Of a DNA stretch of 64,000 nucleotides, positions 1-64,000 are shown piece after piece. The DNA is taken from the NCBI RefSeq assembly GCF_030013205.1, contig NZ_CP122649.1; one strand, given 5' to 3'. The position numbers and the translations under genes were made by a program. The stretch comes from Escherichia coli (GTDB lineage Bacteria > Pseudomonadota > Gammaproteobacteria > Enterobacterales > Enterobacteriaceae). How positions within the stretch are numbered: position 1 is the first letter of the stretch; each line of letters starts with the position of its first letter. The notes below the pieces were generated by a model, which ran no database searches, was not told where the DNA came from, and saw only the letters and a list, made by a program, of their open reading frames with translations.

Positions 1-315
1 ATGGATCACGAAAAGGTTGCAGCCAGCTTAGCTGAGCTAGGGAATAGTCACCGACTGTCCGTGTTCCGCTTTCTGGTCAAAGCTGGCCATGATGGGGCTT
101 CGGTCGGAGATATCCAGAAGGGGCTGGGTATTCCTGCTTCGACGCTATCACATCACCTTGCGCGCATGGCCAAGGTAGGGCTGATCCGGCAGGAGAAACA
201 TAGCCGCACGATTGTCTGTATACCCGAGTATGGGCACCTAGAGAATTTGATCGGTTTCTTACAAGAGGAATGTTGTGCAGGTGTCCGGATTGCGCATGAA
301 CCAGAACCGCTTTGA
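1..315 (+). CDS. ArsR/SmtB-family winged-HTH regulator (104 aa)
   Basis: Track ORF; HTH signature around GIPASTLSHHLARMAKVGLI; sits in the accessory segment upstream of tetR(B). Confidence 0.6.
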   Translation: MDHEKVAASLAELGNSHRLSVFRFLVKAGHDGASVGDIQKGLGIPASTLSHHLARMAKVGLIRQEKHSRTIVCIPEYGHLENLIGFLQEECCAGVRIAHEPEPL

Positions 316-775
316 CGCTTGCCCAGCTCTCGCTGTCCTCCCTAGTCAGCATCGCTATGAAGACTCAGGCGAAGGTGGAAACAGAAAATTGGCAGTAGAG
401 TAGGCTGAAGAGGATCAATCAGATAATCCGCTGAGAAAGATTTTCTTCTTTACATCTTTGACATTTTATCAACCAGAAATTCCGGATACCCGAAATATTA
501 AAAAGATTAAAATAACAACAATGGTATTTAATGATGGGTAAACCTAAATACCATGCGGGATCCGCACTATTTTCGGTGATAGCAAAAAATAAAAAAGTAT
601 AAATAATAAACAAAATTATAAGAGAAGGAGAACATGATAAGCGCAGGCCGAGCAATTTAAAGAAGTGTGATATACAACATAAAACAGCAGCATGACCTTT
701 CTATATTTCGTTGCTTATCGAAGTGTTAATTTTCGGGTGGATTACTCTGTTTGTTGATTAATAACGGAGAAAAAT

Positions 776-1475
<700 letters not shown>

Positions 1476-1482
1476 ACTTGCG

Positions 1483-2779
<1,297 letters not shown>

Positions 2780-2789
2780 CTAATTTTTG

Positions 2790-2845
2790 TTGACACTCTA
2801 TCATTGATAGAGTTATTTTACCACTCCCTATCAGTGATAGAGAAA
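2790..2845. promoter_or_regulatory. tetA/tetR divergent promoter with tetO2 and tetO1 operators
   Basis: TTGACA at about 2790; palindromes ACTCTATCATTGATAGAGT (about 2795-2813) and TCCCTATCAGTGATAGAGA (about 2825-2843) just upstream of tetA ATG. Confidence 0.9.
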
Positions 2846-2851
2846 AGTGAA

Positions 2852-4057
2852 ATGAATAGTTCGACAAAGATCGCATTGGTAATTACGTTACTCGATGCCA
2901 TGGGGATTGGCCTTATCATGCCAGTCTTGCCAACGTTATTACGTGAATTTATTGCTTCGGAAGATATCGCTAACCACTTTGGCGTATTGCTTGCACTTTA
3001 TGCGTTAATGCAGGTTATCTTTGCTCCTTGGCTTGGAAAAATGTCTGACCGATTTGGTCGGCGCCCAGTGCTGTTGTTGTCATTAATAGGCGCATCGCTG
3101 GATTACTTATTGCTGGCTTTTTCAAGTGCGCTTTGGATGCTGTATTTAGGCCGTTTGCTTTCAGGGATCACAGGAGCTACTGGGGCTGTCGCGGCATCGG
3201 TCATTGCCGATACCACCTCAGCTTCTCAACGCGTGAAGTGGTTCGGTTGGTTAGGGGCAAGTTTTGGGCTTGGTTTAATAGCGGGGCCTATTATTGGTGG
3301 TTTTGCAGGAGAGATTTCACCGCATAGTCCCTTTTTTATCGCTGCGTTGCTAAATATTGTCGCTTTCCTTGTGGTTATGTTTTGGTTCCGTGAAACCAAA
3401 AATACACGTGATAATACAGATACCGAAGTAGGGGTTGAGACGCAATCGAATTCGGTATACATCACTTTATTTAAAACGATGCCCATTTTGTTGATTATTT
3501 ATTTTTCAGCGCAATTGATAGGCCAAATTCCCGCAACGGTGTGGGTGCTATTTACCGAAAATCGTTTTGGATGGAATAGCATGATGGTTGGCTTTTCATT
3601 AGCGGGTCTTGGTCTTTTACACTCAGTATTCCAAGCCTTTGTGGCAGGAAGAATAGCCACTAAATGGGGCGAAAAAACGGCAGTACTGCTCGGATTTATT
3701 GCAGATAGTAGTGCATTTGCCTTTTTAGCGTTTATATCTGAAGGTTGGTTAGTTTTCCCTGTTTTAATTTTATTGGCTGGTGGTGGGATCGCTTTACCTG
3801 CATTACAGGGAGTGATGTCTATCCAAACAAAGAATCATCAGCAAGGTGCTTTACAGGGATTATTGGTGAGCCTTACCAATGCAACCGGTGTTATTGGCCC
3901 ATTACTGTTTGCTGTTATTTATAATCATTCACTACCAATTTGGGATGGCTGGATTTGGATTATTGGTTTAGCGTTTTACTGTATTATTATCCTGCTATCG
4001 ATGACCTTCATGTTAACCCCTCAAGCTCAGGGGAGTAAACAGGAGACAAGTGCTTAG
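2852..4057 (+). CDS. tet(B): tetracycline efflux MFS transporter TetA, class B
   Basis: 401-aa product starting MNSSTKIALVITLLDAMGIGLIMPVLPTLLREF...; the track ORF has a 16-codon upstream extension. Confidence 0.95.
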   Translation: MNSSTKIALVITLLDAMGIGLIMPVLPTLLREFIASEDIANHFGVLLALYALMQVIFAPWLGKMSDRFGRRPVLLLSLIGASLDYLLLAFSSALWMLYLGRLLSGITGATGAVAASVIADTTSASQRVKWFGWLGASFGLGLIAGPIIGGFAGEISPHSPFFIAALLNIVAFLVVMFWFRETKNTRDNTDTEVGVETQSNSVYITLFKTMPILLIIYFSAQLIGQIPATVWVLFTENRFGWNSMMVGFSLAGLGLLHSVFQAFVAGRIATKWGEKTAVLLGFIADSSAFAFLAFISEGWLVFPVLILLAGGGIALPALQGVMSIQTKNHQQGALQGLLVSLTNATGVIGPLLFAVIYNHSLPIWDGWIWIIGLAFYCIIILLSMTFMLTPQAQGSKQETSA

Positions 4058-4099
4058 TTATTTCGTCACCAAATGATGTTATTCCGCGAAATATAATGA

Positions 4100-4129
4100 C
4101 CCTCTTGATAACCCAAGAGGGCATTTTTT
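4100..4129. terminator. rho-independent terminator between convergent tetA and tetC remnant
   Basis: Stem CCCTCTTG / CAAGAGGG followed by a T-run. Confidence 0.6.
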
Positions 4130-4169
4130 ACGATAAAGAAGATTTAGCTTCAAATAAAACCTATCTATT

Positions 4170-4481
4170 TTATTTATCTTTCAAGCTCAATAAAAAGCCG
4201 CGGTAAATAGCAATAAATTGGCCTTTTTTATCGGCAAGCTCTTTTAGGTTTTTCGCATGTATTGCGATATGCATAAACCAGCCATTGAGTAAGTTTTTAA
4301 GCACATCATCATCATAAGCTTTAAGTTGGTTCTCTTGGATCAATTTGCTGACAATGGCGTTTACCTTACCAGTAATGTATTCAAGGCTAATTTTTTCAAG
4401 TTCATTCCAACCAATGATAGGCATCACTTCTTGGATAGGGATAAGGTTTTTATTATTATCAATAATATAATCAAGATAATG
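4170..4481 (-). pseudogene. tetC: 3' remnant of Tn10 tetC (TetR-family-like regulator), 5' end removed by IS1
   Basis: C-terminal 85+ aa ORF convergent with tetA, ending exactly at the IS1 boundary; identification rests on Tn10 gene order. Confidence 0.5.
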
Positions 4482-4536
4482 GGTGATGCTGCCAACTTAC
4501 TGATTTAGTGTATGATGGTGTTTTTGAGGTGCTCCA

Positions 4537-4812
4537 GTGGCTTCTGTTTCTATCAGCTGTCCCTCCTGTTCAGCTACTGACGGGGTGGTGCGTAACGGCA
4601 AAAGCACCGCCGGACATCAGCGCTATCTCTGCTCTCACTGCCGTAAAACATGGCAACTGCAGTTCACTTACACCGCTTCTCAACCCGGTACGCACCAGAA
4701 AATCATTGATATGGCCATGAATGGCGTTGGATGCCGGGCAACCGCCCGCATTATGGGCGTTGGCCTCAACACGATTTTCCGCCATTTAAAAAACTCAGGC
4801 CGCAGTCGGTAA
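4537..4812 (+). CDS. insA: IS1 InsA
   Basis: 91-aa product [40 protein letters not shown]... Confidence 0.92.
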
Positions 4813-5234
4813 CCTCGCGCATACAGCCGGGCAGTGACGTCATCGTCTGCGCGGAAATGGACGAACAGTGGGGATACGTCGGGGCTAAATCGCGCCAGCG
4901 CTGGCTGTTTTACGCGTATGACAGGCTCCGGAAGACGGTTGTTGCGCACGTATTCGGTGAACGCACTATGGCGACGCTGGGGCGTCTTATGAGCCTGCTG
5001 TCACCCTTTGACGTGGTGATATGGATGACGGATGGCTGGCCGCTGTATGAATCCCGCCTGAAGGGAAAGCTGCACGTAATCAGCAAGCGATATACGCAGC
5101 GAATTGAGCGGCATAACCTGAATCTGAGGCAGCACCTGGCACGGCTGGGACGGAAGTCGCTGTCGTTCTCAAAATCGGTGGAGCTGCATGACAAAGTCAT
5201 CGGGCATTATCTGAACATAAAACACTATCAATAA
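4731..5234 (+). CDS. insB: IS1 InsB reading frame (expressed as an InsAB fusion by -1 frameshift)
   Basis: Track ORF in -1 frame relative to insA, overlapping its 3' end. Confidence 0.85.
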
Positions 5235-5266
5235 GTTGGAGTCATTACCTATTTTTTTTACTACTC

Positions 5267-6073
5267 TCAAATTATTTTAATTCGAGGGAGAGCATAATCC
5301 ATTGTTTTGACGGTTCCATTTTCTTTAATTATATAGTGATGCCAACTATCTGATTTTGCGATTGCATCATCATATATACTTTGTGTAATTGCTAAAAAAT
5401 CTATGTTCATCCATGAAAATATCCCTTCATCAACAAATTCTTTTGATATTAATTCATAGTGACTATTTTTTTTCACTCCAACATATAACTTATATTTTTT
5501 CTCTATATTTTCAGCCAAACTATCAAATGAAATTATTGAGAAGTCACTTCGCTGTTGCCCTCTGATTAGTGCAGTTTTCTGTGTATTATTTTCATATTCT
5601 GATCTACGACCATGAACAAGGACATACTTGAAATTAAATGGATTTCTCCCCATATGTGCCGGTTCTATAAATCCCTGCAATATATTGTTTTTAAAGTGAT
5701 TTCTGTTTGATTCATCATCAAACCAAGCCCTCCATGTGTTCATTTGCTGCAAAGCAAGATTGAAGTCTGCATGAAAAGTTGTAGAGTTGTTTTTAAAATA
5801 TTTCGACGATGGTTTTTCAATTTCAACTAATACTACATTCCAGTTATCCGAGCTTTTTGATAAATATACGAAATCAGGTTTATAATCGCTTGATAGAGGC
5901 AACTTTCTAAATACCGTACTGAAGTGAATTCCATGGTTTTGCTCGAATTCTCTTGGTATGAACATTGTATTTTCTTCAAGGTATGTTTGATAAATCTGTT
6001 CATTCTCTTCTCGATCTAGTAATTCAAGATACTCTTTCTTTTTATCGTTTATTTCTTGACCAGTCATATACAT
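5267..6073 (-). CDS. hypothetical protein, 268 aa, AT-rich orphan gene with possible PD-(D/E)xK-like motif
   Basis: Clean 807-bp ORF, about 30 percent GC, between IS1 and the transposase remnant; motif KPDFVYL...VVLVEIEK. Confidence 0.6.
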   Translation of the reverse strand: MYMTGQEINDKKKEYLELLDREENEQIYQTYLEENTMFIPREFEQNHGIHFSTVFRKLPLSSDYKPDFVYLSKSSDNWNVVLVEIEKPSSKYFKNNSTTFHADFNLALQQMNTWRAWFDDESNRNHFKNNILQGFIEPAHMGRNPFNFKYVLVHGRRSEYENNTQKTALIRGQQRSDFSIISFDSLAENIEKKYKLYVGVKKNSHYELISKEFVDEGIFSWMNIDFLAITQSIYDDAIAKSDSWHHYIIKENGTVKTMDYALPRIKII

Positions 6074-6335
6074 AATTTACCATCTTTAAATTTAAGGCTC
6101 TGATTAGATTCATATCTACGCAATAAATTTTACATAGACTTGGTTTGTGGTAAGAAGTCACCGCGAAGCGGTTCGGGGTTCTGTGACACCCGGACTTTAC
6201 CCCGGCTACCCGACGTTTCTCTTTGTATATAATATCATTGAAGTTATTTGCATTTCTCAGAATTTTTTTCAGGCTTTGATTGCATTAACTGCAACACAGC
6301 GCTGCTGGTCAGTGAGTGCGAGGTTTCCGACAAGT

Positions 6336-7009
6336 TCACCTTTTACCAAAGATGGCCTCAGAGCTTCCTTGAAGCTTTATTATGGCTTCAAGCAGGTCAT
6401 CTTCGTTCAGCGAGCGCTGGGATTTGTTGATGCCTGGAGCATGTCGTCTGCGGGAAGGCTCATCTCCTGAAGGTAGCGACTGGGAGCGATTATTGTCCCT
6501 TTTTTTCTGGACCTGGCGGGCAACATCCAATACATGGCCCAGTCTTTTGTTATCAACAATCGCGACAGGATCGACTTCAGACAATCGGTCGTAGGTGGAG
6601 TAGGGCAGTAGCACGCCATTCAACCGCAGTTCCTTATGTCCGTCAGGATAGTGCCAGACATCAATATACTTGCCGATAGCCCTTCTACTGTATTCGCTGT
6701 CTTCAATCAGATAGAGCATTTTGTCATATTGTACGGTCAGACTTTTTGATACACGACGGGGCTCTCGCCAGGTAAATTCCGCATCCAGGTCATCGTCTAA
6801 TGCCAGCGGCCGATGTGCGTTAAAATCATGCAGGGGGGCTTTGGCGAAGCGCCGGTTATAATCCGCCATGTATTCCTCAGCAAATGCATTCGCGGCTTCT
6901 ATCGTACTGATCCCTTTAAGCCTGAGCTCCTTAACCAGCCGGTCCTGAAGTGTCAGGTGGGCGCGTTCCACACGGCCCTTTGCCTGGCTGGTCTCCGCAC
7001 ATAGCGGGG
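6336..7009 (-). pseudogene. 3' half of an integrase-type (rve, ISNCY/IS1202-like) transposase gene interrupted by the IS26-bounded insertion
   Basis: Reading frame is continuous with 24078-24851 once the insertion and one copy of the 8-bp repeat are removed (...NITPL | CAETSQAKGRVERAHL...). Confidence 0.75.
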
Positions 7010-8095
<1,086 letters not shown>

Positions 8096-8207
8096 TACGC
8101 CTATTTTTATAGGTTAATGTCATGATAATAATGGTTTCTTAGACGTCAGGTGGCACTTTTCGGGGAAATGTGCGCGGAACCCCTATTTGTTTATTTTTCT
8201 AAATACA

Positions 8208-8236
8208 TTCAAATATGTATCCGCTCATGAGACAAT
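8208..8236 (+). promoter_or_regulatory. blaTEM promoter (P3-type -35 TTCAAA / -10 GACAAT)
   Basis: TTCAAA, 17-bp spacer, GACAAT upstream of blaTEM. Confidence 0.7.
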
Positions 8237-8265
8237 AACCCTGGTAAATGCTTCAATAATATTGA

Positions 8266-9138
<873 letters not shown>

Positions 9139-9238
9139 CTGTCAGACCAAGTTTACTCATATATACTTTAGATTGATTTAAAACTTCATTTTTAATTTAA
9201 AAGGATCTAGGTGAAGATCCTTTTTGATAATCTCATGA

Positions 9239-9796
<558 letters not shown>

Positions 9797-9813
9797 GGAC
9801 AAGGAGGTGTGCG

Positions 9814-10176
9814 ATGAGCGCCTACACGGTATCGCAACTGGCCCATAACGCTGGGGTGAGCGTACATATCGTGCGCGACTACCTGGTGCGCGGCTTGTTA
9901 CGGCCGGTGGCCTGCACCACGGGCGGCTACGGCGTGTTCGACGATGCGGCCTTGCAACGGCTGTGCTTCGTGCGCGCGGCCTTCGAGGCGGGTATCGGCC
10001 TGGATGCCCTGGCGCGGCTGTGCCGTGCGCTCGACGCAGCGGACGGCGCACAAGCCGCAGCGCAGCTTGCCGTGCTGCGCCAGTTGGTCGAGCGGCGGCG
10101 CGCGGCGTTGGCCCATCTGGACGCGCAACTGGCCTCCATGCCAGCCGAGCGGGCGCACGAGGAGGCATTGCCGTGA
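9814..10176 (+). CDS. merD: MerD co-regulator
   Basis: [40 protein letters not shown]...; AAGGAGG RBS; the track ORF has an upstream extension. Confidence 0.88.
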
Positions 10177-10409
10177 ACGCCCCTGACAAACTGCCGCCCG
10201 AGACGCGCCAACCCGTTTCCGGCTACCTGTGGGGTGCGCTGGCCGTGTTGACCTGCCCCTGCCATCTGCCGATTCTCGCCGCCGTGCTGGCCGGGACGAC
10301 CGCCGGTGCCTTCCTTGGCGAGCATTGGGGTGTTGCCGCGCTCGCGCTGACCGGCTTGTTCGTTCTGGCCGTAACGCGGCTGCTGCGCGCCTTCCGGGGC
10401 GGATCATGA
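10173..10409 (+). CDS. merE: MerE mercury transporter
   Basis: GTG start overlapping merD stop; 78-aa product [41 protein letters not shown]... Confidence 0.85.
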
Positions 10410-11113
10410 CGAGTTCGCAGCCCGCCGGATGGACGGCGGCCGAGTTGGCGCAGGCGGCGGCGCGCGGACAGCTTGACCTGCATTACCAGCCGCTGGTCGA
10501 TCTGCGCGATCACCGGATCGCTGGCGCGGAAGCGTTGATGCGCTGGCGGCATCCGAGGCTTGGCCTGTTGCCGCCCGGCCAGTTCCTGCCGCTGGCCGAG
10601 TCGTTCGGCCTGATGCCGGAAATAGGCGCGTGGGTGCTGGGCGAGGCCTGTCGCCAGATGCACAAGTGGCAAGGACCGGCATGGCAACCGTTCCGTCTTG
10701 CCATCAATGTGTCCGCCAGCCAGGTTGGGCCAACGTTCGACGACGAGGTAAAGCGGGTGCTGGCCGATATGGCCCTGCCCGCCGAGCTTCTGGAGATCGA
10801 ACTGACCGAATCGGTCGCATTCGGCAATCCAGCCCTGTTCGCCAGTTTCGACGCCTTGCGCGCCATCGGCGTGCGCTTCGCCGCCGACGACTTCGGCACC
10901 GGCTATTCCTGCCTGCAACATCTGAAATGCTGCCCCATCACCACATTGAAAATCGACCAATCCTTTGTCGCCAGGCTCCCGGATGATGCCCGTGACCAAA
11001 CTATCGTGCGGGCGGTGATCCAGCTCGCGCACGGGCTGGGCATGGATGTCATTTTCAGAAGACGACTGCACCAGTTGATTGGGCGTAATGGCTGTTGTGC
11101 AGCCAGCTCCTGA
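10406..11113 (+). CDS. urf2: Tn21 urf2 (EAL-domain protein fragment reading into the integron IRt)
   Basis: [50 protein letters not shown]...; ATG overlaps the merE stop (ATGA). Confidence 0.8.
   Translation: MTSSQPAGWTAAELAQAAARGQLDLHYQPLVDLRDHRIAGAEALMRWRHPRLGLLPPGQFLPLAESFGLMPEIGAWVLGEACRQMHKWQGPAWQPFRLAINVSASQVGPTFDDEVKRVLADMALPAELLEIELTESVAFGNPALFASFDALRAIGVRFAADDFGTGYSCLQHLKCCPITTLKIDQSFVARLPDDARDQTIVRAVIQLAHGLGMDVIFRRRLHQLIGRNGCCAASS
11047..11071. repeat. IRt, 25-bp terminal inverted repeat of the Tn402-type integron tni end
   Basis: TGTCATTTTCAGAAGACGACTGCAC followed by the tniA start. Confidence 0.75.
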
Positions 11114-11187
11114 CAGTTCAATATCAGAAGTGATCTGCACCAATCTCGACTATGCTCAATACTCGTGTGCACCAAAGCGAGGTGAGC

Positions 11188-12439
11188 ATGGCGGCGGACA
11201 CCCCACGGATTCCAGAACAAGGCGTGGCCACTCTGCCTGATGAGGCTTGGGAGCGTGCGCGCCGTCGTGCGGAGATCATCAGTCCGTTGGCGCAGTCGGA
11301 GACGGTCGGGCACGAAGCGGCCGATATGGCGGCTCAGGCGCTGGGCTTGTCTCGGCGCCAGGTATACGTTCTGATCCGGCGTGCCCGGCAAGGCAGCGGC
11401 CTCGTGACGGATCTGGTGCCCGGCCAGTCCGGTGGAGGTAAAGGTAAGGGGCGCTTGCCGGAACCGGTCGAGCGCGTCATCCACGAGCTACTGCAAAAGC
11501 GGTTCCTGACCAAGCAGAAGCGCAGCCTAGCGGCCTTTCACCGCGAAGTCACTCAGGTGTGCAAGGCTCAAAAACTGCGAGTGCCGGCGCGCAATACCGT
11601 GGCCTTACGGATCGCTAGCCTTGACCCGCGCAAGGTCATCCGCCGGCGGGAAGGCCAGGATGCCGCTCGTGACCTACAAGGTGTGGGCGGCGAGCCTCCT
11701 GCCGTGACCGCGCCGCTGGAGCAGGTGCAGATAGACCATACGGTCATCGACCTGATCGTGGTCGATGACCGCGACCGGCAACCTATTGGCCGCCCGTACC
11801 TGACCCTCGCCATCGACGTGTTCACCCGCTGCGTGCTCGGCATGGTCGTCACGCTGGAAGCGCCGTCTGCCGTTTCGGTTGGCCTGTGCCTCGTGCATGT
11901 CGCCTGCGACAAGCGCCCTTGGCTGGAAGGACTGAACGTGGAAATGGATTGGCAGATGAGCGGCAAGCCCTTGCTGCTCTACCTAGACAACGCGGCCGAG
12001 TTCAAGAGCGAGGCCCTGCGCCGGGGTTGCGAGCAGCATGGCATCCGGCTGGACTATCGCCCGCTGGGACAGCCGCACTATGGCGGCATCGTGGAACGGA
12101 TCATCGGCACGGCGATGCAGATGATTCACGACGAACTGCCGGGAACGACCTTCTCCAACCCTGACCAGCGCGGCGACTACGATTCCGAAAACAAGGCCGC
12201 CCTGACGCTGCGCGAGCTAGAGCGCTGGCTCACATTGGCGGTCGGCACCTACCACGGTTCGGTGCACAACGGCCTGCTCCAACCGCCGGCCGCGCGCTGG
12301 GCCGAGGCCGTGGCGCGTGTCGGCGTACCGGCCGTCGTCACACGCGCTACTTCGTTCCTGGTCGATTTTCTGCCGATCCTCCGGCGCACGCTGACCCGCA
12401 CCGGCTTTGTCATCGACCACATCCACTACTACGCCGATG
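11188..12439 (+). pseudogene. tniA: tniA (Tn402/Tn5053-family transposase), 3' end truncated by IS26
   Basis: MAADTPRIPEQGVATLPDEAWERARRRAEIISPLAQ...; frame runs into the IS26 terminal repeat at 12440. Confidence 0.85.
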
Positions 12440-13259
12440 GGCACTGTTGCAAATAGTCGGTGGTGATAAACTTATCATCCCCTTTTGCTGATGGAGCTGC
12501 ACATGAACCCATTCAAAGGCCGGCATTTTCAGCGTGACATCATTCTGTGGGCCGTACGCTGGTACTGCAAATACGGCATCAGTTACCGTGAGCTGCAGGA
12601 GATGCTGGCTGAACGCGGAGTGAATGTCGATCACTCCACGATTTACCGCTGGGTTCAGCGTTATGCGCCTGAAATGGAAAAACGGCTGCGCTGGTACTGG
12701 CGTAACCCTTCCGATCTTTGCCCGTGGCACATGGATGAAACCTACGTGAAGGTCAATGGCCGCTGGGCGTATCTGTACCGGGCCGTCGACAGCCGGGGCC
12801 GCACTGTCGATTTTTATCTCTCCTCCCGTCGTAACAGCAAAGCTGCATACCGGTTTCTGGGTAAAATCCTCAACAACGTGAAGAAGTGGCAGATCCCGCG
12901 ATTCATCAACACGGATAAAGCGCCCGCCTATGGTCGCGCGCTTGCTCTGCTCAAACGCGAAGGCCGGTGCCCGTCTGACGTTGAACACCGACAGATTAAG
13001 TACCGGAACAACGTGATTGAATGCGATCATGGCAAACTGAAACGGATAATCGGCGCCACGCTGGGATTTAAATCCATGAAGACGGCTTACGCCACCATCA
13101 AAGGTATTGAGGTGATGCGTGCACTACGCAAAGGCCAGGCCTCAGCATTTTATTATGGTGATCCCCTGGGCGAAATGCGCCTGGTAAGCAGAGTTTTTGA
13201 AATGTAAGGCCTTTGAATAAGACAAAAGGCTGCCTCATCGCTAACTTTGCAACAGTGCC
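12440..13259 (+). mobile_element. IS26 copy 2 (820 bp, Tnp26 with G at position 184)
   Basis: Terminal repeats GGCACTGTTGCAAA; position-184 codon is GGC, unlike copies 1 and 3. Confidence 0.95.
12503..13207 (+). CDS. tnp26: IS26 transposase Tnp26
   Basis: Same 234-aa product as the other copies except residue 184. Confidence 0.95.
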   Translation: MNPFKGRHFQRDIILWAVRWYCKYGISYRELQEMLAERGVNVDHSTIYRWVQRYAPEMEKRLRWYWRNPSDLCPWHMDETYVKVNGRWAYLYRAVDSRGRTVDFYLSSRRNSKAAYRFLGKILNNVKKWQIPRFINTDKAPAYGRALALLKREGRCPSDVEHRQIKYRNNVIECDHGKLKRIIGATLGFKSMKTAYATIKGIEVMRALRKGQASAFYYGDPLGEMRLVSRVFEM

Positions 13260-13519
13260 CATTTATGAATGTTCCTGTTATGGCTTATGTTCAAGAAAGC
13301 ATTGCCCCTGAAATGATGGGCAAGGTGTTTTCCCTTTTGATGACCGCCATGACTCTTTCTATGCCGATAGGCTTACTTGTTGCAGGTCCGGTTGTTGAGG
13401 TTATAGGTGTTAATACATGGTTTTTCTGGTCTGGTGTTGCGTTGATAGTAAACGCTGTTCTCTGCCGCATTCTGACACGACGCTATGACAAAGTAACAAT
13501 GAAACCGCAAGTGGACTGA
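13260..13519 (+). pseudogene. mef(B): 3' remnant (260 bp) of macrolide efflux MFS gene mef(B), truncated by IS26
   Basis: Hydrophobic MFS C-terminus abutting IS26; matches the known IS26 / mef(B) remnant / sul3 arrangement. Confidence 0.55.
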
Positions 13520-13664
13520 AAAAAGGACCGGGTTGATGATAATTTGTAGTGGTGAGCTTCTGGGAGTACAAAACAAAGTGCTCAAAATTGTCGGGCTCAT
13601 GGCGTTTAACGGTATTAATTTCGCTTATAATAATCTTTCTATAATAGCCTAAAGGAGAATATCT

Positions 13665-14528
13665 ATGATACCTAATAGCGAAAATAAAAGAGTATGGTTT
13701 ATTACCGGAGCAAGCAAGGGGCTTGGCTATGCTTTTACATGCGCCGCCTTGAAAGCCGGGGATAAAGTTGTTGCAGTTGCAAGGACTATCGATAATTTGG
13801 CGAAGCTAGAAGAAACATATCAAGAGAGCTTACTGCCATTAAACCTCGATGTTACAGATAGGGAGGCTGTTTTTTCTACGGTTGAAACAGCAGTTAAACA
13901 TTTCGGTAGGCTTGATATTGTTGTTAATAATGCGGGTATCATGACTATGGGTATGATTGAAGAACTAAACGAATCCGATGCTCGGAAACTAATGGACACA
14001 AACTTTTTTGGAGCTCTTTGGGTTTGTCAGGCAGTGATGCCCTATTTGAGGTCGCAGCGTTCTGGACATATCATACAGATTACAAGCATTGGCGCTATTA
14101 TCTCGGGTCCGATGTCTGGTATTTACAGTGCAAGTAAATTTGCGCTGGAAGGAATGAGTGAAGCCTTAGCAAAAGAAGCGGAACATTTCGGAGTGAAACT
14201 CACTATGGTGGAACCAGGAGGATATTGGACAGATTTATACACTTCGATGAGTTACAGCAATCCATTAGATTCATACGGTACACTGCGCGATGAGCTGGCG
14301 AAACAGTATTCCGAAGATTCGGTCGATAGTGATCCTTCCTTGGCAGCGGAAGCCCTTATGAAATTAGTAGCCAGCAATAATCCGCCTTTGAGGCTTATCC
14401 TTGGCAGCATGGTATACGATTTGGCGATGGATACCTTAAAAGCACGGATGGCTACCTGGGAAGAATGGGAAGCTGTTAGCCGTGCATCAGAAAAGGCTAT
14501 TCCTGCACCGGAGAGATATGGAGTATAA
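13665..14528 (+). CDS. SDR-family short-chain dehydrogenase/reductase
   Basis: 287 aa; glycine-rich NAD(P)-binding motif FITGASKGLG, NNAG, catalytic Y..K (YSASK). Confidence 0.75.
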   Translation: MIPNSENKRVWFITGASKGLGYAFTCAALKAGDKVVAVARTIDNLAKLEETYQESLLPLNLDVTDREAVFSTVETAVKHFGRLDIVVNNAGIMTMGMIEELNESDARKLMDTNFFGALWVCQAVMPYLRSQRSGHIIQITSIGAIISGPMSGIYSASKFALEGMSEALAKEAEHFGVKLTMVEPGGYWTDLYTSMSYSNPLDSYGTLRDELAKQYSEDSVDSDPSLAAEALMKLVASNNPPLRLILGSMVYDLAMDTLKARMATWEEWEAVSRASEKAIPAPERYGV

Positions 14529-14565
14529 TACCAAACATGGTTTTTGAGGCAAGGACGAAACTATC

Positions 14566-14811
14566 ATGAAAATTGAAATTATGGAATATAACCCGGATTG
14601 GACAAAGAATTTTGAAGAAGAGAAAATAAAATTGCTCCATTTTTTCGGTTCTCATGCCGTAGCCATTGAACATATCGGAAGCACGGCGATACCCAATCAA
14701 CGGGCGAAACCGGTTATAGATATATTTATTGGCGTTTCGCCTTTTGCTGAACTACCTTTTATCAGCGCATTTTTAATGCAAAGGAGTATCACCACACTCC
14801 GACAGATATGA
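14566..14811 (+). CDS. GrpB-family-like small ORF (probably a truncated fragment)
   Basis: 81-aa ORF with GrpB-like N-terminus; too short for a full GrpB protein. Confidence 0.4.
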   Translation: MKIEIMEYNPDWTKNFEEEKIKLLHFFGSHAVAIEHIGSTAIPNQRAKPVIDIFIGVSPFAELPFISAFLMQRSITTLRQI

Positions 14812-15279
14812 CAGGCAGATATTTGTTTGCAAAATATACAAATGAAGTTTGGACCCATAATCTTCTTGCTTTGGTGTAGGTATAATACCCAAAAACGAAG
14901 TTTATGCGGAACAGGATAACACCTCGAAATCGGAGTTTATATGGCTTCGTGGGGGAGTTATGTGTTTGAGCTTTGTCGCATTAACGCGAATCAGGGGTTG
15001 ACGGCAGAAATAGACTGGAATTACACTTCTTGGAGTCGGCGTTGCCGGAAAATTCTGATTGGATTAGTTGTTCGGGGTGCGAAAACAGTCGTAGTTCGGG
15101 GAAAAAACCGAATTTTGACCCAAAACCGCGAAAAACTCGAAATGACAGTTCCTATCAGTTTTCATAATGAATTAAAACAAAAAAATTAGGCTGCAAAGAT
15201 AGGGAAAATGTGTCAATTTGCGTAAGTGATAATTAGTCAATTAAGATAAATGCTACTTTTGTAATCAAAGCAAAATGAT

Positions 15280-16071
15280 ATGAGCAAGATTTTTGGAATC
15301 GTAAATATAACCACCGATAGTTTTTCCGATGGAGGACTTTATTTAGATACAGATAAGGCAATTGAGCATGCTCTGCATTTGGTTGAAGATGGAGCAGATG
15401 TGATTGATTTGGGAGCCGCTTCCAGTAATCCTGATACAACTGAAGTGGGCGTTGTGGAAGAAATCAAAAGACTCAAACCTGTCATTAAGGCTTTAAAAGA
15501 AAAAGGCATTTCTATTTCTGTTGATACATTTAAACCTGAGGTTCAGAGTTTTTGCATAGAACAAAAGGTTGATTTTATTAATGATATTCAAGGTTTTCCT
15601 TATCCTGAGATTTATTCAGGCTTGGCAAAGTCAGATTGCAAACTTGTGTTGATGCACTCCGTTCAGCGAATTGGTGCAGCTACTAAAGTTGAAACGAATC
15701 CGGAAGAGGTTTTTACTTCCATGATGGAATTTTTTAAAGAAAGAATTGCTGCTTTAGTTGAGGCTGGTGTAAAGCGTGAACGAATTATTCTTGATCCGGG
15801 TATGGGCTTCTTTTTAGGCTCTAATCCAGAAACATCTATTCTTGTTTTGAAGCGTTTCCCTGAAATTCAAGAAGCTTTTAATTTGCAAGTAATGATTGCA
15901 GTGTCACGGAAATCATTCTTAGGTAAAATAACTGGAACCGATGTGAAATCTCGTTTAGCACCAACTCTTGCAGCAGAAATGTATGCATACAAAAAAGGTG
16001 CAGATTATCTCCGCACCCATGATGTTAAGTCTTTATCAGATGCCTTGAAAATATCCAAAGCCCTAGGTTAG
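15280..16071 (+). CDS. sul3: sulfonamide-resistant dihydropteroate synthase Sul3
   Basis: 263-aa product MSKIFGIVNITTDSFSDGGLYLDTDKAIEHALHLVEDGADVIDLGAASSNPDTTEV...; typical qacH-IS440-sul3 context. Confidence 0.85.
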   Translation: MSKIFGIVNITTDSFSDGGLYLDTDKAIEHALHLVEDGADVIDLGAASSNPDTTEVGVVEEIKRLKPVIKALKEKGISISVDTFKPEVQSFCIEQKVDFINDIQGFPYPEIYSGLAKSDCKLVLMHSVQRIGAATKVETNPEEVFTSMMEFFKERIAALVEAGVKRERIILDPGMGFFLGSNPETSILVLKRFPEIQEAFNLQVMIAVSRKSFLGKITGTDVKSRLAPTLAAEMYAYKKGADYLRTHDVKSLSDALKISKALG

Positions 16072-16317
16072 TTTTATTTTTTTAGCTTTCTAAATGAATA
16101 TGCTATACTTGCTCTGAAGTTGTGTTGGCGTACTTGACTTAGGTCTGGATCTTTCGAACTGTTACTAAGAGGGTAATCATAGCCAAACATAAACTGGAAA
16201 TGTCCTAATTCTAAACCTGTTCCAATACCTACACTATAATCAAGAGGACTTAAACTTCCATCACTTCCAAAAGGTTTTGTGTACTTCTCTTGAGTTTTCG
16301 TAGCTAAATAGTAGTGT

Positions 16318-17004
16318 TTGTTGGTAAATCCAAATAATCCAATATTCAATCTTGCGACCGGGAAAGTCCTCTTGAAAGTACCACAAGTTCGCGGGATGGA
16401 GTTTTATCCCAGCTGCATCGAGAAAGGCATGCGCAGTGAGCGTGCTCTCAAGCTCGCCATCGCCGAAATGTATGTCAAAGGAGTAAGTACCCGCAGGGTC
16501 TCGGATATCGTCGAAATTCTTTGTGGCACCGAAGTCAGCTCGTCCCAGGTCAGCAGGCTGGCAAAGGAGCTCGATGAAGAGATTACGTCTTGGAAGGCGC
16601 AGCCTGTCGGACAGATTCAATACTTGGTACTTGATGCGACCTATGAATCGGTTCGCGTCGGTTCCCATGTGGTCAAGCAGGCGCTTCTAGTGGCTATTGG
16701 CGTTGATTACAGCGGGAATCGGCATATTCTTGACGCCGAAGTCGCGAACAGTGAGGCAGAGGTAAACTGGCGTTCCTTTCTCGAGGGTCTCGTACGACGA
16801 GGGATGCACGGCCTGCGAATGATCACCAGTGATGACCACTCAGGACTGCGCGCGGCAATCGATGCTGTCTTCCCTGGAATTCTGTGGCAACGCTGCCAGT
16901 TTCATCTGCAGCAGAATGCCCACTCCTACGTCACGAAAAAAGATGAGATCCCGCTGATAGCCGCTGATATTCGGAAGGTGTTCAATCGGAATATGTCAAG
17001 ATAG
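16318..17004 (+). pseudogene. IS256-family transposase fragment (IS440-like), N-terminus missing
   Basis: C-terminal DDE region ...ERALKLAIAEMYVKGVSTRRVSD...WQRCQFHLQQNA...; fragment length only. Confidence 0.55.
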
Positions 17005-17250
17005 TTTATGCCAGATTTTTGAGAGGTTTGCATCAAGCAGCCTTCGAAAGAGGACGGCATGACATTGAGACCGGCAAGGCGTCGTAGATACGCACTTTCC
17101 CAGTACGCCACCGTAAGGGGTTTTTCTCTTTGGCAGCAAGAATGGTTTGGTTTCTTTTTTCCTCGGCGCCGTAGGCGTCCGACTAACACCTGAATTAAGC
17201 CGCGCCGCGAAGCGGCGTCGGCTTGAATGAACTGTTAGATGCCAGCCCGA

Positions 17251-17583
17251 TCAATGTGCGCTGACCTTGGATAGCAGATTTAGAACGGCGACGCCACTAA
17301 CGATAAGTCCCATGCCAACGAACGCCCACAAGTCTAGTTTCTGGCCATGGAAGATCCAAGCGATAGCTGCCACAAGTACGATGCCGAGGCCAGCCCAAAC
17401 AGCATAAGCAATGCCGACCGGGATGGACTTGAGTGCGAGAGAGAGGAAATAGAACGCAAGCCCGTAGCCAGCCACAACTACAACAGAAGGAACTAACTTG
17501 GTGAATCCATGGCTGGACTTCAGTGCGGAAGTTGCGACGACCTCACCAAATATTGCAATAGCCAGAAAGAGCCAGTTCTTCAC
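17251..17583 (-). CDS. qacH: SMR-family quaternary ammonium compound efflux protein (qacH/qacL type)
   Basis: 110-aa product from GTG start [24 protein letters not shown]...; four TM segments. Confidence 0.75.
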
Positions 17584-17752
17584 GTGCAATCTCCTCTACG
17601 GTATGAAGGATAAATAGTGGTGGCTATGAGTTGCCAAAAACAGTCTTGCGGCTGTCGATTTTCTGTGAGCATACGCAACGCCAAATCTGGCATCTAACGC
17701 TTGAGTTAAGCCGCGCCGCGAAGCGGCGTCGGCTTGAACGAATTGTTAGACA

Positions 17753-18544
17753 TTATTTGCCGACTACCTTGGTGATCTCGCCTTTCACGTAGTGAACAAA
17801 TTCTTCCAACTGATCTGCGCGGGAGGCCAAGCGATCTTCTTCTTGTCCAAGATAAGCCTGTCTAGCTTCAAGTATGACGGGCTGATACTGGGCCGGCAGG
17901 CGCTCCATTGCCCAGTCGGCAGCGACATCCTTCGGCGCGATTTTGCCGGTTACTGCGCTGTACCAAATGCGGGACAACGTAAGCACTACATTTCGCTCAT
18001 CGCCAGCCCAGTCGGGCGGCGAGTTCCATAGCGTTAAGGTTTCATTTAGCGCCTCAAATAGATCCTGTTCAGGAACCGGATCAAAGAGTTCCTCCGCCGC
18101 TGGACCTACCAAGGCAACGCTATGTTCTCTTGCTTTTGTCAGCAAGATAGCCAGATCAATGTCGATCGTGGCTGGCTCGAAGATACCTGCAAGAATGTCA
18201 TTGCGCTGCCATTCTCCAAATTGCAGTTCGCGCTTAGCTGGATAACGCCACGGAATGATGTCGTCGTGCACAACAATGGTGACTTCTACAGCGCGGAGAA
18301 TCTCGCTCTCTCCAGGGGAAGCCGAAGTTTCCAAAAGGTCGTTGATCAAAGCTCGCCGCGTTGTTTCATCAAGCCTTACGGTCACCGTAACCAGCAAATC
18401 AATATCACTGTGTGGCTTCAGGCCGCCATCCACTGCGGAGCCGTACAAATGTACGGCCAGCAACGTCGGTTCGAGATGGCGCTCGATGACGCCAACTACC
18501 TCTGATAGTTGAGTCGATACTTCGGCGATCACCGCTTCCCTCAT
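17753..18544 (-). CDS. aadA1: aminoglycoside 3''-adenylyltransferase AadA1
   Basis: 263-aa product MREAVIAEVSTQLSEVVGVIERHLEPTLLAVHLYGSAVDGGLKPHSDIDLLV... Confidence 0.9.
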   Translation of the reverse strand: MREAVIAEVSTQLSEVVGVIERHLEPTLLAVHLYGSAVDGGLKPHSDIDLLVTVTVRLDETTRRALINDLLETSASPGESEILRAVEVTIVVHDDIIPWRYPAKRELQFGEWQRNDILAGIFEPATIDIDLAILLTKAREHSVALVGPAAEELFDPVPEQDLFEALNETLTLWNSPPDWAGDERNVVLTLSRIWYSAVTGKIAPKDVAADWAMERLPAQYQPVILEARQAYLGQEEDRLASRADQLEEFVHYVKGEITKVVGK

Positions 18545-18636
18545 GATGTTTAACGCCTGAGCTCAGCCGACCGAAACCGCGTAGCGGTTTTGGGTCGGCT
18601 GCAGCGATTTGTTGGGCGATAGCTTGCCACATTCTC

Positions 18637-19893
18637 TCAACGATTGGGATTTGATGTACTTTCCGCACTTTGTAGCGCGACCACATCATGCTCCCCCTGG
18701 CCGCGAGAGCCCTTCACTCGGGAAACACAAGACAGACCGAGCACGACTGTTGCAAGGGTCAAACAGTACACGACAACCGGCCAAGCCGTGTTGCGCGGCA
18801 ACAGCGAAATGATCAACGTTCCGATGCTTCCTAGCAGTACACCGCCCAAGCAGAAGTAGACTGCCGTGACCGTTCCAGCAACATGGTCGAATCCTCGAAG
18901 AGCGCCATTGGGCGCCACAGATACCGCTGTGGCGACACCAATACCCACTAGCCACATTGGAGCAATAAAGCCTAACACGGACTGCAAAGCCCATATTTCG
19001 GTGATGGCAAGCAATACTGCTCCAGCTATCAGGCATCCCATTCCCATTCGCAAGACACTTGGGCTGCCCCACTTGGGTATCACACGCCCCATAAAACGAG
19101 CCGTAAACACCATGGCAATTGCCACTGTGGCGAACAGCAGGCTGAAGCCAAGCTGAGACACACCTTGCCTGCCCATCATTAGTCCGGGCGCAATGGAGAA
19201 AAAGACGAAGAAGCTACCCATTCCAGCGGCGTAACACAACGTGTACAACCAGAAGTTCAGGCACTTAACGGGGAGTAGCAGCTGCGACCATTGCAAGCCC
19301 GCAACTCGTTGCACCCGGGTTTCAGGCCAGAATCGCCACGCTGCTGCAGATGCAGCGATCATGCCCAAACCTAGAAACGCAAAGATAGCCCGCCACCCAA
19401 GCCACATGTCGACGAGCGCTCCGAGCAATGGGCCTACCGCCGGGACCATGGCCAGCATGGATCCGAGTATGCCGTAAATGACATTACTTTCCTCGCGACC
19501 TGCGTAAATGTCACGTACTGTTGCAAATGTGGAAACAAGGCACGCCGAGGCACCACAAGCCTGAAGAATCCGAAGCCCCAGAAAGACTTCAGCCGATGAC
19601 GTAAGAGCGAGGCCCATTGACGCCACAACGTAGGCGAGGCCACCTCCCAGTAGAACGGGGCGGCGCCCCAGTCGGTCCGATAGCGGTCCAAACAAGAGCT
19701 GACCGGCACCAATCATGACCAAGTACGTTGTCAGCGTAAGCTGAATTGTGCTCGCTGTCGTACCAAGCGCGTTTGGCATAAACGGCACTGCTGGCAAGTA
19801 CATGTCCATGCCGAGTGATGCCAATAAATCGAACGGTGATAACAACAACACCGTGGCGGCAAGGGAGTACCGCCAACTAAAGTTTTTTGAGCT
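18637..19893 (-). CDS. cmlA1: chloramphenicol efflux MFS transporter CmlA1
   Basis: 419-aa product from GTG start (V)SSKNFSWRYSLAATVLLLSPFDLLASLGMDMYLPAVPFM...; the track ORF includes a 16-codon leader. Confidence 0.85.
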   Translation of the reverse strand, partial: SSKNFSWRYSLAATVLLLSPFDLLASLGMDMYLPAVPFMPNALGTTASTIQLTLTTYLVMIGAGQLLFGPLSDRLGRRPVLLGGGLAYVVASMGLALTSSAEVFLGLRILQACGASACLVSTFATVRDIYAGREESNVIYGILGSMLAMVPAVGPLLGALVDMWLGWRAIFAFLGLGMIAASAAAWRFWPETRVQRVAGLQWSQLLLPVKCLNFWLYTLCYAAGMGSFFVFFSIAPGLMMGRQGVSQLGFSLLFATVAIAMVFTARFMGRVIPKWGSPSVLRMGMGCLIAGAVLLAITEIWALQSVLGFIAPMWLVGIGVATAVSVAPNGALRGFDHVAGTVTAVYFCLGGVLLGSIGTLIISLLPRNTAWPVVVYCLTLATVVLGLSCVSRVKGSRGQGEHDVVALQSAESTSNPNR

Positions 19894-20157
19894 CACGAAA
19901 CCATCTCCTTGAACAAAGGATTTGGCGGCGCTCCCGTAGAGCAAAAGGATTCATGAGAACGCCGCAACAACCGAAAAATGAAGGTTGCTGCGGCTTACTT
20001 GTCTGCGTTCTTGGAAGTGCTCATCTGCTGACTATCTCATGATTGAATTTGAATCGTAACAACTTTCAAGCAACTCTGCAAGGAGCCTTATTGTGCGCCC
20101 AACGCCGGAGTTAAGCCGCCGCGCGTAGCGCGGTCGGCTTGAACGAATTGTTAGACA

Positions 20158-20949
20158 TCATTTACCAACTGACTTGATGATCTCGCCTTTCACAAAGCGA
20201 ATAAATTCTTCCAAGTGATCTGCGCGTGAGGCCAAGTGATCTTCTTTTTGTCCCAGATAAGCTTGCTTAGCTTCAAGTAAGACGGGCTGATACTGGGCAG
20301 GTAGGCGTTTTATTGCCCAGTCGGCAGCGACATCCTTCGGCGCGATTTTGCCGGTTATTGCGCTGTACCAAATGCGGGACAACGTAAGCACTACATTTCG
20401 CTCATCGCCGGCCCAGTCGGGCTGCGAGTTCCATAGCTTCAAGGTTTCCCTCAGCGCCTCGAATAGATCCTGTTCAGGAACCGGGTCAAAGAATTCCTCC
20501 GCTGCCGGACCTACCAAGGCAACGCTATGTTCTCTTGCTTTTGTAAGCAGGATAGCTAGATCAATGTCGATCATGGCTGGCTCGAAGATACCCGCAAGAA
20601 TGTCATTGCGCTGCCATTCTCCAAATTGCAGCTCGCGCTTAGCCGGATAACGCCACGGGATGATGTCGTCATGCACGACAAGGGTGACTTCTATAGCGCG
20701 GAGCGTCTCGCTCTCGCCAGGGAAAGCCGAAGCCTCCATAAGGTCATTGAGCAATGCTCGCCGCGTCGTTTCATCAAGCTTTACGGCCACAGTAACCAAC
20801 AAATCAATATCGCTGTATGGCTTCAGGCCGCCATCCACTGCGGAGCCGTACAAATGCACGGCCAGCAACGTTGATTCCAGATGGCGCTCAATGACGCTTA
20901 GCACCTCTGATAGTTGGTTCGAAATTTCGATGGTCACCGCTACCCTCAT
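20158..20949 (-). CDS. aadA2: aminoglycoside 3''-adenylyltransferase AadA2
   Basis: Product MRVAVTIEISNQLSEVLSVIERHLESTLLAVHLYGSAVDGGLKPYSDIDLLV... Confidence 0.9.
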   Translation of the reverse strand: MRVAVTIEISNQLSEVLSVIERHLESTLLAVHLYGSAVDGGLKPYSDIDLLVTVAVKLDETTRRALLNDLMEASAFPGESETLRAIEVTLVVHDDIIPWRYPAKRELQFGEWQRNDILAGIFEPAMIDIDLAILLTKAREHSVALVGPAAEEFFDPVPEQDLFEALRETLKLWNSQPDWAGDERNVVLTLSRIWYSAITGKIAPKDVAADWAIKRLPAQYQPVLLEAKQAYLGQKEDHLASRADHLEEFIRFVKGEIIKSVGK

Positions 20950-21006
20950 GATGTCTAACACCAGAATTAAGCCGCGCCGCGAAGCGGCGTCGGCTTGAAT
21001 GACTTG

Positions 21007-21615
21007 TTAGCGCCCACCTGCGACGCCAACCTCTTGCCACTGATAGTACTGCTTAGTAGCAATGGCCAGCATATCCAGGTCCTCCGGCGTGTCTCCGTAC
21101 GCGTAGATGGTCGGATATGTCGCCAGGTCGTAGCGCTCACGGACCAAGCGAGCCTTCTCCGTCAAGACGCACTGCCGCCCTTCATAGCGGCCCGTTAGGA
21201 TTCCGTCCGACTGTTGCAAGGAAGAACAGATGAGCTCAACGCCGTGCGAGTCGCACCACGGCTCCAAGTAAGCCTCAAGTCCGCCGGAAACAACGACAAC
21301 CTTGTGCCCCTGCGCTTTGTGCCATGCGATGCGCTGCATTGCCTCGCCGCGGAGGGTATTGGGCAGGTAGCTCTGAGCGAAGTCACGACCTTGGGCCTCC
21401 AGGACCGAGGCCGGGATGCCGCTGTAAGCGAAGCGAACGATGACGCGACGGATCAGGGTGCCAGACAAGATCCCAATCTTATACCCAAGCACGAGCGGCG
21501 CCAGAAGCAGTTGTCCCACAAGCAGTCGACGTCGGCTCACGGACCGCCGCACAAAATCCGGCATCGTCTCGCGAGTGGTAATTGTGCCATCGAAGTCAAA
21601 GAGTGCGAGAGACAT
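21007..21615 (-). CDS. psp: HAD-family phosphatase cassette gene (psp)
   Basis: 202 aa, N-terminal DxDGT motif (LFDFDGTIT); sits between estX and aadA2 as in sul3-linked arrays. Confidence 0.7.
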   Translation of the reverse strand: MSLALFDFDGTITTRETMPDFVRRSVSRRRLLVGQLLLAPLVLGYKIGILSGTLIRRVIVRFAYSGIPASVLEAQGRDFAQSYLPNTLRGEAMQRIAWHKAQGHKVVVVSGGLEAYLEPWCDSHGVELICSSLQQSDGILTGRYEGRQCVLTEKARLVRERYDLATYPTIYAYGDTPEDLDMLAIATKQYYQWQEVGVAGGR

Positions 21616-21710
21616 GCGTTGTGGGCGCTAACGCCTTGCTCACCGGAAAATTGCGAGCGCAGCGAGTAATTTTTCCGGTGCAGCAACTTGTTGTACGGTG
21701 CAACCGATAG

Positions 21711-22553
21711 CTATGACGTTTGCCCCTTAATCGCCTGGATAATCCTCGGCCAGTCTTCATGATGCAACTCATGTCCCGTGCCTTCGAGTGTCAGCATTTT
21801 TGAACCACGAATCGCATCTTTCAGTGCCAACCCATGCACATAAGGAAGTACAGGATCCTCCGTGCCGTGAATGATCAAAGTTGGTACAGCTATCTCATTT
21901 AATCTCCCGAGCCATCTCTCGCCACCACCTAAAGTAGTGTGGTTGAATGTTGTCAGGATATTCGGAGTGCGATCAAAATTTAACTCAGCGATGTTTTGTA
22001 TCTTCTCAGCGTCAAAAGCATGCGCAGTACCTGAGTTGATTCGCCACGCTCCGACCTGATACGCGACGACAGCATCTCTATCAGACCAATCCAGCGATTC
22101 CGCCCGTTGGTGATACTCAATGATGGCAGGATCAAAAGCGGGCATATCCGGATCTGCATCTGCAAGCCGTTCTGAAGCAATCAGCGTCAAGCTCTTCACA
22201 CGTTTCGGATACTTGAGAGCTACAAGCTGGGAAAGAAATCCCCCCAAAGACATGCCGACTAAATGAGCAGCTTCCAGACCATAACCATCAATGACGCGAA
22301 CCACATCATCTGCTAATTCTTCAACGGAATATGGAGCCTGACCTGGCTCATAGCTTGTTGATTTCCCGGTATCACGGTGGTCGTACCGGATCACATAGCG
22401 ACCCATTTTGGCAAGTTGGGAACAAAACTCATCAGGCCACCACACCGCAGACGACATTGCCCCCATGATCAGAATAATGGGTTCATGGGCCGGGTCGCCG
22501 AATGATTCGGTATAGAGTGAAATCGCTTTATCAACAACTACCTTTTCTTTCAT
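21711..22553 (-). CDS. estX: alpha/beta-hydrolase cassette gene (estX putative esterase)
   Basis: GxSxG-type nucleophile elbow (GMSLGG); first cassette after attI1; start chosen at MKEKVVV, the track ORF extends further upstream. Confidence 0.7.
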
Positions 22554-22583
22554 ACTTAAATTGCCTTCGAGTTCTACGTACAA

Positions 22584-22650
22584 CTTTGTTTTAGGGCGAC
22601 TGCCCTGCTGCGTAACATCGTTGCTGCTCCATAACATCAAACATCGACCC
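22584..22650 (-). other. attI1 recombination site of the class 1 integron
   Basis: Reverse complement of the 5'-conserved segment ...GCAGTCGCCCTAAAACAAAGTT at the cassette junction. Confidence 0.7.
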
Positions 22651-22719
22651 ACGGCGTAACGCGCTTGCTGCTTGGATGCTCGAGGCATAGACTGTACAAA
22701 AAAACAGTCATAACAAGCC

Positions 22720-23257
22720 ATGAAAACCGCCACTGCGCCGTTACCACCGCTGCGTTCGGTCAAGGTTCTGGACCAGTTGCGTGAGCGCATACGCTACTTG
22801 CATTACAGTTTACGAACCGAACAGGCTTATGTCCACTGGGTTCGTGCCTTCATCCGTTTCCACGGTGTGCGTCACCCGGCAACCTTGGGCAGCAGCGAAG
22901 TCGAGGCATTTCTGTCCTGGCTGGCGAACGAGCGCAAGGTTTCGGTCTCCACGCATCGTCAGGCATTGGCGGCCTTGCTGTTCTTCTACGGCAAGGTGCT
23001 GTGCACGGATCTGCCCTGGCTTCAGGAGATCGGAAGACCTCGGCCGTCGCGGCGCTTGCCGGTGGTGCTGACCCCGGATGAAGTGGTTCGCATCCTCGGT
23101 TTTCTGGAAGGCGAGCATCGTTTGTTCGCCCAGCTTCTGTATGGAACGGGCATGCGGATCAGTGAGGGTTTGCAACTGCGGGTCAAGGATCTGGATTTCG
23201 ATCACGGCACGATCATCGTGCGGGAGGGCAAGGGCTCCAAGGATCGGGCCTTGATGT
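22720..23257 (+). pseudogene. intI1: class 1 integron integrase intI1, truncated after about 179 codons by IS26
   Basis: [53 protein letters not shown]... running into the IS26 terminal repeat at 23258. Confidence 0.9.
22806..22835 (-). promoter_or_regulatory. integron cassette promoter Pc, weak variant (PcW: TGGACA, 17 bp, TAAACT)
   Basis: Reverse complement reads TGGACATAAGCCTGTTCGGTTCGTAAACT inside the intI1 coding region; no TGN extension. Confidence 0.7.
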
Positions 23258-24077
23258 GGCACTGTTGCAAATAGTCGGTGGTGATAAACTTATCATCCCC
23301 TTTTGCTGATGGAGCTGCACATGAACCCATTCAAAGGCCGGCATTTTCAGCGTGACATCATTCTGTGGGCCGTACGCTGGTACTGCAAATACGGCATCAG
23401 TTACCGTGAGCTGCAGGAGATGCTGGCTGAACGCGGAGTGAATGTCGATCACTCCACGATTTACCGCTGGGTTCAGCGTTATGCGCCTGAAATGGAAAAA
23501 CGGCTGCGCTGGTACTGGCGTAACCCTTCCGATCTTTGCCCGTGGCACATGGATGAAACCTACGTGAAGGTCAATGGCCGCTGGGCGTATCTGTACCGGG
23601 CCGTCGACAGCCGGGGCCGCACTGTCGATTTTTATCTCTCCTCCCGTCGTAACAGCAAAGCTGCATACCGGTTTCTGGGTAAAATCCTCAACAACGTGAA
23701 GAAGTGGCAGATCCCACGATTCATCAACACGGATAAAGCGCCCGCCTATGGTCGCGCGCTTGCTCTGCTCAAACGCGAAGGCCGGTGCCCGTCTGACGTT
23801 GAACACCGACAGATTAAGTACCGGAACAACGTGATTGAATGCGATCATGGCAAACTGAAACGGATAATCAACGCCACGCTGGGATTTAAATCCATGAAGA
23901 CGGCTTACGCCACCATCAAAGGTATTGAGGTGATGCGTGCACTACGCAAAGGCCAGGCCTCAGCATTTTATTATGGTGATCCCCTGGGCGAAATGCGCCT
24001 GGTAAGCAGAGTTTTTGAAATGTAAGGCCTTTGAATAAGACAAAAGGCTGCCTCATCGCTAACTTTGCAACAGTGCC
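23258..24077 (+). mobile_element. IS26 copy 3 (820 bp, Tnp26 with N at position 184)
   Basis: Terminal repeats GGCACTGTTGCAAA; followed by TAGCGGGG, identical to the 8 bp preceding copy 1. Confidence 0.95.
23321..24025 (+). CDS. tnp26: IS26 transposase Tnp26
   Basis: 234-aa product; AAC codon at position 184. Confidence 0.95.
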   Translation: MNPFKGRHFQRDIILWAVRWYCKYGISYRELQEMLAERGVNVDHSTIYRWVQRYAPEMEKRLRWYWRNPSDLCPWHMDETYVKVNGRWAYLYRAVDSRGRTVDFYLSSRRNSKAAYRFLGKILNNVKKWQIPRFINTDKAPAYGRALALLKREGRCPSDVEHRQIKYRNNVIECDHGKLKRIINATLGFKSMKTAYATIKGIEVMRALRKGQASAFYYGDPLGEMRLVSRVFEM

Positions 24078-24851
24078 TAGCGGGGTAATGTTGAGGCAGC
24101 GCATGGCTCGGGCAAACTGGGTTTCACCGGGACCAGTGGTAGCGTGCTTATTATTGACTCTGAATACGCTGGCTTTATCGCTGTAAAGGATCATGGGCTT
24201 ACCGTATTTCTCGATATAGCCACGGGTCGCTTCAAAATAGCTAAAGGTGGACTCAGATTTAACAAACAGCAGGTGCATCAGACGACTGGTGGCATCGTCG
24301 ACATATACAAGTGCCGTACAAGGCCGACCCCGGTTTTCAAACCAGTGATGGTCACAGCCGTCAATCTGTATAAGCTCGCCAGTACAGGGCCGCCGGTAAC
24401 GGGGCTGATGAATTTTCGGTGCGCGTTGTCTTCGGGGGATCCAGAGTCCGGCTTTTATCATAAGGCGTCTGATGGTTTCCTTGCCCAGGACCAGACCGTG
24501 AACTTCCTCCAGTTTTTCCCGGGCCAGCGTGGGGCCAAAATCGCGGTAGCGTTCTCGTATGATACTCAGTGCCTGGTCAGTCAGTGATGTGGGCAACAGG
24601 CGGTTGCCAGTGCGACCGCGACTCTGGTTGTTCATACCAAGCGGCCCGGACTGGCGATAACGCTTCAGCAGACGGCTGCAATGACGTGGCGTGATGCCGA
24701 GCATCTCGGCAGCCTGGCCAGGACGCAGGTTACGTTCAACGACATCCTGAAGAATTTTGAGGCGGTTGATTTCTTTCACGGTGAACATCCCGGCGTCATG
24801 TATAGCCATAGAAAACTCCTCATCAGGAAAAGCGAGTCGTTGACTAGGCAT
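24078..24851 (-). pseudogene. 5' half of the integrase-type (ISNCY/IS1202-like) transposase gene split by the IS26-bounded insertion
   Basis: N-terminal HTH plus start of rve core (...ELIQIDGCDHHWFENRGRPCTALVYVDDATSRLMHL...); frame-continuous with 6336-7009; boundaries of the element itself not determined. Confidence 0.75.
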
Positions 24852-25303
24852 ACAGGTTTGAAAACTATAGCCTGGACATTCCTAATGAGCCACAAATAGA
24901 CATTAGCATTGAGCCTCTACACTTAGTGCGTATAAGATGGATTATGTTAAATATGGTGGGTTTGCTCTTAAGTTCATAAGACACTCCCACTAACTGATAA
25001 ATCAATACGTTAGGATTTCTGATCTCCCCTCTCGTTTCTTGCATTAGGTACAGAGTACATTCTCTTCATGTTGTTCTGAGGTGAGCATATCACCTCTGTT
25101 CAGGTGGCCAAATTCAGTGTGCCACTTCAGTATTGATCGGAAGGTCGTTAGTGAACACTCGCACGAAGCGAAATAATTTGCACTATTTTGAAAAGCCAAC
25201 CTGTCGGTTTTTTTGTTATGCGCGCCATTCGCCACTCAGCGCTTTCTTCTGACAGCATGTTGCTTTAATGTAAAATATACTCAGCCTTCTCCGGAGAATC
25301 GAA

Positions 25304-26230
25304 ATGGAACTTCGCCAGTTACGTTATTTTGTCCGTATTGTGGAAACCGGCAGTATGGGCAGCGCGGCGCTTGATCTCGACATCGGTGTCTCAGCGCTCA
25401 GTCAACAGATGACAAGGCTGGAAAATGAACTCGCCATTCGTCTGTTGCAACGAACCTCGCGTGGTGTAACGCCAACTAACTCGGGTCTGGCCTTTTACTC
25501 ACAGGCACAGCTGGCGTTGCGTCATGCTGATGATGCCATTCTTGCTGCGCGCGATGCGCGTCTGTCCGGACACGTCAGCGTCGGTATGGCCCCCAGTACA
25601 GCCTCCGTCCTGGGTGTGCCGTTTATTCATGCCATGCGGGCACATTACGCCGACGTTCGCCTGCATGTGGTGGAAAGCCTGTCAGGTAATCTGGAACGGA
25701 TGATCAACACCCGTCAGATTGATCTGGCCGTTGTTTTTCGGAAAGAAAAGCACCTGCGCTGGAGCGCCAGGCCAGTTCTCGAAGAGCAGCTTTTTCTGAT
25801 TGGCACACATGATCTGCTGACGGATATTCCGGATGACACCATAACCCCTGCTCAACTGGCGAATATTCCCCTGATCATGCCAAGCTCAGGCCACGGCTTG
25901 CGCGGCCTACTGGAGGCTATTAGTCAGGAACACGGGCTGAAGGTTGATATCGCCACGGAAATTGACGGCCTGGCGTTACTGATGCGCGCCGTTGGCAGCG
26001 GACTCGGCGCAACATTACAACCCGGAGCAGCCATTTCGCATCTTGAGAGTGAATCATTAAGAGTGATCGGCATCCATAATCCCATACTCAGTCGCCCCAA
26101 TTTTCTGGTCAGCCTATCGGACGATGAACTCCCACCCGCCGCTCTTGCAGCCCGCGTGATACTTACAAAAGTCATGCGTAAACTTGTTGAAATCGGCCAT
26201 TGGCCGGGCGCAACCATTTACGCTCCCTAA
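25304..26230 (+). CDS. tcuR: LysR-family transcriptional regulator of the tricarballylate/citrate locus
   Basis: 308 aa with LysR HTH (MELRQLRYFVRIVETGSMGSAA...); immediately upstream of tcuABC. Confidence 0.8.
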   Translation: MELRQLRYFVRIVETGSMGSAALDLDIGVSALSQQMTRLENELAIRLLQRTSRGVTPTNSGLAFYSQAQLALRHADDAILAARDARLSGHVSVGMAPSTASVLGVPFIHAMRAHYADVRLHVVESLSGNLERMINTRQIDLAVVFRKEKHLRWSARPVLEEQLFLIGTHDLLTDIPDDTITPAQLANIPLIMPSSGHGLRGLLEAISQEHGLKVDIATEIDGLALLMRAVGSGLGATLQPGAAISHLESESLRVIGIHNPILSRPNFLVSLSDDELPPAALAARVILTKVMRKLVEIGHWPGATIYAP

Positions 26231-26327
26231 ACCCCCCTTTAGTTATTCGTTATAGCGCTTACACAACACATAAATATACACTTCATTTACAAATTTAACA
26301 GACAGTTAAAAGGTAGTGGAGTAGACG

Positions 26328-27729
26328 ATGGTTGATGTACTGGTGATTGGCGGTGGTAATGCCGCGCTATGCGCCGCCTTAACCGCTCGTGAGGCAGGAG
26401 CTTCCGTGCTGCTGTTAGAGGCTGCGCCTAGGGAATGGCGCGGCGGGAATTCCCAACACACGCGCAATTTACGCTGTATGCACGATGCACCACAGGATGT
26501 GCTGGTCGAGAGTTATCCCGAAGAGGAATTCTGGCAGGATCTCTGGCGTGTCACCGAAGGCAATACCAATGAAGCGTTGGCGCGCTTGGTGATTCGAACC
26601 TCTTCCCAGTGTCGTGACTGGATGCGTAAGCATGGGGTTAATTTTCAGCCTCCGCTTTCCGGCGCGCTGCATGTGGCGCGCACCAATGCCTTCTTCATGG
26701 GCGGTGGTAAAGCCCTCGTGAACGCCTATTACCGCAGTGCAGAAAAGCTGGGGGTACAGATTCGCTACAGCACGCCGGTACAGGCGCTTGAATTGCACAA
26801 CGGCAAATTCGTCGCAGCCCTGGCAGGTCACGAACGCATTGAGGCGAAAGCCTGCGTACTCGCCGCCGGCGGGTTTGAATCCAACCGTGAATGGCTACGC
26901 GACGCCTGGGGAGAGAACACTCGTGGCGAATGGCCAGCCGATAATTTCCTTATCCGCGGCACCCGCTTTAATCAGGGCGTCTTGCTCAAATTTATGATCA
27001 ATGCCGGGGCAGACATTATCGGTGATCCGTCTCAGTCCCACTGTGTGGCGATCGACGCACGGGCACCGTTGTACGACGGCGGAATTTGTACCCGCGTGGA
27101 TTGTGTCTCACTGGGTGTGGTAGTTAACCGGGATGCAGAACGCTTTTACGATGAAGGGGAAGATTTTTGGCCGAAACGCTATGCCATCTGGGGACGACTG
27201 GTTGCCCACCAACCGGGGCAGATTGGCTACTCCATTATCGACAGCAAAGCGATCGGTCACTTTATGCCGCCAGTTTTCCCCGGCGCACAGGCCAATACGC
27301 TAAGAGATCTGGCCCGCCAGTTGGGGCTGGATCCCGAACACTTTACCCACACCGTGGAACACTACAATCAGGCCTGTCAGCTGGGTCAGTTTGATCACAC
27401 TAAGCTGGACAACTGCGCGACGCAGGGCCTGACGCCACCGAAAACTCACTGGGCACGGCCTATTGATACCCCCCTACTACGGTTATGCCCTGCGACCAGG
27501 GATCACCTTTACCTATCTCGGACTGAAAGTGAATGAACACGCTGCGGTCCATTTCGCAGGCACGCCCAGCTGTAACCTTTTCGTTGCCGGTGAAATGATG
27601 GCTGGCAACGTACTGGGCAAGGGCTATACCGCCGGGGTCGGCATGTCCATTGGCACCACGTTTGGTCGCATCGCAGGTAAAGAAGCCGCGCAGGCAGCAC
27701 GCAAGGAGGCGCATCATGAAGCAGCTTGA
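26328..27729 (+). pseudogene. tcuA: FAD-dependent tricarballylate dehydrogenase TcuA, reading frame shifted near 27469-27474
   Basis: FAD-binding N-terminus VLVIGGGNAALCAALTA; C-terminal 88 aa continue in the +1 frame (track ORF 27463-27729) after a run of six C. Confidence 0.75.
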
Positions 27730-28855
27730 AAAGTTGATTATCGAGGCCAAAATTCTCACCGAACCAGAGGCTGAAGTCGAGCGGGTGATGCAGGTTTGTA
27801 ACGCATGTCGCTACTGTGAAGGATTTTGCGCCGTGTTCCCGGCAATGACTCAACGACTGGAATTTGGCAAAGCCGACATTAACTATCTGGCAAACCTGTG
27901 CCATAACTGCGGCGCTTGCCTGCACGCCTGCCAGTATGCTCCACCCCATGAGTTTGCGATCAACGTGCCGAAAGCAATGGCGGAAGTGCGTCTGGAAACG
28001 TATCAACACTACGCGCAACCGGCGGCCTTCGGAGCGCTGTATCGCCAGGCTGGCGTTACCGTGACGCTGGCACTGGTCTTTAGTCTGATCCTCTTTTTAC
28101 TCCTCGCGATGGGGCTAAAGGGATCGCTACTCCATCCGCCGCTGGCCGGTGATTTCTACCAAATCTTCCCGCACAACCTGCTGGCATGGATGTTTGGATC
28201 GGTTTTCATGCTGGCGATCGGTTTACTAATGGCAGGGGTGATCCGCTTCTGGCGCGAGATCTCTCCCGTCGGGCCGCGTCCGGCGGAAATTGCCGAAGCG
28301 TCGCACAACGCGCTGACGCTGAAATACCTCGACGGCGGACATGGAAAAGGCTGCAACGAGGCGGACGATGCTTTCACATTGATGCGTCGTCGTTTCCACC
28401 ATTTCACCTTCTACGGCTTTATGCTCTGTTTCGCCGCGACCGTGGTGGCGACGGGTTACCACTACTTCGCCGGCTGGGAAGCCCCCTACCCGTTCTTCAG
28501 CGTGCCGGTCATGCTTGGCACGCTCGGAGGAATCGGTTTAATTGTCGGCCCGGCAGGCCTGCTGTGGTTAAACCTTAAGCGCTCGTCACTGCATGGCGAC
28601 GCGCGACAGAAACCGATGGATCGCGGTTTTATTTTACTGCTGCTCCTGACCAGCCTGACCGGTATAGGTTTGCTGGCGGGAAGAGACACCTCATGGATGG
28701 GGATCCTGCTTGCCATCCATCTTGGTGTGGTCATGGCGCTTTTTTTGACCATTCCATACGGAAAATTTGCCCACGGATTTTACCGCTGCGCGTCTTTACT
28801 CAAATGGGCGATTGAGAAGCGACGTGGAAAACAGGCGGGGGTCGCAGGCGACTAA
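27716..28855 (+). CDS. tcuB: TcuB (membrane iron-sulfur protein; plasmid CitB homolog)
   Basis: 379-aa product [42 protein letters not shown]... with Cys clusters and TM segments. Confidence 0.8.
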
Positions 28856-28909
28856 CCCGCAAACTCTTACCTCTATACATAATTATGATAAGACAGTGGA
28901 GCAACTTCA

Positions 28910-30205
28910 ATGACTCAACAACCATCGCGCGCTGGCACGTTCGGCGCAATACTGCGTGTGACCAGCGGTAATTTTCTCGAACAGTTCGATTTTTTCCTGT
29001 TTGGTTTTTACGCCACTTATATCGCAAAGACGTTTTTTCCTGCCGAAAGTGAGTTTGCCGCATTAATGCTTACTTTTGCCGTTTTTGGCTCCGGATTTTT
29101 AATGCGCCCTATCGGGGCCGTGGTGTTGGGCGCATATATCGACAGGATCGGCCGACGGAAAGGGCTGATGATCACCCTGGCGATTATGGGCTGCGGCACG
29201 TTGCTCATCGCCCTCGTGCCGGGTTATCAGACTATCGGCCTGCTGGCTCCCGTGCTGGTCCTGGTGGGGCGTCTGCTACAGGGATTTTCTGCTGGCGTCG
29301 AACTGGGCGGCGTCTCTGTTTATCTTTCTGAGATCGCCACGCCAGGCAATAAAGGCTTTTACACCAGTTGGCAATCGGCCAGCCAGCAGGTGGCGATTGT
29401 CGTCGCAGCGCTGATCGGCTACGGTCTGAATGTCACGCTGGGACACGATGAAATCTCCGAATGGGGTTGGCGAATCCCGTTCTTCATTGGCTGCATGATT
29501 ATTCCGCTGATTTTTGTTCTTCGACGTTCGCTACAGGAAACTGAAGCCTTTTTACAACGTAAACACCGTCCGGACACCCGGGAAATTTTTACCACCATTG
29601 CTAAAAACTGGCGCATCATCACCGCGGGTACCCTGCTGGTGGCGATGACGACCACGACCTTTTATTTTATTACTGTCTATACCCCCACTTACGGGAGAAC
29701 GGTGTTGAACCTGAGCGCACGTGACAGCCTAGTAGTCACCATGCTGGTAGGGATTTCTAACTTCATCTGGCTGCCGATTGGCGGCGCTATCTCTGATCGG
29801 ATCGGGCGACGCCCGGTGCTGATGGGCATCACCTTGCTCGCCCTCGTCACCACCTTGCCGGTGATGAACTGGCTTACCGCTGCCCCTGACTTCACCCGCA
29901 TGACGCTGGTGCTGCTCTGGTTCTCGTTCTTTTTTGGCATGTATAACGGCGCGATGGTGGCGGCCCTGACTGAAGTGATGCCGGTTTATGTCCGAACTGT
30001 GGGTTTTTCGCTGGCCTTTAGTCTCGCCACGGCGATTTTCGGCGGCCTGACACCAGCCATCTCCACCGCATTGGTCCAGTTGACTGGAGATAAAAGTTCT
30101 CCTGGATGGTGGCTAATGTGCGCTGCGCTGTGCGGACTCGCTGCGACGACAATGCTGTTTGCTCGTCTCAGTAGTGGTTATCAGACAGTAGAGAATAAGC
30201 TCTGA
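28910..30205 (+). CDS. tcuC: citrate/tricarballylate-proton symporter (MFS; TcuC/CitA)
   Basis: 431-aa MFS product [43 protein letters not shown]... Confidence 0.85.
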
Positions 30206-30210
30206 AACGC

Positions 30211-30245
30211 AAGCAGGCAGAGAAATATCTCTGCCTGCTTTCTCC
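30211..30245 (+). terminator. rho-independent terminator after tcuC
   Basis: Perfect stem AAGCAGGCAGAG / CTCTGCCTGCTT followed by TCTCC. Confidence 0.7.
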
Positions 30246-30601
30246 AGTGCGCCGTAAAACCGTGGCCACCGTGACACGGGAGTTACGTAACCGGGCTATA
30301 TGCCAACACTTCAGTGAGTTCGCCGGTGCATCGATGACTGGTTATGCCAGCAATGTTCAGAGGGAAGAATAATAATTGCGCAGGTAACGTAATATTCTCT
30401 TCAGAGATATATCATTTATGAATGAATAAGCTAAGTACTACCGCCTCCGGATGTGGATAAACATGTTCTGTGGCCCTGACAAAGCCTCAGAAGCGCCCCA
30501 CGGCATTTTCAGCAGTTTACAGTACCCGGGGTATCACTATGAGCCGTTTAAGCCAGCACCGGGTAATCGGCTAAATCCAAATTTACTCGATTTAGTTACC
30601 G

Positions 30602-30931
30602 ATGGTTTCGCCTCGAAGATCTGCATCCCTGACTCTACGTTGTCATGGTATTCGACAGGAAAACTATAATGATGCATCTATAGTTGCGATTTTAAACTCA
30701 ACTCAGTTAATGACTCTCATCGTCTCACCGAATCTTCTATCTGAGCTGAAAAATCTATCCATTCAGGAAGGATACATGCTAAAAATAGAAAATGTACTGC
30801 CGCCAAATTTTAGAGTATTCCTGGTCCGCGAAGGTTTCATTTTCCCGGGCGAATCATGGGTGTGTGGTTCCGGGTACTGGTTGCCTGAAAGTGAAGTACT
30901 CAAAAACGGAATCAACTCATTGCTTGTTTAA
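30602..30931 (+). CDS. hypothetical small protein (likely start at internal ATG near 30776, about 51 aa)
   Basis: Track ORF; internal ATG preceded by AGGAAGG; 30-bp gap to the next ORF. Confidence 0.3.
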   Translation: MVSPRRSASLTLRCHGIRQENYNDASIVAILNSTQLMTLIVSPNLLSELKNLSIQEGYMLKIENVLPPNFRVFLVREGFIFPGESWVCGSGYWLPESEVLKNGINSLLV

Positions 30932-30964
30932 TTAGCCGTTCCATCATACCGGAGACATTCTTTC

Positions 30965-31390
30965 ATGACTGACCAGGCCTCTATTCCCGTTGATACTCCA
31001 GTTCTGGCACTCGCAACTGATGCTTATTCATCACTAAAAAATATCCTCAATGACAATGGGACAAGCGACACCACAGGAACATGCATGTTCGCCAGTCTGC
31101 TGGTTTGTGAATTTGCGCACCGCAGAGGTATGTCCGCAGCTGTGCGAGGCGGGAACGGAACAGATGATGGTGGTATTTTCAATGAGTCTGGCGGGCACGG
31201 CCATTACTGGTGTGAGGTAAGTGCCGGTGAAATGATTTTTTATATCGATATTGCGGCCGAGCAGTTCGGCTACCCTTCGTTTATCATCAAAAATGCAAAT
31301 GACGTGTCAGGGTGGCCGCGATATATCCCCGGCGACCAGGTTACAGTAGATGAACACGTCAGGATTACGTTGTCTGGAGGCATTAGATAG
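30965..31390 (+). CDS. hypothetical protein, 141 aa
   Basis: ORF with GGAGA RBS; Cys/His-containing (TGTCMF..., GGHGHYWCEV); no family recognised. Confidence 0.5.
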   Translation: MTDQASIPVDTPVLALATDAYSSLKNILNDNGTSDTTGTCMFASLLVCEFAHRRGMSAAVRGGNGTDDGGIFNESGGHGHYWCEVSAGEMIFYIDIAAEQFGYPSFIIKNANDVSGWPRYIPGDQVTVDEHVRITLSGGIR

Positions 31391-31591
31391 TCCAGCCTTG
31401 TTTAACCAGTGAAGCCTAGAATATTGAGATTCAGCCAGGAATAAGGCTGACAACATCATAATTACTGTTAATTAAATGATAGACATTTAGAGTCAAACAT
31501 CCAAGATTTAAAAGCGGCGTCACAGAACTATTAAGGAATGAATTTTTTTACCCTTAAACAAAACCACCGCTTCAGAATGGATAGGCGAATC

Positions 31592-31813
31592 TTACATTAC
31601 AGGAGTTTTTTTCCAGCTGCCAATTTGTTCATGAATCTGCCTTTCAATTCTTTCCACATGAGCTAATAGCTCAGTGTAACCAGGCAGATTGGCGCCAATA
31701 TCACCTTCCCACTGACGGGTTAGCAGGCGGACTTTATCTTTTAGTGTTGAAAGCTGAGTGAGTTGCTTTTTGGCAATCACAATCTCTTCAGAGTATAAAT
31801 TCTTCTTTGGCAT
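31592..31813 (-). CDS. hypothetical protein, 73 aa
   Basis: Track ORF; predicted helical small protein. Confidence 0.35.
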   Translation of the reverse strand: MPKKNLYSEEIVIAKKQLTQLSTLKDKVRLLTRQWEGDIGANLPGYTELLAHVERIERQIHEQIGSWKKTPVM

Positions 31814-31953
31814 ACATTATAAAATTTAACTTAGGTAATGAAGCCTACCTTTTAACACAACCTCGCTTTATTGCAACATTTAATTACATTTACATTCCAC
31901 AGGAACTATAAATTGACCAATATCCAGCACTGCTCCCGTGATTTAGGTTAGCA

Positions 31954-32382
31954 TCATTCCCGGAGTGCAGAGGGATCTTGCAGAGTTTCCGTAAGACGCA
32001 TTTGCAGGTCAGCGACCTCATCCTGAATGCCTTTGAGCTCCGACTGACGGATAATTTCATGGTCGGGCTGATATTCAAACAACGCGAGGAAATCGGCCGT
32101 CAGAAACCGATGCTCATTCAGTCTCTTGTCTTTCGTTGATTTTGAACCGTTCTCAGCGACGATTTCAACGCTTACCCATTCCCCGTAATGCCGGGGGTGA
32201 GCGCGAAGGATGACGGTATGCAGATTGTTATCCACGTACCGCAACGAGTTAATGAGGAGAGTGTCCCCGGCCACAATCGCCTCAGCCGGAATATCGACGA
32301 GCGCAGACCAATACTGCCCTGCCAGCAGAGAATGAAATCGTTCAAGGCGATCGATATTATTTTTACTGACCAGGTCCCCCAT
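31954..32382 (-). CDS. hypothetical protein, 142 aa
   Basis: Track ORF; no recognised motif. Confidence 0.45.
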   Translation of the reverse strand: MGDLVSKNNIDRLERFHSLLAGQYWSALVDIPAEAIVAGDTLLINSLRYVDNNLHTVILRAHPRHYGEWVSVEIVAENGSKSTKDKRLNEHRFLTADFLALFEYQPDHEIIRQSELKGIQDEVADLQMRLTETLQDPSALRE

Positions 32383-32657
32383 AAACTATACCTTCCGAAT
32401 TTGTTTGTTATAAACATCATACCATATTGGCTGTTCACCCAAATAACCTGGCATGCGGAAACAGGTGATTCATTTAAAACAGAGCCTGTCCATTTTAAAT
32501 GGTGGAATCCAGCAAATTAAATACAGCCATTATCAAACGAGTTGAGGATTAAAGCATGTATTGCAGGAGTATGGATTTAATTGCCCATTAAGCCACGCGC
32601 CTTTAAAGACATAGACCTAATGAGCGTTTTGTATTATAAATCTCACGCAAATTTATG

Positions 32658-33011
32658 TTATTTATTTGGCTGAACTATTTCCCAGTATCTTTCATAAACA
32701 CTGAACTGGCATTTAGATATGTCATCTGAAGAGGATCTTGTTCGTGTAACAAATGCTTCTATTGTATCTTCTGATTGTTTAGATAGTTTATCACCTGGTT
32801 GTTTGTGAAGAATCATTAGTAATGTTTCAGTAGCTTTCTTTCTCATCTCCACTGGATCAGTTAAACCACCAGCATCTATGCACATGTTTGAAGTAACTGC
32901 GTCGTACCCTAAATAAGGTATTGGGTCCCTTTTTATATTCTGCTTATCGCTGGCATGAACAGAAAATACCAATGAAATTATTCCTGCCAATACAATGTTT
33001 TTAATTTTCAT
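32658..33011 (-). CDS. hypothetical secreted protein (signal peptide)
   Basis: Start at MKIKNIVLAGIISLVFSVHA with GGAG RBS; the track ORF extends 10 codons upstream. Confidence 0.5.
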   Translation of the reverse strand: MKIKNIVLAGIISLVFSVHASDKQNIKRDPIPYLGYDAVTSNMCIDAGGLTDPVEMRKKATETLLMILHKQPGDKLSKQSEDTIEAFVTRTRSSSDDISKCQFSVYERYWEIVQPNK

Positions 33012-33158
33012 ATGTTTCTCCATTACTATCACCAAGTTCAAAACATAATTTTTATATCACAAATCTTTCTAAGCAATAAACAGCTAATTCCTGTTGTGAA
33101 GCATCATTTTTCATCCCGGCGTACAAATGACACCGGGAACAGAATCCGTCAGGAATTT

Positions 33159-33773
33159 TCAAGGCATAGATAAATTGTTATCACACCAATATTGATGCAG
33201 GCCTGCAATCCATACTTTCGAGACTGCCGACAGCGTCTGCGCCAGATCACGCATACATTCAGGTGTGAATAACCGGACTGGCTCCCCCATACCGTCACTC
33301 GCAGTGATGATGTGCTCCAGGATGTTCCCGTGACATAAATTGTGCCGAACCCTCACGATTTCCGCATAGGGTAGTTTCGGGGCGCCGTCCGCAATCTTGG
33401 TCAGCAGATCCTGCTCGTCGGGAAAGGCCAGCAGTGTCACCGGCATACCGGCCTGGTGAGCCCTTCTTAGCAGAGCATTACTGAGTGTGGCCATATCGCT
33501 TAAGTCCACCAGCGGTGTTGGTGCCTGCGGTTGTGCCTGCGACGCCTTCAGCTTCATCGTCACCCTCAGTGAGGTCTCAATCCCGTTCAGGAAAGTCGTA
33601 CAGGCGGCTAGCCACAACTCACCGTGAATGGCCCGGGTAGCCTGGTCAAAGAACCAGTCAATCGCAGCTGTCGTTCGGTACGCCCTGTATGCCTCCAGTT
33701 CCCGTAACTGTGCCAGGTACTTCTCGCACGCCTCTGCGTCTACCGGATCGTTATCGTCGGTATCGATAGCCAT
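33159..33773 (-). CDS. hypothetical protein, 204 aa
   Basis: Track ORF, higher GC than neighbours; no recognised motif. Confidence 0.45.
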   Translation of the reverse strand: MAIDTDDNDPVDAEACEKYLAQLRELEAYRAYRTTAAIDWFFDQATRAIHGELWLAACTTFLNGIETSLRVTMKLKASQAQPQAPTPLVDLSDMATLSNALLRRAHQAGMPVTLLAFPDEQDLLTKIADGAPKLPYAEIVRVRHNLCHGNILEHIITASDGMGEPVRLFTPECMRDLAQTLSAVSKVWIAGLHQYWCDNNLSMP

Positions 33774-33912
33774 AGGGAATTCCTGTTGTCATGTTCGTGA
33801 ATGAAAATCCGCTGAACCATATCATACCGTTACATAAATTACGGCTTAGTGCCGGGATATCTTTCCCGAATGCTGAGCCATTGAAATTTGATCTTTTCTC
33901 TTTATCTGGTAA

Positions 33913-33932
33913 TACTGGTTAAATATCCAGTA
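33913..33932 (+). promoter_or_regulatory. LexA (SOS) box upstream of umuD-like gene
   Basis: TACTGGTTAAATATCCAGTA fits the CTG-N10-CAG consensus, about 20 bp before the ATG. Confidence 0.7.
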
Positions 33933-33950
33933 TTGAATCCGAGTGTGCTC

Positions 33951-34385
33951 ATGTCTGTATTCCCTGAACGTTTTGCATCCCCTCCTCGTGATACAACCCC
34001 TTTTTTCAGTGACCTACTGAGTTGCGGGGTGATGAGTCCGTGCGCCGGACACGAAGACAATGAGCTGAATTTACATGATTTTGTGGTTCGTAATCGCCCC
34101 GCGACTTTCTTTGTCAGGGCCTCAGGTCTCAGCATGGTAGACGCCGGAATAAACGACGGCGCCATACTGGTTGTGGATCGGTCACTGACTGCGGAGCACG
34201 GCTCAATCGTCGTTGCGCTGGTTGACGGCGAGTTTACCGTGAAGATTTTGCAGACCTTCCCGAAACTGATGTTGATGCCCTCCAACCCCGCCTTCAAGCC
34301 GATACCTGTTAACCCGGACACTCTTGAAATCTGGGGCGTTGTCACCTTTGCGTTGAATCAGTTTCCTCATGTACATGCACGTTGA
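33951..34385 (+). CDS. umuD: UmuD/MucA-family SOS mutagenesis protein (S24 LexA-like peptidase)
   Basis: Cleavage-site CG, Ser (ASGLSMVDAGI) and Lys (EFTVKIL) dyad conserved; the track ORF has an upstream extension. Confidence 0.8.
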   Translation: MSVFPERFASPPRDTTPFFSDLLSCGVMSPCAGHEDNELNLHDFVVRNRPATFFVRASGLSMVDAGINDGAILVVDRSLTAEHGSIVVALVDGEFTVKILQTFPKLMLMPSNPAFKPIPVNPDTLEIWGVVTFALNQFPHVHAR

Positions 34386-35628
34386 TATCAATGGAGCCTA
34401 CGCGGCATTTGAATGCGCCATGGACCCCAAACTTGCCAAATCCCCGCTCATCATCGCGAGCAACAACGATGCCACCATTATCGCCATGAACAGGCTCGCC
34501 AAAAATACAGGGCTCAAACGCGGGATGCCTATCTTCAAATGCCGGGATCTGATTGAGCAGCATCATATTGCGGTACGGAGCTCCAACTTTACGTTGTACG
34601 AAGATTATTCCAACCGGTTTCATGAAACGCTGGAGGGGTTTGCCGAGGATACCGATCGTTACAGCGTGGATGAAAGCTTCATGCTACTGAAAAACATGGA
34701 CAAAATAGTAGATTTTGAAGAGTACGGATGCCTGATCAGACGAACGCTGCTACACAATCTTTCGCTCACCTGCGGGATTGGAGTATCGACCACGAAAACG
34801 CTCGCAAAATTATGCACCTACGCCAGTAAGCGATGGGCAGCAACTGGTGGTGTGGTCGTCCTTACAGACCCATTCCGAATTAAAAAACTGCTGAGTCTCA
34901 TCAGTACCCGGGAAATCTGGGGCATTGGCCGCAAAATCAGTGAGCGGCTGGCTGCGTACGGGATCATCACGGCCTGCGACTTTTATGACAGCGATGTGCG
35001 GTTTTTACGAAAGGCATTCGGTGTTGAAATGGAACGTACCTGGCGGGAGCTGCATGGCGAGTCCTGTTTCCGGTTGCATGAATCCCCTCCTGTCAGACAA
35101 CAAATTATCGTCTCACGGAGCTTTGGCCAGCGCCTTAATACATTCAGCAAGATGCATGAGGCAGTGTCATTCTTTACCGGCCGTGCCGCTGAACAGCTTC
35201 GAAACGATGGCTCCTGGACTCGCCAAATCACCGTGTTTATCCAGAGCAGCCCGTTTGCCAGAGCTGAAACCCGGTACAGCAGCTGCGGTATTGAGCCGCT
35301 TACTGCGACGCAGGACACCCGCGACCTGGTCAGTGCGGCAGGCGCCATACTGACCCGAATCTACAAACCCGGCATAGATTATGCGAAGGCGGGCGTGATG
35401 CTTTCGTCAATGACCGATGGCACTGAGCAGCTATCCCTGTTCGATGAACGTCCCGCCAGGCGAGGCAGTGAAGCACTGATGAAGGTGATGGATCGGTTTA
35501 ACAAAGAGCATCGAGGTTCTCTGTTTCTGGCTTGCGAAGGGATTCATCAGGATTTCCGGGGGAAGCAGGCCATGCTGTCCCCACGGTATACCACTCGCTG
35601 GAATGAGTTACTTGTCGTCAAAGCCTGA
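34369..35628 (+). CDS. umuC: UmuC/MucB-family Y-family DNA polymerase subunit
   Basis: 419 aa; N-terminus HVDINGAYAAFEC...IIASNNDATIIA...YSVDESF parallels the UmuC catalytic motifs but is divergent; overlaps umuD 3' end. Confidence 0.8.
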   Translation: MYMHVDINGAYAAFECAMDPKLAKSPLIIASNNDATIIAMNRLAKNTGLKRGMPIFKCRDLIEQHHIAVRSSNFTLYEDYSNRFHETLEGFAEDTDRYSVDESFMLLKNMDKIVDFEEYGCLIRRTLLHNLSLTCGIGVSTTKTLAKLCTYASKRWAATGGVVVLTDPFRIKKLLSLISTREIWGIGRKISERLAAYGIITACDFYDSDVRFLRKAFGVEMERTWRELHGESCFRLHESPPVRQQIIVSRSFGQRLNTFSKMHEAVSFFTGRAAEQLRNDGSWTRQITVFIQSSPFARAETRYSSCGIEPLTATQDTRDLVSAAGAILTRIYKPGIDYAKAGVMLSSMTDGTEQLSLFDERPARRGSEALMKVMDRFNKEHRGSLFLACEGIHQDFRGKQAMLSPRYTTRWNELLVVKA

Positions 35629-35679
35629 CGTTCATGCCGGTGTTACCCGGCATGGCCAGTTTCGGAAGGAAAAGTAACT

Positions 35680-36510
35680 TTAGCCTCCACGGGCCTTCTG
35701 GATTGCGTATTTCAGGGTGGCCTCGTCAACAGCGCCCGGGATGAATGACGTCGTTGCAGCGTCGGGTTTTTGCATGTTCATAATAATGAACCCTGGCGTA
35801 CCGTTAATCCCGAGAGCTTCCCCCAGCTGCATGTTTCCGGAGATAACGTTCTCATAGCGGCTTTTCTCCCGATCGCCGAATGAGCTGTTGAACCCGGATT
35901 TGTTCACAACCATGTCTAAATCATTGAGTGTAAACGCACGCTGGTTGTTGAAGAATACATACGCACTGGTCATCAGATTGTTGTGATACTTACGATACGC
36001 TTCCGCACCGAATGTCTGATACACATGCAGGCCTGTCGCCGCCCCCATTGCGGAAACAGGTTTTGAGCCAGCGAAGATCGGAAATTCTTTAAAGAAGAAC
36101 TTTACATCAGTGCTTTGGCTCAACACAGATTCAACAACCGGCGCTACCTGCATACAGAAATGACACTGGTAGTCGAAAAACTCAATAACAGCGACGGCCG
36201 CATTATCAGGTCCGATATTGGGTGTCTCTTTGGTCTCGAAGAGTGCCGGTGCGTAGGGGATAATCCGCTCAAGGGAAGCGTTAGTATTTTCTTTTTCTAG
36301 CGCCTTACCTGCTTCGAGAAGATACTGGGGATTTTTTACCAGATAGGAAGCAGCTACTCGTCCTATTTCGTCGTTACCCGGTACATCGGGTTTTAGATAT
36401 TTCGACGTAATATACACAGAGCCAGCCGTCGCAATCACCGCAGAAATTAAAACAGACGCCACGGGTTTTAAATAATTTAATTTAATCATAGCCACCTTTA
36501 CGCATTTCAA
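35680..36510 (-). CDS. DsbA-like thiol:disulfide oxidoreductase (thioredoxin fold, CHFC)
   Basis: FDYQCHFCMQ active-site motif; N-terminal hydrophobic segment. Confidence 0.7.
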   Translation of the reverse strand: MKCVKVAMIKLNYLKPVASVLISAVIATAGSVYITSKYLKPDVPGNDEIGRVAASYLVKNPQYLLEAGKALEKENTNASLERIIPYAPALFETKETPNIGPDNAAVAVIEFFDYQCHFCMQVAPVVESVLSQSTDVKFFFKEFPIFAGSKPVSAMGAATGLHVYQTFGAEAYRKYHNNLMTSAYVFFNNQRAFTLNDLDMVVNKSGFNSSFGDREKSRYENVISGNMQLGEALGINGTPGFIIMNMQKPDAATTSFIPGAVDEATLKYAIQKARGG

Positions 36511-36595
36511 CTTGTTAGTTATCAGCCTGCGTTCGATTATACTGGCACGGTATATCGGAATTATTCATTAAAGAACCCTTTTTGGAGGATTTAGA

Positions 36596-37207
36596 ATGTT
36601 ACGGCAATTTTTCTTACTAACAGCCACAACGTTCTTATGTGGATGCGGTTATCATTTTGGAAATGACGTTGATGCGTACGATTTACTGCCCCGCCCGGTA
36701 GGCAGCAAGAAATTTGAAATTGTTGCTCCGGATGACAGTATTCAGTCGCGAATGTTTGCAGCCCGGTTTGCGAGCGGATTAACGGGTAAGGGGTTTAATA
36801 TTTCCAGCCATCAGCCCGAATATATTCTCAGATTCAGTTACAGCAAGACCCAGGAGAATCTGCAATACAGTGAACTACCGGTGACGGGAATAACCGGATA
36901 TGTTATCGAGAAGAAAACAACGCGAAAAGATAAGCACGGGCAAACTGAGACGGACTATGACTATAAGCCGGTCAGTGGGATCGTAGGAACAGAGACGGTA
37001 TCACAAAGACATTTCTGGCGTCGTCTTGATGTGGAAGTCTACCCTGCGGGAAAAAATGCACAGCAGGTGCTAAAAGTCAGTATGCAGAGCAATGCGCCGA
37101 TCCCATCGGACAGCGTGGCGTATTCCGCAATGATTGACGCTTTGACCGGGAATCTGGATGCCCCGCTGCGCTCCGGAAACTACGTCGCCTCGGTCCCCTG
37201 GAACTGA
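36596..37207 (+). CDS. hypothetical lipoprotein
   Basis: Signal peptide with lipobox (LTATTFLCGCG). Confidence 0.55.
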   Translation: MLRQFFLLTATTFLCGCGYHFGNDVDAYDLLPRPVGSKKFEIVAPDDSIQSRMFAARFASGLTGKGFNISSHQPEYILRFSYSKTQENLQYSELPVTGITGYVIEKKTTRKDKHGQTETDYDYKPVSGIVGTETVSQRHFWRRLDVEVYPAGKNAQQVLKVSMQSNAPIPSDSVAYSAMIDALTGNLDAPLRSGNYVASVPWN

Positions 37208-37265
37208 TGACCGGCACTGTAACGACCAACCACAAATTAACTTTTCTCACCTGCATGCCACGTCT

Positions 37266-37688
37266 TTACCGGCCTCCTCTGTTGAAATCATAGAGTCGGT
37301 ACAGATCACCGATGGTCAGCTCATCCACTTTGGTCACGAAGAGATATTCAAACTGAGCTTTCTGAATATCTGAGACTGACGCATCGTCCAGCACCGTTTG
37401 GTAAAATTTGGCATTGATACATCTTTCCGGATGCATGAACTGGTACCGCCCCTGGAGCACCACCATCAGAAAGATCAATATCAGCAGAACGAGAAGTAAC
37501 ATCTGGTTGGAAAGATCCAGTCCCAGCGACACACCAATGGTTGCCATGAAACAGAGAGTCCATCCCACCAGGGCGTAAGGAGCCTTTTGGATCTTTTGTT
37601 GGTAATAACGGAGGATCACCGGATCATTTAAATACCGCTTATCCGGCAATCCCGTTGCCCGGGTGACAATGCTGAGCCAAAGCGACAT
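37266..37688 (-). CDS. hypothetical membrane protein, 140 aa
   Basis: Track ORF with two hydrophobic segments. Confidence 0.45.
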   Translation of the reverse strand: MSLWLSIVTRATGLPDKRYLNDPVILRYYQQKIQKAPYALVGWTLCFMATIGVSLGLDLSNQMLLLVLLILIFLMVVLQGRYQFMHPERCINAKFYQTVLDDASVSDIQKAQFEYLFVTKVDELTIGDLYRLYDFNRGGR

Positions 37689-37710
37689 CTTCTAACCCCC
37701 AGCGACGCAC

Positions 37711-38103
37711 TCAGGCCAGACGTTCATAGAACGCAACAATGGGCTGGAAGATGGGTGTTTGTACCAGCTCGGGGCGAATGGCTTTCAGCTGCCTTACCGG
37801 CGCCAACTCATCCCTCGGCTTAGCGATTTCATTGCTAGGGCCTTTCTTGGTACTGTCGGTGTTCACCTTTAACCTGTCATTGCTCAGATACGACTCAAAC
37901 CGTTTCGACATCACGTCGCTGCGGGATGTCGCATCATTGAGTTTTTTTAAAACTGCGTCTTTATCTGTCTGAGCAGCAGATACCAGACTCTCACTGCTGG
38001 CCACAGTGTCGGCGTCGCAGGCCCCGAACTGGCATTTGGCAGCAAAGACGGGTTGAGAACCAACCGCCACCAGCATTAACGTTGTCAGTATTGCAGATTT
38101 CAT
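37711..38103 (-). CDS. hypothetical secreted protein
   Basis: Start at MKSAILTTLMLVAVGSQPVFA (signal peptide); the track ORF extends 14 codons upstream. Confidence 0.5.
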   Translation of the reverse strand: MKSAILTTLMLVAVGSQPVFAAKCQFGACDADTVASSESLVSAAQTDKDAVLKKLNDATSRSDVMSKRFESYLSNDRLKVNTDSTKKGPSNEIAKPRDELAPVRQLKAIRPELVQTPIFQPIVAFYERLA

Positions 38104-38128
38104 AAACACCTCTTGCAGTCGTGGAAAG

Positions 38129-38878
38129 TCACTTTTGTTCGGCACCCATGCGGGTCACCAGATTTTCCGGGCTCATCCAACCGGTGAATAGCTGAGGTTT
38201 CCCCGACAGCGTTACCATCGTTGGCGTACCCTGAAGCGGAATAGTTGAAGCTACCTGGAAATGCGATTTGATGGTATCGAGGCAGGCCTCGTCAGGCCGT
38301 CCTTCCGGAATGGTTGATGTCGGGCTCATTGCGGCATCCAGTGCATCATTAGGTTTTGCCGCACACCATATTTTTGCCATATTCCCCGCGACAACGGAGT
38401 TGAGACCTGCACGTGGAAAGGCGAGGAATTTGATTGAGATCCCGGCGTCGAGATAGGATTGAAGATCTTGATGCAATTTCTGGCAAAAGCCGCATGTAAT
38501 ATCCGTAAACACTGCCAGACGGTATTTTTCATTCGCCGACTTATATTCGATGGATTTTGTTTTAGTGGCGAACTCCCTGACACCTTTCAGAATAGCCTGC
38601 TCAGTTGTGTTCTCCACATCTTTCCCGTTCACATGAAACAAGCTCCCGGTGAAAATGTAATCGCCATCTTTGCTGACGTAGCTCACGCCCTCTCTTGAAA
38701 TGACGGTATAAATATCTTTTACCGGCGATGGTTCAATATGCTCGATAGACAAGCCCACTTCTCTTAATTTCTTCAGTGCAGCATCGGGAAGCACGTCAGT
38801 GTTCGCTGTCTGGGCATTCATACTCAAGGCCGTACAGGATGCCAGTAAAAATAATGATGCCTTGATAGTCTTATTCAT
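38129..38878 (-). CDS. dsbC: DsbC-like periplasmic disulfide isomerase (CGFC)
   Basis: Signal peptide; FTDITCGFCQKLH active-site motif. Confidence 0.75.
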   Translation of the reverse strand: MNKTIKASLFLLASCTALSMNAQTANTDVLPDAALKKLREVGLSIEHIEPSPVKDIYTVISREGVSYVSKDGDYIFTGSLFHVNGKDVENTTEQAILKGVREFATKTKSIEYKSANEKYRLAVFTDITCGFCQKLHQDLQSYLDAGISIKFLAFPRAGLNSVVAGNMAKIWCAAKPNDALDAAMSPTSTIPEGRPDEACLDTIKSHFQVASTIPLQGTPTMVTLSGKPQLFTGWMSPENLVTRMGAEQK

Positions 38879-38896
38879 TTCAGCTCCTTTAATGGA

Positions 38897-39541
38897 GTGT
38901 TAATACTATCATGCGAAAAAATCTGCCTAATTCGCTTAAGGGGAAAAATTCCCCCCTATAGCAAAAAAAATTTTGACGACGATATGGGAGAATATCCAGA
39001 ACGTAATTCCAGCGGAGATTATCTCGTGTTTATACCACCAGTAGACGATGTGAAACCTATTCCCGTTCCTGTTGAGATCTACACGCAGTGCATTACCGAT
39101 GCCTCCCGTTTTTTCGGGATTGATGCGGAGTTGGTCTTTACGCTTTTTGATAATGAGGGCGGAAAAGTCGGGACGTTCAGCCGTAATAAAAATGGCACTT
39201 ATGATATTGGGCCTATGCAGATCAATTCGTCCAACCTGCCGGAAATACGCGACCATTTTCCGTCTGTTACGTGGCGGGTGCTGGCCTATGACGCCTGTGC
39301 CAGTTTCTGGGTGGGCACCTGGTGGCTTTACCGGAAGATTGTTGACCGGAAGGGTAACGTATTTGAAGGGATTGCCGATTACAACAGCAAAACCCCTAAG
39401 GTCCGGGCGACGTATATCTTCAACTTCATGATCAAATACAATCGCCGGATTCAGCGCCGAAATGGAATGGACGAATTATATCAGTGGACGCAACCTAAGC
39501 CCCAGTACAACGGGCATATTGTAAAAAATCTTCCTGAATAA
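38897..39541 (+). CDS. lytic transglycosylase (SLT domain), transfer-associated
   Basis: NEGG...GTYDIGPMQINSSNL resembles the E-S...G-L-M-Q-I SLT motif; start codon uncertain. Confidence 0.6.
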   Translation: MLILSCEKICLIRLRGKIPPYSKKNFDDDMGEYPERNSSGDYLVFIPPVDDVKPIPVPVEIYTQCITDASRFFGIDAELVFTLFDNEGGKVGTFSRNKNGTYDIGPMQINSSNLPEIRDHFPSVTWRVLAYDACASFWVGTWWLYRKIVDRKGNVFEGIADYNSKTPKVRATYIFNFMIKYNRRIQRRNGMDELYQWTQPKPQYNGHIVKNLPE

Positions 39542-39592
39542 AATACGACCCTACTCTCCAATTTTTTATTAGTTGTTTCGTAGCCATAAACA

Positions 39593-40204
39593 ATGCGGCT
39601 CTTAGAGAATGAAAACGTCCTGAGAAAAAGGTTAACGATGCTCCAGTCAATTTATAAATTCCTGTTCAATTTATGCAGTTCACCGCAGCTGCCCAAAAAT
39701 AAAGACGTGGATGGGATATTGTCTCATGAAGAAATAACCGCTGGATTATGGGGTCCTTTGCCATCAATCCATGTTGTTCTTTTCCTGGATTTTGATGGTG
39801 TAGTCCACAAATGTCAGAATGAATCGTTCGAGAGGATGCATTTGATTGAGAGGTTACTTGACGCGAGTCCTTCAATGTTCATCGTTATATCAAGCTCATG
39901 GAGAGAGTGCGGCAGTATCACTTACCTAAAGTCACTTTTCCGCTCGCCATACAGAGACAGGGTAATTGGAGCAACCCCATCCCTGTATCTCCCCTCAGGA
40001 AGTATAGGAGTCCGTGCAGCTGAATGTGAGGACTTCGTCACCAGACACAAAGTAAAAGCCTTTATCTGCCTTGATGACGATGCGACCCTGTTTCCTCCAG
40101 AGTACCCGCACCTGTTTCGTACAGATTATTACACCGGGGTTAATGAAAAGGATCTAACGGACCTGATAGCCAGATATAATGTGCTGATGACCCGCTTTTA
40201 TTGA
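39593..40204 (+). CDS. HAD-like hydrolase family protein
   Basis: VVLFLDFDGVVH motif (DxDG); start codon uncertain. Confidence 0.5.
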   Translation: MRLLENENVLRKRLTMLQSIYKFLFNLCSSPQLPKNKDVDGILSHEEITAGLWGPLPSIHVVLFLDFDGVVHKCQNESFERMHLIERLLDASPSMFIVISSSWRECGSITYLKSLFRSPYRDRVIGATPSLYLPSGSIGVRAAECEDFVTRHKVKAFICLDDDATLFPPEYPHLFRTDYYTGVNEKDLTDLIARYNVLMTRFY

Positions 40205-40450
40205 AAAAGTAACTTTTCCACACCCTCCATACAACCAAAGCCTCTGATGCGCTATAGCCTAGGCACTAAAGCATCAGTCGATTCAGAAAAGTTACTTTTC
40301 TCTCAATTTTCATTTTGAACAGAAGAAATGCACATTTTCTTAGTGTGCCGGGTGACCTGTATTTGGTGAGGAAATTTGAATCAGGGTGATGCAAGCAAAA
40401 AAAGACCGTACTCAAAAGAGAGTACGGCCTTTATCAGCTACTACTTACTT

Positions 40451-43400
40451 TTACTTCTTATTTTCATTCAGCCAGCTTTTAGCTTTCTCAATTCTCGACT
40501 GATATGGTTCATTTGTATTATTCAGGTTTGACTTCATAAAGCTCACGAATGCATCTGCTTTATCCGGCCCAAAACGTGGATCATCGGTCAGTTGCTGACG
40601 AATCGCACGTTCTGAGTTTTGTGATGCAGTCTCATACGCCTTGATCCCATCCCCCCCCATATCCTTATACCTGCTGGTCACCTCGCTAACACCATCTGAC
40701 ATTTGCAGGTGATTTCCAACCTTGCCCAATAGCGAGCTCGGCATATTTTGTGGATTCGAAGCATCGTTTGCCAAAGATGAAGGGGTGGTCAGGATACCCA
40801 TACCTGAGAGCATGTCGTTTACAGGTTTAGCTCCGATAACGTCAAGTCCTCTGGCAACACTCTCCTGCCCCGATAAAAGCGTACTACCAATAACACCACG
40901 TTCTGTATTGGACTCAATTTTATTACCAACAAGGAGATCCGTCGTGGTTTGGGTTCGTTGCCCAACGAGCCCGCCGCCAGAACCACCTTCCCCAAGATTC
41001 GCCCTCACAACTGAGTCAAGAGAACCTGAAGCCTTGTTATGCATGTTGAAACCTTCATGGATATTCTGGAGATCGTTCATCCCCCAGCGAACGTTATAGT
41101 GACTCAGTTCGGAGAGGATATTTTGAGTATCCGCTTTCAGTTGTTCTTTCTCAGCGCCGGTTGCCATTGTACTGGCGCCATAGGTAAACACAGCTTGTGC
41201 GGCCAGTTCCGCACGTTTGTCATCCGGCTTTTTGGTAGGATCATTTGCAATCCTGCCAAAATAATTCGGGAGGTTGCCTGATATACCGCGTATCTGGTTA
41301 TCTCCGTACATATTATTCAGTTTGTCGCTGATAGTACCCATGCCCGAAGTCGCATGCTTACCGCCCGAACCAGCCTGTAACTGGTCGAAAGTTTGGTTGG
41401 CGTGCTGAACGTCCACCCCAGCCCCCTGAACTCTTCCCACAGTTTCATTCGTCACAACAGGGGTATTCTTCTCCAATGACGAGAGCACATTCTGGTTCTC
41501 TTCGCTATAGGATTTATTTACATTACCTTGATGAATGCCCTGAATATCTTCTTTGCTGATCTTGTCCACATTGTACGGAGTTACACCAGACTCAGTTTGT
41601 CCACCAACATGCTGGTTAGCATTTTGTTGGTTTTGTACCAGCCCGGCTTTTGCCTGAGCATCCATACTTTGCCCCACGTCAGCAACACGATCAGCGCTCA
41701 TTACGCTGGACGTATTTACATGTTCTGGGGTGCGATCCTGCGCCTGTGCAATCGTGTTAATACCCGAGGCATCACCAGTGATTCGGTCAAGCTGATTAGT
41801 AATCGGCAGCATCTGTTGAGCGTTACCGCCAAAGTCAGCAACCAGCCCTTTAAGCAGGCTGGAAGTTTCACGCAGATCCTGTTTATTGCTCTCAGCCGTT
41901 TCACCTCGGGCAGTATCAATCGCTATTTTTTGCTCACTAAAGTCACGTGTCGTTGCCACCAGCGCATCTGTACGTTGGAGTTGTGAACCCAACTGAGTGC
42001 TGGCCTTAAATGTGTCATTATAGGAATTGAACTTCTCCATAAAGGCATTCTCATCAAGACCATTTTTCCGTGCAAAATTACGCACATCTTCATCGCTAAA
42101 GTTTTTATTACGGATAGAATCGGAGAATCTGTCCAGGTTGATAGCCTGTCTTGAGTCGAGTGTCATGCCAGTATTGGCGCTGGCGTTCGTTGAAAGTGAC
42201 GTCGACAAGTTTTCGGCCATTGTCTGTGTGGACTGGTTCATTTTTGTTGCAGCTTCTTTGAATGCATTGGTCTGTGCAAACTGATCACTGTTTATCTGAG
42301 CAGCCGCTTTAGTCATTTGGTCAGTCAGTCCTGAGTTTTCAGTCAATTGAGTCGTAATAGCTTTACTCAAATCAGTTAAGAGACTTTCATTCCCAGAATT
42401 ACTTTTCGTGATCCCTGATCCAACTTGCCCCCCCGCTTTTATTCCTAGGCTATCCATTACTTTCTGAGCGAGACCTCCTCCTCCTCCTTTTCCAAGTTTT
42501 TCTTCACCACCAAGTCCCAAACTGCCATTGAGCAGAAGATTTGACACCACGCCAGCTAATTGCTGCGAATTAATTCCATGCTTCGCCCCTACGCTATTCG
42601 CGATGTTTGCACCGGCCTGGTCAGTAAATGATTTCAAGCTTTGCAGGTTGGAGGTAAATTGCTGGCCTGATTGCCCCGTTCGGCCAACTTCACTCATCTG
42701 GTTGAAGGCCTGCTGGAATGTGTTACTTGCTGCGCTCATGGCTGAAGAGGTAAATGCTGCCCCTTGCCCCTGGCTTGACGCGATACTTGAACCGGCATTC
42801 CACGTACCGAGTCGGAAATTACTGGAGTCCATGGCCCCGCCACCACTGAATCCTTGGCCGGTGCTTGTCAGCGCGGTACGATTCACATCCCCAAACGATG
42901 ATTTTCCGCTGTTTGGCGCATCCCACACTTTCGGCGTGAGGTGGCTGGAGTCCACTGGCGCTGGTGGTGTGACTCCTTTCATCGCGTTCATCATTGGATG
43001 AATGGATTGCGTCATCAGGAACAGCGTCAATACAGGGATAAGAGCATAGAGTGCTGATGCTACTGATAAATAAGAGCTGTATGTTTCGGCAAGCCCTGGC
43101 AAACCCATCCATGTCACCGCGTTACTCTGACTATTCAATGTGCTCCATGTATCAAGATCTGCGGTCGCCACTTTCTTCACGTAGGCATTCACCATAACCG
43201 CAGTAATAGGCCACATATTTACGAAAAGAATAAGCTGGAGATATTTTGCAGCAGCGGCCACACCATTTCCCCCGAGAGCCAAAAGCATGAGCAATGCAAA
43301 TGGGGCAACCATGTACGCAAACATCTCAAGAAACGCGATGGCTGCACCGGACAATTGCAGCCAGAGCTGCCCCTGAGATGCCATGGTATTCGTACGCTTT

Positions 43401-44440
43401 AATGATGCCTCAAACAACTGCATATCCGAGGCCAGCCCGAGTGGGGTTTTGTACTTGCTGGCACCATTACGGAGTTCATTCATGATGAACAAACTAAGCG
43501 TCGCGTCATAAGCACCAATAGCTTTGCCGTACATGCCATTCGCCGACGCCATTACATCCGTGAAGCTCGCTCCTGATGCTGCACCTCCCGCCTCATCTGG
43601 AGCAAGGATACCGTTTGTTTGCCCAATCAATGCAATCGTCTGCCGAGCCTCTGGGGTGCTCGTTACCTGTTTAACGGTCGACCAGACCTCTTCACAAGTA
43701 GCAGACTTTGAGCTATTCACACCGACAATGTTGGCAGAGGCGTTCTTCAGCGAACCTTTCATCGCCTGATTAATGCGTTCCATGCTATCCACGATATTTG
43801 CAGAGAAAATATCGTTAAAAATGGTTTCTTTCCCAGCAATTTTTGCGCTTGAGTTTTGGGTTCCCTTGAGACAGTTATAGGCCAGTGATTGTACTGTCGC
43901 GCACACATTCATCGCACCTAACCCGCTGGCTGGTTCGGGAAACGCAGAACAATAGCCCTGGCTGTCACCACCCCATTGTAAGAATTTAACGAAACGAATC
44001 ATCGGACCAAGAGTAATGTCATCATCAAGCGTCGTTGCGGCAAAGTCGATCGGCGCCAGTGGATCAAATGCCGTTTTGTAGTCTTTGAGTAAGCCCTGGC
44101 TAAGGTTCGTGGTGACAGTTCCCATCGCCGCAATAAAAATAGGAATGCCATCGACATTTCTCACTTCACCAGACTTAACTGATTCAATCGTCACATCCAC
44201 ACGAACAATTGCCATCGAAAATAGAATCAGCCCAAGAATCCATGAAAATATCGGCACTTCTGCTTTTGTCGGGTTCAACAGCCAAAGCCACGTTTTATAA
44301 AACAGGCTGGCTCCAGCCAGTACCGCTGCCGTCGTTAGAAATGCTTTTACACCGGTGTATTGTGAGAAAATCAGGGCAATCCCGTTCAGGGCGGACCACA
44401 CAAATTCAATATCGCCAACTGTATAGATGTTGTAATCCAT
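40451..44440 (-). CDS. trhG: F-type TraG-family mating-pair stabilisation protein (TrhG-like), 1329 aa
   Basis: Multi-TM TraG_N-like N-terminal half, long Q/N/S/G-rich C-terminal half; last gene of the trhF-trhH-trhG operon. Confidence 0.8.
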   Translation of the reverse strand: MDYNIYTVGDIEFVWSALNGIALIFSQYTGVKAFLTTAAVLAGASLFYKTWLWLLNPTKAEVPIFSWILGLILFSMAIVRVDVTIESVKSGEVRNVDGIPIFIAAMGTVTTNLSQGLLKDYKTAFDPLAPIDFAATTLDDDITLGPMIRFVKFLQWGGDSQGYCSAFPEPASGLGAMNVCATVQSLAYNCLKGTQNSSAKIAGKETIFNDIFSANIVDSMERINQAMKGSLKNASANIVGVNSSKSATCEEVWSTVKQVTSTPEARQTIALIGQTNGILAPDEAGGAASGASFTDVMASANGMYGKAIGAYDATLSLFIMNELRNGASKYKTPLGLASDMQLFEASLKRTNTMASQGQLWLQLSGAAIAFLEMFAYMVAPFALLMLLALGGNGVAAAAKYLQLILFVNMWPITAVMVNAYVKKVATADLDTWSTLNSQSNAVTWMGLPGLAETYSSYLSVASALYALIPVLTLFLMTQSIHPMMNAMKGVTPPAPVDSSHLTPKVWDAPNSGKSSFGDVNRTALTSTGQGFSGGGAMDSSNFRLGTWNAGSSIASSQGQGAAFTSSAMSAASNTFQQAFNQMSEVGRTGQSGQQFTSNLQSLKSFTDQAGANIANSVGAKHGINSQQLAGVVSNLLLNGSLGLGGEEKLGKGGGGGLAQKVMDSLGIKAGGQVGSGITKSNSGNESLLTDLSKAITTQLTENSGLTDQMTKAAAQINSDQFAQTNAFKEAATKMNQSTQTMAENLSTSLSTNASANTGMTLDSRQAINLDRFSDSIRNKNFSDEDVRNFARKNGLDENAFMEKFNSYNDTFKASTQLGSQLQRTDALVATTRDFSEQKIAIDTARGETAESNKQDLRETSSLLKGLVADFGGNAQQMLPITNQLDRITGDASGINTIAQAQDRTPEHVNTSSVMSADRVADVGQSMDAQAKAGLVQNQQNANQHVGGQTESGVTPYNVDKISKEDIQGIHQGNVNKSYSEENQNVLSSLEKNTPVVTNETVGRVQGAGVDVQHANQTFDQLQAGSGGKHATSGMGTISDKLNNMYGDNQIRGISGNLPNYFGRIANDPTKKPDDKRAELAAQAVFTYGASTMATGAEKEQLKADTQNILSELSHYNVRWGMNDLQNIHEGFNMHNKASGSLDSVVRANLGEGGSGGGLVGQRTQTTTDLLVGNKIESNTERGVIGSTLLSGQESVARGLDVIGAKPVNDMLSGMGILTTPSSLANDASNPQNMPSSLLGKVGNHLQMSDGVSEVTSRYKDMGGDGIKAYETASQNSERAIRQQLTDDPRFGPDKADAFVSFMKSNLNNTNEPYQSRIEKAKSWLNENKK

Positions 44441-44448
44441 ATCAGACC

Positions 44449-45870
44449 TCAGTTACCTGTGCCACGAAGACTTTCCATGAACGCTTTTCTCTTTAATCGG
44501 CGATCATCCCATGCAGAAATGACGTCAGAGCTGTTGCCCACCTGGCTACGGGTTAGCTCATAGGCAGCTTTTACCTGATTGGTCAGGTTTTCAGATAACC
44601 TAGTCAGGTCCTGCCGCCGCCCGGAAAGAGATTCGCTGGGTATATTCATAGCGCTGATCTTTGCTTCAACTTGCCGAAGCATGTTAATAACAAGGCTGGT
44701 GGCCGCTATCGCACTGATATCCTGGATATAGGCGTAGCCTTCAGGGACATCAAACGTCTGAAGTGAATCAAGAATAGTTGGGATGCCAATATAAGAAATA
44801 ATGCGTAATTCATCATCAGAGATCCTGACATCACTAATTGCCTTTGTCTGAACCTGAATAAGGAGGTCCGAGATTGTATCCTTCAAACCTTTGAAACCAC
44901 CATCCGTCACTTCAGACATAACCAGGCATTGCGACTTTCTAGCTGAAGCTGGATCGGGGGCAGGCGAACATTTGAGCATTTTTATGGAACCACCAGCCGG
45001 TGGGCCCATGATGAAATCCGATACCGTCATCGTCGACGGGCGAACTTCCATCCCCGCTTTTTCACCTTTAGCGTCCCAGTTGATAATTACAGTACCGACA
45101 AGCGACATCAGCTGCTCAGCAAGTCTGTAGCCAGATAGCTCAGTCACGCCACCGATATTCATTGACCCTTTATCGATGTCCATAAATGACATATAGAAAA
45201 GGTTTCCACTGAATTTTTCAGCAAACTCTTCAGGGTCTTTTGCTTTTACCTGGGAAGTCACGGTTTCCGGCGACTTTGTCATTGATGAACCAAAATCAGG
45301 CAACAGTCCATTAAGAGTGCCAAGCATTGAAGCAGGGCCGGAACTGACAGCATTCGCAAACTGGCTAGGTGGACCAACATTTTCAGTAAGAAACGAATAA
45401 GTAGCGTTGCATGAATCTTTGGCAAATTTATTCAGCGCCTGCAATTTATTCTGGATATCGTTAATAGTCGCAGCACAGTCAGCACAGATTGCCGATACCG
45501 CGACATTGAATGCATAAATTGCAGCCCCCTGTGCAATACCGCGAGCAACCTGAACCAGCTGATCTCCGTTAATCATACTGAAGGAACCAAGGAAAACATC
45601 GATTCCGTTGCAGCCTACGGAAGCTTTGGGAAAAGACATTGACACTAAATTGGTATTCACGTTTGTCGTGCGGTAGGAAAATGAGCCGCCAACCACTCCG
45701 GTACGGGTGGCCGTTTCAAAACTAGCTGGGCTCGTAGTCGTCATCATGCCATTGAAAATATTACGCATGGCGTTATCGGCAACGGCATTTGGCGCAATCA
45801 TCGCCGTGCAAACGGCTAACGATAAAAGTAACTTTTTTGCACAAACATGGAAATCAGCGCGCATATGCAC
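44449..45870 (-). CDS. trhH: F-type TraH-family pilus assembly protein (TrhH-like)
   Basis: Signal peptide; motifs GGSFSYRT and VGCNGIDVFLGSFSMINGDQLVQ typical of TraH. Confidence 0.8.
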   Translation of the reverse strand: MHMRADFHVCAKKLLLSLAVCTAMIAPNAVADNAMRNIFNGMMTTTSPASFETATRTGVVGGSFSYRTTNVNTNLVSMSFPKASVGCNGIDVFLGSFSMINGDQLVQVARGIAQGAAIYAFNVAVSAICADCAATINDIQNKLQALNKFAKDSCNATYSFLTENVGPPSQFANAVSSGPASMLGTLNGLLPDFGSSMTKSPETVTSQVKAKDPEEFAEKFSGNLFYMSFMDIDKGSMNIGGVTELSGYRLAEQLMSLVGTVIINWDAKGEKAGMEVRPSTMTVSDFIMGPPAGGSIKMLKCSPAPDPASARKSQCLVMSEVTDGGFKGLKDTISDLLIQVQTKAISDVRISDDELRIISYIGIPTILDSLQTFDVPEGYAYIQDISAIAATSLVINMLRQVEAKISAMNIPSESLSGRRQDLTRLSENLTNQVKAAYELTRSQVGNSSDVISAWDDRRLKRKAFMESLRGTGN

Positions 45871-46900
45871 CTCCTAAACTTCCACCCACATTCAGATAGT
45901 TCACTGGGTCCGCCGTTGGCATATCGTACCCTTCCAGTTTCTTATCCATTATTCGTTGCAATAAGAACGGGTCAGAGTCCATTTCTGATTTATTCACAGT
46001 AATTACGCCATCCTCGCCAATGGTATATTGGCGCTTAATATCTAAAGTGGACTGGAAAGAGGCATCATCAATCAGCTTCATGCCTTTTGCAGCCAGAATA
46101 ATAGTATTCTTGAGCTCCTCAGCAGTGATCATGCCTTCGCTTATTCGTTGCGCTGATGACCCATCTTTTGAGACAAGGAAAATAGTTGGAACTTCACGGA
46201 TTTTAAATTGATCAATAATCTGCGCATTAGGTACAGAGAAATCCTGGAACAACCCATTCTGTAGTGGTCTGCCGTCCATGCTGACAGGAAGAATGTCGAC
46301 AGAATAGTAATTCTCCATAAACTGGAGTATTTGACTTTCTTCGTGGCAGAACTGACAAGTACTCTGGAAAAAGAAAAACAGCCCGGATTTAGTGAAAATA
46401 TCTTTCATAACCGACTGCTGATTTTTCTCGACCACCGTACGATGTGCATCGAGCGCTACCTTTTCAACCGGTTGCCTGCGTTTTTCAGACATCATTGGAT
46501 TTTTAAGGAAATAATCTTTCGATTTATCCGAAAACCGCGTACCGATATCCAGCATTAAACGTTGTGCTGTATAAAATCTCGATAAATTTTCAGGGGTCGG
46601 ATTATCCATAGCCTTGGTCAAAAGCTGAGGCATATTGTCCTTTAGCCACTTTGAATTAAGCTCAATCTTTTCTTCTTGTTCTGGCTGGGTCGAAGATGCA
46701 ACAGGAGGCTTGGTCTCTGTAATTTCTTCCTCAGTTTTCCTTGTCGGGTCGTCATACCAGAAAAAGCCTTTCTTGAAGGCCTGTCCTGATACAAAGGGAG
46801 TGTCTTTGATAAGGGCCTGCTCTTCATTTGCATGGACCCCAGTAATAAACAAAGACAGCAGCACTAACATCTTTGAAGGTATTAACGTTAATCGAGTCAT
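45854..46900 (-). CDS. trhF: F-type TraF/TrbB-like thioredoxin-fold pilus assembly protein (TrhF-like, CQFC)
   Basis: Signal peptide; C-terminal thioredoxin-like region with CQFC; overlaps trhH start. Confidence 0.75.
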   Translation of the reverse strand: MTRLTLIPSKMLVLLSLFITGVHANEEQALIKDTPFVSGQAFKKGFFWYDDPTRKTEEEITETKPPVASSTQPEQEEKIELNSKWLKDNMPQLLTKAMDNPTPENLSRFYTAQRLMLDIGTRFSDKSKDYFLKNPMMSEKRRQPVEKVALDAHRTVVEKNQQSVMKDIFTKSGLFFFFQSTCQFCHEESQILQFMENYYSVDILPVSMDGRPLQNGLFQDFSVPNAQIIDQFKIREVPTIFLVSKDGSSAQRISEGMITAEELKNTIILAAKGMKLIDDASFQSTLDIKRQYTIGEDGVITVNKSEMDSDPFLLQRIMDKKLEGYDMPTADPVNYLNVGGSLGGAYAR

Positions 46901-47511
46901 TTACCGATCTCCTCATGGAATAGAGGTATGATGGCATAGAAAAAAACTTCATGAGCTCGGTAACGGGGTAGATTTCAAACGTTAAAAAGTCATAAATGTG
47001 ACTACTAGAAAGACCCTGAAAGGGCTGTTGAACTTCTGTGTGCAGGGAAGGTATGGGAGCTAAAAAGGTGGGAAAATAGTTATCAGCATAGTTAATTGAA
47101 TCTGAATTCAATTCCAGACGATACTTTTAAAAATTTCTAGATGAGCGCCGCATTCGATTGATTTTCGAATCGGGAATTTTCGATAAATTAAAAAAACTGA
47201 GGATATATTATTTGGCAAGAAAACGGTTTAATGTGTTTATATCATATGCAGTATTGACCTAAAAAATGCCATTTCATGTTAGTCATACTTATGCAGAGAA
47301 AAGTTAGGCAGAATTGACTGGGTAATGAGCAACTACGGTTGAAAATAATATTAGCATAATCGTTTCAGTTACGTTAGGCCGGAAGCTGTCTGAAGAAAAC
47401 AGCAACATGTAGTCTATTTTGCAGTGAAGTAAGTAAAGAAATTTTGTAGTTAACGAAGAAACATCCCTGGGAATTTTGACCTCTACTTAAATCACTCACA
47501 TAAAATAACAG

Positions 47512-48030
47512 CTAATCTAACTCTTCCTGGGAATACCGTGCTATTGCCGATGACGTGGACGACAATCTGCATCGAGGACAATGAGTATCATTGGTATACG
47601 GGACAATATAAGGGCGCTTACATTTCGCACAAGTTTCAAGCTCCTCGATTTCTTTCATTGACGTTAGAATCTCAATGATTTTATTTACCTCAGGAGCGCA
47701 GACGAAATATCCAAGGTTATGCAGCACACTCATGATGCGGTTGAAGTCAATATTTCGAAAACTGGATTCCGGGTGAATAGGATCAAAACCGAAATAGTTT
47801 ACAGCGACATCAATAACCGCAGAAAAAGCCCTGCGGTTATCCGTGCGGCGACTCCACCCACGAATCCCTTTTTTAAAGTTTTGTTGAGGTTCAGACCTGA
47901 AGTCTATATTTTCGGCAACATGATTTCCATAGAGTATCCTTATGGAATTTTTATTGGCACCAAGAGACATCGTTTTTGTAGCGCTCAATAACATGTTAGC
48001 TTTAGTTTGATCGACTTTAGCCATATTCAA
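47512..48030 (-). CDS. hypothetical protein with C-terminal CxxC-x(n)-CxxC zinc ribbon, possible transfer regulator
   Basis: 172 aa; CAKCKRPYIVPYTNDTHCPRC; 4-bp overlap with the upstream gene, next to oriT. Confidence 0.55.
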   Translation of the reverse strand: MNMAKVDQTKANMLLSATKTMSLGANKNSIRILYGNHVAENIDFRSEPQQNFKKGIRGWSRRTDNRRAFSAVIDVAVNYFGFDPIHPESSFRNIDFNRIMSVLHNLGYFVCAPEVNKIIEILTSMKEIEELETCAKCKRPYIVPYTNDTHCPRCRLSSTSSAIARYSQEELD

Positions 48031-48854
48031 TAATCCTTCAAGAGCACTTTATTTGCCAAAGTATTGAACACATCCTGACGGTGGCATGTAAACATAGTGT
48101 CGTAACGCAGTAATTCCATTAAATCGTCACTAATTTTACCCAAACGAATATCGGCAGATATTTCGTATGCCCAAGCAAATACCTTTGATTTTAGCGTAGC
48201 ACTGTCATCCCCCAGACCTGGCGTAAAGGGAATTGTTCGTGGAAAGAGAACGACATCATTAATTAATTTAAGTGATGACATCCCGACATCTTTTATTGCT
48301 TCAACGGTGGCAGGTTTTAATCCAAAAAAGATACTAACAAACTCAGGTGCAAGCATTGACATAAAGAAAACTTGCATTAAGTAATCATTTTGAATGTCTA
48401 CACACTTAGAACGTAGTTGCTGAATTTTTCTCGGATTATAAAATTCCTCCTGCCCGCTGAGCAAAGTTACTTTTTCACCTTCATTGTAAATGCCGAAGTC
48501 AGTATCTTCACTGTCATATTCTCGAATGACGTTAGTGTCGCCATCAACTACAGCTACAAAGAATTTGTCCCAAGAGATCTCTTTACTTAAAGAACGAGGA
48601 ACGAGGAAGCTTCCTGGCCGAGTTTCAACTTCAAATGCATTATCAATCATAGCTCCAAATCCATTACCAAATAGTCGGCGTTGGAGGAGTGGTGATCCAG
48701 TTTGATACTTAGAAGATCCATGAAGAGGCAATAACATTAAGAAGGCACGGTAACTACGAATAATCGAAATCTCGGTACGTAATAGTTTACCGAGTAAATT
48801 ACGCGTGATGTTATCTGATTCTGACATGTGCGGATTGTCCTTGCGCCAATACAA
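48027..48854 (-). CDS. hypothetical protein, 275 aa, first gene leftward of oriT (possible transfer regulator)
   Basis: Track ORF; the 15-bp palindrome lies about 47 bp upstream of its start. Confidence 0.55.
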   Translation of the reverse strand: MYWRKDNPHMSESDNITRNLLGKLLRTEISIIRSYRAFLMLLPLHGSSKYQTGSPLLQRRLFGNGFGAMIDNAFEVETRPGSFLVPRSLSKEISWDKFFVAVVDGDTNVIREYDSEDTDFGIYNEGEKVTLLSGQEEFYNPRKIQQLRSKCVDIQNDYLMQVFFMSMLAPEFVSIFFGLKPATVEAIKDVGMSSLKLINDVVLFPRTIPFTPGLGDDSATLKSKVFAWAYEISADIRLGKISDDLMELLRYDTMFTCHRQDVFNTLANKVLLKDY

Positions 48855-48900
48855 TTGTACGAATCTTCTACATGAAATTAAGGTCTGGATTCTGAAGGAT

Positions 48901-48915
48901 GAAAAGTAACTTTTG
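48901..48915. repeat. 15-bp palindrome GAAAAGTAACTTTTG (recurrent transfer-region motif)
   Basis: 7-1-7 inverted repeat; one of about 10 copies between 35.6 and 60.6 kb. Confidence 0.7.
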
Positions 48916-49154
48916 GAATTTTAATACTGCCGCTTTGAACCTTAAAACTAACCTTTCAGCCATTACCCTTACTTGTAACACTTTTTAACCAAACTAACCA
49001 GAATTTTATCAAAAAACCCTGACCTTGCTAACGAAATGTGAACCGTATAAAAAAACCTCAAAGCCTGAGTCGTTATCGGCATTAAGTAGCAATAACCTTA
49101 GGGAAAAATGCGCGTAAGCATGATTATTTTTTCGATTGTTTAACATGACTACTA

Positions 49155-49318
49155 CATAGGGTCACTTTTTGCTGAAAAGTGGCCCTATGCACCATCGACA
49201 TAGGGTCACTTCTTGATGAAAAGTGACCCTATGTAATCACGACATAGGGTCACTTTTTTTAAAAGTGGCACTATGCGTCAAAATCATAGGGTCACTTTCC
49301 TTTAAAAAGTGGCACTAG
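49155..49318. repeat. four tandem 42-44-bp units, each a 33-35-bp palindrome (CATAGGGTCACTT-N-AAGTGRCCCTATG); putative oriT / relaxosome or regulator binding array
   Basis: Units at about 49155-49189, 49199-49233, 49243-49275 and 49285-49318 between divergent transfer operons. Confidence 0.75.
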
Positions 49319-49385
49319 ATAGATGTATAACTTAGTAGGTAAAACAGTTCTTTTCAGATCACGATCTCAGCAATAAGCATTGCTG

Positions 49386-49400
49386 GAAAAGTTACTTTTC
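49386..49400. repeat. 15-bp palindrome GAAAAGTTACTTTTC (recurrent transfer-region motif)
   Basis: Perfect 7-1-7 inverted repeat about 185 bp upstream of the first gene of the relaxase operon. Confidence 0.7.
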
Positions 49401-49584
49401 TTCCACGATAAAATGCGGACCTTTTGGCCGTTCCCGTTTACATCTGATGTCACTCACTCTCAGTGCTTCCTCCATTCTTAAATTTGCCATGCAAAATTCT
49501 CGAAAAAATTCACAGAAAAAAGTCCCGTTCGTGAAAAAAAATTGAAAATCACTTCGGTATAGTGATTTCACATCAGGAGGCCCC

Positions 49585-50070
49585 ATGTCTAAATCGAAGC
49601 TATTAAAGTCATTGGAGATTTCACGTACTTTATTGCGCTCACAAATCGATGTTCTTCGAGAAGAGGCTGAAGAACTGATCACCAATTATTGGATCGAGTG
49701 GAAAGAACGGAATCACATTGAGAGGAATTTACCCAGGGATAGCAAAACTCTAAAGAAGGAGTATCTGGGTTCATATGCACCAAAAGTTGAGCTAATTGGT
49801 AATGCCAGGAAAGTCACCATTACCTGGCATCAGTTTAGCCCGTATAAAAACAGGCCACCTAGTCACATGTCGAAACGGATTTCACCGATGAAAAGTGGAA
49901 AATATACGAAAAGCTGCTTTGTTAATCATGCCAGCTGGGAATATGAAATGATTGAAAAAACGGAGGGATTACTGGAACCCTACAGAGAATTACTTGAGTT
50001 CTACCATGCTGCATATATCGAACTGGGACGAAAAGTCCGTCAATACTCAAAATCAGAGGTGGCACAATGA
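49585..50070 (+). CDS. hypothetical protein, 161 aa, first gene of relaxase operon (possible relaxosome accessory protein)
   Basis: Track ORF with GGAGG RBS; 4-bp overlap with the next ORF. Confidence 0.55.
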   Translation: MSKSKLLKSLEISRTLLRSQIDVLREEAEELITNYWIEWKERNHIERNLPRDSKTLKKEYLGSYAPKVELIGNARKVTITWHQFSPYKNRPPSHMSKRISPMKSGKYTKSCFVNHASWEYEMIEKTEGLLEPYRELLEFYHAAYIELGRKVRQYSKSEVAQ

Positions 50071-50789
50071 CCGATGTAACAATGAATGAAAGCGAGCATA
50101 AGGTACCTGACGTAAATACCCGCTCCCCTCATGCGTCCGATAATAGCCGTAGGGTCGTGCAAAGTAAAAATGAACATTACGGCATGGCTACAGTAACTAT
50201 TACCCCAGGCACGCCAGACTTTAACCGATTTCTCACGGCACGTAATCGTTCCGTAATAAGAGGGTTTGATGATGTCAGTATTGCCATTTCATCCTTATTC
50301 AGAACGGTCAATGCAGTTAAGCACCCCGAACTAGTGCAGGCAATTCAAGACTGGTTCAATGAATTGCACGAAGAAAATAATCTAATGAAGAACAATCTGG
50401 AGCGCCACATTGCCACCATCCATATCGATGAAAGCGATCCGTTCTTCTCATCAACTGAGTTTTCACCGTTCAGATTTGAACCTGTACAGTTAAACTTCAA
50501 CAATCAAAACACGATGCGCTTTTATAAGCACATCTTTGAAATGAACAACCTTCTGACACAGATGCACAAATTCAACTCTCTGGGTCAATTACCGGTTAGC
50601 GATTACAACGTTATGGCCCACAATATTATCCGGAGCCTTAATATGTATATCGAACGGGTCAAGAAAACACTTAACGTTTCCCGCCGCGCAAAAGGTGCTT
50701 ACAGTCCTGATGAGTTCATCGAAAAGGTAAAGCAGTATAAAAGCGTGCAAGCATATATTGCTGCGGAACTGTCTGGTAAACGCCGGTAA
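50067..50789 (+). CDS. hypothetical protein, 240 aa
   Basis: Track ORF, translationally coupled to the upstream gene; ends just before the relaxase start. Confidence 0.5.
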   Translation: MTDVTMNESEHKVPDVNTRSPHASDNSRRVVQSKNEHYGMATVTITPGTPDFNRFLTARNRSVIRGFDDVSIAISSLFRTVNAVKHPELVQAIQDWFNELHEENNLMKNNLERHIATIHIDESDPFFSSTEFSPFRFEPVQLNFNNQNTMRFYKHIFEMNNLLTQMHKFNSLGQLPVSDYNVMAHNIIRSLNMYIERVKKTLNVSRRAKGAYSPDEFIEKVKQYKSVQAYIAAELSGKRR

Positions 50790-50799
50790 GGATTATTTG

Positions 50800-53700
50800 A
50801 TGAATTTCAGGGCACTCTTCTTAAGTATGCAACGAGTTTTTGGCATTTTCTCCAGAAGGGAGAATGATGTATCTGAGTTAATGATGAAGGATGCAGCGAA
50901 CTTCTCGCCATTTGCTCAGATTATAGGAGAGCAGAAATACACTGTGCCGGACCACCCGAATCCTGAAGTCCTGAAATTCATTGAATACCCAACCAGGCCT
51001 GCGGGGATACAGACATTTAATGAGCAGTCTATTCTTTCGTTGTACAGAGACAAGCTGCACTCTATTTCTATGATGCTGGCAATAAGTGATGGAGACATTC
51101 GGGAGGATGCCTATACCTTCACTAATCTGGTGTTAAAACCATTGATTGAATACATCCGCTGGATTCATTTACTTCCTGCGTCAGAGAATCATCACCATAA
51201 TGGTATTGGAGGATTGTTGTCTCACAGCCTGGAAGTGGCGATGATCTCTTTAAAAAATGCCAATCACTCTGAATTACGTCCGATTGGCTATCAGGATGAA
51301 GAAGTGGTTCGCCGAAAAGTTTATCTGTATGCCGCTTTTATCTGCGGCCTAGTACATGATGCAGGGAAGGTATATGACCTTGATATAGTTAGTCTCAACT
51401 TGAGTGAAACATTAACATGGGCGCCAAGCTCGCAAAGCCTTCTTGACTGGGCACGAGAAAACAATGTTGTTGAATATGAAATACATTGGCGAAAACGTAT
51501 TCATAACCAACATAATATATGGTCCAGCGTATTTCTTGAGAGGATTTTAGATCCTGTCTGTATGTCATTCCTTGACCGAGTCAAAAAGGAGCGTGTCTAT
51601 GCAAAAATGGTTACGGCACTTAATGTCTATAACGACGGCAATGACTTTTTATCAAAATGTGTAAGAACTTCTGATTATTACTCTACAGGTACTGATCTTA
51701 ATGTGTTGAGGGACCCGATAATGGGTCTTCGTTCGAATGATGCTGCGGCTAGGGCAATAGGTACCATTAAGCATAACTTTACTAGCATTAATATTAATAA
51801 CTATAAAACTAAACCCATGCACATCATTATTGTAAACGGTGAAGTTTACCTCAATGAAAACGCCTTTCTCGACTTTGTACTGAGTGATTTTGCAGCCCAT
51901 AAGTTCAACTTCCCGCAGGGAGATGCAGGCAAAACAGTACTTGTCGAATCTCTGGTGCAACGGGGTTATGTTGAACCTTACGACGATGAACGTGTGGTTC
52001 ATTACTTTATTCCCGGGACATATTCGGAAAATGAAATTGCAAGCATCTTCCGGAACGGTATTGGTAAGCTGGAATTTTATAACCTCTTAAAACTGCGTTG
52101 GATCGGGTTAATTTTTGATTCATATAAAATCCCGGATTCAGTTCCTGGTCTGTTCAGCGTTAATGCGAATAAAGATTTCATCTATATTGATGAGCAGAAA
52201 ACTGTAACGGAATACAGAAGGCCGGTCCCGGGTCGTGAGTCTGTTACCAGAGTAACGGACACTGTCAATGACGCCATTGAGAATACCCCACAGTATGGAC
52301 TTCAGCTCGTAAACGGCCCTGATGCCGACAGTAACAATATTATTAGCAGTGAAAATACTGAATCCATTACGGATAGTTTGGAAGAGTCTGGCGCGGATAT
52401 CTCAAACGAGATTTTTGAAACGCAAGTTGTTACGGCAATTGATACTGCCGAAACGGTAAACGCGGATGAGCCAGAACAGGTAGAAGAGCATGACGACCGG
52501 AGCCAGATTTATCTGGTTGAACAACTTCATGAAATGCTGTTGAGCGCCCCACTGCCCCATCATGCCGTCATTAATATTGATTCCGTACCTTACCTGGATC
52601 TCGATGCTGCGATTGCGTTAATCCCGGGTATAGATGAGGCGGCATTTTGTAATGGGCCATTTTTCCAGTTGACATACCGTGATGGGTCTCTAGATGGTAT
52701 GTGGATAGTCCGTGATGTAAACAATCTACGCCTGATACAGCTGGGGGATAACTGCGCCGGTATGCAAGTAAGCACATCGGAACCACGAAACACGTCATCG
52801 CTGAAATCACTATTTGATACGTCAATGTACCAACCGTTGGATATCCCTGAAGCTCCATCAGTAAACGAAGCTGCTTCGCCTCCACAAACACCGCTTGAAC
52901 TCCCCCAACCACGACTGAATGCACCTGTGGCTGAAGAGGCCAGCTCGGTAGCTGAACAGACTAACGCCCACTCCGAACCGGATTCCGTCATCGCTACTGA
53001 GTATGAGCAATATGGTCATTTGCTGGAAGAGACCCTTGATAGCGATGGTGAGGCATATTCTGATTTAATTGCCTCTGACAGTACTGAGGCAGAATACCCC
53101 GCCACTGATCCGCAGAGCAGCGATTTTGCCCAATTACCTCGTGAAACGGCCCTGTCCGTTGCGCCCGGTGATTTGGATTACTCAGAGGGTGCCATTAAGC
53201 CACCAGCACCCGATGCAACCGGAAAAGAAACAATACTAACAAGTCCTGAACCAGCAGAGGATGTCCGAGAAACGGTAGCCGCCGTGGAGAAAGCGAGTCA
53301 TCTTTCTCCGGCATTGGCTCGACTCTTTGCTGTAAGCACCCATGCTGAGAAGAAGCATGAAAAAACGCAGGAACCCTCCCCTGTTAAAGAGGTTAAAAAT
53401 CCAACCTCCTCTACCACAGTTAAGGCTCCTATTTCCATTGAACCACCAGGCGCTGAAGAGAAAGAGGCGGTGGAAGAATTCACCCTGTTAAACGACGGTG
53501 AAGTCACAGAACTCGAATATGTCGAGATTGCCACCATGCTCCACCAAATTCTGACGAAGTTATCTGGGTCGTTCAAAAGAAAGAGGAAAAACCGGTTCAT
53601 GGTTTTGACCCAGAACACCTTTTATCTGACGCAGTCATGTATTGAAAAGTACGGAACGCAGCTAAATGCGCCTGAGCTTTTTAACCAACTTCCTCAGTAC

Positions 53701-53835
53701 CAGGTCACATCCGGTGCCGTAGTCAATACAAAATGCATTGCATTCAACATACCAACTCTGGTCGCCGCATCAGACCGGGCAAAGGTCGATATTGAGTTAA
53801 TTATTAACAAGCTAAAAGAGGTCGGGAATCTGTAA
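50800..53835 (+). CDS. traI: MOBH-family conjugative relaxase (HD-domain type), TraI-like
   Basis: HD-like signature HHHNGIGGLLSHSLEVA; start chosen at MNFRALF (1011 aa); long acidic, Pro-rich linker in the C-terminal half. Confidence 0.7.
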   Translation: MNFRALFLSMQRVFGIFSRRENDVSELMMKDAANFSPFAQIIGEQKYTVPDHPNPEVLKFIEYPTRPAGIQTFNEQSILSLYRDKLHSISMMLAISDGDIREDAYTFTNLVLKPLIEYIRWIHLLPASENHHHNGIGGLLSHSLEVAMISLKNANHSELRPIGYQDEEVVRRKVYLYAAFICGLVHDAGKVYDLDIVSLNLSETLTWAPSSQSLLDWARENNVVEYEIHWRKRIHNQHNIWSSVFLERILDPVCMSFLDRVKKERVYAKMVTALNVYNDGNDFLSKCVRTSDYYSTGTDLNVLRDPIMGLRSNDAAARAIGTIKHNFTSININNYKTKPMHIIIVNGEVYLNENAFLDFVLSDFAAHKFNFPQGDAGKTVLVESLVQRGYVEPYDDERVVHYFIPGTYSENEIASIFRNGIGKLEFYNLLKLRWIGLIFDSYKIPDSVPGLFSVNANKDFIYIDEQKTVTEYRRPVPGRESVTRVTDTVNDAIENTPQYGLQLVNGPDADSNNIISSENTESITDSLEESGADISNEIFETQVVTAIDTAETVNADEPEQVEEHDDRSQIYLVEQLHEMLLSAPLPHHAVINIDSVPYLDLDAAIALIPGIDEAAFCNGPFFQLTYRDGSLDGMWIVRDVNNLRLIQLGDNCAGMQVSTSEPRNTSSLKSLFDTSMYQPLDIPEAPSVNEAASPPQTPLELPQPRLNAPVAEEASSVAEQTNAHSEPDSVIATEYEQYGHLLEETLDSDGEAYSDLIASDSTEAEYPATDPQSSDFAQLPRETALSVAPGDLDYSEGAIKPPAPDATGKETILTSPEPAEDVRETVAAVEKASHLSPALARLFAVSTHAEKKHEKTQEPSPVKEVKNPTSSTTVKAPISIEPPGAEEKEAVEEFTLLNDGEVTELEYVEIATMLHQILTKLSGSFKRKRKNRFMVLTQNTFYLTQSCIEKYGTQLNAPELFNQLPQYQVTSGAVVNTKCIAFNIPTLVAASDRAKVDIELIINKLKEVGNL

Positions 53836-55919
53836 TGACAAAATCAAAAAGAACCAACCTGCACGCTCAGGAAAACTTTTACAGGCCGATACTGGAGTAC
53901 AGAAGTGCCTCAGTGCTTTTAATTTGCGCCGTCATAATGCTGGTTATGGGCTTTCGTTCAGATGGGGTGAATATTGCCCCTATCATTCTTTATACCGCTG
54001 TTTTCCTGCTTTTGGTTTGTTTGTACCGTTGTAAAACGGCACACCCCTATTTGATGGCACACTGGCGCGTATTTCAGCGCCAGATAATGTTTATTAGCCT
54101 CAAGTCGCTCAGGACGATCAATAAAAGTAACTTTTTCTCGAACGAGCGAAAGTATCGCCAGCTGGTACAAGAGTATAAAAAAAATAACCGACCAGTACCG
54201 GATAGAAAAACCTACTTTTGTAACGGCTTTGAATGGGGTCCCGAGCATGCAGACCGCGCATATCAAATTGCTAATCTCTCAAGTGACAAAAGAGAGATAG
54301 CCCTGCCATTTGTTCTAAGCCCTATAGCGCGACATTTTGAAACAATGGCCAGATCCATGGGGGGCAATAACGCCATCTTTGCTGTTGACCGGCGGGCACC
54401 CATTTTTGTGACCGAAGATAACTGGTTCGGACATACCCTCATTACCGGAAACGTCGGTACCGGTAAAACGGTACTTCAGCGCTTACTGAGCATCAGCATG
54501 CTGCATTTGGGCCATGTCATTGTGGTTATTGACCCGAAGAATGACGCTGAGTGGCGACAGTCACTGATGGATGAAGCGTCAGAACTGGGGTTGCCATTTT
54601 ATAAATTTCACCCAGCCCAGCCGTCTTCATCGGTGTGTATTGATGTATGCAATGCTTACACAAATGTTTCGGACCTCACCTCACGACTTCTTAGTCTGGT
54701 TTCGGTTCCCGGGGAAGTTAACCCATTCGTGCAATATGCCGAAGCTCTCGTCTCAACGGTGATCACTGGTCTGTCTTACACGGATAAAAAACCGTCGATA
54801 TATCTCATCCACAAAAACATGAAAAGCCATATGTCTGTTGTGAACCTAACGATAAAAGTAATGGAATGCTGCTTTGCACGACACTACGGGCCTGATGTCT
54901 GGATGGAAAAGGTGAAATACGCTTCGAATGACACTCTTCAGGTTCGATTTAAGCGCCTGACAGAATGGTTTAATGCCCATTTTCTTAATTATGAAGGCGC
55001 CGAGCCCATTGAATGGATTGATACCGTCGGTCGGTTAGTGGATTACTCCATGTCTGATCCTGAACACATGTCTAAAATGACGGCGGGTATTATGCCGCTA
55101 TTTAGTCGACTGACTGAACAACCACTGAATGAATTGCTTTCGCCGTCTCCTAATACACTCACTTCGCGTGAAATAGTCACTTCAGATGGGATGTTCAGTA
55201 CCGGCGGAGTTCTGTATATCTCGCTCGATGGCCTTTCCAACCCGGAATCAGCCCGGGCCATTTCGCAGTTGATAATGTCAGATCTTACGTCTTGTGCGGG
55301 TAGTCGTTATAACGCTGACGATGGTGATATGTCTTCCCATTCAAGAATCAGTATTTTCGTCGACGAAGCACACTCTGCCATAAACAATTCAATGATAAAC
55401 TTACTCGCACAGGGTCGTGCCGCTCAAATTGCATTATTTATCTGCACGCAAACTATTTCCGACTTTATTGCAGCAGCGAACGCTGAGACGGCAAACCGTA
55501 TTACAGGTCTATGTAACAACTACATTAGCCTGCGGGTAAACGACACACCAACACAAACGCTGGTCGTAGAAAACTTTGGTAAGAGTCCAATTAGTACAAA
55601 TATGGTCACGTATACGACAGGATCTGAAACCACTTTGCCGCATAATAACTTCTCTGGGTCAATATCAGAAAGAAAGCAAACAACGCTGGAAGAAAGTATT
55701 CCAAAAGAGCTTTTGGGCCAGGTCCCCAAATTCCATATTGTGGCCAGACTTCAGGATGGTCGTAAAGTTGTCGGGCAGATCCCGATTGCCGTAAGTGAAA
55801 AAGCGATGAAACCCAATACGACGTTACTGGAGATGTTCCTGAAACCCGCCGGAAAAGTAACTTTGCGCCAGAATGTGGGTTTAAGCTATTTAAATAAATA
55901 TCTAAGGAAATTGCATTGA
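53835..55919 (+). CDS. traG: type IV coupling protein (TraG/TraD/VirD4 family ATPase)
   Basis: 694 aa; two N-terminal TM helices, Walker A GNVGTGKT, Walker B-like ISIFVDEAHS; start overlaps relaxase stop. Confidence 0.8.
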   Translation: MTKSKRTNLHAQENFYRPILEYRSASVLLICAVIMLVMGFRSDGVNIAPIILYTAVFLLLVCLYRCKTAHPYLMAHWRVFQRQIMFISLKSLRTINKSNFFSNERKYRQLVQEYKKNNRPVPDRKTYFCNGFEWGPEHADRAYQIANLSSDKREIALPFVLSPIARHFETMARSMGGNNAIFAVDRRAPIFVTEDNWFGHTLITGNVGTGKTVLQRLLSISMLHLGHVIVVIDPKNDAEWRQSLMDEASELGLPFYKFHPAQPSSSVCIDVCNAYTNVSDLTSRLLSLVSVPGEVNPFVQYAEALVSTVITGLSYTDKKPSIYLIHKNMKSHMSVVNLTIKVMECCFARHYGPDVWMEKVKYASNDTLQVRFKRLTEWFNAHFLNYEGAEPIEWIDTVGRLVDYSMSDPEHMSKMTAGIMPLFSRLTEQPLNELLSPSPNTLTSREIVTSDGMFSTGGVLYISLDGLSNPESARAISQLIMSDLTSCAGSRYNADDGDMSSHSRISIFVDEAHSAINNSMINLLAQGRAAQIALFICTQTISDFIAAANAETANRITGLCNNYISLRVNDTPTQTLVVENFGKSPISTNMVTYTTGSETTLPHNNFSGSISERKQTTLEESIPKELLGQVPKFHIVARLQDGRKVVGQIPIAVSEKAMKPNTTLLEMFLKPAGKVTLRQNVGLSYLNKYLRKLH

Positions 55920-64000: not shown

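Follow-up and report, generated by a model that had tools for sequence, protein, structure and literature searches.

A umuDC-like operon of the IncHI1 plasmid backbone

The DNA analysed (a stretch of 64 kb, hereafter called the window) is an IncHI1 plasmid, and the locus is the operon in the IncHI1 backbone that encodes a predicted translesion polymerase of the pol V type. It comprises two genes on the plus strand. The first is a umuD/mucA-like gene (R0137 in R27) from positions 33951 to 34385, with its ATG at 33951 and its stop codon at 34383-34385, coding for 144 amino acids. The second is a umuC/mucB-like gene of the Y-family polymerases (R0136 in R27) from 34369 to 35628, which overlaps the first by 17 nt and codes for 419 amino acids starting with MYMHVDINGAYAAFEC. 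Upstream of both lies a palindromic LexA (SOS) box, TACTGGTTAAATATCCAGTA, at 33913 to 33932.

The locus is 99.8-100% identical to that of 212 IncHI1 plasmids, R27 among them, and the two R27 proteins in RefSeq (WP_001395519.1 and WP_000281816.1), annotated there as umuD and Y-family polymerase, are identical to the window pair. A single base differs between the window (T) and R27 (G), at 33910 in the promoter spacer. In the R27 literature R0137/R0136 are named mucA/mucB and assigned to "UV protection", and papers on IncHI2 plasmids likewise label their operon 'mucAB'. The original prediction of a divergent lineage is borne out by the comparisons below, but the operon itself is not new: it is the R27 mucA/mucB operon, from which it does not differ in substance and of which the IncHI2 'mucAB' is the counterpart, an ordinary kind of system already known by annotation since R27 was sequenced. 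Searches of the literature for experiments on the function of IncHI umuDC/mucAB, such as tests of LexA binding, of induction or of a role in UV protection and mutagenesis, returned annotation-level mentions only. The window copy is present in at least 214 plasmid records, and copies at 80-90% protein identity occur in about 930 further plasmid records, the one examined being IncHI2. The IncHI2 (R478-type) operon, 84% (polymerase) and 81% (UmuD-like) identical at the protein level, also has the neighbours found in the window, namely a divergent gene for a hypothetical protein of 204/205 amino acids and a convergent dsbA-family gene. In a few plasmids the polymerase gene is broken by ISKpn26 or truncated, and it is therefore dispensable for plasmid maintenance.

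The flanking hypothetical genes had no match in Pfam or PADLOC, and an Rfam scan of the locus gave no match. An inverted repeat with a 9-bp stem and a 6-nt loop lies at 35632 to 35655, in the gap on which the polymerase gene and the dsbA-like gene converge. Its fold energy of -18.8 kcal/mol is not significantly better than that of shuffled sequences (z = -1.1) and no T-run follows it; with low confidence, it may be a terminator.

The UmuD-like protein matches Pfam Peptidase_S24 (PF00717; E = 1.7e-22) and the NCBIfam model of the pol V autoproteolytic subunit (NF007621; 128 bits, cut-off 110). When it was aligned with UmuD, MucA, ImpA and SamA, Cys25-Gly26 (34023-34028) fell in the column of UmuD Cys24-Gly25, Ser61 (in SGLSM; 34131-34133) in that of Ser60 and Lys98 (in EFTVK; 34242-34244) in that of Lys97. 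The intact cleavage site and Ser/Lys dyad that had been read from the sequence are thus in register with those of UmuD, and the protein combines the domain, the dyad and the Ala/Cys-Gly bond of an S24 accessory subunit. By homology, it would cleave itself at Cys25-Gly26. The Cys-Gly bond is that of UmuD, in contrast to the Ala-Gly bond of MucA, whereas the residues from the bond onwards are GFPSPA in UmuD and GVMSPC in the window protein. Identity is 81% to the IncHI2 copy, 50% to IncL/M UmuD, 47% to MucA and 43% to UmuD, and dN/dS relative to the IncHI2 gene is about 0.06.

The polymerase exceeds the cut-offs of the Pfam models IMS (104 bits), IMS_C (73) and DUF4113 (58.5). It also passes the NCBIfam UmuC model NF002955 over residues 1-418, by the narrow margin of 443.2 bits against a cut-off of 431, which accords with its RefSeq name of merely 'Y-family DNA polymerase'. 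Across a 55-sequence alignment D6, D101 and E102 do not vary and Y11 hardly does, and the window polymerase has all four, with the numbering of E. coli UmuC (422 amino acids). The codons of D6 and Y11 lie at 34384-34386 and 34399-34401, and D101 and E102 belong to the motif SVDESF (34663-34680). E15, SNND, TKTLAK, the clamp-binding-type motif QLSLF (35428-35442; QLNLF in UmuC) and the C-terminal LSPRYTTRW are retained as well. The family models, the catalytic carboxylates and the steric-gate aromatic residue all place the protein in the UmuC subfamily. Its AlphaFold2 model (pLDDT 87.8) has a confident Y-family fold of palm, fingers, thumb and little finger, and the best Foldseek matches of the model were MsDpo4, DinB, Dpo4, Rev1, pol iota and pol kappa, with E values from 1e-21 to 1e-24. 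A sequence search of the PDB returned Pol IV, Dpo4 and pol iota only and no structure of UmuC type.

Operator and promoter

The box at 33913-33932 is an exact TACTG-N10-CAGTA and the only one in the 64-kb window, where shuffled sequences lead one to expect 0.06. With an approximate position weight matrix for LexA, derived from about 26 boxes of E. coli, it scored 24.6 bits, which ranks it with the best of the known boxes; the runner-up in the window reached 15.5 bits. A good LexA box before the UmuD-like gene had been predicted, and it is there. It ends 18 nt before the ATG, a spacing in keeping with the 19 nt of umuDC, 15 of mucAB, 21 of impCAB and 17 of samAB; in having a single box, 15-18 nt ahead of its first gene, the window operon is like mucAB. 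The position is that of the box in six known LexA-controlled homologous operons, and equivalent boxes are found in IncHI2 (TACTGTTTATACATACAGTA), L013 (TACTGTGTATATAACCAGTA) and L014 (TACTGTGTTTATGTACAGTG). Both half-sites are retained in four diverged relatives, although the surrounding DNA has changed. The CTG and CAG cores of the window box are flanked by G and C instead of T and A, which may lower its affinity for LexA relative to that of umuDC.

A scan for consensus promoters from 33600 to 35800 called nothing at a threshold of 9/12, and the promoter was therefore placed by conservation. The putative -35 hexamer, TTGATC (33888-33893, plus strand), belongs to TTTGATCTTT, a stretch that does not vary among the upstream regions of the IncHI1, IncHI2, Lelliottia-type and Buttiauxella-type operons, although its flanks have diverged. 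The putative -10 hexamer, AATACT (33911-33916, plus strand), follows 17 nt later, and its last 4 nt are also the start of the LexA box. All four clade members have A/GATACT at this spacing, and the LexA box and the two hexamers are the only conserved blocks of an upstream region that has otherwise diverged. The arrangement is that of E. coli umuDC, in which TTGATC likewise precedes TACTGT by 17 nt and the -10 hexamer overlaps the box. Both hexamers are weak, with 8 of 12 consensus positions in total and 4 of 6 for TTGATC against TTGACA.

The exact box over the presumed -10 hexamer corresponds to an SOS operator, that is, a CTG-N10-CAG overlapping a promoter. Four clade members have both it and TTGATC, their coding sequences being saturated at synonymous sites. 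The sequence and its comparison thus support the view that the operon is under SOS control, as originally proposed. On the R27 transcriptome arrays the expression of R0136/R0137 is independent of temperature and HtdA, which control their neighbours R0135 and R0138-R0140; this fits a separate transcription unit.

That the palindrome is a chance match or the site of another regulator, and the operon outside SOS control, seems to us extremely improbable. Such a reading could draw on the low but measurable signal of R0136/R0137 on the R27 arrays without DNA damage, on the empty promoter scan and on LexA binding being predicted from the palindrome, but it would leave to coincidence the rarity of exact matches, the placement of the box and the retention of its half-sites in changed surroundings.

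Relationship to other UmuC-family polymerases

The window polymerase shares 84% identity with the IncHI2 copy and 67-75% with those of a few related large plasmids. Its identity to UmuC, MucB, ImpB, SamB and the homologues on IncL/M and Proteus plasmids is 42-48%, whereas these are 49-72% identical among themselves; with RulB of pWW0 it shares 36%. In a library clustered at 50% identity it forms a cluster of its own, the next representative being MucB at 47%. Trees of 26, 56, 57 and 160 taxa, without RumB of R391/SXT, were built, with neighbour joining on Kimura distances for the bootstraps. The IncHI clade was monophyletic in 95-98% of the bootstraps and never fell inside another clade, while MucB with the IncL/M protein, ImpB with SamB, and UmuC formed clades of their own (96-100% bootstrap) from which the IncHI proteins were excluded. 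The IncHI polymerases thus form a separate, long-branched lineage of the UmuC family, as the original prediction had it, and in the phylogeny against UmuC, MucB, ImpB, SamB and RulB that it had called for they do not cluster with canonical MucB. The deep placement of the clade is unstable, and we claim no sister group. The 26-taxon tree made it the sister of every enterobacterial protein sampled (73% support), the 160-taxon tree gave it the MucB group as nearest neighbour, and the 56- and 57-taxon trees mostly joined it to an enterobacterial plasmid group (P0011/P0013/P0021) as sister or put it at the base of the whole tree. The DinB outgroup may have drawn it by long-branch attraction.

MucA and MucB of the IncN plasmids pKM101/R46 (pol RI) are also plasmid-borne and also pair a Ser/Lys autoprotease with a Y-family polymerase, and their names are those used in the R27 and IncHI2 papers. 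The 17-nt gene overlap of the window resembles the 13 nt of mucAB and IncL/M and not the 1 nt of umuDC, impAB and samAB, Gly9 of the N-terminal motif is common to MucB and the window polymerase, and the UmuD-like protein is nearest to its IncL/M and MucA counterparts. With the nearest-neighbour position of the MucB group in one tree, these likenesses argue for the operon being a mere copy of the canonical mucAB and no separate lineage, a reading that we nevertheless hold to be highly improbable. The window polymerase is 46% identical to MucB and equally so to UmuC, against 64% between MucB and the IncL/M protein, and it reaches neither this level nor a common grouping with MucB. The two fall in different clusters of the 50%-identity library and in separate, well-supported clades, and the commonest bootstrap sister of the IncHI clade (63 of 100) is the P0011/P0013/P0021 group, not MucB. 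At residues 10 and 14, MucB has Met and Cys and the window polymerase Ala and Phe.

ImpC/ImpA/ImpB (IncI), SamA/SamB (pSLT) and RulA/RulB (pWW0) belong to the same family and have the same two-gene core, and the imp and sam operons carry LexA boxes, as the window operon does. Unlike the imp operon, however, the latter has no impC/dinI-like first gene, and its polymerase is 42-43% identical to ImpB and SamB. From E. coli UmuC and UmuD the window proteins differ at the level of 46% (polymerase) and 43% (UmuD-like) identity.

In the comparison of the polymerase gene with that of IncHI2, pN was 0.10 and pS 0.77, a value at which synonymous sites are saturated, and codons 1-40 had a pN of 0.057. 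Since nonsynonymous divergence is so low against saturated synonymous sites, the gene has been under strong, long-term purifying selection over its whole length, codons 1-40 included.

The polymerase N-terminus and the proposed function

The N-terminus MYMHVDINGAYAAFEC aligns residue for residue with that of UmuC, MFALCDVNAFYASCE, and D6, N8, Y11 and E15 are kept. Five near-invariant positions carry changes specific to the clade, which also distinguish the window polymerase from UmuC: L4H, F10A, S13A, C14F and F18M. The start had been correctly quoted in the original prediction and its divergence stands, but it is not another motif in place of the usual one. Across the protein, 12 of the 83 positions conserved in the family (at least 85% conservation) are substituted, Phe10 beside the steric gate among them, and polymerase activity could on these grounds differ from that of pol V. 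Within residues 1-20 the IncHI clade has replaced four of the nine conserved positions, compared with 8 of 74 in the rest of the protein (Fisher p = 0.02), and seven of the 12 replaced positions fall within residues 1-51, in the N-terminus and fingers (Fisher p = 0.012).

Of the 151 family representatives that have a residue at position 10, directly before the steric-gate Tyr11, 138 have Phe10; Cys14, one helical turn further on, is present in 142 of 151. In the window polymerase they are replaced by Ala (codon 34396-34398) and Phe (34408-34410), respectively. All four other representatives with Ala10 have a bulky residue 14 (Trp, Met, Met and Phe), compared with none of the 147 without Ala10, a pairing that suggests a recurrent compensatory swap beside the steric gate. 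A contact between residues 10 and 14 is supported, in the AlphaFold model, by the predicted helix 10-18 alone. In E. coli UmuC, the F10L substitution sharply increases sugar selectivity and fidelity and lowers spontaneous mutagenesis about 17-fold (PMC3401427). Because this single change shifts both selectivity and fidelity, we tentatively propose that the steric-gate neighbourhood of the IncHI-clade polymerase is remodelled and that Ala10/Phe14 may alter ribonucleotide discrimination and mutational output relative to pol V.

The clustering of substitutions in the active-site N-terminus and fingers, the borderline score against the UmuC model and the fact that literature searches found no Muc+ phenotype for IncHI plasmids could also be taken to mean that the operon is not mutagenic, either because the polymerase-like protein has lost or changed catalysis and become an ImuB-like scaffold or because the UmuD-like protein is a regulator akin to UmuDAb. 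Both are very unlikely. The inactive scaffold was rejected on the presence of the catalytic residues D6, D101 and E102, which are kept together with Y11 of the steric gate and the remaining near-invariant motifs, and the regulator on the absence of an added DNA-binding domain from the 144-residue protein. ImuB-type proteins are not known to have the catalytic carboxylates. Purifying selection extends over the whole gene, and the pairing of Ala10 with a bulky residue 14 looks like compensation and not decay.

We therefore regard the locus as very probably a LexA-repressed, bicistronic operon of the IncHI1 backbone (mucA/mucB of R27) for a pol V-type translesion polymerase. From homology with UmuD'2C, MucA'2B and other characterised orthologues we would expect LexA to bind the box, the UmuD-like protein to cleave itself, the polymerase to be active and the operon to have a UV and mutagenesis phenotype. 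In the undamaged cell, a dimer of host LexA on 33913-33932 would keep the promoter shut, since both the -10 hexamer and the expected start of transcription overlap with the box. Whenever DNA was damaged, or single-stranded DNA arose from any source, RecA filaments would form, LexA would cleave itself and the operon would be transcribed, the translation of the two genes probably being coupled through their 17-nt overlap. The dimer of the UmuD-like protein, on the RecA filament, would then cleave itself at Cys25-Gly26 by means of the Ser61/Lys98 dyad, and the shortened dimer would bind the 419-residue polymerase. Aided by RecA-ATP and the beta clamp (through QLSLF), this complex would copy past lesions. 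Such bypass would protect against UV at the cost of mutations.

The additions made by this analysis are modest: the IncHI lineage is quantified as separate, long-branched and under strong purifying selection, its conserved promoter and operator are defined, and a testable point is raised on the residue adjoining the steric gate. Much of the multidrug resistance seen in Salmonella Typhi, E. coli, Enterobacter and Klebsiella resides on IncHI1 and IncHI2 plasmids, and with a mutator polymerase in the conserved backbone that is induced by damage, resistance could evolve faster under antibiotics that trigger the SOS response. If the steric-gate neighbourhood is remodelled, IncHI plasmids may have a pol V orthologue that differs in ribonucleotide discrimination and mutational output.

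The operon on IncHI1 and related plasmids

The region from 33880 to 35640 was found to be 100% identical to several plasmids, among them the E. coli ETEC4079 plasmid NZ_CP122645.1, and 99.8% identical to the Salmonella Typhi plasmid R27 (NC_002305). It matched 214 plasmid records, 212 of them at 99% identity or more, and nearly all of these are large conjugative MOBH/MPF_F plasmids. The matches to R27 and other near-identical large conjugative plasmids therefore identify the window as IncHI1 backbone. The operon is not new, as it is annotated in R27 and in hundreds of further plasmids: RefSeq names its genes umuD (WP_001395519.1) and 'Y-family DNA polymerase' (WP_000281816.1), papers on R27 list mucA (R0137) and mucB (R0136), 'UV protection protein', and those on IncHI2 count a 'mutagenesis induction system (mucAB)' among the backbone features.

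Three plasmids (NZ_CP016184.1, NZ_CP016183.1 and NZ_CP023167.1) are natural knock-outs of the polymerase gene. In two of them, both IncHI1, an ISKpn26 insertion interrupts the gene, and in the third the C-terminal 164 codons alone are left. Since a few plasmids carry such insertions or truncations, the operon is not essential to the plasmid, and these plasmids are possible partners for phenotypic comparison with intact ones.

The divergently transcribed neighbouring gene (33159-33773, minus strand; 204 aa; R27 R0138) is conserved in IncHI2 as 205 aa and had no Pfam or PADLOC match; on R27 arrays it is HtdA-responsive, unlike mucAB. In its place the Buttiauxella-type contig has a SRAP-domain gene (contig positions 2763-3431; PF02586, SOS-response-associated peptidase family), immediately before the LexA box and umuD-like gene, with which it shares its orientation. 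Approximately 3.05 kb of the R27 locus (locus positions 3028-6077) is absent from the window, where the counterpart spans 31421-32382; all that is left of an R27 hypothetical gene of 1111 aa is its N-terminal part, as a remnant ORF of 142 aa (31954-32382, minus strand). Both the Lelliottia-type and the Buttiauxella-type contig have this gene at a length of 1110-1115 aa. In the resistance region, the record annotates a 'Shedu immune nuclease family protein' gene (5267-6067) between IS1 and IS26, which may be a fragment.

LexA box, promoter and UmuD-like protein

A good LexA box had been predicted upstream of the UmuD-like gene, and this was borne out. The box TACTGGTTAAATATCCAGTA (33913-33932) is an exact TACTG-N10-CAGTA, the only one in the 64 kb (0.06 expected), and its score of 24.6 bits, on an approximate weight matrix of about 26 E. 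coli boxes, ranks among the best known boxes; the runner-up in the window scored 15.5. Between the box and the ATG at 33951 lie 18 nt, a placement shared with umuDC, mucAB, impCAB, samAB and three other fetched plasmid operons, whose gaps are 11-21 nt. A second LexA-type palindrome, GACTGTACAAAAAAACAGTC (22690-22709; 15.5 bits on the same approximate matrix), lies about 60 nt from a class 1 integron attI/aminoglycoside-leader element (22555-22630; Rfam RF02912, 61.8 bits) and appears to be the LexA site already described at integron integrase promoters; on its integrase side this integron is apparently cut by IS26 at ~23321.

The upstream DNA of IncHI1, IncHI2 pK475-2 and the Lelliottia-type and Buttiauxella-type contigs was aligned, and only two blocks are conserved. 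The first, TTTGATCTTT, contains TTGATC (33888-33893), and the second, A/GATACTG...CAGT, has a -10-like A/GATACT (33911-33916) and runs into the LexA box. The two hexamers are 17 nt apart in all four members, a layout identical to the TTGATC-17 nt-TACTGT of E. coli umuDC. Synonymous sites have reached saturation between the genes of IncHI1 and IncHI2 (pS 0.77), so that the two conserved blocks represent a genuine footprint. The promoter was deduced from conservation because the hexamers are weak (8/12) and were not reported by a consensus promoter scan. In a published R27 transcriptome, R0136 and R0137 show neither induction at 25 degrees C versus 37 degrees C nor derepression when htdA is mutated; their neighbour R0135 (dsbA) responds, as do R0138-R0140 in the htdA comparison, which is consistent with R0136/R0137 forming a separate transcription unit.

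The UmuD-like gene (33951-34385) codes for 144 aa matching Peptidase_S24 and the NCBI pol V autoproteolytic-subunit model. Its cleavage site and Ser/Lys dyad are intact, as originally proposed: Cys25-Gly26, Ser61 and Lys98 align in register with UmuD Cys24-Gly25, Ser60 and Lys97. The gene shows a dN/dS of ~0.06 between IncHI1 and IncHI2 and overlaps the polymerase gene by 17 nt. The IncHI1 and IncHI2 proteins have six extra C-terminal residues (PHVHAR/SHVHAR; IncHI1 stop at 34383-34385), and the Lelliottia- and Buttiauxella-type proteins end in ...QF/EF just before the polymerase ATG (~3999 in both contigs). The IncHI1/IncHI2 ancestor seems to have lost a stop codon.

This analysis established directly which features the sequence has, how they are conserved and how they are selected, and all biochemical steps are inferred from characterised orthologues. 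By analogy, LexA bound over the -10 and start-site region would repress the operon, RecA* would lift this repression, the UmuD-like dimer would cleave itself at Cys25-Gly26, and the cleaved dimer would act with the polymerase, RecA-ATP and the clamp in error-prone lesion bypass.

A divergent polymerase lineage

The polymerase gene (34369-35628) codes for 419 aa beginning MYMHVDINGAYAAFEC, as first read, with matches to IMS, IMS_C and DUF4113. The catalytic carboxylates D6, D101 and E102 are kept, TKTLAK and the C-terminal LSPRYTTRW are present, and the clamp-type motif is QLSLF, whereas UmuC has QLNLF. Compared with the IncHI2 copy, pN is 0.10 with pS saturated. The AlphaFold2 model (pLDDT 87.8) has Y-family polymerases as its best structural matches.

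Identity is 84% to the IncHI2 copy and 67-75% to a handful of proteins on large contigs with the same dsbA/lipoprotein/dsbC synteny (e.g. Lelliottia, Buttiauxella); nothing was found between this group and ≤51%. It falls to 46% for UmuC and MucB, 45% for the IncL/M protein, 43% for SamB, 42% for ImpB and a Proteus plasmid protein, and 36% for RulB of pWW0. The canonical enterobacterial polymerases share 49-72% with each other, and RulB 44-47% with them. The pWW0 rulB reading frame (1406-2614 of the fetched locus, minus strand) is missing from the genes in the PLSDB table. As an ORF it stops after 402 aa and lacks the LSPxYTT motif usually found at the C-terminus, possibly through truncation or a frameshift.

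In the 50%-identity library, the IncHI1, IncHI2 and Lelliottia-/Buttiauxella-type polymerases (IncHI clade) form one cluster, the next representative being MucB (47%). The score clears the cut-off of the NCBI UmuC model by a mere 12 bits, hence the generic RefSeq name. The clade is monophyletic in 95-98% of NJ bootstraps and is excluded from MucB+IncL/M (96-100%), ImpB+SamB (95-99%) and UmuC (100%). The proposed divergent lineage is thus upheld, and no grouping with canonical MucB was seen in these bootstraps. The sister group varies, with no stable placement. A weak link with the MucAB branch shows in the overlapping gene arrangement and Gly9, both common to that branch, and in the UmuD-like protein, whose closest canonical counterparts are those of IncL/M (50%) and MucA (47%).

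The N-terminus and the residue 10/14 pairing

The N-terminus had been described as unusual. The motif itself is the same as that of UmuC, to which it aligns without gaps, but clade-specific changes do occur at near-invariant positions. The comparison covered 155 other family sequences, mostly 50%-identity representatives plus six fetched named homologues, 151 of them with residues over the motif. The IncHI clade keeps D6, N8, Y11, E15, P20, L22, P26 and S31-N-N-D34, and replaces L4 (88% of the 155) by His, F10 (89%) by Ala, S13 (92%) by Ala, C14 (92%) by Phe and F18 (149/151) by Met. Over the whole protein, the consensus residue is never present in the clade at 12 of the 83 positions of at least 85% conservation; replaced positions make up 4/9 of the conserved ones in residues 1-20 versus 8/74 elsewhere (p=0.02), and seven of the 12 replaced positions lie in residues 1-51 (p=0.012).

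In the four other representatives that have Ala10, residue 14 is Trp, Met, Met and Phe, whereas a bulky residue 14 occurs in none of the 147 representatives without Ala10 (Fisher p=5e-8, uncorrected for phylogeny). In a tree from which the N-terminal columns were left out, all four lie outside the IncHI clade: P0160 and P0182 are loosely paired, P0136 falls in their broader clade of 13, and P0131 is apart from all three. Given this scattered placement, the pairing probably arose more than once. Residues 2-7 form a strand and residues 10-18 a helix in the AlphaFold2 model, so that positions 10 and 14 would be separated by a single helical turn and point the same way, and Ala10/Phe14 looks like a compensatory swap beside the steric gate. 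Such a swap could matter because F10L alone in UmuC makes pol V far more ribonucleotide-selective and more accurate, with ~45 versus 770 His+ revertants (PMC3401427). The recurrent pairing of Ala10 with a bulky residue 14 next to the steric gate is the sole new angle of this analysis.

What the first reader, a model, noticed from the sequence alone, without database searches (positions are those of the whole stretch)
35680..46900. Three CXXC thioredoxin-fold proteins in and beside the mating-pair genes
A DsbA-like (CHFC), a DsbC-like (CGFC) and a TraF/TrbB-like (CQFC) protein are encoded within 11 kb. This is a plasmid-borne disulfide-bond formation and isomerisation set presumably serving pilus and mating-pair proteins, more elaborate than in classical F.
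Basis: partly seen in the sequence, partly recalled or inferred. Interest (0 to 1): 0.3.

Follow-up and report, generated by a model that had tools for sequence, protein, structure and literature searches.

The report
Known IncHI1 plasmid disulfide-enzyme genes
The three thioredoxin-fold genes are real, but they are the already described trhF, dsbC and "dsbA" (R0135) genes of R27-type IncHI1 conjugative plasmids; the only refinement is that the "DsbA-like" one resembles trimeric isomerase-type enzymes (BcfH/ScsC), not the classical oxidase DsbA.

Summary
Three minus-strand genes at 35680-36489, 38129-38878 and 45854-46900 encode thioredoxin-fold proteins with CHFC, CGFC and CQFC at the canonical active-site position.

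The window is the Tra1 side of an IncHI1 plasmid (100% identical to E. coli plasmid NZ_CP122645.1). All three proteins carry the same RefSeq protein accessions as in the prototype plasmid R27. They are:
- TrhF, a TraF-family pilus-assembly protein in the trhF-trhH-trhG operon.
- DsbC(R27), a full-length DsbC homologue.
- R0135, annotated "dsbA".

TrhF, DsbC(R27) and a fourth enzyme outside the window, HtdT, were studied experimentally by Elton et al. 2005. Loss of R27 dsbC lowers transfer about 10,000-fold, but only in dsbC-null hosts.

R0135 is the one protein of unknown function. It has an N-terminal helical extension. Its best sequence and fold match is the trimeric bifunctional BcfH, followed by the ScsC isomerases; E. 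coli DsbA is not among the matches. It is conserved next to dsbC in IncHI1, IncHI2 and IncHI1B plasmids, is under purifying selection, and is co-induced with the tra genes.

The "DsbA = bond formation" part is not supported, and the set is in fact four proteins. This is already known, and interest is low.

The parts
45854..46900 (-). trhF (R27 R0126). A 348-aa TraF-family pilus-assembly protein with a TrbB-type CQFC active site (46346-46357), a signal peptide, and a C-terminal extension of about 70 aa.
   Evidence: Pfam TraF E 2.9e-50. TIGR02740 TraF-like scores 353.8 bits against a cut-off of 232. The CXXC aligns with TrbB CPYC. Same protein accession as in R27, WP_000197598.1.
44449..45864 (-). 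trhH. TraH homologue with 8 Cys; a likely client and binding partner of TrhF.
   Evidence: Pfam TraH E 2.7e-59. Cys count. It overlaps trhF by 11 bp.
40451..44440 (-). trhG. TraG_N mating-pair protein; last gene of the trhF-trhH-trhG operon.
   Evidence: Pfam TraG_N E 6.4e-30. A terminator-like hairpin with a 13-bp stem lies at 40432-40401, just after the stop codon.
39026..39541 (+). Lytic transglycosylase (R27 R0130, bfpH/trbN-like), transcribed divergently from dsbC.
   Evidence: Pfam SLT E 1e-3. NCBIfam TrbN E 4.9e-21. Induced at 25 C along with the tra genes (PMC7366339).
38129..38878 (-). dsbC(R27). A 249-aa full-length DsbC homologue with CGFC at 38483-38494, a signal peptide, an N-terminal dimerisation domain and a second Cys pair (C172, C199).
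   Evidence: DsbC_N plus Thioredoxin_2. PDB E. coli DsbC 1EEJ, E 1.4e-37 over residues 32-241. WP_001044069.1, identical to R27.
37711..38103 (-). R0132-like small secreted protein with a CX4C just after its signal peptide. It lies 25 bp downstream of dsbC and is probably co-transcribed.
   Evidence: Sequence and Cys positions. 58% identical between IncHI1 and IncHI2. Only weak similarity in IncHI1B.
37266..37688 (-). R0133-like small membrane protein, third gene on the dsbC strand. No family match.
   Evidence: Not conserved in the IncHI1B locus.
36596..37207 (+). Lipoprotein gene on the opposite strand. It separates the dsbC unit from the DsbA-family gene in IncHI1.
   Evidence: RefSeq annotation. 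Lipobox-like LCGC. No such annotated lipoprotein lies between dsbC and the DsbA-family gene in the IncHI1B locus.
35680..36489 (-). R0135 ('dsbA'). A 269-aa DsbA-family protein of the BcfH/ScsC type. Layout: N-terminal hydrophobic signal or anchor, two stem helices (residues 39-83), then the DsbA catalytic domain with CHFC (36154-36165) and a GTP loop.
   Evidence: Pfam DSBA E 2e-23 and ScsC_N E 3.7e-4. PDB 7JVE (BcfH) E 1.5e-35. AF2 model with pLDDT 87.6, whose best Foldseek matches are BcfH and then ScsC. WP_000593841.1, identical to R27.

Best explanation
The region is the distal part of transfer region Tra1 of an R27-type IncHI1 plasmid. It encodes three of the plasmid's four periplasmic thioredoxin-fold proteins. 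Together with the host Dsb system, they most likely keep the cysteine-rich parts of the F-type type IV secretion machine correctly disulfide-bonded. The candidate clients are TrhN (32 Cys), TrhU (16) and TrhH (8).

- TrhF is primarily a structural pilus-assembly factor of the TraF family, encoded with its likely partner TrhH. It has kept the TrbB-type CXXC that F TraF has lost.
- DsbC(R27) is a dimeric DsbC-type disulfide isomerase that backs up the host DsbC. This has been shown experimentally by others.
- R0135 is inferred to be an oligomeric, probably trimeric, BcfH/ScsC-type enzyme. That would make it an isomerase or a bifunctional oxidase/isomerase rather than a DsbA-type oxidase. It is expressed from its own promoter and induced together with the tra genes.

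Shown here: gene identities, domain architectures, conservation and co-location. Inferred: the client proteins, the oligomeric state of R0135, and the direction of its redox activity.
For: Identity:
- The window is 100% identical to an IncHI1 plasmid.
- All three proteins have the same WP accessions as in R27.

Families:
-.

R0135:
- Best PDB sequence match is BcfH, E 1.5e-35, aligned over residues 39-268 including the N-terminal stem.
- The AF2 model (pLDDT 87.6) has two helices at 39-83 ahead of the catalytic domain.
- Foldseek ranks BcfH first, then P. mirabilis and C. crescentus ScsC, then Salmonella ScsC, Francisella DsbA1 and Wolbachia DsbA2.
- In a 26-sequence family alignment, C109, C112 and G230-T231-P232 are invariant, and 23 of 26 members match Pfam ScsC_N.
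- DsbA-like proteins with such N-terminal extensions are oligomeric isomerases (bioRxiv 10.1101/412205). BcfH is trimeric (PMC11653150) and, by the title of the paper that describes it, has both oxidase and isomerase activity (reference list of PMC11653150).

Conservation:
- The SLT - dsbC - ... - dsbA order next to trhG is kept in IncHI2 (75% aa identity) and in IncHI1B (42% and 49% aa identity).
- Between IncHI1 and IncHI2, synonymous sites are saturated (pS 0.74-0.77) while pN is 0.09-0.14, close to the value for trhH.

Regulation and genetics from the literature:
- R0135 and R0130 are induced at 25 C and in an htdA mutant, together with the tra genes (PMC7366339).
- Deleting R27 dsbC lowers transfer 10,000-fold in a dsbC-null host (PMC10838148).
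- Rts1 Orf206, a distant R0135 homologue, is needed for mating-pair formation.

Clients:
Against: - No experiment addresses R0135. PMC10838148 states that its function is unknown.
- Its ScsC_N match is below Pfam's cut-off (20.6 bits against 25.8), and oligomerisation cannot be tested here.
- BcfH also has oxidase activity, so an oxidase role is not excluded.
- From my memory of the Elton 2005 abstract (the paper is not in the library), overproduced TrhF(R27) did not rescue the DTT hypersensitivity of a dsbA host. Its CXXC may therefore have no general redox activity.
- The plasmid enzymes are largely redundant with host DsbC in E. coli, so their contribution may depend on host or temperature.
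Confidence: 0.8

Rival explanations
1. R0135 is a true DsbA-type oxidase, recycled by host DsbB, that forms disulfides de novo in Trh proteins. DsbC(R27) and TrhF then isomerise them, giving a complete plasmid-borne formation-plus-isomerisation pathway.
For: - Pfam DSBA domain, E 2e-23.
- The closest relative, BcfH, has thiol oxidase activity as well as isomerase activity (title of the BcfH paper, cited in PMC11653150).
- F-pilus synthesis requires host DsbA. This is from my memory of the Elton 2005 abstract and was not checked here.
Against: - The N-terminal helical extension is typical of oligomeric isomerases.
- The loop is Thr-Pro, as in BcfH and Wolbachia DsbA2, rather than the Val-Pro of E. 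coli DsbA.
- The active site is CHFC, not CPHC.
- E. coli DsbA is not matched at E<=0.001 in the PDB search and is absent from the top 50 fold matches.
- No DsbB-like gene is annotated next to it.
Confidence: 0.2
2. R0135 is an ScsC-like envelope-stress (copper or oxidative stress) cargo gene that merely sits beside the transfer genes and has no role in conjugation.
For: - Sequence and fold similarity to ScsC copper-resistance proteins.
- It has its own transcription unit, separated from dsbC by an opposite-strand lipoprotein gene and lying next to umuDC-type genes.
Against: - No scsA, scsB or scsD genes are nearby.
- Its position next to dsbC/SLT/trhG is conserved across IncHI1, IncHI2 and IncHI1B, down to 42% identity.
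- It is co-induced with the tra genes under every condition that promotes R27 transfer (PMC7366339).
- Related genes sit directly after finO, at the end of the tra operon, in IncFII/FIB plasmids.
- The distant homologue Orf206 of Rts1 is required for mating-pair formation.
Confidence: 0.08
3. TrhF acts only as a structural or chaperone-type pilus-assembly protein. Its CQFC is an evolutionary remnant with no catalytic role.
For: - F TraF works without any CXXC (PMC11315126).
- From my memory of the Elton 2005 abstract, TrhF(R27) gave no rescue in the DTT and dsbA assays.
Against: - CQFC and the VP loop are identical in IncHI1 and IncHI2 despite saturated synonymous divergence.
- PMC11315126 notes that systems with a non-redox-active TraF as their only such protein are not observed, and that R27, which has no TrbB, has a redox-active TraF.
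Confidence: 0.35

Closest known systems
R27 (IncHI1) trhF, dsbC and ORF R0135 'dsbA' (Sherburne 2000 sequence; Elton et al. 2005, J Bacteriol 187:8267)
   Same: The proteins are identical, with the same RefSeq WP accessions, and gene order is the same from mobI to umuDC.
   Different: Nothing in these genes. The host plasmid (216 kb, from a pig ETEC) differs from R27 only elsewhere, for example in its resistance region.
F plasmid TraF and TrbB
   Same: TrhF has the TraF family architecture and the traF-traH-traG context. Its thioredoxin domain and CXXC align with TrbB CPYC.
   Different: F splits the roles between a Cys-less TraF and a short, monomeric isomerase, TrbB. TrhF combines the TraF body with a CXXC and adds a C-terminal tail of about 70 aa. 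Identity is only 21% to TraF and 26% to TrbB.
E. coli DsbC (PDB 1EEJ)
   Same: Full-length similarity, E 1.4e-37. Shared features: N-terminal dimerisation domain, FTDITCG(F/Y)C active site, GTP loop and a second Cys pair.
   Different: It is a plasmid paralogue. It scores 179.6 bits against the 215-bit equivalog cut-off, and the active site is CGFC rather than CGYC.
Salmonella BcfH (PDB 7JVE), a trimeric bifunctional DsbA-like enzyme of the bcf fimbrial operon
   Same: It is the best sequence match (E 1.5e-35; 32% identity in alignment A1) and the best fold match for R0135. The match includes the N-terminal stem helices, the FFDYQC..C active site and the GTP loop.
   Different: The active-site dipeptide is HF rather than SW. 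The context is a conjugative plasmid rather than a chaperone-usher fimbrial operon. The oligomeric state and activities of R0135 are untested.
ScsC (P. mirabilis, C. crescentus), Wolbachia alpha-DsbA2 and Legionella DsbA2: N-terminally extended DsbA-like isomerases
   Same: The same architecture, a helical oligomerisation stem followed by a DsbA domain. Legionella DsbA2 is needed for assembly of a type IV secretion system.
   Different: Identity is only 20-25%. There is no ScsB partner or copper-resistance context, and the secretion system served is an F-type conjugative one.
IncA/C DsbP (PDB 4ML1), SXT S054 and Rts1 Orf206/Orf212
   Same: These are plasmid- or ICE-borne Dsb enzymes attached to MOBH/MPF_F transfer systems. 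HtdT of this plasmid matches DsbP at E 7.7e-12. Orf206 is reported as a distant R0135 homologue required for mating-pair formation.
   Different: DsbP, S054 and HtdT form a different, DsbC-like lineage. S054 and Orf206 are required even in dsbC-positive hosts, whereas R27 dsbC is redundant with host dsbC.

Membership tests
TraF family (F-type T4SS pilus assembly; Pfam PF13728 / TIGR02740 TraF-like) | Full-length match to the family model above the curated cut-off | tested here: met
   Pfam TraF scores 171.6 bits (cut-off 23), covering 1-223 of 224 model positions. TIGR02740 scores 353.8 bits (cut-off 232.25).
TraF family (F-type T4SS pilus assembly; Pfam PF13728 / TIGR02740 TraF-like) | Encoded together with traH and traG homologues | tested here: met
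   trhF overlaps trhH, which is followed by trhG.
F-plasmid TraF proper (TIGR02739 equivalog) and TrbB proper (TIGR02738 equivalog) | Score above the equivalog cut-off | tested here: not met
   TraF scores 109.6 bits against 204.6. TrbB scores 56.2 bits against 132. TrhF is a sister type, not an orthologue of either.
Thioredoxin-fold thiol-disulfide oxidoreductase (all three proteins) | CXXC at the start of helix alpha-1, plus a conserved proline loop opposite it | tested here: met
   Motifs confirmed. They align with TrbB CPYC, with the CGYC of the DsbC-family structure 4npb and with BcfH CSWC. The GTP/VP loops are conserved. For R0135, the model places C109 at the start of helix 110-125.
Thioredoxin-fold thiol-disulfide oxidoreductase (all three proteins) | Redox activity of the CXXC | not testable with these tools
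   The literature reports a conjugation phenotype for R27 dsbC in dsbC-null hosts (PMC10838148). There are no data for R0135.
DsbC (dimeric periplasmic disulfide isomerase) | N-terminal DsbC_N dimerisation domain followed by a C-terminal thioredoxin domain, matching over the full length | tested here: met
   DsbC_N scores 54.4 bits (cut-off 25) and Thioredoxin_2 scores 59.8 bits (cut-off 27). 1EEJ matches residues 32-241 at E 1.4e-37.
DsbC (dimeric periplasmic disulfide isomerase) | Second (structural) cysteine pair in the catalytic domain | tested here: met
   C172 and C199 align with the two Cys of the solved DsbC-family protein 4npb.
DsbC (dimeric periplasmic disulfide isomerase) | Orthologue of chromosomal DsbC (NCBIfam equivalog cut-off) | tested here: not met
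   179.6 bits against a 215-bit cut-off. It is a plasmid paralogue.
Classical DsbA oxidase (E. coli DsbA type) | Monomeric DsbA domain with no oligomerisation extension | tested here: not met
   [quoted passage not shown] This region is homologous to the BcfH/ScsC stem.
Classical DsbA oxidase (E. coli DsbA type) | CPHC active site, Val-cisPro loop, and close similarity to EcDsbA | tested here: not met
   The active site is CHFC and the loop is Thr-Pro; the Val-cisPro loop of EcDsbA is described in PMC11653150. EcDsbA is not among the PDB sequence matches at E<=0.001 or the top 50 fold matches. BLASTP aligns only 47 residues.
BcfH/ScsC-type N-terminally extended (trimeric) DsbA-like enzymes | DsbA catalytic domain with CXXC and a Thr-Pro loop | tested here: met
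   Pfam DSBA scores 83.6 bits. C109, C112, T231 and P232 are invariant in 26 homologues.
BcfH/ScsC-type N-terminally extended (trimeric) DsbA-like enzymes | ScsC_N-type helical N-terminal stem | tested here: inconclusive
   PF18312 scores 20.6 bits, below the 25.8 cut-off, in this protein. However, 23 of 26 family members match at E<0.01, the BcfH alignment starts at residue 39, and the model shows the helices.
BcfH/ScsC-type N-terminally extended (trimeric) DsbA-like enzymes | Homo-trimerisation and isomerase activity that depends on the N-terminus | not testable with these tools
   Only monomer prediction is available. It would need SEC-MALS/AUC and scrambled-RNase assays.
Scs copper-sensitivity suppressor system | scsA, scsB and scsD neighbours (ScsB as the reductant of ScsC) | tested here: not met
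   The neighbours are a lipoprotein gene, umuDC-type genes and dsbC. No ScsB or DsbD-like gene is annotated.

The most novel reading that the evidence does not exclude
R0135 and its relatives (IncHI1, IncHI2 and IncHI1B, plus the genes found directly after finO in IncFII/FIB plasmids) may form a so-far uncharacterised class. These would be BcfH/ScsC-like trimeric oxidoreductases dedicated to F-type conjugative secretion machines. They would let the plasmids assemble Cys-rich TraN/TraU-type proteins independently of the host Dsb repertoire, for example at the low temperatures at which IncHI plasmids transfer, or in hosts with poor DsbC/DsbD function.
Probability: 0.35. Interest if true: 0.35.

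Novelty: already known. Interest (0 to 1): 0.15.

Why it matters
IncHI plasmids are major carriers of multidrug resistance; this window also carries tet(B), blaTEM-1, sul3, cmlA1 and aadA genes. Their transfer depends on correctly disulfide-bonded envelope proteins. It is already established that these plasmids bring their own Dsb enzymes, so confirming the three genes adds nothing new.

The one useful residue concerns R0135, the protein still described in 2024 as of unknown function. It can now be placed with the trimeric BcfH/ScsC-type enzymes rather than with DsbA. That placement predicts isomerase or bifunctional activity and a dependence on DsbD rather than DsbB, and it suggests specific knock-out combinations to test. 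Anti-conjugation strategies that target only host DsbA would need to take such plasmid-borne redundancy into account.

Tried and rejected
- I tried to read the primary papers: Elton 2005 (DOI and PMC1316991), Hemmis & Schildbach 2013 (PMC3743251), Premkumar 2014 (PMC3908391) and Hemmis 2011 (PMC3165698). None is held. Their content is therefore cited only through papers that quote them, or is marked as memory.
- I considered the small membrane protein R0133 (2 Cys) and the secreted CX4C protein R0132 as a plasmid-borne redox partner or conserved module between dsbC and dsbA. R0133 has no counterpart in the IncHI1B locus (E 34), R0132 has only a weak one (E 0.001 over 61 aa), and neither matches any family. 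The idea was dropped.
- The sigma-70 promoter scan was uninformative: 14 sites found against 17.9 expected. Only the hairpin after trhG was usable.
- dN/dS between IncHI1 and IncHI2 could not be computed properly because synonymous sites are saturated. I report pN and pS instead.
- NCBIfam has no model for R0135 or HtdT, and Pfam has none for HtdT.
- I did not model TrhF. There is no PDB sequence match, and its fold assignment rests on the TraF, TrbB and ResA profile matches.
- Whether the N-terminus of R0135 is a cleaved signal peptide (possible ATA|G site after residue 22) or a membrane anchor could not be decided without a dedicated predictor.

Full report
**What is there.**
- Between 35680 and 46900, all relevant genes but two lie on the minus strand.
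- The order, read 5'->3' on the minus strand, is: trhF (46900-45854), trhH (45864-44449), trhG (44440-40451), then a terminator-like hairpin with a 13-bp stem at 40432-40401.
- Next come two plus-strand genes: a HAD-domain protein and a lytic transglycosylase (39026-39541).
- After these come the DsbC-like gene (38878-38129) and two small ORFs that follow it at 25- and 22-bp spacings.
- A plus-strand lipoprotein gene (36596-37207) follows, and finally the DsbA-family gene (36489-35680). Its end converges on a umuDC-type operon.

**Are they real thioredoxin-fold enzymes?** Yes.
- Pfam gives DSBA at E 2e-23, DsbC_N at 9.5e-15 with Thioredoxin_2 at 3.6e-16, and TraF at 2.9e-50.
- NCBIfam places the 348-aa protein in TIGR02740 'TraF-like', at 353.8 bits against a 232-bit cut-off. 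Weaker matches go to F TraF, TrbB and ResA.
- In an alignment with the F-plasmid proteins, CQFC lines up with the CPYC of TrbB and with the Cys-less DPID of F TraF. The loop proline is conserved in all of them.
- The DsbC-like protein matches E. coli DsbC (1EEJ) over its whole length at E 1.4e-37. It shares the FTDITCG.C block, the GTP loop and the second cysteine pair.
- Three such genes within 11 kb is not a chance pattern.

**Where the window comes from.**
- The 12.5-kb region is 100% identical to E. coli ETEC4079 plasmid NZ_CP122645.1, and at least 99% identical to 200 plasmid records.
- The typing is MOBH/MPF_F, and the gene names are IncHI-type.
- In the prototype IncHI1 plasmid R27, the same genes appear in the same order with the same RefSeq protein accessions: WP_000197598.1, WP_001044069.1 and WP_000593841.1.
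- The three proteins are therefore R27 TrhF (R0126), DsbC(R27) and R0135 ('dsbA, outer membrane protein' in the R27 annotation; PMC7366339).

**What is already known.**
- Elton et al. 2005 (J Bacteriol 187:8267) dealt with the thioredoxin-fold proteins of F (TraF, TrbB) and of R27 (TrhF, DsbC, HtdT). The paper is not in the library, so I rely on papers that cite it.
- PMC10838148 reports that deleting R27 dsbC lowered transfer 10,000-fold, but only in dsbC-null hosts. [quoted passage not shown] - PMC7366339 lists trhF as a pilus-assembly gene of the F operon. It shows that R0135 and the transglycosylase R0130 are induced at 25 C and in an htdA mutant, that is, under all conditions that promote transfer.
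- From my memory of the Elton abstract, which I could not verify here: overproduced DsbC(R27) and HtdT, but not TrhF, relieved the DTT hypersensitivity of mating.

**The fourth member.**
- HtdT lies outside the window, at 115837-116589 of the same plasmid, between trhB and trhV. Its protein is identical to that of R27.
- Its nearest solved relative is the IncA/C isomerase DsbP, at E 7.7e-12.
- The plasmid therefore encodes four CXXC thioredoxin-fold proteins, not three.

**The one point that goes beyond the literature I could read: what kind of 'DsbA' is R0135?**
- Its best match among solved structures is not DsbA but Salmonella BcfH (7JVE), at E 1.5e-35. The alignment runs from residue 39 to the end and so includes the region N-terminal to the catalytic domain.
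- The next matches are Francisella DsbA1, the ScsC proteins, an S. pomeroyi Com1-like '27 kDa outer membrane protein' and Wolbachia DsbA2.
- E. coli DsbA is not matched at E<=0.001.
- An AlphaFold model built from 26 homologues (pLDDT 87.6) shows three parts: a hydrophobic N-terminal helix, two helices at 39-52 and 54-83, and then the DsbA domain.
- Foldseek ranks BcfH first, then the P. mirabilis and C. crescentus ScsC trimers.
- In the family alignment, the two cysteines, FFDY and the Gly-Thr-Pro loop are invariant. 23 of 26 members match Pfam ScsC_N, although R0135 itself scores below the cut-off (20.6 against 25.8 bits).
- According to bioRxiv 10.1101/412205 and PMC11653150, DsbA-like proteins with such helical N-terminal extensions oligomerise through them. 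They act as disulfide isomerases (PmScsC, CcScsC, WpDsbA2, LpDsbA2). BcfH, by the title of the paper that describes it, is both oxidase and isomerase.
- Legionella DsbA2 is needed to assemble the Dot/Icm type IV system.
- My inference is that R0135 is an oligomeric isomerase or bifunctional enzyme, not the oxidase arm of a DsbA/DsbC pair.

**Is R0135 part of the transfer system or a passenger?**
- tblastn finds relatives in 3121 plasmid records, 2425 of them typed as conjugative.
- The order trhG ... SLT - dsbC - small ORFs - dsbA is kept in IncHI2 (75% aa identity).
- It is also kept in Klebsiella IncHI1B/FIB plasmids, at 42% identity for the DsbA-family protein and 49% for DsbC. There the four genes are co-linear on one strand.
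- Between IncHI1 and IncHI2, synonymous sites are saturated (pS about 0.75). pN is 0.14 for R0135, 0.09 for DsbC and 0.09 for TrhF, against 0.08 for trhH. All three genes are thus under purifying selection comparable to that on a core transfer gene.
- More distant relatives (30-33% identity) sit directly after finO, at the end of the tra operon, in IncFII/FIB plasmids of Enterobacter, Klebsiella and Yersinia.
- Together with the co-regulation data, this argues for a conjugation-linked role and against a stray ScsC-type copper-stress gene. No scsA, scsB or scsD gene is present.

**Likely clients.**
- The Trh proteins exposed to the periplasm are rich in cysteine: TrhN 32, TrhU 16, TrhH 8, TrhG 4.
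- This parallels F, where TraN, TraU and TraH have 22, 11 and 6 cysteines and are the presumed TrbB clients (PMC11315126).
- The client assignment is an inference; nothing here tests it.

**Verdict.**
It is imprecise in treating the DsbA-family protein as a bond-forming oxidase, and it misses HtdT.
- Novelty: already known. Interest: low.
- The residual open question is the function of R0135. It is modest but now sharply testable: trimer or monomer, DsbD- or DsbB-dependent, and the phenotype of combined deletions at 25 C.

Noticed in passing
window 26328-27536, around 27475: tcuA (tricarballylate dehydrogenase) appears to be frameshifted. The ORF is 402 aa against 467 aa in R27, with 2 gaps relative to R27 tcuA. 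The window also differs from NZ_CP122645.1 by one base in a poly-C run (C6 against C7) at 27475, which explains the +1 offset of record coordinates downstream.
   Followed up: partly
R27 locus L004 32115-32972 (minus); same gene at NZ_CP122645.1 115837-116589: The RefSeq HtdT (250 aa) starts without a signal peptide. A 285-aa ORF from an upstream TTG begins MKKLLLSLLISITSA..., a typical signal peptide, so the annotated start is probably too short.
   Followed up: partly
window 45854-46900; NZ_CP122645.1 137372-137884: There is a naming collision in the PGAP annotation. The S26 peptidase (TrhP in the R27 literature) is labelled 'IncHI-type conjugal transfer protein TrhF', while the real TraF-like TrhF is labelled only 'thioredoxin family protein'.
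   Followed up: yes
window 37711-38103 (minus): A small secreted protein (R0132) has a CX4C pair immediately after its signal peptide. It lies 25 bp downstream of dsbC and is probably co-transcribed. It is 58% identical in IncHI2 and matches no family. It could be a client or an accessory of the Dsb enzymes.
   Followed up: partly
L006 7896-8687; L012 6007-6795; L013 5896-6687: In IncFII/FIB plasmids of Enterobacter, Klebsiella and a Yersinia pestis pMT cointegrate, a DsbA-family gene related to R0135 (29-33% identity) sits directly after finO at the distal end of the F-type tra operon. It is followed by a phospholipase D family gene and repA.
   Followed up: partly
window 40401-40432 (minus): A strong terminator-like hairpin (13-bp stem followed by a T run) lies 19 bp after the trhG stop codon. 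It marks the end of the trhF-trhH-trhG operon, so dsbC and R0135 are in separate transcription units.
   Followed up: no
window 39638-40204 (plus): A HAD_SAK_2 domain protein (the 'Swiss Army Knife' RNA-repair HAD domain, E 2.2e-22) lies between trhG and the transglycosylase. It is R0129 in R27, is induced at 25 C (PMC7366339), and is conserved in IncHI2.
   Followed up: no
window 1-24100: A multidrug-resistance region bounded and interrupted by IS26 copies. It carries tet(B)/tetR, blaTEM-1, a mer remnant (merD, merE), sul3, qacL, aadA1, cmlA1, aadA2 and estX, plus a 'Shedu immune nuclease family' gene at 5267-6067. The 65% GC peak at 10-12 kb falls inside this region.
   Followed up: no

Follow-up and report, generated by a model that had tools for sequence, protein, structure and literature searches.

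IncHI1 plasmids, R27 and pHCM1 among them, are vehicles by which multidrug resistance spreads in Salmonella Typhi and E. coli. The stretch of E. coli DNA analysed here (64,000 nucleotides, hereafter the window) carries, as a single minus-strand ORF at 40451-44440, the gene of a TraG-like protein of 1329 aa, TrhG. What the hydrophilic C-terminal half of this protein is, and whether it might confer plasmid-specific recognition, as suggested in an earlier note on the locus, is the question raised by this gene. The segment flagged in that note (40451-42500) corresponds to TrhG aa 647-1329 plus the stop codon.

A known transfer gene of plasmid R27

The identical 3990-nt CDS is called by PGAP in >200 IncHI1 plasmids, with trhH upstream and with the product name 'TraG N-terminal domain-containing protein'; the trhG DNA is 100% identical in many IncHI1 plasmids, and the C-terminal half of the protein is 100% identical to that of R27 (NC_002305.1). 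The Pfam model TraG_N (PF07916), the gathering cutoff of which is 36.1, scores 105 bits on TrhG (E 6e-30), being the sole domain match of Pfam and NCBIfam on the whole protein, and a PDB sequence search with aa 501-1329 returned no match. The gene order is trhF-trhH-trhG, trhH and the thioredoxin-family trhF lying directly upstream of trhG, and the plasmid is typed by MOB-suite as MPF_F, with a relaxase of the MOBH type. The TraG_N score and the trhF-trhH-trhG synteny bear out the family assignment made in the earlier note: TrhG is a member of the F-type TraG/extended VirB6 family, namely that of the IncHI1 plasmid R27. Gene and protein are already known, TrhG being among the named Mpf proteins of R27 (PMC11628540, citing Lawley 2002), and no new system is at hand. 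The unusual length also holds, since the 1329 aa of TrhG exceed the 938 aa of F TraG (P33790) by 391.

A strong intrinsic-terminator-like hairpin with a 13-bp stem and a T tract (40401..40432, minus strand), located 19 nt past the trhG stop codon, marks the end of the trhF-trhH-trhG unit; the next gene after trhG encodes a HAD-domain protein (39593-40204) and is convergent to it. No exclusion gene adjoins trhG in the window.

Past the membrane domain, TrhG 501-675 aligns to F TraG 470-643 (hhalign E 4e-5, probability 70%, when the N-terminus is included; E 1e-3, probability 21%, when it is left out), and BLASTP and hhalign, with weak scores (E 1e-3 to 4e-5), yield two anchor points, F 626 ~ TrhG 646 and F 643 ~ TrhG 675. 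A profile-profile comparison with a 17-sequence alignment of F-like TraG C-termini detected no similarity past TrhG aa 675; the string 'EKAKS[WY]', present near the C-termini of both TrhG and F TraG, is without statistical support. By these alignments, aa 501-675 would be the sole part detectably collinear with F TraG, and for aa 676-1329 no counterpart appears to be detectable, either in F or among solved structures; for want of such a counterpart, the functional map of F is not transferable to aa 676-1329. The TrhG C-terminal sequence family has only 27 phmmer matches, of which four are full length, in 1.84 billion representative proteins, and the ~650 residues of aa 676-1329 are a lineage-restricted addition, confined to IncHI-like plasmids of Enterobacterales.

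A biased, non-repetitive and constrained C-terminal half

The residues Q, N, S, T and G together make up 31.6% of aa 1-500, 55% of aa 501-646 and 43.3% of aa 647-1329. The richness in these residues attributed to the flagged part is thus genuine (43% vs 32% in the N-terminal half), while its extent, given as roughly 600 aa, was underestimated: the bias sets in at ~aa 500 and spans about 830 aa, and beyond aa 500 TrhG contains zero Cys. The description of the region as low-complexity and rich in repeated short motifs, on the other hand, did not hold. Of the 683 flagged residues, the program segmasker (NCBI) masks only 35, which lie in two Gly runs (647-657 and 1150-1160) and an S/T/N patch (744-757), and Shannon entropy amounts to 3.0-3.9 bits per 40 aa, becoming near normal past aa 760. 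Self-BLASTP of aa 501-1329 produced no off-diagonal match at E<=10, the recurrence of 3-, 4- and 5-mers equals that in composition-preserving shuffles (z -0.7 to +1.0), and the sole repeat reported by TRF on the DNA is (CCT)5 at 42474-42488, encoding Gly652-656. The C-terminal half therefore has a skewed, Q/N/S/T/G/A-rich composition, yet it is high-entropy and non-repetitive.

A similar composition is found in other TraG proteins. In F TraG and in a Shewanella TraG of 1400 aa, the C-terminal halves likewise contain 41-46% QNSTG and zero Cys, and composition stays alike among TraG C-terminal halves (r 0.86-0.97) also where the sequences are no longer detectably similar. Among 33 E. coli proteins, a small control set, FliC (r 0.88) and FliD (r 0.83) come closest to TrhG in composition, a resemblance to be taken as no more than a lead.

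As to selection, dN/dS is 0.163 in the C-terminal half (dS about 0.37, dN 0.06) vs 0.026 in aa 1-500, a six-fold difference, and drops to 0.035 at aa 751-900, a conserved island; none of the 40-codon windows along trhG exceeds 1. In the comparison of IncHI1 with IncHI2, synonymous sites are saturated. The ORF length of relatives is held at 1307-1331 aa despite 21-45% identity in the C-terminal half, and antisense ORFs have no family match. Given a dN/dS of 0.16 and an ORF length conserved in divergent relatives, the C-terminal half is genuine coding sequence under purifying selection and not a frame artefact, a possibility that the earlier note had mentioned. Since dN/dS is below 1 everywhere, its divergence is compatible with relaxed constraint.

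This divergence is considerable. For aa 1-500, identity to the homologues of pNDM-CIT, IncHI2 and a Klebsiella MOBH plasmid amounts to 98/91/49%, and for aa 501-1329 to 89/69/25%; TrhH and TrhN are each 87% identical between IncHI1 and IncHI2, so that the C-terminal half of TrhG is the fastest-evolving part among the tested Tra proteins (TrhH, TrhN and the TrhG N-terminus). Among IncHI1 plasmids TrhG is near-invariant, with 4-8 aa changes. The comparison among IncHI1 and IncHI2 plasmids that had been proposed thus reveals a C-terminal part that varies between groups, at 69% identity, and is near-constant within IncHI1, rather than one that is invariant across exclusion groups. The variation is uneven, aa 761-890 and 1051-1100 being strongly conserved between IncHI1 and IncHI2, and aa 751-900 retaining 92-99% identity between IncHI groups.

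Module map and predicted fold

The polytopic membrane domain matched by TraG_N (aa 1-480; 43001..44440, like all the following modules on the minus strand) has hydropathy peaks at aa 61-79, 371-389, 403-421 and 458-476, and in its aa 80-360 loop sit four cysteines, the invariant Cys164/180/190/249. Within aa 501-1329 the maximum 19-residue Kyte-Doolittle hydropathy (KD-19) is 0.99, which means that there is no membrane segment in this part. Directly after the last membrane helix lies a strongly constrained Gly/Ser/Thr-rich region (aa 481-560, 42761..43000) with the motif TPxVW..G..FGD..TG.G..GG, the columns of which are invariant in the alignment; it shows zero amino-acid changes relative to pNDM-CIT at a dS of about 0.4, and the motif aligns to 'SFGQ..TGSG' of F TraG. 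The AF2 confidence of this region is low, pLDDT being <35 for aa 481-560 in a model of aa 1-760; in the C-terminal model it stays under ~35 at aa 501-540 and is 30-51 at aa 541-560. It is followed by a helical segment (aa 561-640, 42521..42760) for which AF2 predicts helices and which is collinear with F TraG about 530-620 (BLASTP E 1e-3; hhalign E 4e-5, probability 70%).

The next module, the hypervariable region HV1 (aa 641-700, 42341..42520), is a Gly-rich, length-polymorphic loop that includes the (CCT)5 repeat, with pLDDT<50 at aa 644-685. Whichever two close relatives are compared, it is the segment that differs most (60-82% identity vs 94-98% in the N-terminus), a 15-aa indel in it is the sole length difference between two 96%-identical proteins, indels of 11-24 aa are found among the IncHI2, pNDM-CIT-type and Klebsiella homologues, and a relative (P0065) carries a natural deletion of 88 aa at this place. 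HV1 is thus an indel hotspot. Because of the collinearity found by BLASTP and hhalign (F 626 ~ TrhG 646, F 643 ~ TrhG 675), it is also the putative positional counterpart of the F/R100 TraG segment 610-673, which sets TraS specificity (PMC9797247).

A helical segment that is moderately conserved in the identity profile (aa 701-760, 42161..42340) comes next; it is still collinear with the 1400-aa Shewanella TraG (hhalign 3-792 ~ 2-750, E 4e-29), and the highest local dN/dS, 0.88, is reached at aa 701-740. The conserved island (aa 761-890, 41771..42160), recognised by identity, dN/dS and pLDDT alike, has six predicted helices with block-mean pLDDT mostly 61-84 and highest (72-84) at aa 771-810; at aa 801-900, identity to pNDM-CIT, IncHI2 and the Klebsiella MOBH plasmid is 99/92/32%. 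Beyond it, a second hypervariable region, HV2 (aa 891-1050, 41291..41770), is poorly predicted, with pLDDT<50 for most of aa 889-1033, and is only 37-62% identical to IncHI2 and 9-25% to distant relatives, at a dN/dS of 0.21 (locally 0.60).

The helical module aa 1051-1150 (40991..41290) combines a confident AF2 prediction (pLDDT mostly 79-88 for aa 1061-1150, with the block aa 1131-1140 at 57) with a conserved 'DDKRAELAxQAVF' block. A linker of low confidence (aa 1151-1220, 40781..40990; pLDDT<50 at aa 1181-1218), which contains the Gly run GEGGSGGG (segmasker 1149-1159, 0-based), leads to the C-terminal helical bundle (aa 1221-1329, 40454..40780), where block-mean pLDDT is 64-90 and reaches 84-90 at aa 1271-1329. 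The bundle contains DDPR[FY]GP as a conserved motif and ends in a [WF]L-x-x-x-[KR][KR] tail, and L784, P788, G791, A795, L824 and K829 (alignment numbering) are invariant in the C-terminal alignment. A T4SS-type positive C-terminal secretion signal was sought in the tail, which ends in a KK/KR pair and has a net charge of about 0 over its last 20 residues; the pair is all that recalls such a signal, and the idea was rejected.

The AF2 model of aa 501-1329 (829 aa), of modest overall quality and built on a shallow alignment of 27 sequences that restricts what it says about disorder, comprises 35 helices, its secondary structure being almost all helix, and has a mean pLDDT of 58 and a pTM of 0.38, with 284 residues at pLDDT>=70 and 316 at pLDDT<50. 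Its pLDDT tracks conservation (Spearman 0.30, p 0.007). The second model, of aa 1-760, has a mean pLDDT of 48 and is too poor to tell whether the motif at aa 481-560 docks on the membrane/loop domain, or for a membrane-helix count. The C-terminal half is thus predicted to be all-helical and modular, three conserved helical blocks of confident prediction (761-890, 1051-1150 and 1221-1329) being predicted to be joined by the fast-diverging, poorly predicted HV1, HV2 and 1181-1218. The VirB8-like NTF2 alpha+beta fold that has been proposed for TraG* (PMC7555446) does not match this prediction.

Possible roles, and comparison with known systems

On balance, the hydrophilic C-terminal half of TrhG is rather likely to be a real modular helical arm that has, by analogy with F TraG and VirB6, a role in the mating junction. 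Beneath the pilus, VirB6 forms a pentameric base (PMC12624023); judged from this position and from F TraG, the membrane half of TrhG would serve pilus assembly, and the tethered helical arm would act after it in the mating junction, in either mating-pair stabilisation or channel formation. Docking onto other transfer proteins would fall to the conserved blocks of the arm, whereas the variable loops, HV1 foremost, would face the partner cell or plasmid-specific factors.

Taken for the whole C-terminal extension, the recognition idea of the earlier note would make of it a plasmid-specific surface which, in IncHI plasmids as in F, sets mating-pair stabilisation and the specificity of entry exclusion. 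The idea draws on the fast evolution of this half among the tested Tra proteins and on a precedent from F/R100, where TraS specificity is set by a short divergent cassette in a TraG that is otherwise 93% identical (PMC9797247), a position at which TrhG has HV1, with its indels even between 96%-identical proteins. With a dN/dS below 1 everywhere, however, this divergence could also reflect relaxed constraint, and the strong conservation of aa 761-890 and 1051-1100 across IncHI1 and IncHI2, as well as the lack of an F homologue for aa 676-1329, speak against a surface of that extent. Moreover, in papers citing Gunton et al. 2008, R27 exclusion is said to need EexA and EexB, factor and target, in both donor and recipient, and in what these papers relay no role of TrhG in R27 exclusion is shown; beside trhG itself, a terminator stands in place of an exclusion gene. 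The names eexA and eexB are not used in the PGAP annotation of R27. The whole-extension form is therefore considered unlikely, and the idea of exclusion specificity in the C-terminal half is partly supported, in that a fast-diverging half with a candidate loop at the F specificity position is left standing, against which count the assignment of R27 exclusion to EexA/EexB, the missing neighbouring exclusion gene and a dN/dS that never rises above 1.

At the opposite end, the C-terminal half might be a length-selected, largely disordered, flexible tether, in which composition and length matter and sequence does not. A length kept at 1307-1331 aa while identity drops to 21-26%, a composition kept (r 0.86-0.97) where sequence similarity is lost, the 316 of 829 residues with pLDDT<50 and the six-fold higher dN/dS than in the N-terminal half would all be expected of such a tether; the island aa 751-900 (dN/dS 0.035, 92-99% identity between IncHI groups), the helical modules with block-mean pLDDT of 79-90, the motifs DDKRAELAxQAVF and DDPRYGP together with the invariant C-terminal tail, and the clear purifying selection overall (dN/dS 0.16) would not, and a mere tether appears still less probable than a recognition surface covering the whole extension. 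The only hints of a frame artefact or a decaying pseudo-extension are several database entries that are truncated or fused (e.g. P0049-P0089, P0081/P0082), many of which bear the label partial from their sources, in keeping with fragmentary assemblies; with an ORF that is uninterrupted and of similar length in every lineage, the identical CDS called by PGAP, a dN of 0.06 at a dS of about 0.37 and antisense ORFs devoid of a family match, that explanation is improbable in the extreme.

The reading as a modular helical arm might be extended further. F-type systems lack a VirB5 homologue, which reviews regard as a puzzle (PMC12857230), and it is conceivable that in F/H-type systems the place of this VirB5-like component is taken by the C-terminal half of TrhG and, more widely, of F-type TraG proteins, a speculation to which only a small chance is given. 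A Cys-free helical arm of flagellin-like composition, tethered to the VirB6 pentamer at the pilus base, would then build, or thread through, a central cylinder up to the mating junction or the recipient; its helical blocks would be structural, and its HV1 loop would be read by plasmid-specific exclusion factors.

Taken alone, the present finding is the description of a known protein with a modestly interesting domain. Recent reviews still regard it as unknown what extended VirB6 proteins use their large hydrophilic domains for (PMC12857230); for TrhG, the map supplies the module boundaries, namely those of three helical modules, two hypervariable segments, a Gly loop and a post-membrane motif.

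Among known systems, F is the natural reference. F TraG and R100 TraG share with TrhG the N-terminal TraG_N membrane domain, and F shares with its plasmid the traF-traH-traG order and an MPF_F system; the C-terminal half of F TraG is likewise hydrophilic, Cys-free and Q/N/S/T/G-rich. The 'linker' of R100 TraG* (452-496) resembles TrhG in having a conserved Gly/Ser/Thr motif right past the last membrane helix, and F 610-673 resembles TrhG 641-700 as a poorly predicted divergent loop in the same relative position. However, N-terminal identity is only about 22%, no similarity of TrhG 676-1329 to F 644-938 is detected even profile against profile, the traS and traT found in F have no similar genes after trhG, and the relaxase is MOBH instead of the MOBF of F. 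The C-terminal domain of F TraG is needed for mating-pair stabilisation and exclusion (PMC9797247, PMC7555446) and has been placed in the periplasm (PMC9797247); in conflict with this, the determinants of SXT/F TraG are described as cytoplasmic in PMC11493245.

SXT/R391 ICEs and IncA/IncC plasmids have MOBH, MPF_F backbones like that of the TrhG plasmid, and their TraG proteins, which the entry-exclusion proteins Eex/EexC target in the donor, are homologous to VirB6; the exclusion factor that acts on them is one of the inner membrane (PMC11493245). In SXT/R391 TraG, residues 606-608 set exclusion specificity (PMC7555446); by residue number they lie close to TrhG HV1. In these elements eex adjoins traG, unlike in the window, and tblastn with the two halves of TrhG found no such plasmid above threshold, except for the 1400-aa Shewanella TraG, whose collinearity with TrhG extends to aa 792 and no further. 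The extended VirB6 class of Alvarez-Martinez and Christie 2009 is defined by five or more hydrophobic helices and a C-proximal hydrophilic domain of large size; what this domain contributes is 'not yet known' (PMC12857230). TrhG has the same architecture, hydrophobic helices and a large hydrophilic C-proximal domain without a membrane segment; the class rests on this architecture and not on homology of the hydrophilic domain, whereas the C-terminal half of TrhG belongs to a sequence family. Homologues of TrhG are those of IncHI2 (R478/pEC-IMP type), pNDM-CIT-type and Klebsiella MOBH plasmids, whose C-terminal identity to TrhG is 69%, 89% and 25%, respectively, and which, at 1308-1329 aa, are collinear with it over their full length and have the same module order.

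Identity and coding status of trhG

The gene in question is trhG of the IncHI1 plasmid R27, a single, uninterrupted ORF on the minus strand (40451-44440, 1329 aa), of which the flagged stretch 40451-42500 encodes residues 647-1329 and the stop codon. The identification follows from the DNA, which is 100% identical across many IncHI1 plasmids and matches R27 (NC_002305.1) at 100% over its C-terminal half, from the PGAP label of the identical 3990-nt CDS ('conjugal transfer protein TraG N-terminal domain-containing protein') and from the context, in which trhH and the thioredoxin-family gene trhF precede trhG on a MOBH/MPF_F, IncHI1A backbone. TrhG appears in a published list of mating-pair-formation proteins of R27 (PMC11628540). 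Neither the gene nor its family nor its exceptional length is new, and the window is in essence R27 DNA from the Tra1 side, the Tra2 region with trhN lying elsewhere on the plasmid; a domain map of TrhG and the correction of two descriptive claims are added here, and no new system is revealed. Incidentally, R27 itself (L009, NC_002305.1) is typed 'IncFIA', not IncHI1, by PLSDB/MOB-suite, and pNDM-CIT IncHI1A; replicon labels alone are therefore unfit for IncHI subgroup assignment.

The flagged region is real coding sequence. In the comparison with pNDM-CIT, the entire gene has a dS of about 0.4, and dN/dS rises from 0.026 in aa 1-500 to 0.163 in aa 501-1329; collinear full-length homologues of 1307-1331 aa are found in Salmonella, Escherichia, Enterobacter, Lelliottia, Buttiauxella, Rahnella, Photorhabdus and Klebsiella plasmids, with C-terminal identity to R27 as low as 21-45%. 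The dN/dS values and these length-conserved homologues rule out a frame artefact, which the earlier note had named as a refuting outcome, and leave next to no chance that the long tail is not functional coding sequence. When 1.84 billion representative proteins were searched exhaustively with phmmer, aa 501-1329 gave 27 matches only, 4 of them full length. Two database proteins, P0081 and P0082, carry the annotation DNA adenine methylase (PF02086) but match 77% of the C-terminal half, which suggests fusion or misassembly. Plus-strand ORFs overlapping trhG match no family, and Rfam families are absent from the trhG region.

A strong terminator-like hairpin (40401-40432, minus strand; 13-bp stem and T tract) stands 19 nt past the stop codon, and trhG is therefore the last gene of its transcription unit. 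Beyond it lies a convergent HAD-domain gene (39593-40204, plus strand), whose IncHI1 and IncHI2 versions share only 64% identity, far less than those of neighbouring transfer genes (84-91%). In the IncHI2 plasmid pEC-IMP (L003, 6118-7695), genes for a YrhA-family protein and an HNH endonuclease lie 3' of trhG; they do not occur in the corresponding IncHI1 stretch (40205-40450) and may be an inserted toxin/immunity-like pair.

A predicted modular helical arm on a VirB6-type domain

Pfam recognises only TraG_N in TrhG, best over aa 231-490, and hydropathy places strong membrane segments at aa 61-79, 371-389, 403-421 and 458-476, with none past residue 500. The protein is indeed far longer than F TraG (1329 versus 938 aa), and its richness in Q, N, S, T and G holds, but not over the roughly 600 aa described earlier: the bias sets in directly after the last membrane helix and thus spans about 830 residues (Q+N+S+T+G 55.4% in aa 501-646 and 43.3% in aa 647-1329, versus 31.6% in aa 1-500), cysteine being absent and Trp only 0.5% past residue 500. 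The two other descriptions have to be given up. The stretch is not low-complexity in the technical sense, NCBI segmasker masking 35 of 683 residues (two Gly runs and one S/T/N patch) and window entropies beyond aa 760 being near normal. Likewise, the supposed repeated short motifs find no counterpart in self-BLASTP (no off-diagonal alignment at E<=10) or in 3- to 5-mer recurrence, which equals that of composition-preserving shuffles; the sole tract detected by TRF in trhG DNA is (CCT)5 (42474-42488), encoding Gly652-656. A signature of 41-46% QNSTG and zero Cys is common to the C-terminal halves of all relatives tested, including F and Shewanella (r 0.86-0.97); composition, kept where sequence is lost, is therefore a conserved family property.

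AlphaFold2, run on aa 501-1329 with an alignment of 27 sequences, predicts an almost purely helical chain (35 helices, mean pLDDT 58). Three stretches, roughly aa 771-880, 1061-1150 and 1221-1329, are predicted with confidence (block-mean pLDDT 79-90 in the best windows, a few blocks within dropping to 42-66), and pLDDT stays below 50 at aa 501-566, 644-685, 745-764, 889-1033 and 1181-1218. Conservation profiles of 18 family members follow the same pattern (Spearman 0.30, p 0.007), with a conserved island at aa 751-900 (dN/dS 0.035; identity over aa 801-900 of 99% to pNDM-CIT, 92% to IncHI2 and 32% to a Klebsiella plasmid) and two hypervariable regions, HV1 (aa 641-700, with indels) and HV2 (aa 891-1050). 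Here, I show that the arm of about 830 residues is tethered and Cys-free, is predicted to be helical and modular, with conserved blocks and variable linkers, and sits on a VirB6-type membrane domain. A VirB8-like (NTF2) fold has been proposed for TraG* in one review (PMC7555446), against which the all-helical prediction argues. As to compartment, a second AlphaFold2 run was uninformative and published accounts conflict.

An exception to the correlation is aa 481-560 (42761-43000), just after the last membrane helix. This stretch is predicted to be unstructured, yet few parts of TrhG are under stronger constraint: not one amino acid differs from pNDM-CIT at dS about 0.4, and the FG..TG.G residues are kept even in F TraG. 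The R100 TraG* counterpart is termed a 'flexible linker' (PMC9797247); the strong sequence constraint suggests a binding or docking motif rather than a mere spacer.

In the large loop (aa 80-360; 43001-44440), C164, C180, C190 and C249 are invariant in seven TrhG-lineage proteins (alignment A1) and at least 90% conserved after adding F and Shewanella TraG. Three thioredoxin-fold/Dsb-like proteins are encoded near trhG (35680-36510, 38129-38878 and 45854-46900), namely a DsbA family member, a DsbC-like protein and TrhF, suggesting that the loop is periplasmic and disulfide-bonded, with the plasmid itself supplying the oxidoreductases that act on it.

HV1 as a candidate specificity loop

The proposal that the extension carries plasmid-specific recognition is partly supported: the combined evidence favours it for a defined loop, HV1, where the flagged interval begins, and makes it rather unlikely that the whole extension is such a surface. 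F and R100 TraG, 93% identical overall, share 17% in 610-673, a predicted loop that sets TraS specificity (PMC9797247), and TrhG 646-675, inside HV1, lies opposite F 626-643 in collinear alignments. Among five close relatives, HV1 is 60-82% identical in every pair, against 94-98% for the N-terminal halves; R27 and IncHI2 differ there by indels; two Salmonella proteins, 96% identical and fully so over residues 1-578, have as their sole length difference a 15-aa indel at 652-666; and an 88-aa in-frame deletion in P0065, an IncHI2-type TrhG, takes out HV1. The (CCT)5 tract also sits within this loop and could plausibly give rise, through strand slippage, to in-frame changes in length. The C-terminal half as a whole is an outlier between IncHI1 and IncHI2 (69% identity, versus 87% for TrhH, 87% for TrhN and 91% for the TrhG N-terminus), yet dN/dS reaches 1 in no 40-codon window (maxima 0.88 at aa 701-740 and 0.60 at aa 1001-1040), and within IncHI1 TrhG shows only 4-8 amino-acid changes, all but one within that half. 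Moreover, according to papers that cite Gunton et al. 2008 (PMC11493245, PMC8923210), exclusion by R27 requires EexA and EexB in donor and recipient alike, and the two therefore act as factor and target; and what follows the trhG terminator is a convergent gene, not an exclusion gene, unlike in F, where traS and traT come after traG.

The arm and known TraG and VirB6 systems

The base beneath the pilus, through which substrate passes, is a VirB6 pentamer (PMC12624023), and the C-terminal domain of F TraG, on which mating-pair stabilisation and exclusion depend, is proposed to reach through the mating pore (PMC7555446). By analogy, the TrhG arm probably works in the mating junction, after pilus assembly; its conserved modules would dock onto other Tra proteins and its HV loops would be exposed. 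A spacer selected for length and composition is quite improbable: although the family keeps both, the island at aa 751-900 is conserved in sequence as well. Among 33 E. coli proteins, a small control set that yields a lead only, arm composition is nearest FliC and FliD, which are exported unfolded via a narrow channel. VirB5 is missing from F-type systems, which have a central cylinder larger than the stalk of VirB5 and VirB6 in minimal systems, and what the hydrophilic domains of extended VirB6 contribute is described as 'not yet known' (PMC12857230). On the strength of the missing VirB5, the larger cylinder and the flagellin-like composition, the arm might be a VirB5 substitute or a threaded element, a doubtful reading beside the junction role.

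Similarity to F TraG ends early. BLASTP pairs F 288-626 with TrhG 321-646 (E 1e-3) and a TrhG-family profile pairs F 332-643 with TrhG aa 363-675 (E 4e-5, probability 70%); a profile from 17 F-like C-termini leaves this limit unchanged, similarity beyond residue 675 being undetectable by BLASTP and profile comparisons. Along the same line, the 1400-aa TraG encoded after traF-traH on Shewanella xiamenensis pHDC555-1 (L006, 3998-8200) is collinear with TrhG up to residue 792 (E 4e-29) and not further, its last 650 aa being unlike TrhG yet equally skewed and Cys-free; this branch of TraG proteins thus seems to have long, divergent tails in general.

What the first reader, a model, noticed from the sequence alone, without database searches (positions are those of the whole stretch)
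49155..49318. Tandem array of four long palindromes in the oriT-like intergenic region
Four units spaced about 44 bp apart each contain a 33-35-bp near-perfect palindrome with 13-bp arms (CATAGGGTCACTT ... AAGTGACCCTATG) and variable 7-9-bp centres. They lie between the divergent operons at 48854 and 49585. The spacing is close to four helical turns, suggesting cooperative same-face binding by a dimeric protein at the origin of transfer or a shared operator.
Basis: partly seen in the sequence, partly recalled or inferred. Interest (0 to 1): 0.55.

Follow-up and report, generated by a model that had tools for sequence, protein, structure and literature searches.

The report
Palindrome array in R27 transfer origin
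Four long palindromes sit in the known transfer-origin region of the resistance plasmid R27, are conserved across the IncHI plasmid family, and are most likely docking sites for a plasmid protein that helps start DNA transfer or switches the transfer genes on.

Summary
Window 49155-49319 holds four 33-35-bp palindromes starting 44, 44 and 42 bp apart. They can equally be read as eight copies of CATAGGGTCACTT in alternating orientation every 22 bp. This is far beyond chance, and the half-site occurs nowhere else in R27.

The window is plasmid R27 (IncHI1). The array lies between trhR and traH, the intergenic region to which later papers say Lawley et al. (2002) mapped oriT.

Every related lineage I fetched with the region intact has the same architecture upstream of its mobI/traH gene (IncHI2, two unnamed lineages, Klebsiella IncHI1B-type). 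Half-sites are about 95% conserved between IncHI1 and IncHI2, while spacers are about 37%. In more distant lineages all copies change together (CATAGTGTTAC, CAYAGTGTAAC, CATTAGTAC). That pattern points to a co-evolving, sequence-specific DNA-binding protein.

The best-conserved 15-mer of the whole intergenic region, TAGATAGATGTATAA, abuts unit 4 and is my nic-site candidate.

Best reading: a relaxosome assembly platform at oriT. The binder is unresolved. TraH is a MobI-family protein, the genetic oriT-specificity factor in IncC. R0121, the next gene, is predicted to have the fold of the IncC activator AcaB. A regulatory or dual role is therefore a serious rival.

This is an ordinary kind of element in a known locus.

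The parts
49155..49189 (.). Palindrome unit 1: CATAGGGTCACTT / AAGTGGCCCTATG, 9-nt centre
   Evidence: One arm mismatch, which is a T.G wobble on the + strand.
49199..49233 (.). Palindrome unit 2: perfect 13-nt arms, 9-nt centre
   Evidence: (I9). Both arms are unchanged in the three other lineages that share R27's half-site (L002, L003, L005, plus the near-duplicate L010).
49243..49275 (.). Palindrome unit 3: right arm AAGTGGCACTATG (2 mismatches), 7-nt centre
   Evidence: (I12). R27, L002 and L003 share the same right arm; L005 differs at one base.
49285..49319 (.). Palindrome unit 4: perfect left arm, degenerate right arm AAGTGGCACTAGA (4 mismatches) that merges into the conserved block
49316..49335 (.). 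Conserved non-repeat block TAGATAGATGTATAACTTAG abutting unit 4. Candidate relaxase recognition or nic region (inferred).
   Evidence: 49316-49330 ties for the best-conserved 15-mer of the 730-bp intergenic region across 7 lineages (pairwise identity 0.93). The Klebsiella-type lineage keeps TATGTATAAG at the equivalent place. It has a weak resemblance (AGATAGAT) to the repeated element of the IncC core oriT.
49387..49399 (.). Small palindrome AAAAGTTACTTTT, 192 bp before the traH ATG. A different motif from the array.
   Evidence: (D2/I4). It sits 192 bp before the ATG in four lineages and 202 bp in L013. It is one of about 37 copies dispersed over R27.
48902..48914 (.). Small palindrome AAAAGTAACTTTT, about 80 bp upstream of the trhR ATG
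49003..49031 (-). Promoter-like site for trhR-trhY (TTAGCA-17-TAAAAT with TG), 124 bp from the array edge
   Evidence: Conserved at the same distance in R27, L002, L003 and L005. This is a consensus match only.
48027..48827 (-). trhR (R0123). With trhY (47512-48030) it encodes the activators of the transfer operons.
   Evidence: The role is taken from PMC7366339. No Pfam match.
49585..50070 (+). traH (R0122), a MobI-family protein. Candidate reader of the array.
   Evidence: Pfam MobI PF19456, 1e-21. Described as MobI-like and required for transfer. AF2 model pLDDT 93.9: a helical hairpin plus a small sheet, with only generic coiled-coil matches.
50067..50789 (+). R0121, a protein predicted to have the AcaB fold. 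Second candidate reader.
50800..53835 (+). traI, a MOBH-family relaxase
   Evidence: NCBIfam NF041494 MobH, 1.2e-72. Annotation.

Best explanation
The array is the double-stranded protein-binding platform of the R27 origin of transfer.

Each palindrome is one dyad-symmetric site: two 13-15-bp half-sites whose centres lie 22 bp, about two turns, apart. The four sites in tandem are occupied, probably cooperatively, by a plasmid-encoded accessory protein. My first choice for that protein is TraH, the MobI-family factor encoded just downstream.

The resulting nucleoprotein complex positions the MOBH relaxase TraI on the adjoining conserved block TAGATAGATGTATAA. I infer that nicking occurs there. 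In this model the palindromes give each IncHI lineage its oriT specificity, and the adjoining block is the common relaxase substrate.

Because the array lies between the divergent trhRY and traH-traI operons, occupancy may also affect their transcription.

**Shown:** the array, its uniqueness, its conservation pattern, its concerted change between lineages, and the gene context.

**From the literature:** oriT maps to this intergenic region, and MobI proteins determine oriT specificity in relatives.

**Inferred:** the binder's identity, cooperativity, the nic position, and any regulatory effect.
For: 1. **Identity and location.** The window is R27. The array lies between trhR and traH, with the MOBH relaxase and the coupling protein downstream. 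Later papers say the R27 oriT was mapped to this intergenic region and call TraH a MobI-like mobilisation factor.
2. **Precedent in relatives.** In IncC, SXT and MGIVchHai6, oriT lies upstream of mobI, and MobI confers oriT specificity.
3. **Uniqueness.** The half-site occurs only here in the 180-kb plasmid. That fits an origin-specific site and not the box of a general regulator.
4. **Phylogenetic footprint.** Between IncHI1 and IncHI2, half-sites are 0.95 identical, against 0.37 for spacers, 0.55 for centres and 0.58 for the rest of the region.
5. **Concerted change.** All copies change together in lineages whose TraH is 55-56% or 31-39% identical, and the architecture is kept. Loops and spacers are not homogenised, so this is selection on the half-site and not repeat conversion.
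6. **Adjoining conserved block.** The most conserved unique sequence of the region abuts unit 4. The TraI relaxase domain is also the most conserved of the linked proteins: 73/67/49% against 55/56/37% for TraH. This fits a conserved relaxase site next to diverging specificity sites.
7. **Decayed plasmids.** One has lost exactly two units and another has lost the array to an IS5 insertion.
Against: - No binding, nicking or mobilisation data exist for the array itself, and I could not read the 2002 mapping paper.
- The TraH model shows no recognisable DNA-binding fold. MobI's role in oriT recognition is genetic, not biochemical.
- R0121, the next gene, has the AcaB fold, and AcaB is a DNA-binding transcriptional activator. 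It could be the real reader, with a regulatory purpose.
- In IncC the oriT lies within about 185 bp of mobI. Here the array is 266-430 bp upstream.
- All linked proteins diverge together, so co-variation does not single out a binder.
- In the one biochemically studied MOBH relaxase (gonococcal TraI), a single hairpin is needed, and its structure matters, not its sequence.
Confidence: 0.5

Rival explanations
1. The array is a transcriptional operator or upstream activating sequence for R0121, the AcaB-like protein.

In this model R0121, made from the TrhRY-activated H operon, binds the four palindromes and activates (or represses) the trhR-trhY promoter, and possibly the traH promoter. That closes a positive feedback loop like the AcaB-AcaCD loop of IncC. 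The position inside the oriT region would be incidental, or would couple the regulatory switch to transfer.
For: - AcaB activates the promoter of the master activator genes acaDC and is itself AcaCD-dependent.
- TrhR and TrhY are the R27 master activators, and the H operon is under their control.
- The array lies upstream of a conserved promoter-like site pointing at trhR.
- Ribbon-helix-helix proteins commonly bind arrays of repeats (general knowledge).
- The region upstream of acr1-acaDC in IncC also carries long palindromes with 12-13-nt arms.
Against: - The AcaB similarity is at fold level only (9% identity, no profile hit) and rests on a medium-confidence model built from 16 sequences.
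- I do not know the AcaB binding site, because the Hancock 2020 paper is not held.
- The array starts 124 bp upstream of the -35-like hexamer and extends about 165 bp further. That is far for a simple activator or repressor.
- The IncC upstream region has no fourfold tandem array.
- From my memory of the abstract of Lawley 2002, only four H-operon genes were needed for transfer, which may exclude R0121. This is unverified.
- This reading does not exclude an oriT role. F-plasmid TraY and TraM do both.
Confidence: 0.27
2. The palindromes act as hairpins in single-stranded DNA, not as duplex sites.

They would form on the transferred strand, or after local melting, and be recognised by the MOBH relaxase TraI for cleavage or termination, as with the gonococcal TraI hairpin. 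Alternatively they would serve as single-strand signals in the recipient for priming or early transcription.
For: - Both strands fold into four stable hairpins: + strand -46.8 kcal/mol, z -10.3; - strand -38.3 kcal/mol, z -7.5.
- Arm mismatches are more often T.G or G.T wobbles on the + strand than on the - strand. My rough count is about 10 events against 3.
- The only characterised MOBH relaxase needs an inverted repeat next to nic.
- Unit 4 abuts the most conserved block of the region.
Against: - If only structure mattered, each unit could drift on its own. Instead all eight arms keep one sequence per lineage, and several imperfect arms recur across related lineages without being compensated.
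- Four copies are not needed for a relaxase hairpin.
- The wobble bias rests on few, non-independent events.
- There is no Rfam or terminator signal.
Confidence: 0.13
3. The array is a maintenance element: a centromere-like site (compare the 43-bp repeats of F sopC), iterons of a replication origin, or a recombination site.
For: The architecture resembles sopC: tandem repeats of about 44 bp, each holding an inverted repeat (general knowledge).
Against: - No partition, replication or recombinase gene is adjacent. The par and rep genes of R27 lie elsewhere.
- In every lineage fetched with the region intact, the array travels with trhR, mobI and the MOBH relaxase.
Confidence: 0.03

Closest known systems
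oriT of IncC/IncA plasmids and SXT/R391 elements (MOBH1 relaxase plus MobI)
   Same: - A MobI-family gene with oriT in the intergenic region upstream of it, and a MOBH relaxase.
- Repeated motifs in both orientations. In pVAS19 there are four copies of CCAGATAGATAG in alternating orientation.
- An AT-rich region with many inverted and direct repeats.
   Different: - No sequence similarity apart from an AGATAGAT 8-mer.
- The IncC repeats are shorter and irregularly spaced, and 14-bp direct repeats next to mobI are essential.
- R27 has a regular 22/44-bp lattice of long palindromes 266-430 bp from the gene.
- R27 has the relaxase in the same operon. In IncC it is tens of kb away.
Relaxosome accessory-protein site arrays of F-like and IncW plasmids (TraM at sbmA-C, TraY at sbyA, TrwA at sbaA/B)
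   Same: Several phased, sequence-specific sites inside oriT that recruit or stimulate the relaxase and also regulate nearby tra promoters. The readers are ribbon-helix-helix proteins, and F TraY carries two such modules in one chain (general knowledge). The R0121 model also shows two strand-helix-helix modules.
   Different: - The proteins are unrelated in sequence.
- The half-sites here are much longer (13-15 bp) and sit 22 bp apart.
- No binding has been shown.
- The relaxase family (MOBH, HD-domain type) and possibly the nicking geometry differ.
AcaB and the acr1-acaDC promoter of IncC plasmids
   Same: - R0121 is predicted to share the AcaB fold.
- A master-activator operon (trhRY here, acaDC there) has long palindromes upstream.
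- Mutual activation is plausible, because the H operon is TrhRY-dependent.
   Different: - No detectable sequence similarity.
- acaB is near traN and far from oriT. R0121 sits between mobI and the relaxase gene.
- IncC has no fourfold tandem array.
oriT of the gonococcal genetic island (MOBH2 TraI)
   Same: The same relaxase superfamily. An inverted repeat next to nic is required.
   Different: A single repeat, whose structure and not its sequence matters, and no MobI-type factor. Here there are four sequence-conserved repeats.
F plasmid sopC centromere
   Same: Tandem units of about 43-44 bp, each containing an inverted repeat bound by a dimer (general knowledge).
   Different: No partition genes are adjacent. 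Four units against twelve, and much longer arms.

Membership tests
Origin of transfer (oriT) of a conjugative plasmid | A cis-acting fragment is mobilised in trans by the cognate transfer system | not testable with these tools
   Later papers cite Lawley 2002 for oriT lying next to traH in R27. The primary paper is not held, so I do not know whether the array itself is required.
Origin of transfer (oriT) of a conjugative plasmid | Contains the nic site cleaved by the relaxase | not testable with these tools
   There is only a candidate: the conserved block 49316-49335 abutting unit 4.
Origin of transfer (oriT) of a conjugative plasmid | Lies next to the relaxase and accessory genes, in a non-coding, repeat-rich stretch | tested here: met
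   A 730-bp intergenic region between trhR and traH-R0121-traI-traG. It has many inverted and direct repeats. GC is 0.35-0.40, against up to 0.45 in the flanking genes.
MobI-dependent oriT of MOBH1 elements (IncC, SXT/R391, MGIVchHai6) | A MobI-family gene immediately downstream of the oriT region | tested here: met
   TraH matches Pfam MobI at 1e-21. The array ends 266 bp before its ATG.
MobI-dependent oriT of MOBH1 elements (IncC, SXT/R391, MGIVchHai6) | A MOBH-family relaxase encoded by the element | tested here: met
   NF041494 MobH, 1.2e-72, 244.8 bits against a cut-off of 200.
MobI-dependent oriT of MOBH1 elements (IncC, SXT/R391, MGIVchHai6) | Sequence similarity to the IncC or SXT oriT core | tested here: not met
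   Only an AGATAGAT 8-mer is shared with the R55 core oriT. R27 belongs to the separate MOBH11 branch.
Accessory-protein binding array of a relaxosome (F sbm/sby, R388 sba type) | Repeated, sequence-specific sites under purifying selection inside oriT | tested here: met
   Half-sites are 0.85-0.97 identical against 0.37-0.56 for spacers. All copies change together between lineages.
Accessory-protein binding array of a relaxosome (F sbm/sby, R388 sba type) | Bound by a relaxosome accessory protein that stimulates nicking or transfer | not testable with these tools
   The candidates are TraH and R0121. There are no binding data.
Operator of an AcaB-type activator | An AcaB-family protein is encoded by the element | tested here: inconclusive
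   [not shown]
Operator of an AcaB-type activator | The site lies upstream of the promoter of the master-activator operon and controls it | tested here: inconclusive
   The array starts 124 bp upstream of a conserved promoter-like site for trhR. No expression data bear on the array.
MOBH relaxase hairpin substrate (gonococcal TraI type) | A single inverted repeat adjacent to nic, where structure and not sequence is required | tested here: inconclusive
   Stable hairpins are predicted. However, the arm sequence is conserved within lineages, imperfections recur without compensation, and there are four copies.
Partition centromere or replication iterons | Adjacent par or rep genes | tested here: not met
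   The neighbours are transfer genes only. The par and rep genes lie elsewhere in R27.

The most novel reading that the evidence does not exclude
The array is a dual-purpose switch. The same four palindromes are read by an AcaB-like double ribbon-helix-helix protein (R0121) to drive the trhRY master-activator operon, and they also serve, with the MobI-family protein TraH, to load the HD-domain relaxase on the adjacent nic block.

In IncHI plasmids the origin of transfer would then double as the enhancer of the conjugation on-switch. It would also mean that the readers recognise unusually long half-sites spaced two helical turns apart. TraH has a prefoldin-like helical hairpin with no known DNA-binding fold.
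Probability: 0.15. Interest if true: 0.6.

Novelty: new member of a known kind. Interest (0 to 1): 0.4.

Why it matters
IncHI1 and IncHI2 plasmids carry typhoid multidrug resistance, mcr-1 and other resistance genes. The homologous region is found in more than 1,400 sequenced plasmids.

How MOBH1-type relaxosomes recognise their origin is still not understood biochemically. MobI is known only as a genetic specificity factor.

This array offers a clean, testable substrate:
- Eight near-identical long half-sites.
- Natural specificity variants in sister lineages.
- A conserved candidate nic block next to them.
- Two candidate readers encoded immediately downstream.

If R0121 proves to be an AcaB-type regulator acting here, it would extend the IncC AcaB-AcaCD feedback logic to the temperature-controlled IncHI transfer circuit (TrhR/TrhY-HtdA).

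As a class of element, repeats in an oriT, it is ordinary.

Tried and rejected
- **RNA element.** No Rfam family came near threshold; the hits were chance matches to miRNA-hairpin and sRNA models. No terminator-like sites were found.
- **Promoter abutting the array** (49151-49123, minus strand). It is present only in R27 and not conserved, so I dropped it in favour of the conserved site at 49031-49003.
- **Fold assignment for TraH.** The model is very confident, but only generic coiled-coil or prefoldin-like matches came back, and there was no PDB sequence match. No inference about DNA binding is possible.
- **Co-variation to identify the binder.** TraH, R0121, TrhR and TrhY all diverge in step, so this does not discriminate.
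- **Compensatory changes around the small palindrome at 49393**, as a sign of a nic-proximal hairpin. This looked promising, but it does not hold in an ungapped register outside one lineage.
- **Strand bias of wobble mismatches.** The bias is suggestive only: few events, and they are not independent.
- **Genome-collection scan for more MobI loci.** It gave only three loci. Diversity came from protein searches and contig look-ups instead.
- **Comparison with the IncC region upstream of acr1.** Long palindromes are present but no tandem array, and the AcaB site is unknown to me.
- **Primary papers.** Lawley 2002, Ceccarelli 2008, Sherburne 2000 and Hancock 2020 are not in the held library. Whether the 2002 paper already drew these repeats could not be checked. 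No held paper contains the half-site sequence in this context.
- **Centromere or iteron reading.** Rejected on gene context.

Full report
**What is there**

Window 49155-49319 contains four palindromes of 33-35 bp. Each has 13-nt arms of consensus CATAGGGTCACTT / AAGTGACCCTATG, extendable to 15-16 nt through the T/A runs. The centres are 7-9 nt, and 9-nt spacers separate the units. Units start at 49155, 49199, 49243 and 49285. Tandem Repeats Finder reports a 44-bp period, 3.8 copies and a score of 156-168.

Unit 2 is perfect. Unit 1 has one arm mismatch, unit 3 has two, and unit 4 has four. The right arm of unit 4 runs into a conserved non-repeat block. The array can also be described as eight half-sites that alternate in orientation every 22 bp (steps 22, 22, 22, 22, 20, 22).

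**Is it more than chance?**

- The half-site with up to two mismatches occurs seven times in 64 kb, all in the array. The shuffle mean is 1.18, and no shuffle out of 100 reaches seven.
- Palindromes with 13-nt arms and at most one mismatch give 18 raw hits (7 distinct, 4 of them in the array). Twenty simulated windows give 0-2.
- In the remaining 117 kb of the plasmid there is no further copy.

**Where it is**

The window is 100% identical over this region to plasmid R27 of Salmonella Typhi (NC_002305.1, IncHI1).

- To the left, on the minus strand, are trhR and trhY.
- To the right, on the plus strand, are traH, R0121, the relaxase traI and the coupling-protein gene.
- traI matches the NCBIfam MobH relaxase model at 1.2e-72.
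- TraH matches Pfam MobI at 1e-21.

Later papers state that oriT of R27 lies in this intergenic region, next to traH, citing Lawley et al. 2002. They describe TraH as a MobI-like mobilisation factor, and TrhR/TrhY as activators of the F, H, AC and Z transfer operons. I could not read the 2002 paper. I therefore do not know which part of the region was cloned or whether these repeats were drawn there. The RefSeq records I looked at annotate nothing under the array.

**Comparative evidence**

The homologous region occurs in more than 1,400 plasmid records. I compared R27 with these groups:

| Group | Loci | TraH identity to R27 |
|---|---|---|
| Two IncHI1-like sublineages | L002, L003 | 82-83% |
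| IncHI2 | L005, L010 | 76% |
| Two unnamed lineages from sequencing-run assemblies | L013, L014 | 55-56% |
| Klebsiella-type IncHI1B group | L007-L009, L011, L012, L016, L017 | 31-39% |

Every lineage with an intact region has three or four long palindromes at the same place. The right end of the array lies roughly 260-300 bp before the mobI/traH start.

In a seven-lineage alignment, mean pairwise identity differs sharply by class:

| Class | All 7 lineages | IncHI1 vs IncHI2 |
|---|---|---|
| Half-sites | 0.85 | 0.95 |
| Centres | 0.61 | 0.55 |
| Spacers | 0.40 | 0.37 |
| Rest of intergenic region | 0.55 | 0.58 |

In the more distant lineages the half-site differs, but it is the same in all copies of a lineage:

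- R27 and IncHI2: CATAGGGTCAC
- L013: CATAGTGTTAC
- L014: CAYAGTGTAAC
- Klebsiella group: CATTAGTAC

Loops and spacers are not homogenised, so this is not simple repeat conversion. It is what a co-evolving sequence-specific reader would produce.

In the Klebsiella group the spacing between units changes (45, 56 bp) while the palindromes stay intact. The palindrome is therefore the functional unit, not the tail-to-tail pairing. Two decayed plasmids have lost exactly two units (88 bp), or have lost the whole array to an IS5 insertion.

**The neighbouring conserved block**

The best-conserved 15-mer of the whole intergenic region is TAGATAGATGTATAA (49316-49330, pairwise identity 0.93), tied with one other window. 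It lies directly against unit 4. The Klebsiella group keeps TATGTATAAG at the equivalent position.

The relaxase domain of TraI is the most conserved of the linked proteins: 73, 67 and 49% identity to R27 in L013, L014 and L007. TraH scores 55, 56 and 37%, and TrhR and R0121 are similar or lower. A conserved relaxase facing a conserved block, beside diverging specificity sites, is a coherent picture, but it is inference.

There is a weak resemblance (AGATAGAT) to the repeated element CCAGATAGATAG in the experimentally defined core oriT of IncC plasmid R55. The same element occurs four times in alternating orientation in pVAS19. I do not rely on it.

**Who reads the array?**

There are two candidates, and sequence analysis cannot decide between them.

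- **TraH** belongs to the MobI family. In IncC plasmids and MGIVchHai6, genetics shows that MobI determines which oriT is used. Its predicted structure is very confident (pLDDT 93.9): a long helical hairpin with a small sheet. It matches only generic coiled coils and prefoldin-like proteins, so no known DNA-binding fold is evident.

AcaB is described as a ribbon-helix-helix-like activator of the promoter of the master-activator genes acaDC. It is itself AcaCD-dependent, which forms a positive loop. By analogy, R0121 could bind upstream of trhRY.

A promoter-like site pointing at trhR (TTAGCA-17-TAAAAT, 49031-49003) is conserved 124 bp from the array edge in four lineages. That is rather far for a simple operator, but possible for an upstream activating array. 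No sigma-70-like site was found on the traH side, which is consistent with an activator-dependent promoter.

**Single-strand reading**

Both strands fold into four stable hairpins (z -10.3 and -7.5). Arm mismatches are more often G.T wobbles on the plus strand. The one characterised MOBH relaxase needs a hairpin next to nic, and there the structure matters and not the sequence.

Against a purely structural role:
- All arms in a lineage share one sequence.
- Several imperfect arms recur across related lineages without being compensated.
- There are four copies.

**Conclusion**

The array is real and under selection, and it is almost certainly a set of sequence-specific protein-binding sites. 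My confidence in that part is about 0.85.

My best reading is that it is the accessory-protein platform of the R27 oriT, placed beside the nic region (0.5). The main rival is an operator for the AcaB-like R0121 controlling the divergent operons (0.27). The two are not exclusive, and F-plasmid TraM and TraY do both.

The hairpin reading gets 0.13, and maintenance functions about 0.03.

The kind of element is well known and the locus was mapped as oriT in 2002. What appears new, as far as I could check, is:
- the family-wide conservation,
- the lineage-specific half-site variants,
- the candidate nic block,
- the AcaB-like fold of R0121.

Noticed in passing
window 35670, 40205, 40287, 45824, 48462, 48902, 49387, 54123, 55853; R27 record coordinates listed: A 13-bp palindrome, AAAAGTWACTTTT, is strongly over-represented. 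It occurs 9 times in the window at up to 1 mismatch, against 0.11 expected, and 28 more times in the rest of R27, about 37 per 180 kb. By my reading of the annotation tables, about half the copies outside the window are intergenic, often 60-300 bp upstream of a gene start. Two copies flank the big-palindrome array at fixed distances from traH and trhR, and the core is kept in all IncHI-like lineages. It looks like the box of a plasmid-wide regulator, perhaps the TrhR/TrhY-HtdA circuit, which affects most R27 genes. No held paper contains the motif in this context.
   Followed up: partly
[not shown]
   Followed up: partly
window 49316-49335: The block TAGATAGATGTATAACTTAG, directly after unit 4, contains one of the two best-conserved 15-mers of the trhR-traH intergenic region across seven lineages. 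It is a candidate nic or relaxase recognition sequence. The strand and exact position are unknown.
   Followed up: partly
window 48974-48988 and 49028-49042: Two further well-conserved blocks lie left of the array: TGTAACACTTTTTAA (pairwise identity 0.93) and CTAACGAAATGTGAA (0.83). The first resembles a lone half-site of the L014 type (GTAAC..CTTTT). The second overlaps the -35-like hexamer of the candidate trhR promoter.
   Followed up: no
L004 1528-1607 (CP099028.1) and L006 1914-2093 (NZ_AP027589.1): Two decayed, non-conjugative IncHI1B-typed plasmids have damaged arrays. One lacks exactly two units (88 bp), probably through recombination between units. The other has an IS5-family element in place of the array and of trhR.
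   Followed up: partly
window 47512-48030 (-), TrhY residues about 130-160: TrhY ends with a CxxC...CxxC cluster (CAKCKRPY...CPRC). This is reminiscent of the zinc site of FlhC-type activators such as AcaC and SetC, but no Pfam or NCBIfam model matches it.
   Followed up: no
L022 689-1161 (pVAS19) and L021 90-330 (R55, IncC): In MOBH12 plasmids the oriT region upstream of mobI carries CCAGATAGATAG-type repeats in alternating orientation. There are four copies in pVAS19, followed by GGATAGGAATTGG direct repeats. This is a looser analogue of the R27 lattice.
   Followed up: partly
L024 1796-1819 and 2201-2227 (R55, upstream of acr1-acaDC): There is a perfect 24-bp palindrome CAAACTTTCACATGTGAAAGTTTG, with a partial copy 81 bp away. 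A 27-bp palindrome TAACTTTGTTCCG-T-CGGTACAAAGTTA is also present. The second shares GTAACTTT with the small dispersed R27 palindrome. Either could be the AcaB site, but I could not check.
   Followed up: no
window 11740-11772, 30209-30242, 40401-40432: These are the only other long near-perfect palindromes in the window (13-nt arms, at most 1 mismatch). The one at 40401-40432 lies just beyond the 3' end of the large trhG-like gene and may be a terminator stem.
   Followed up: no
window end (about 64000) versus NC_002305.1: My linear coordinate map from the window to the R27 record (R27 position = 157734 minus window position) fits around the array. It conflicts at the far end of the window, so the window and the record differ by an indel or rearrangement somewhere between. 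I did not locate it.
   Followed up: no
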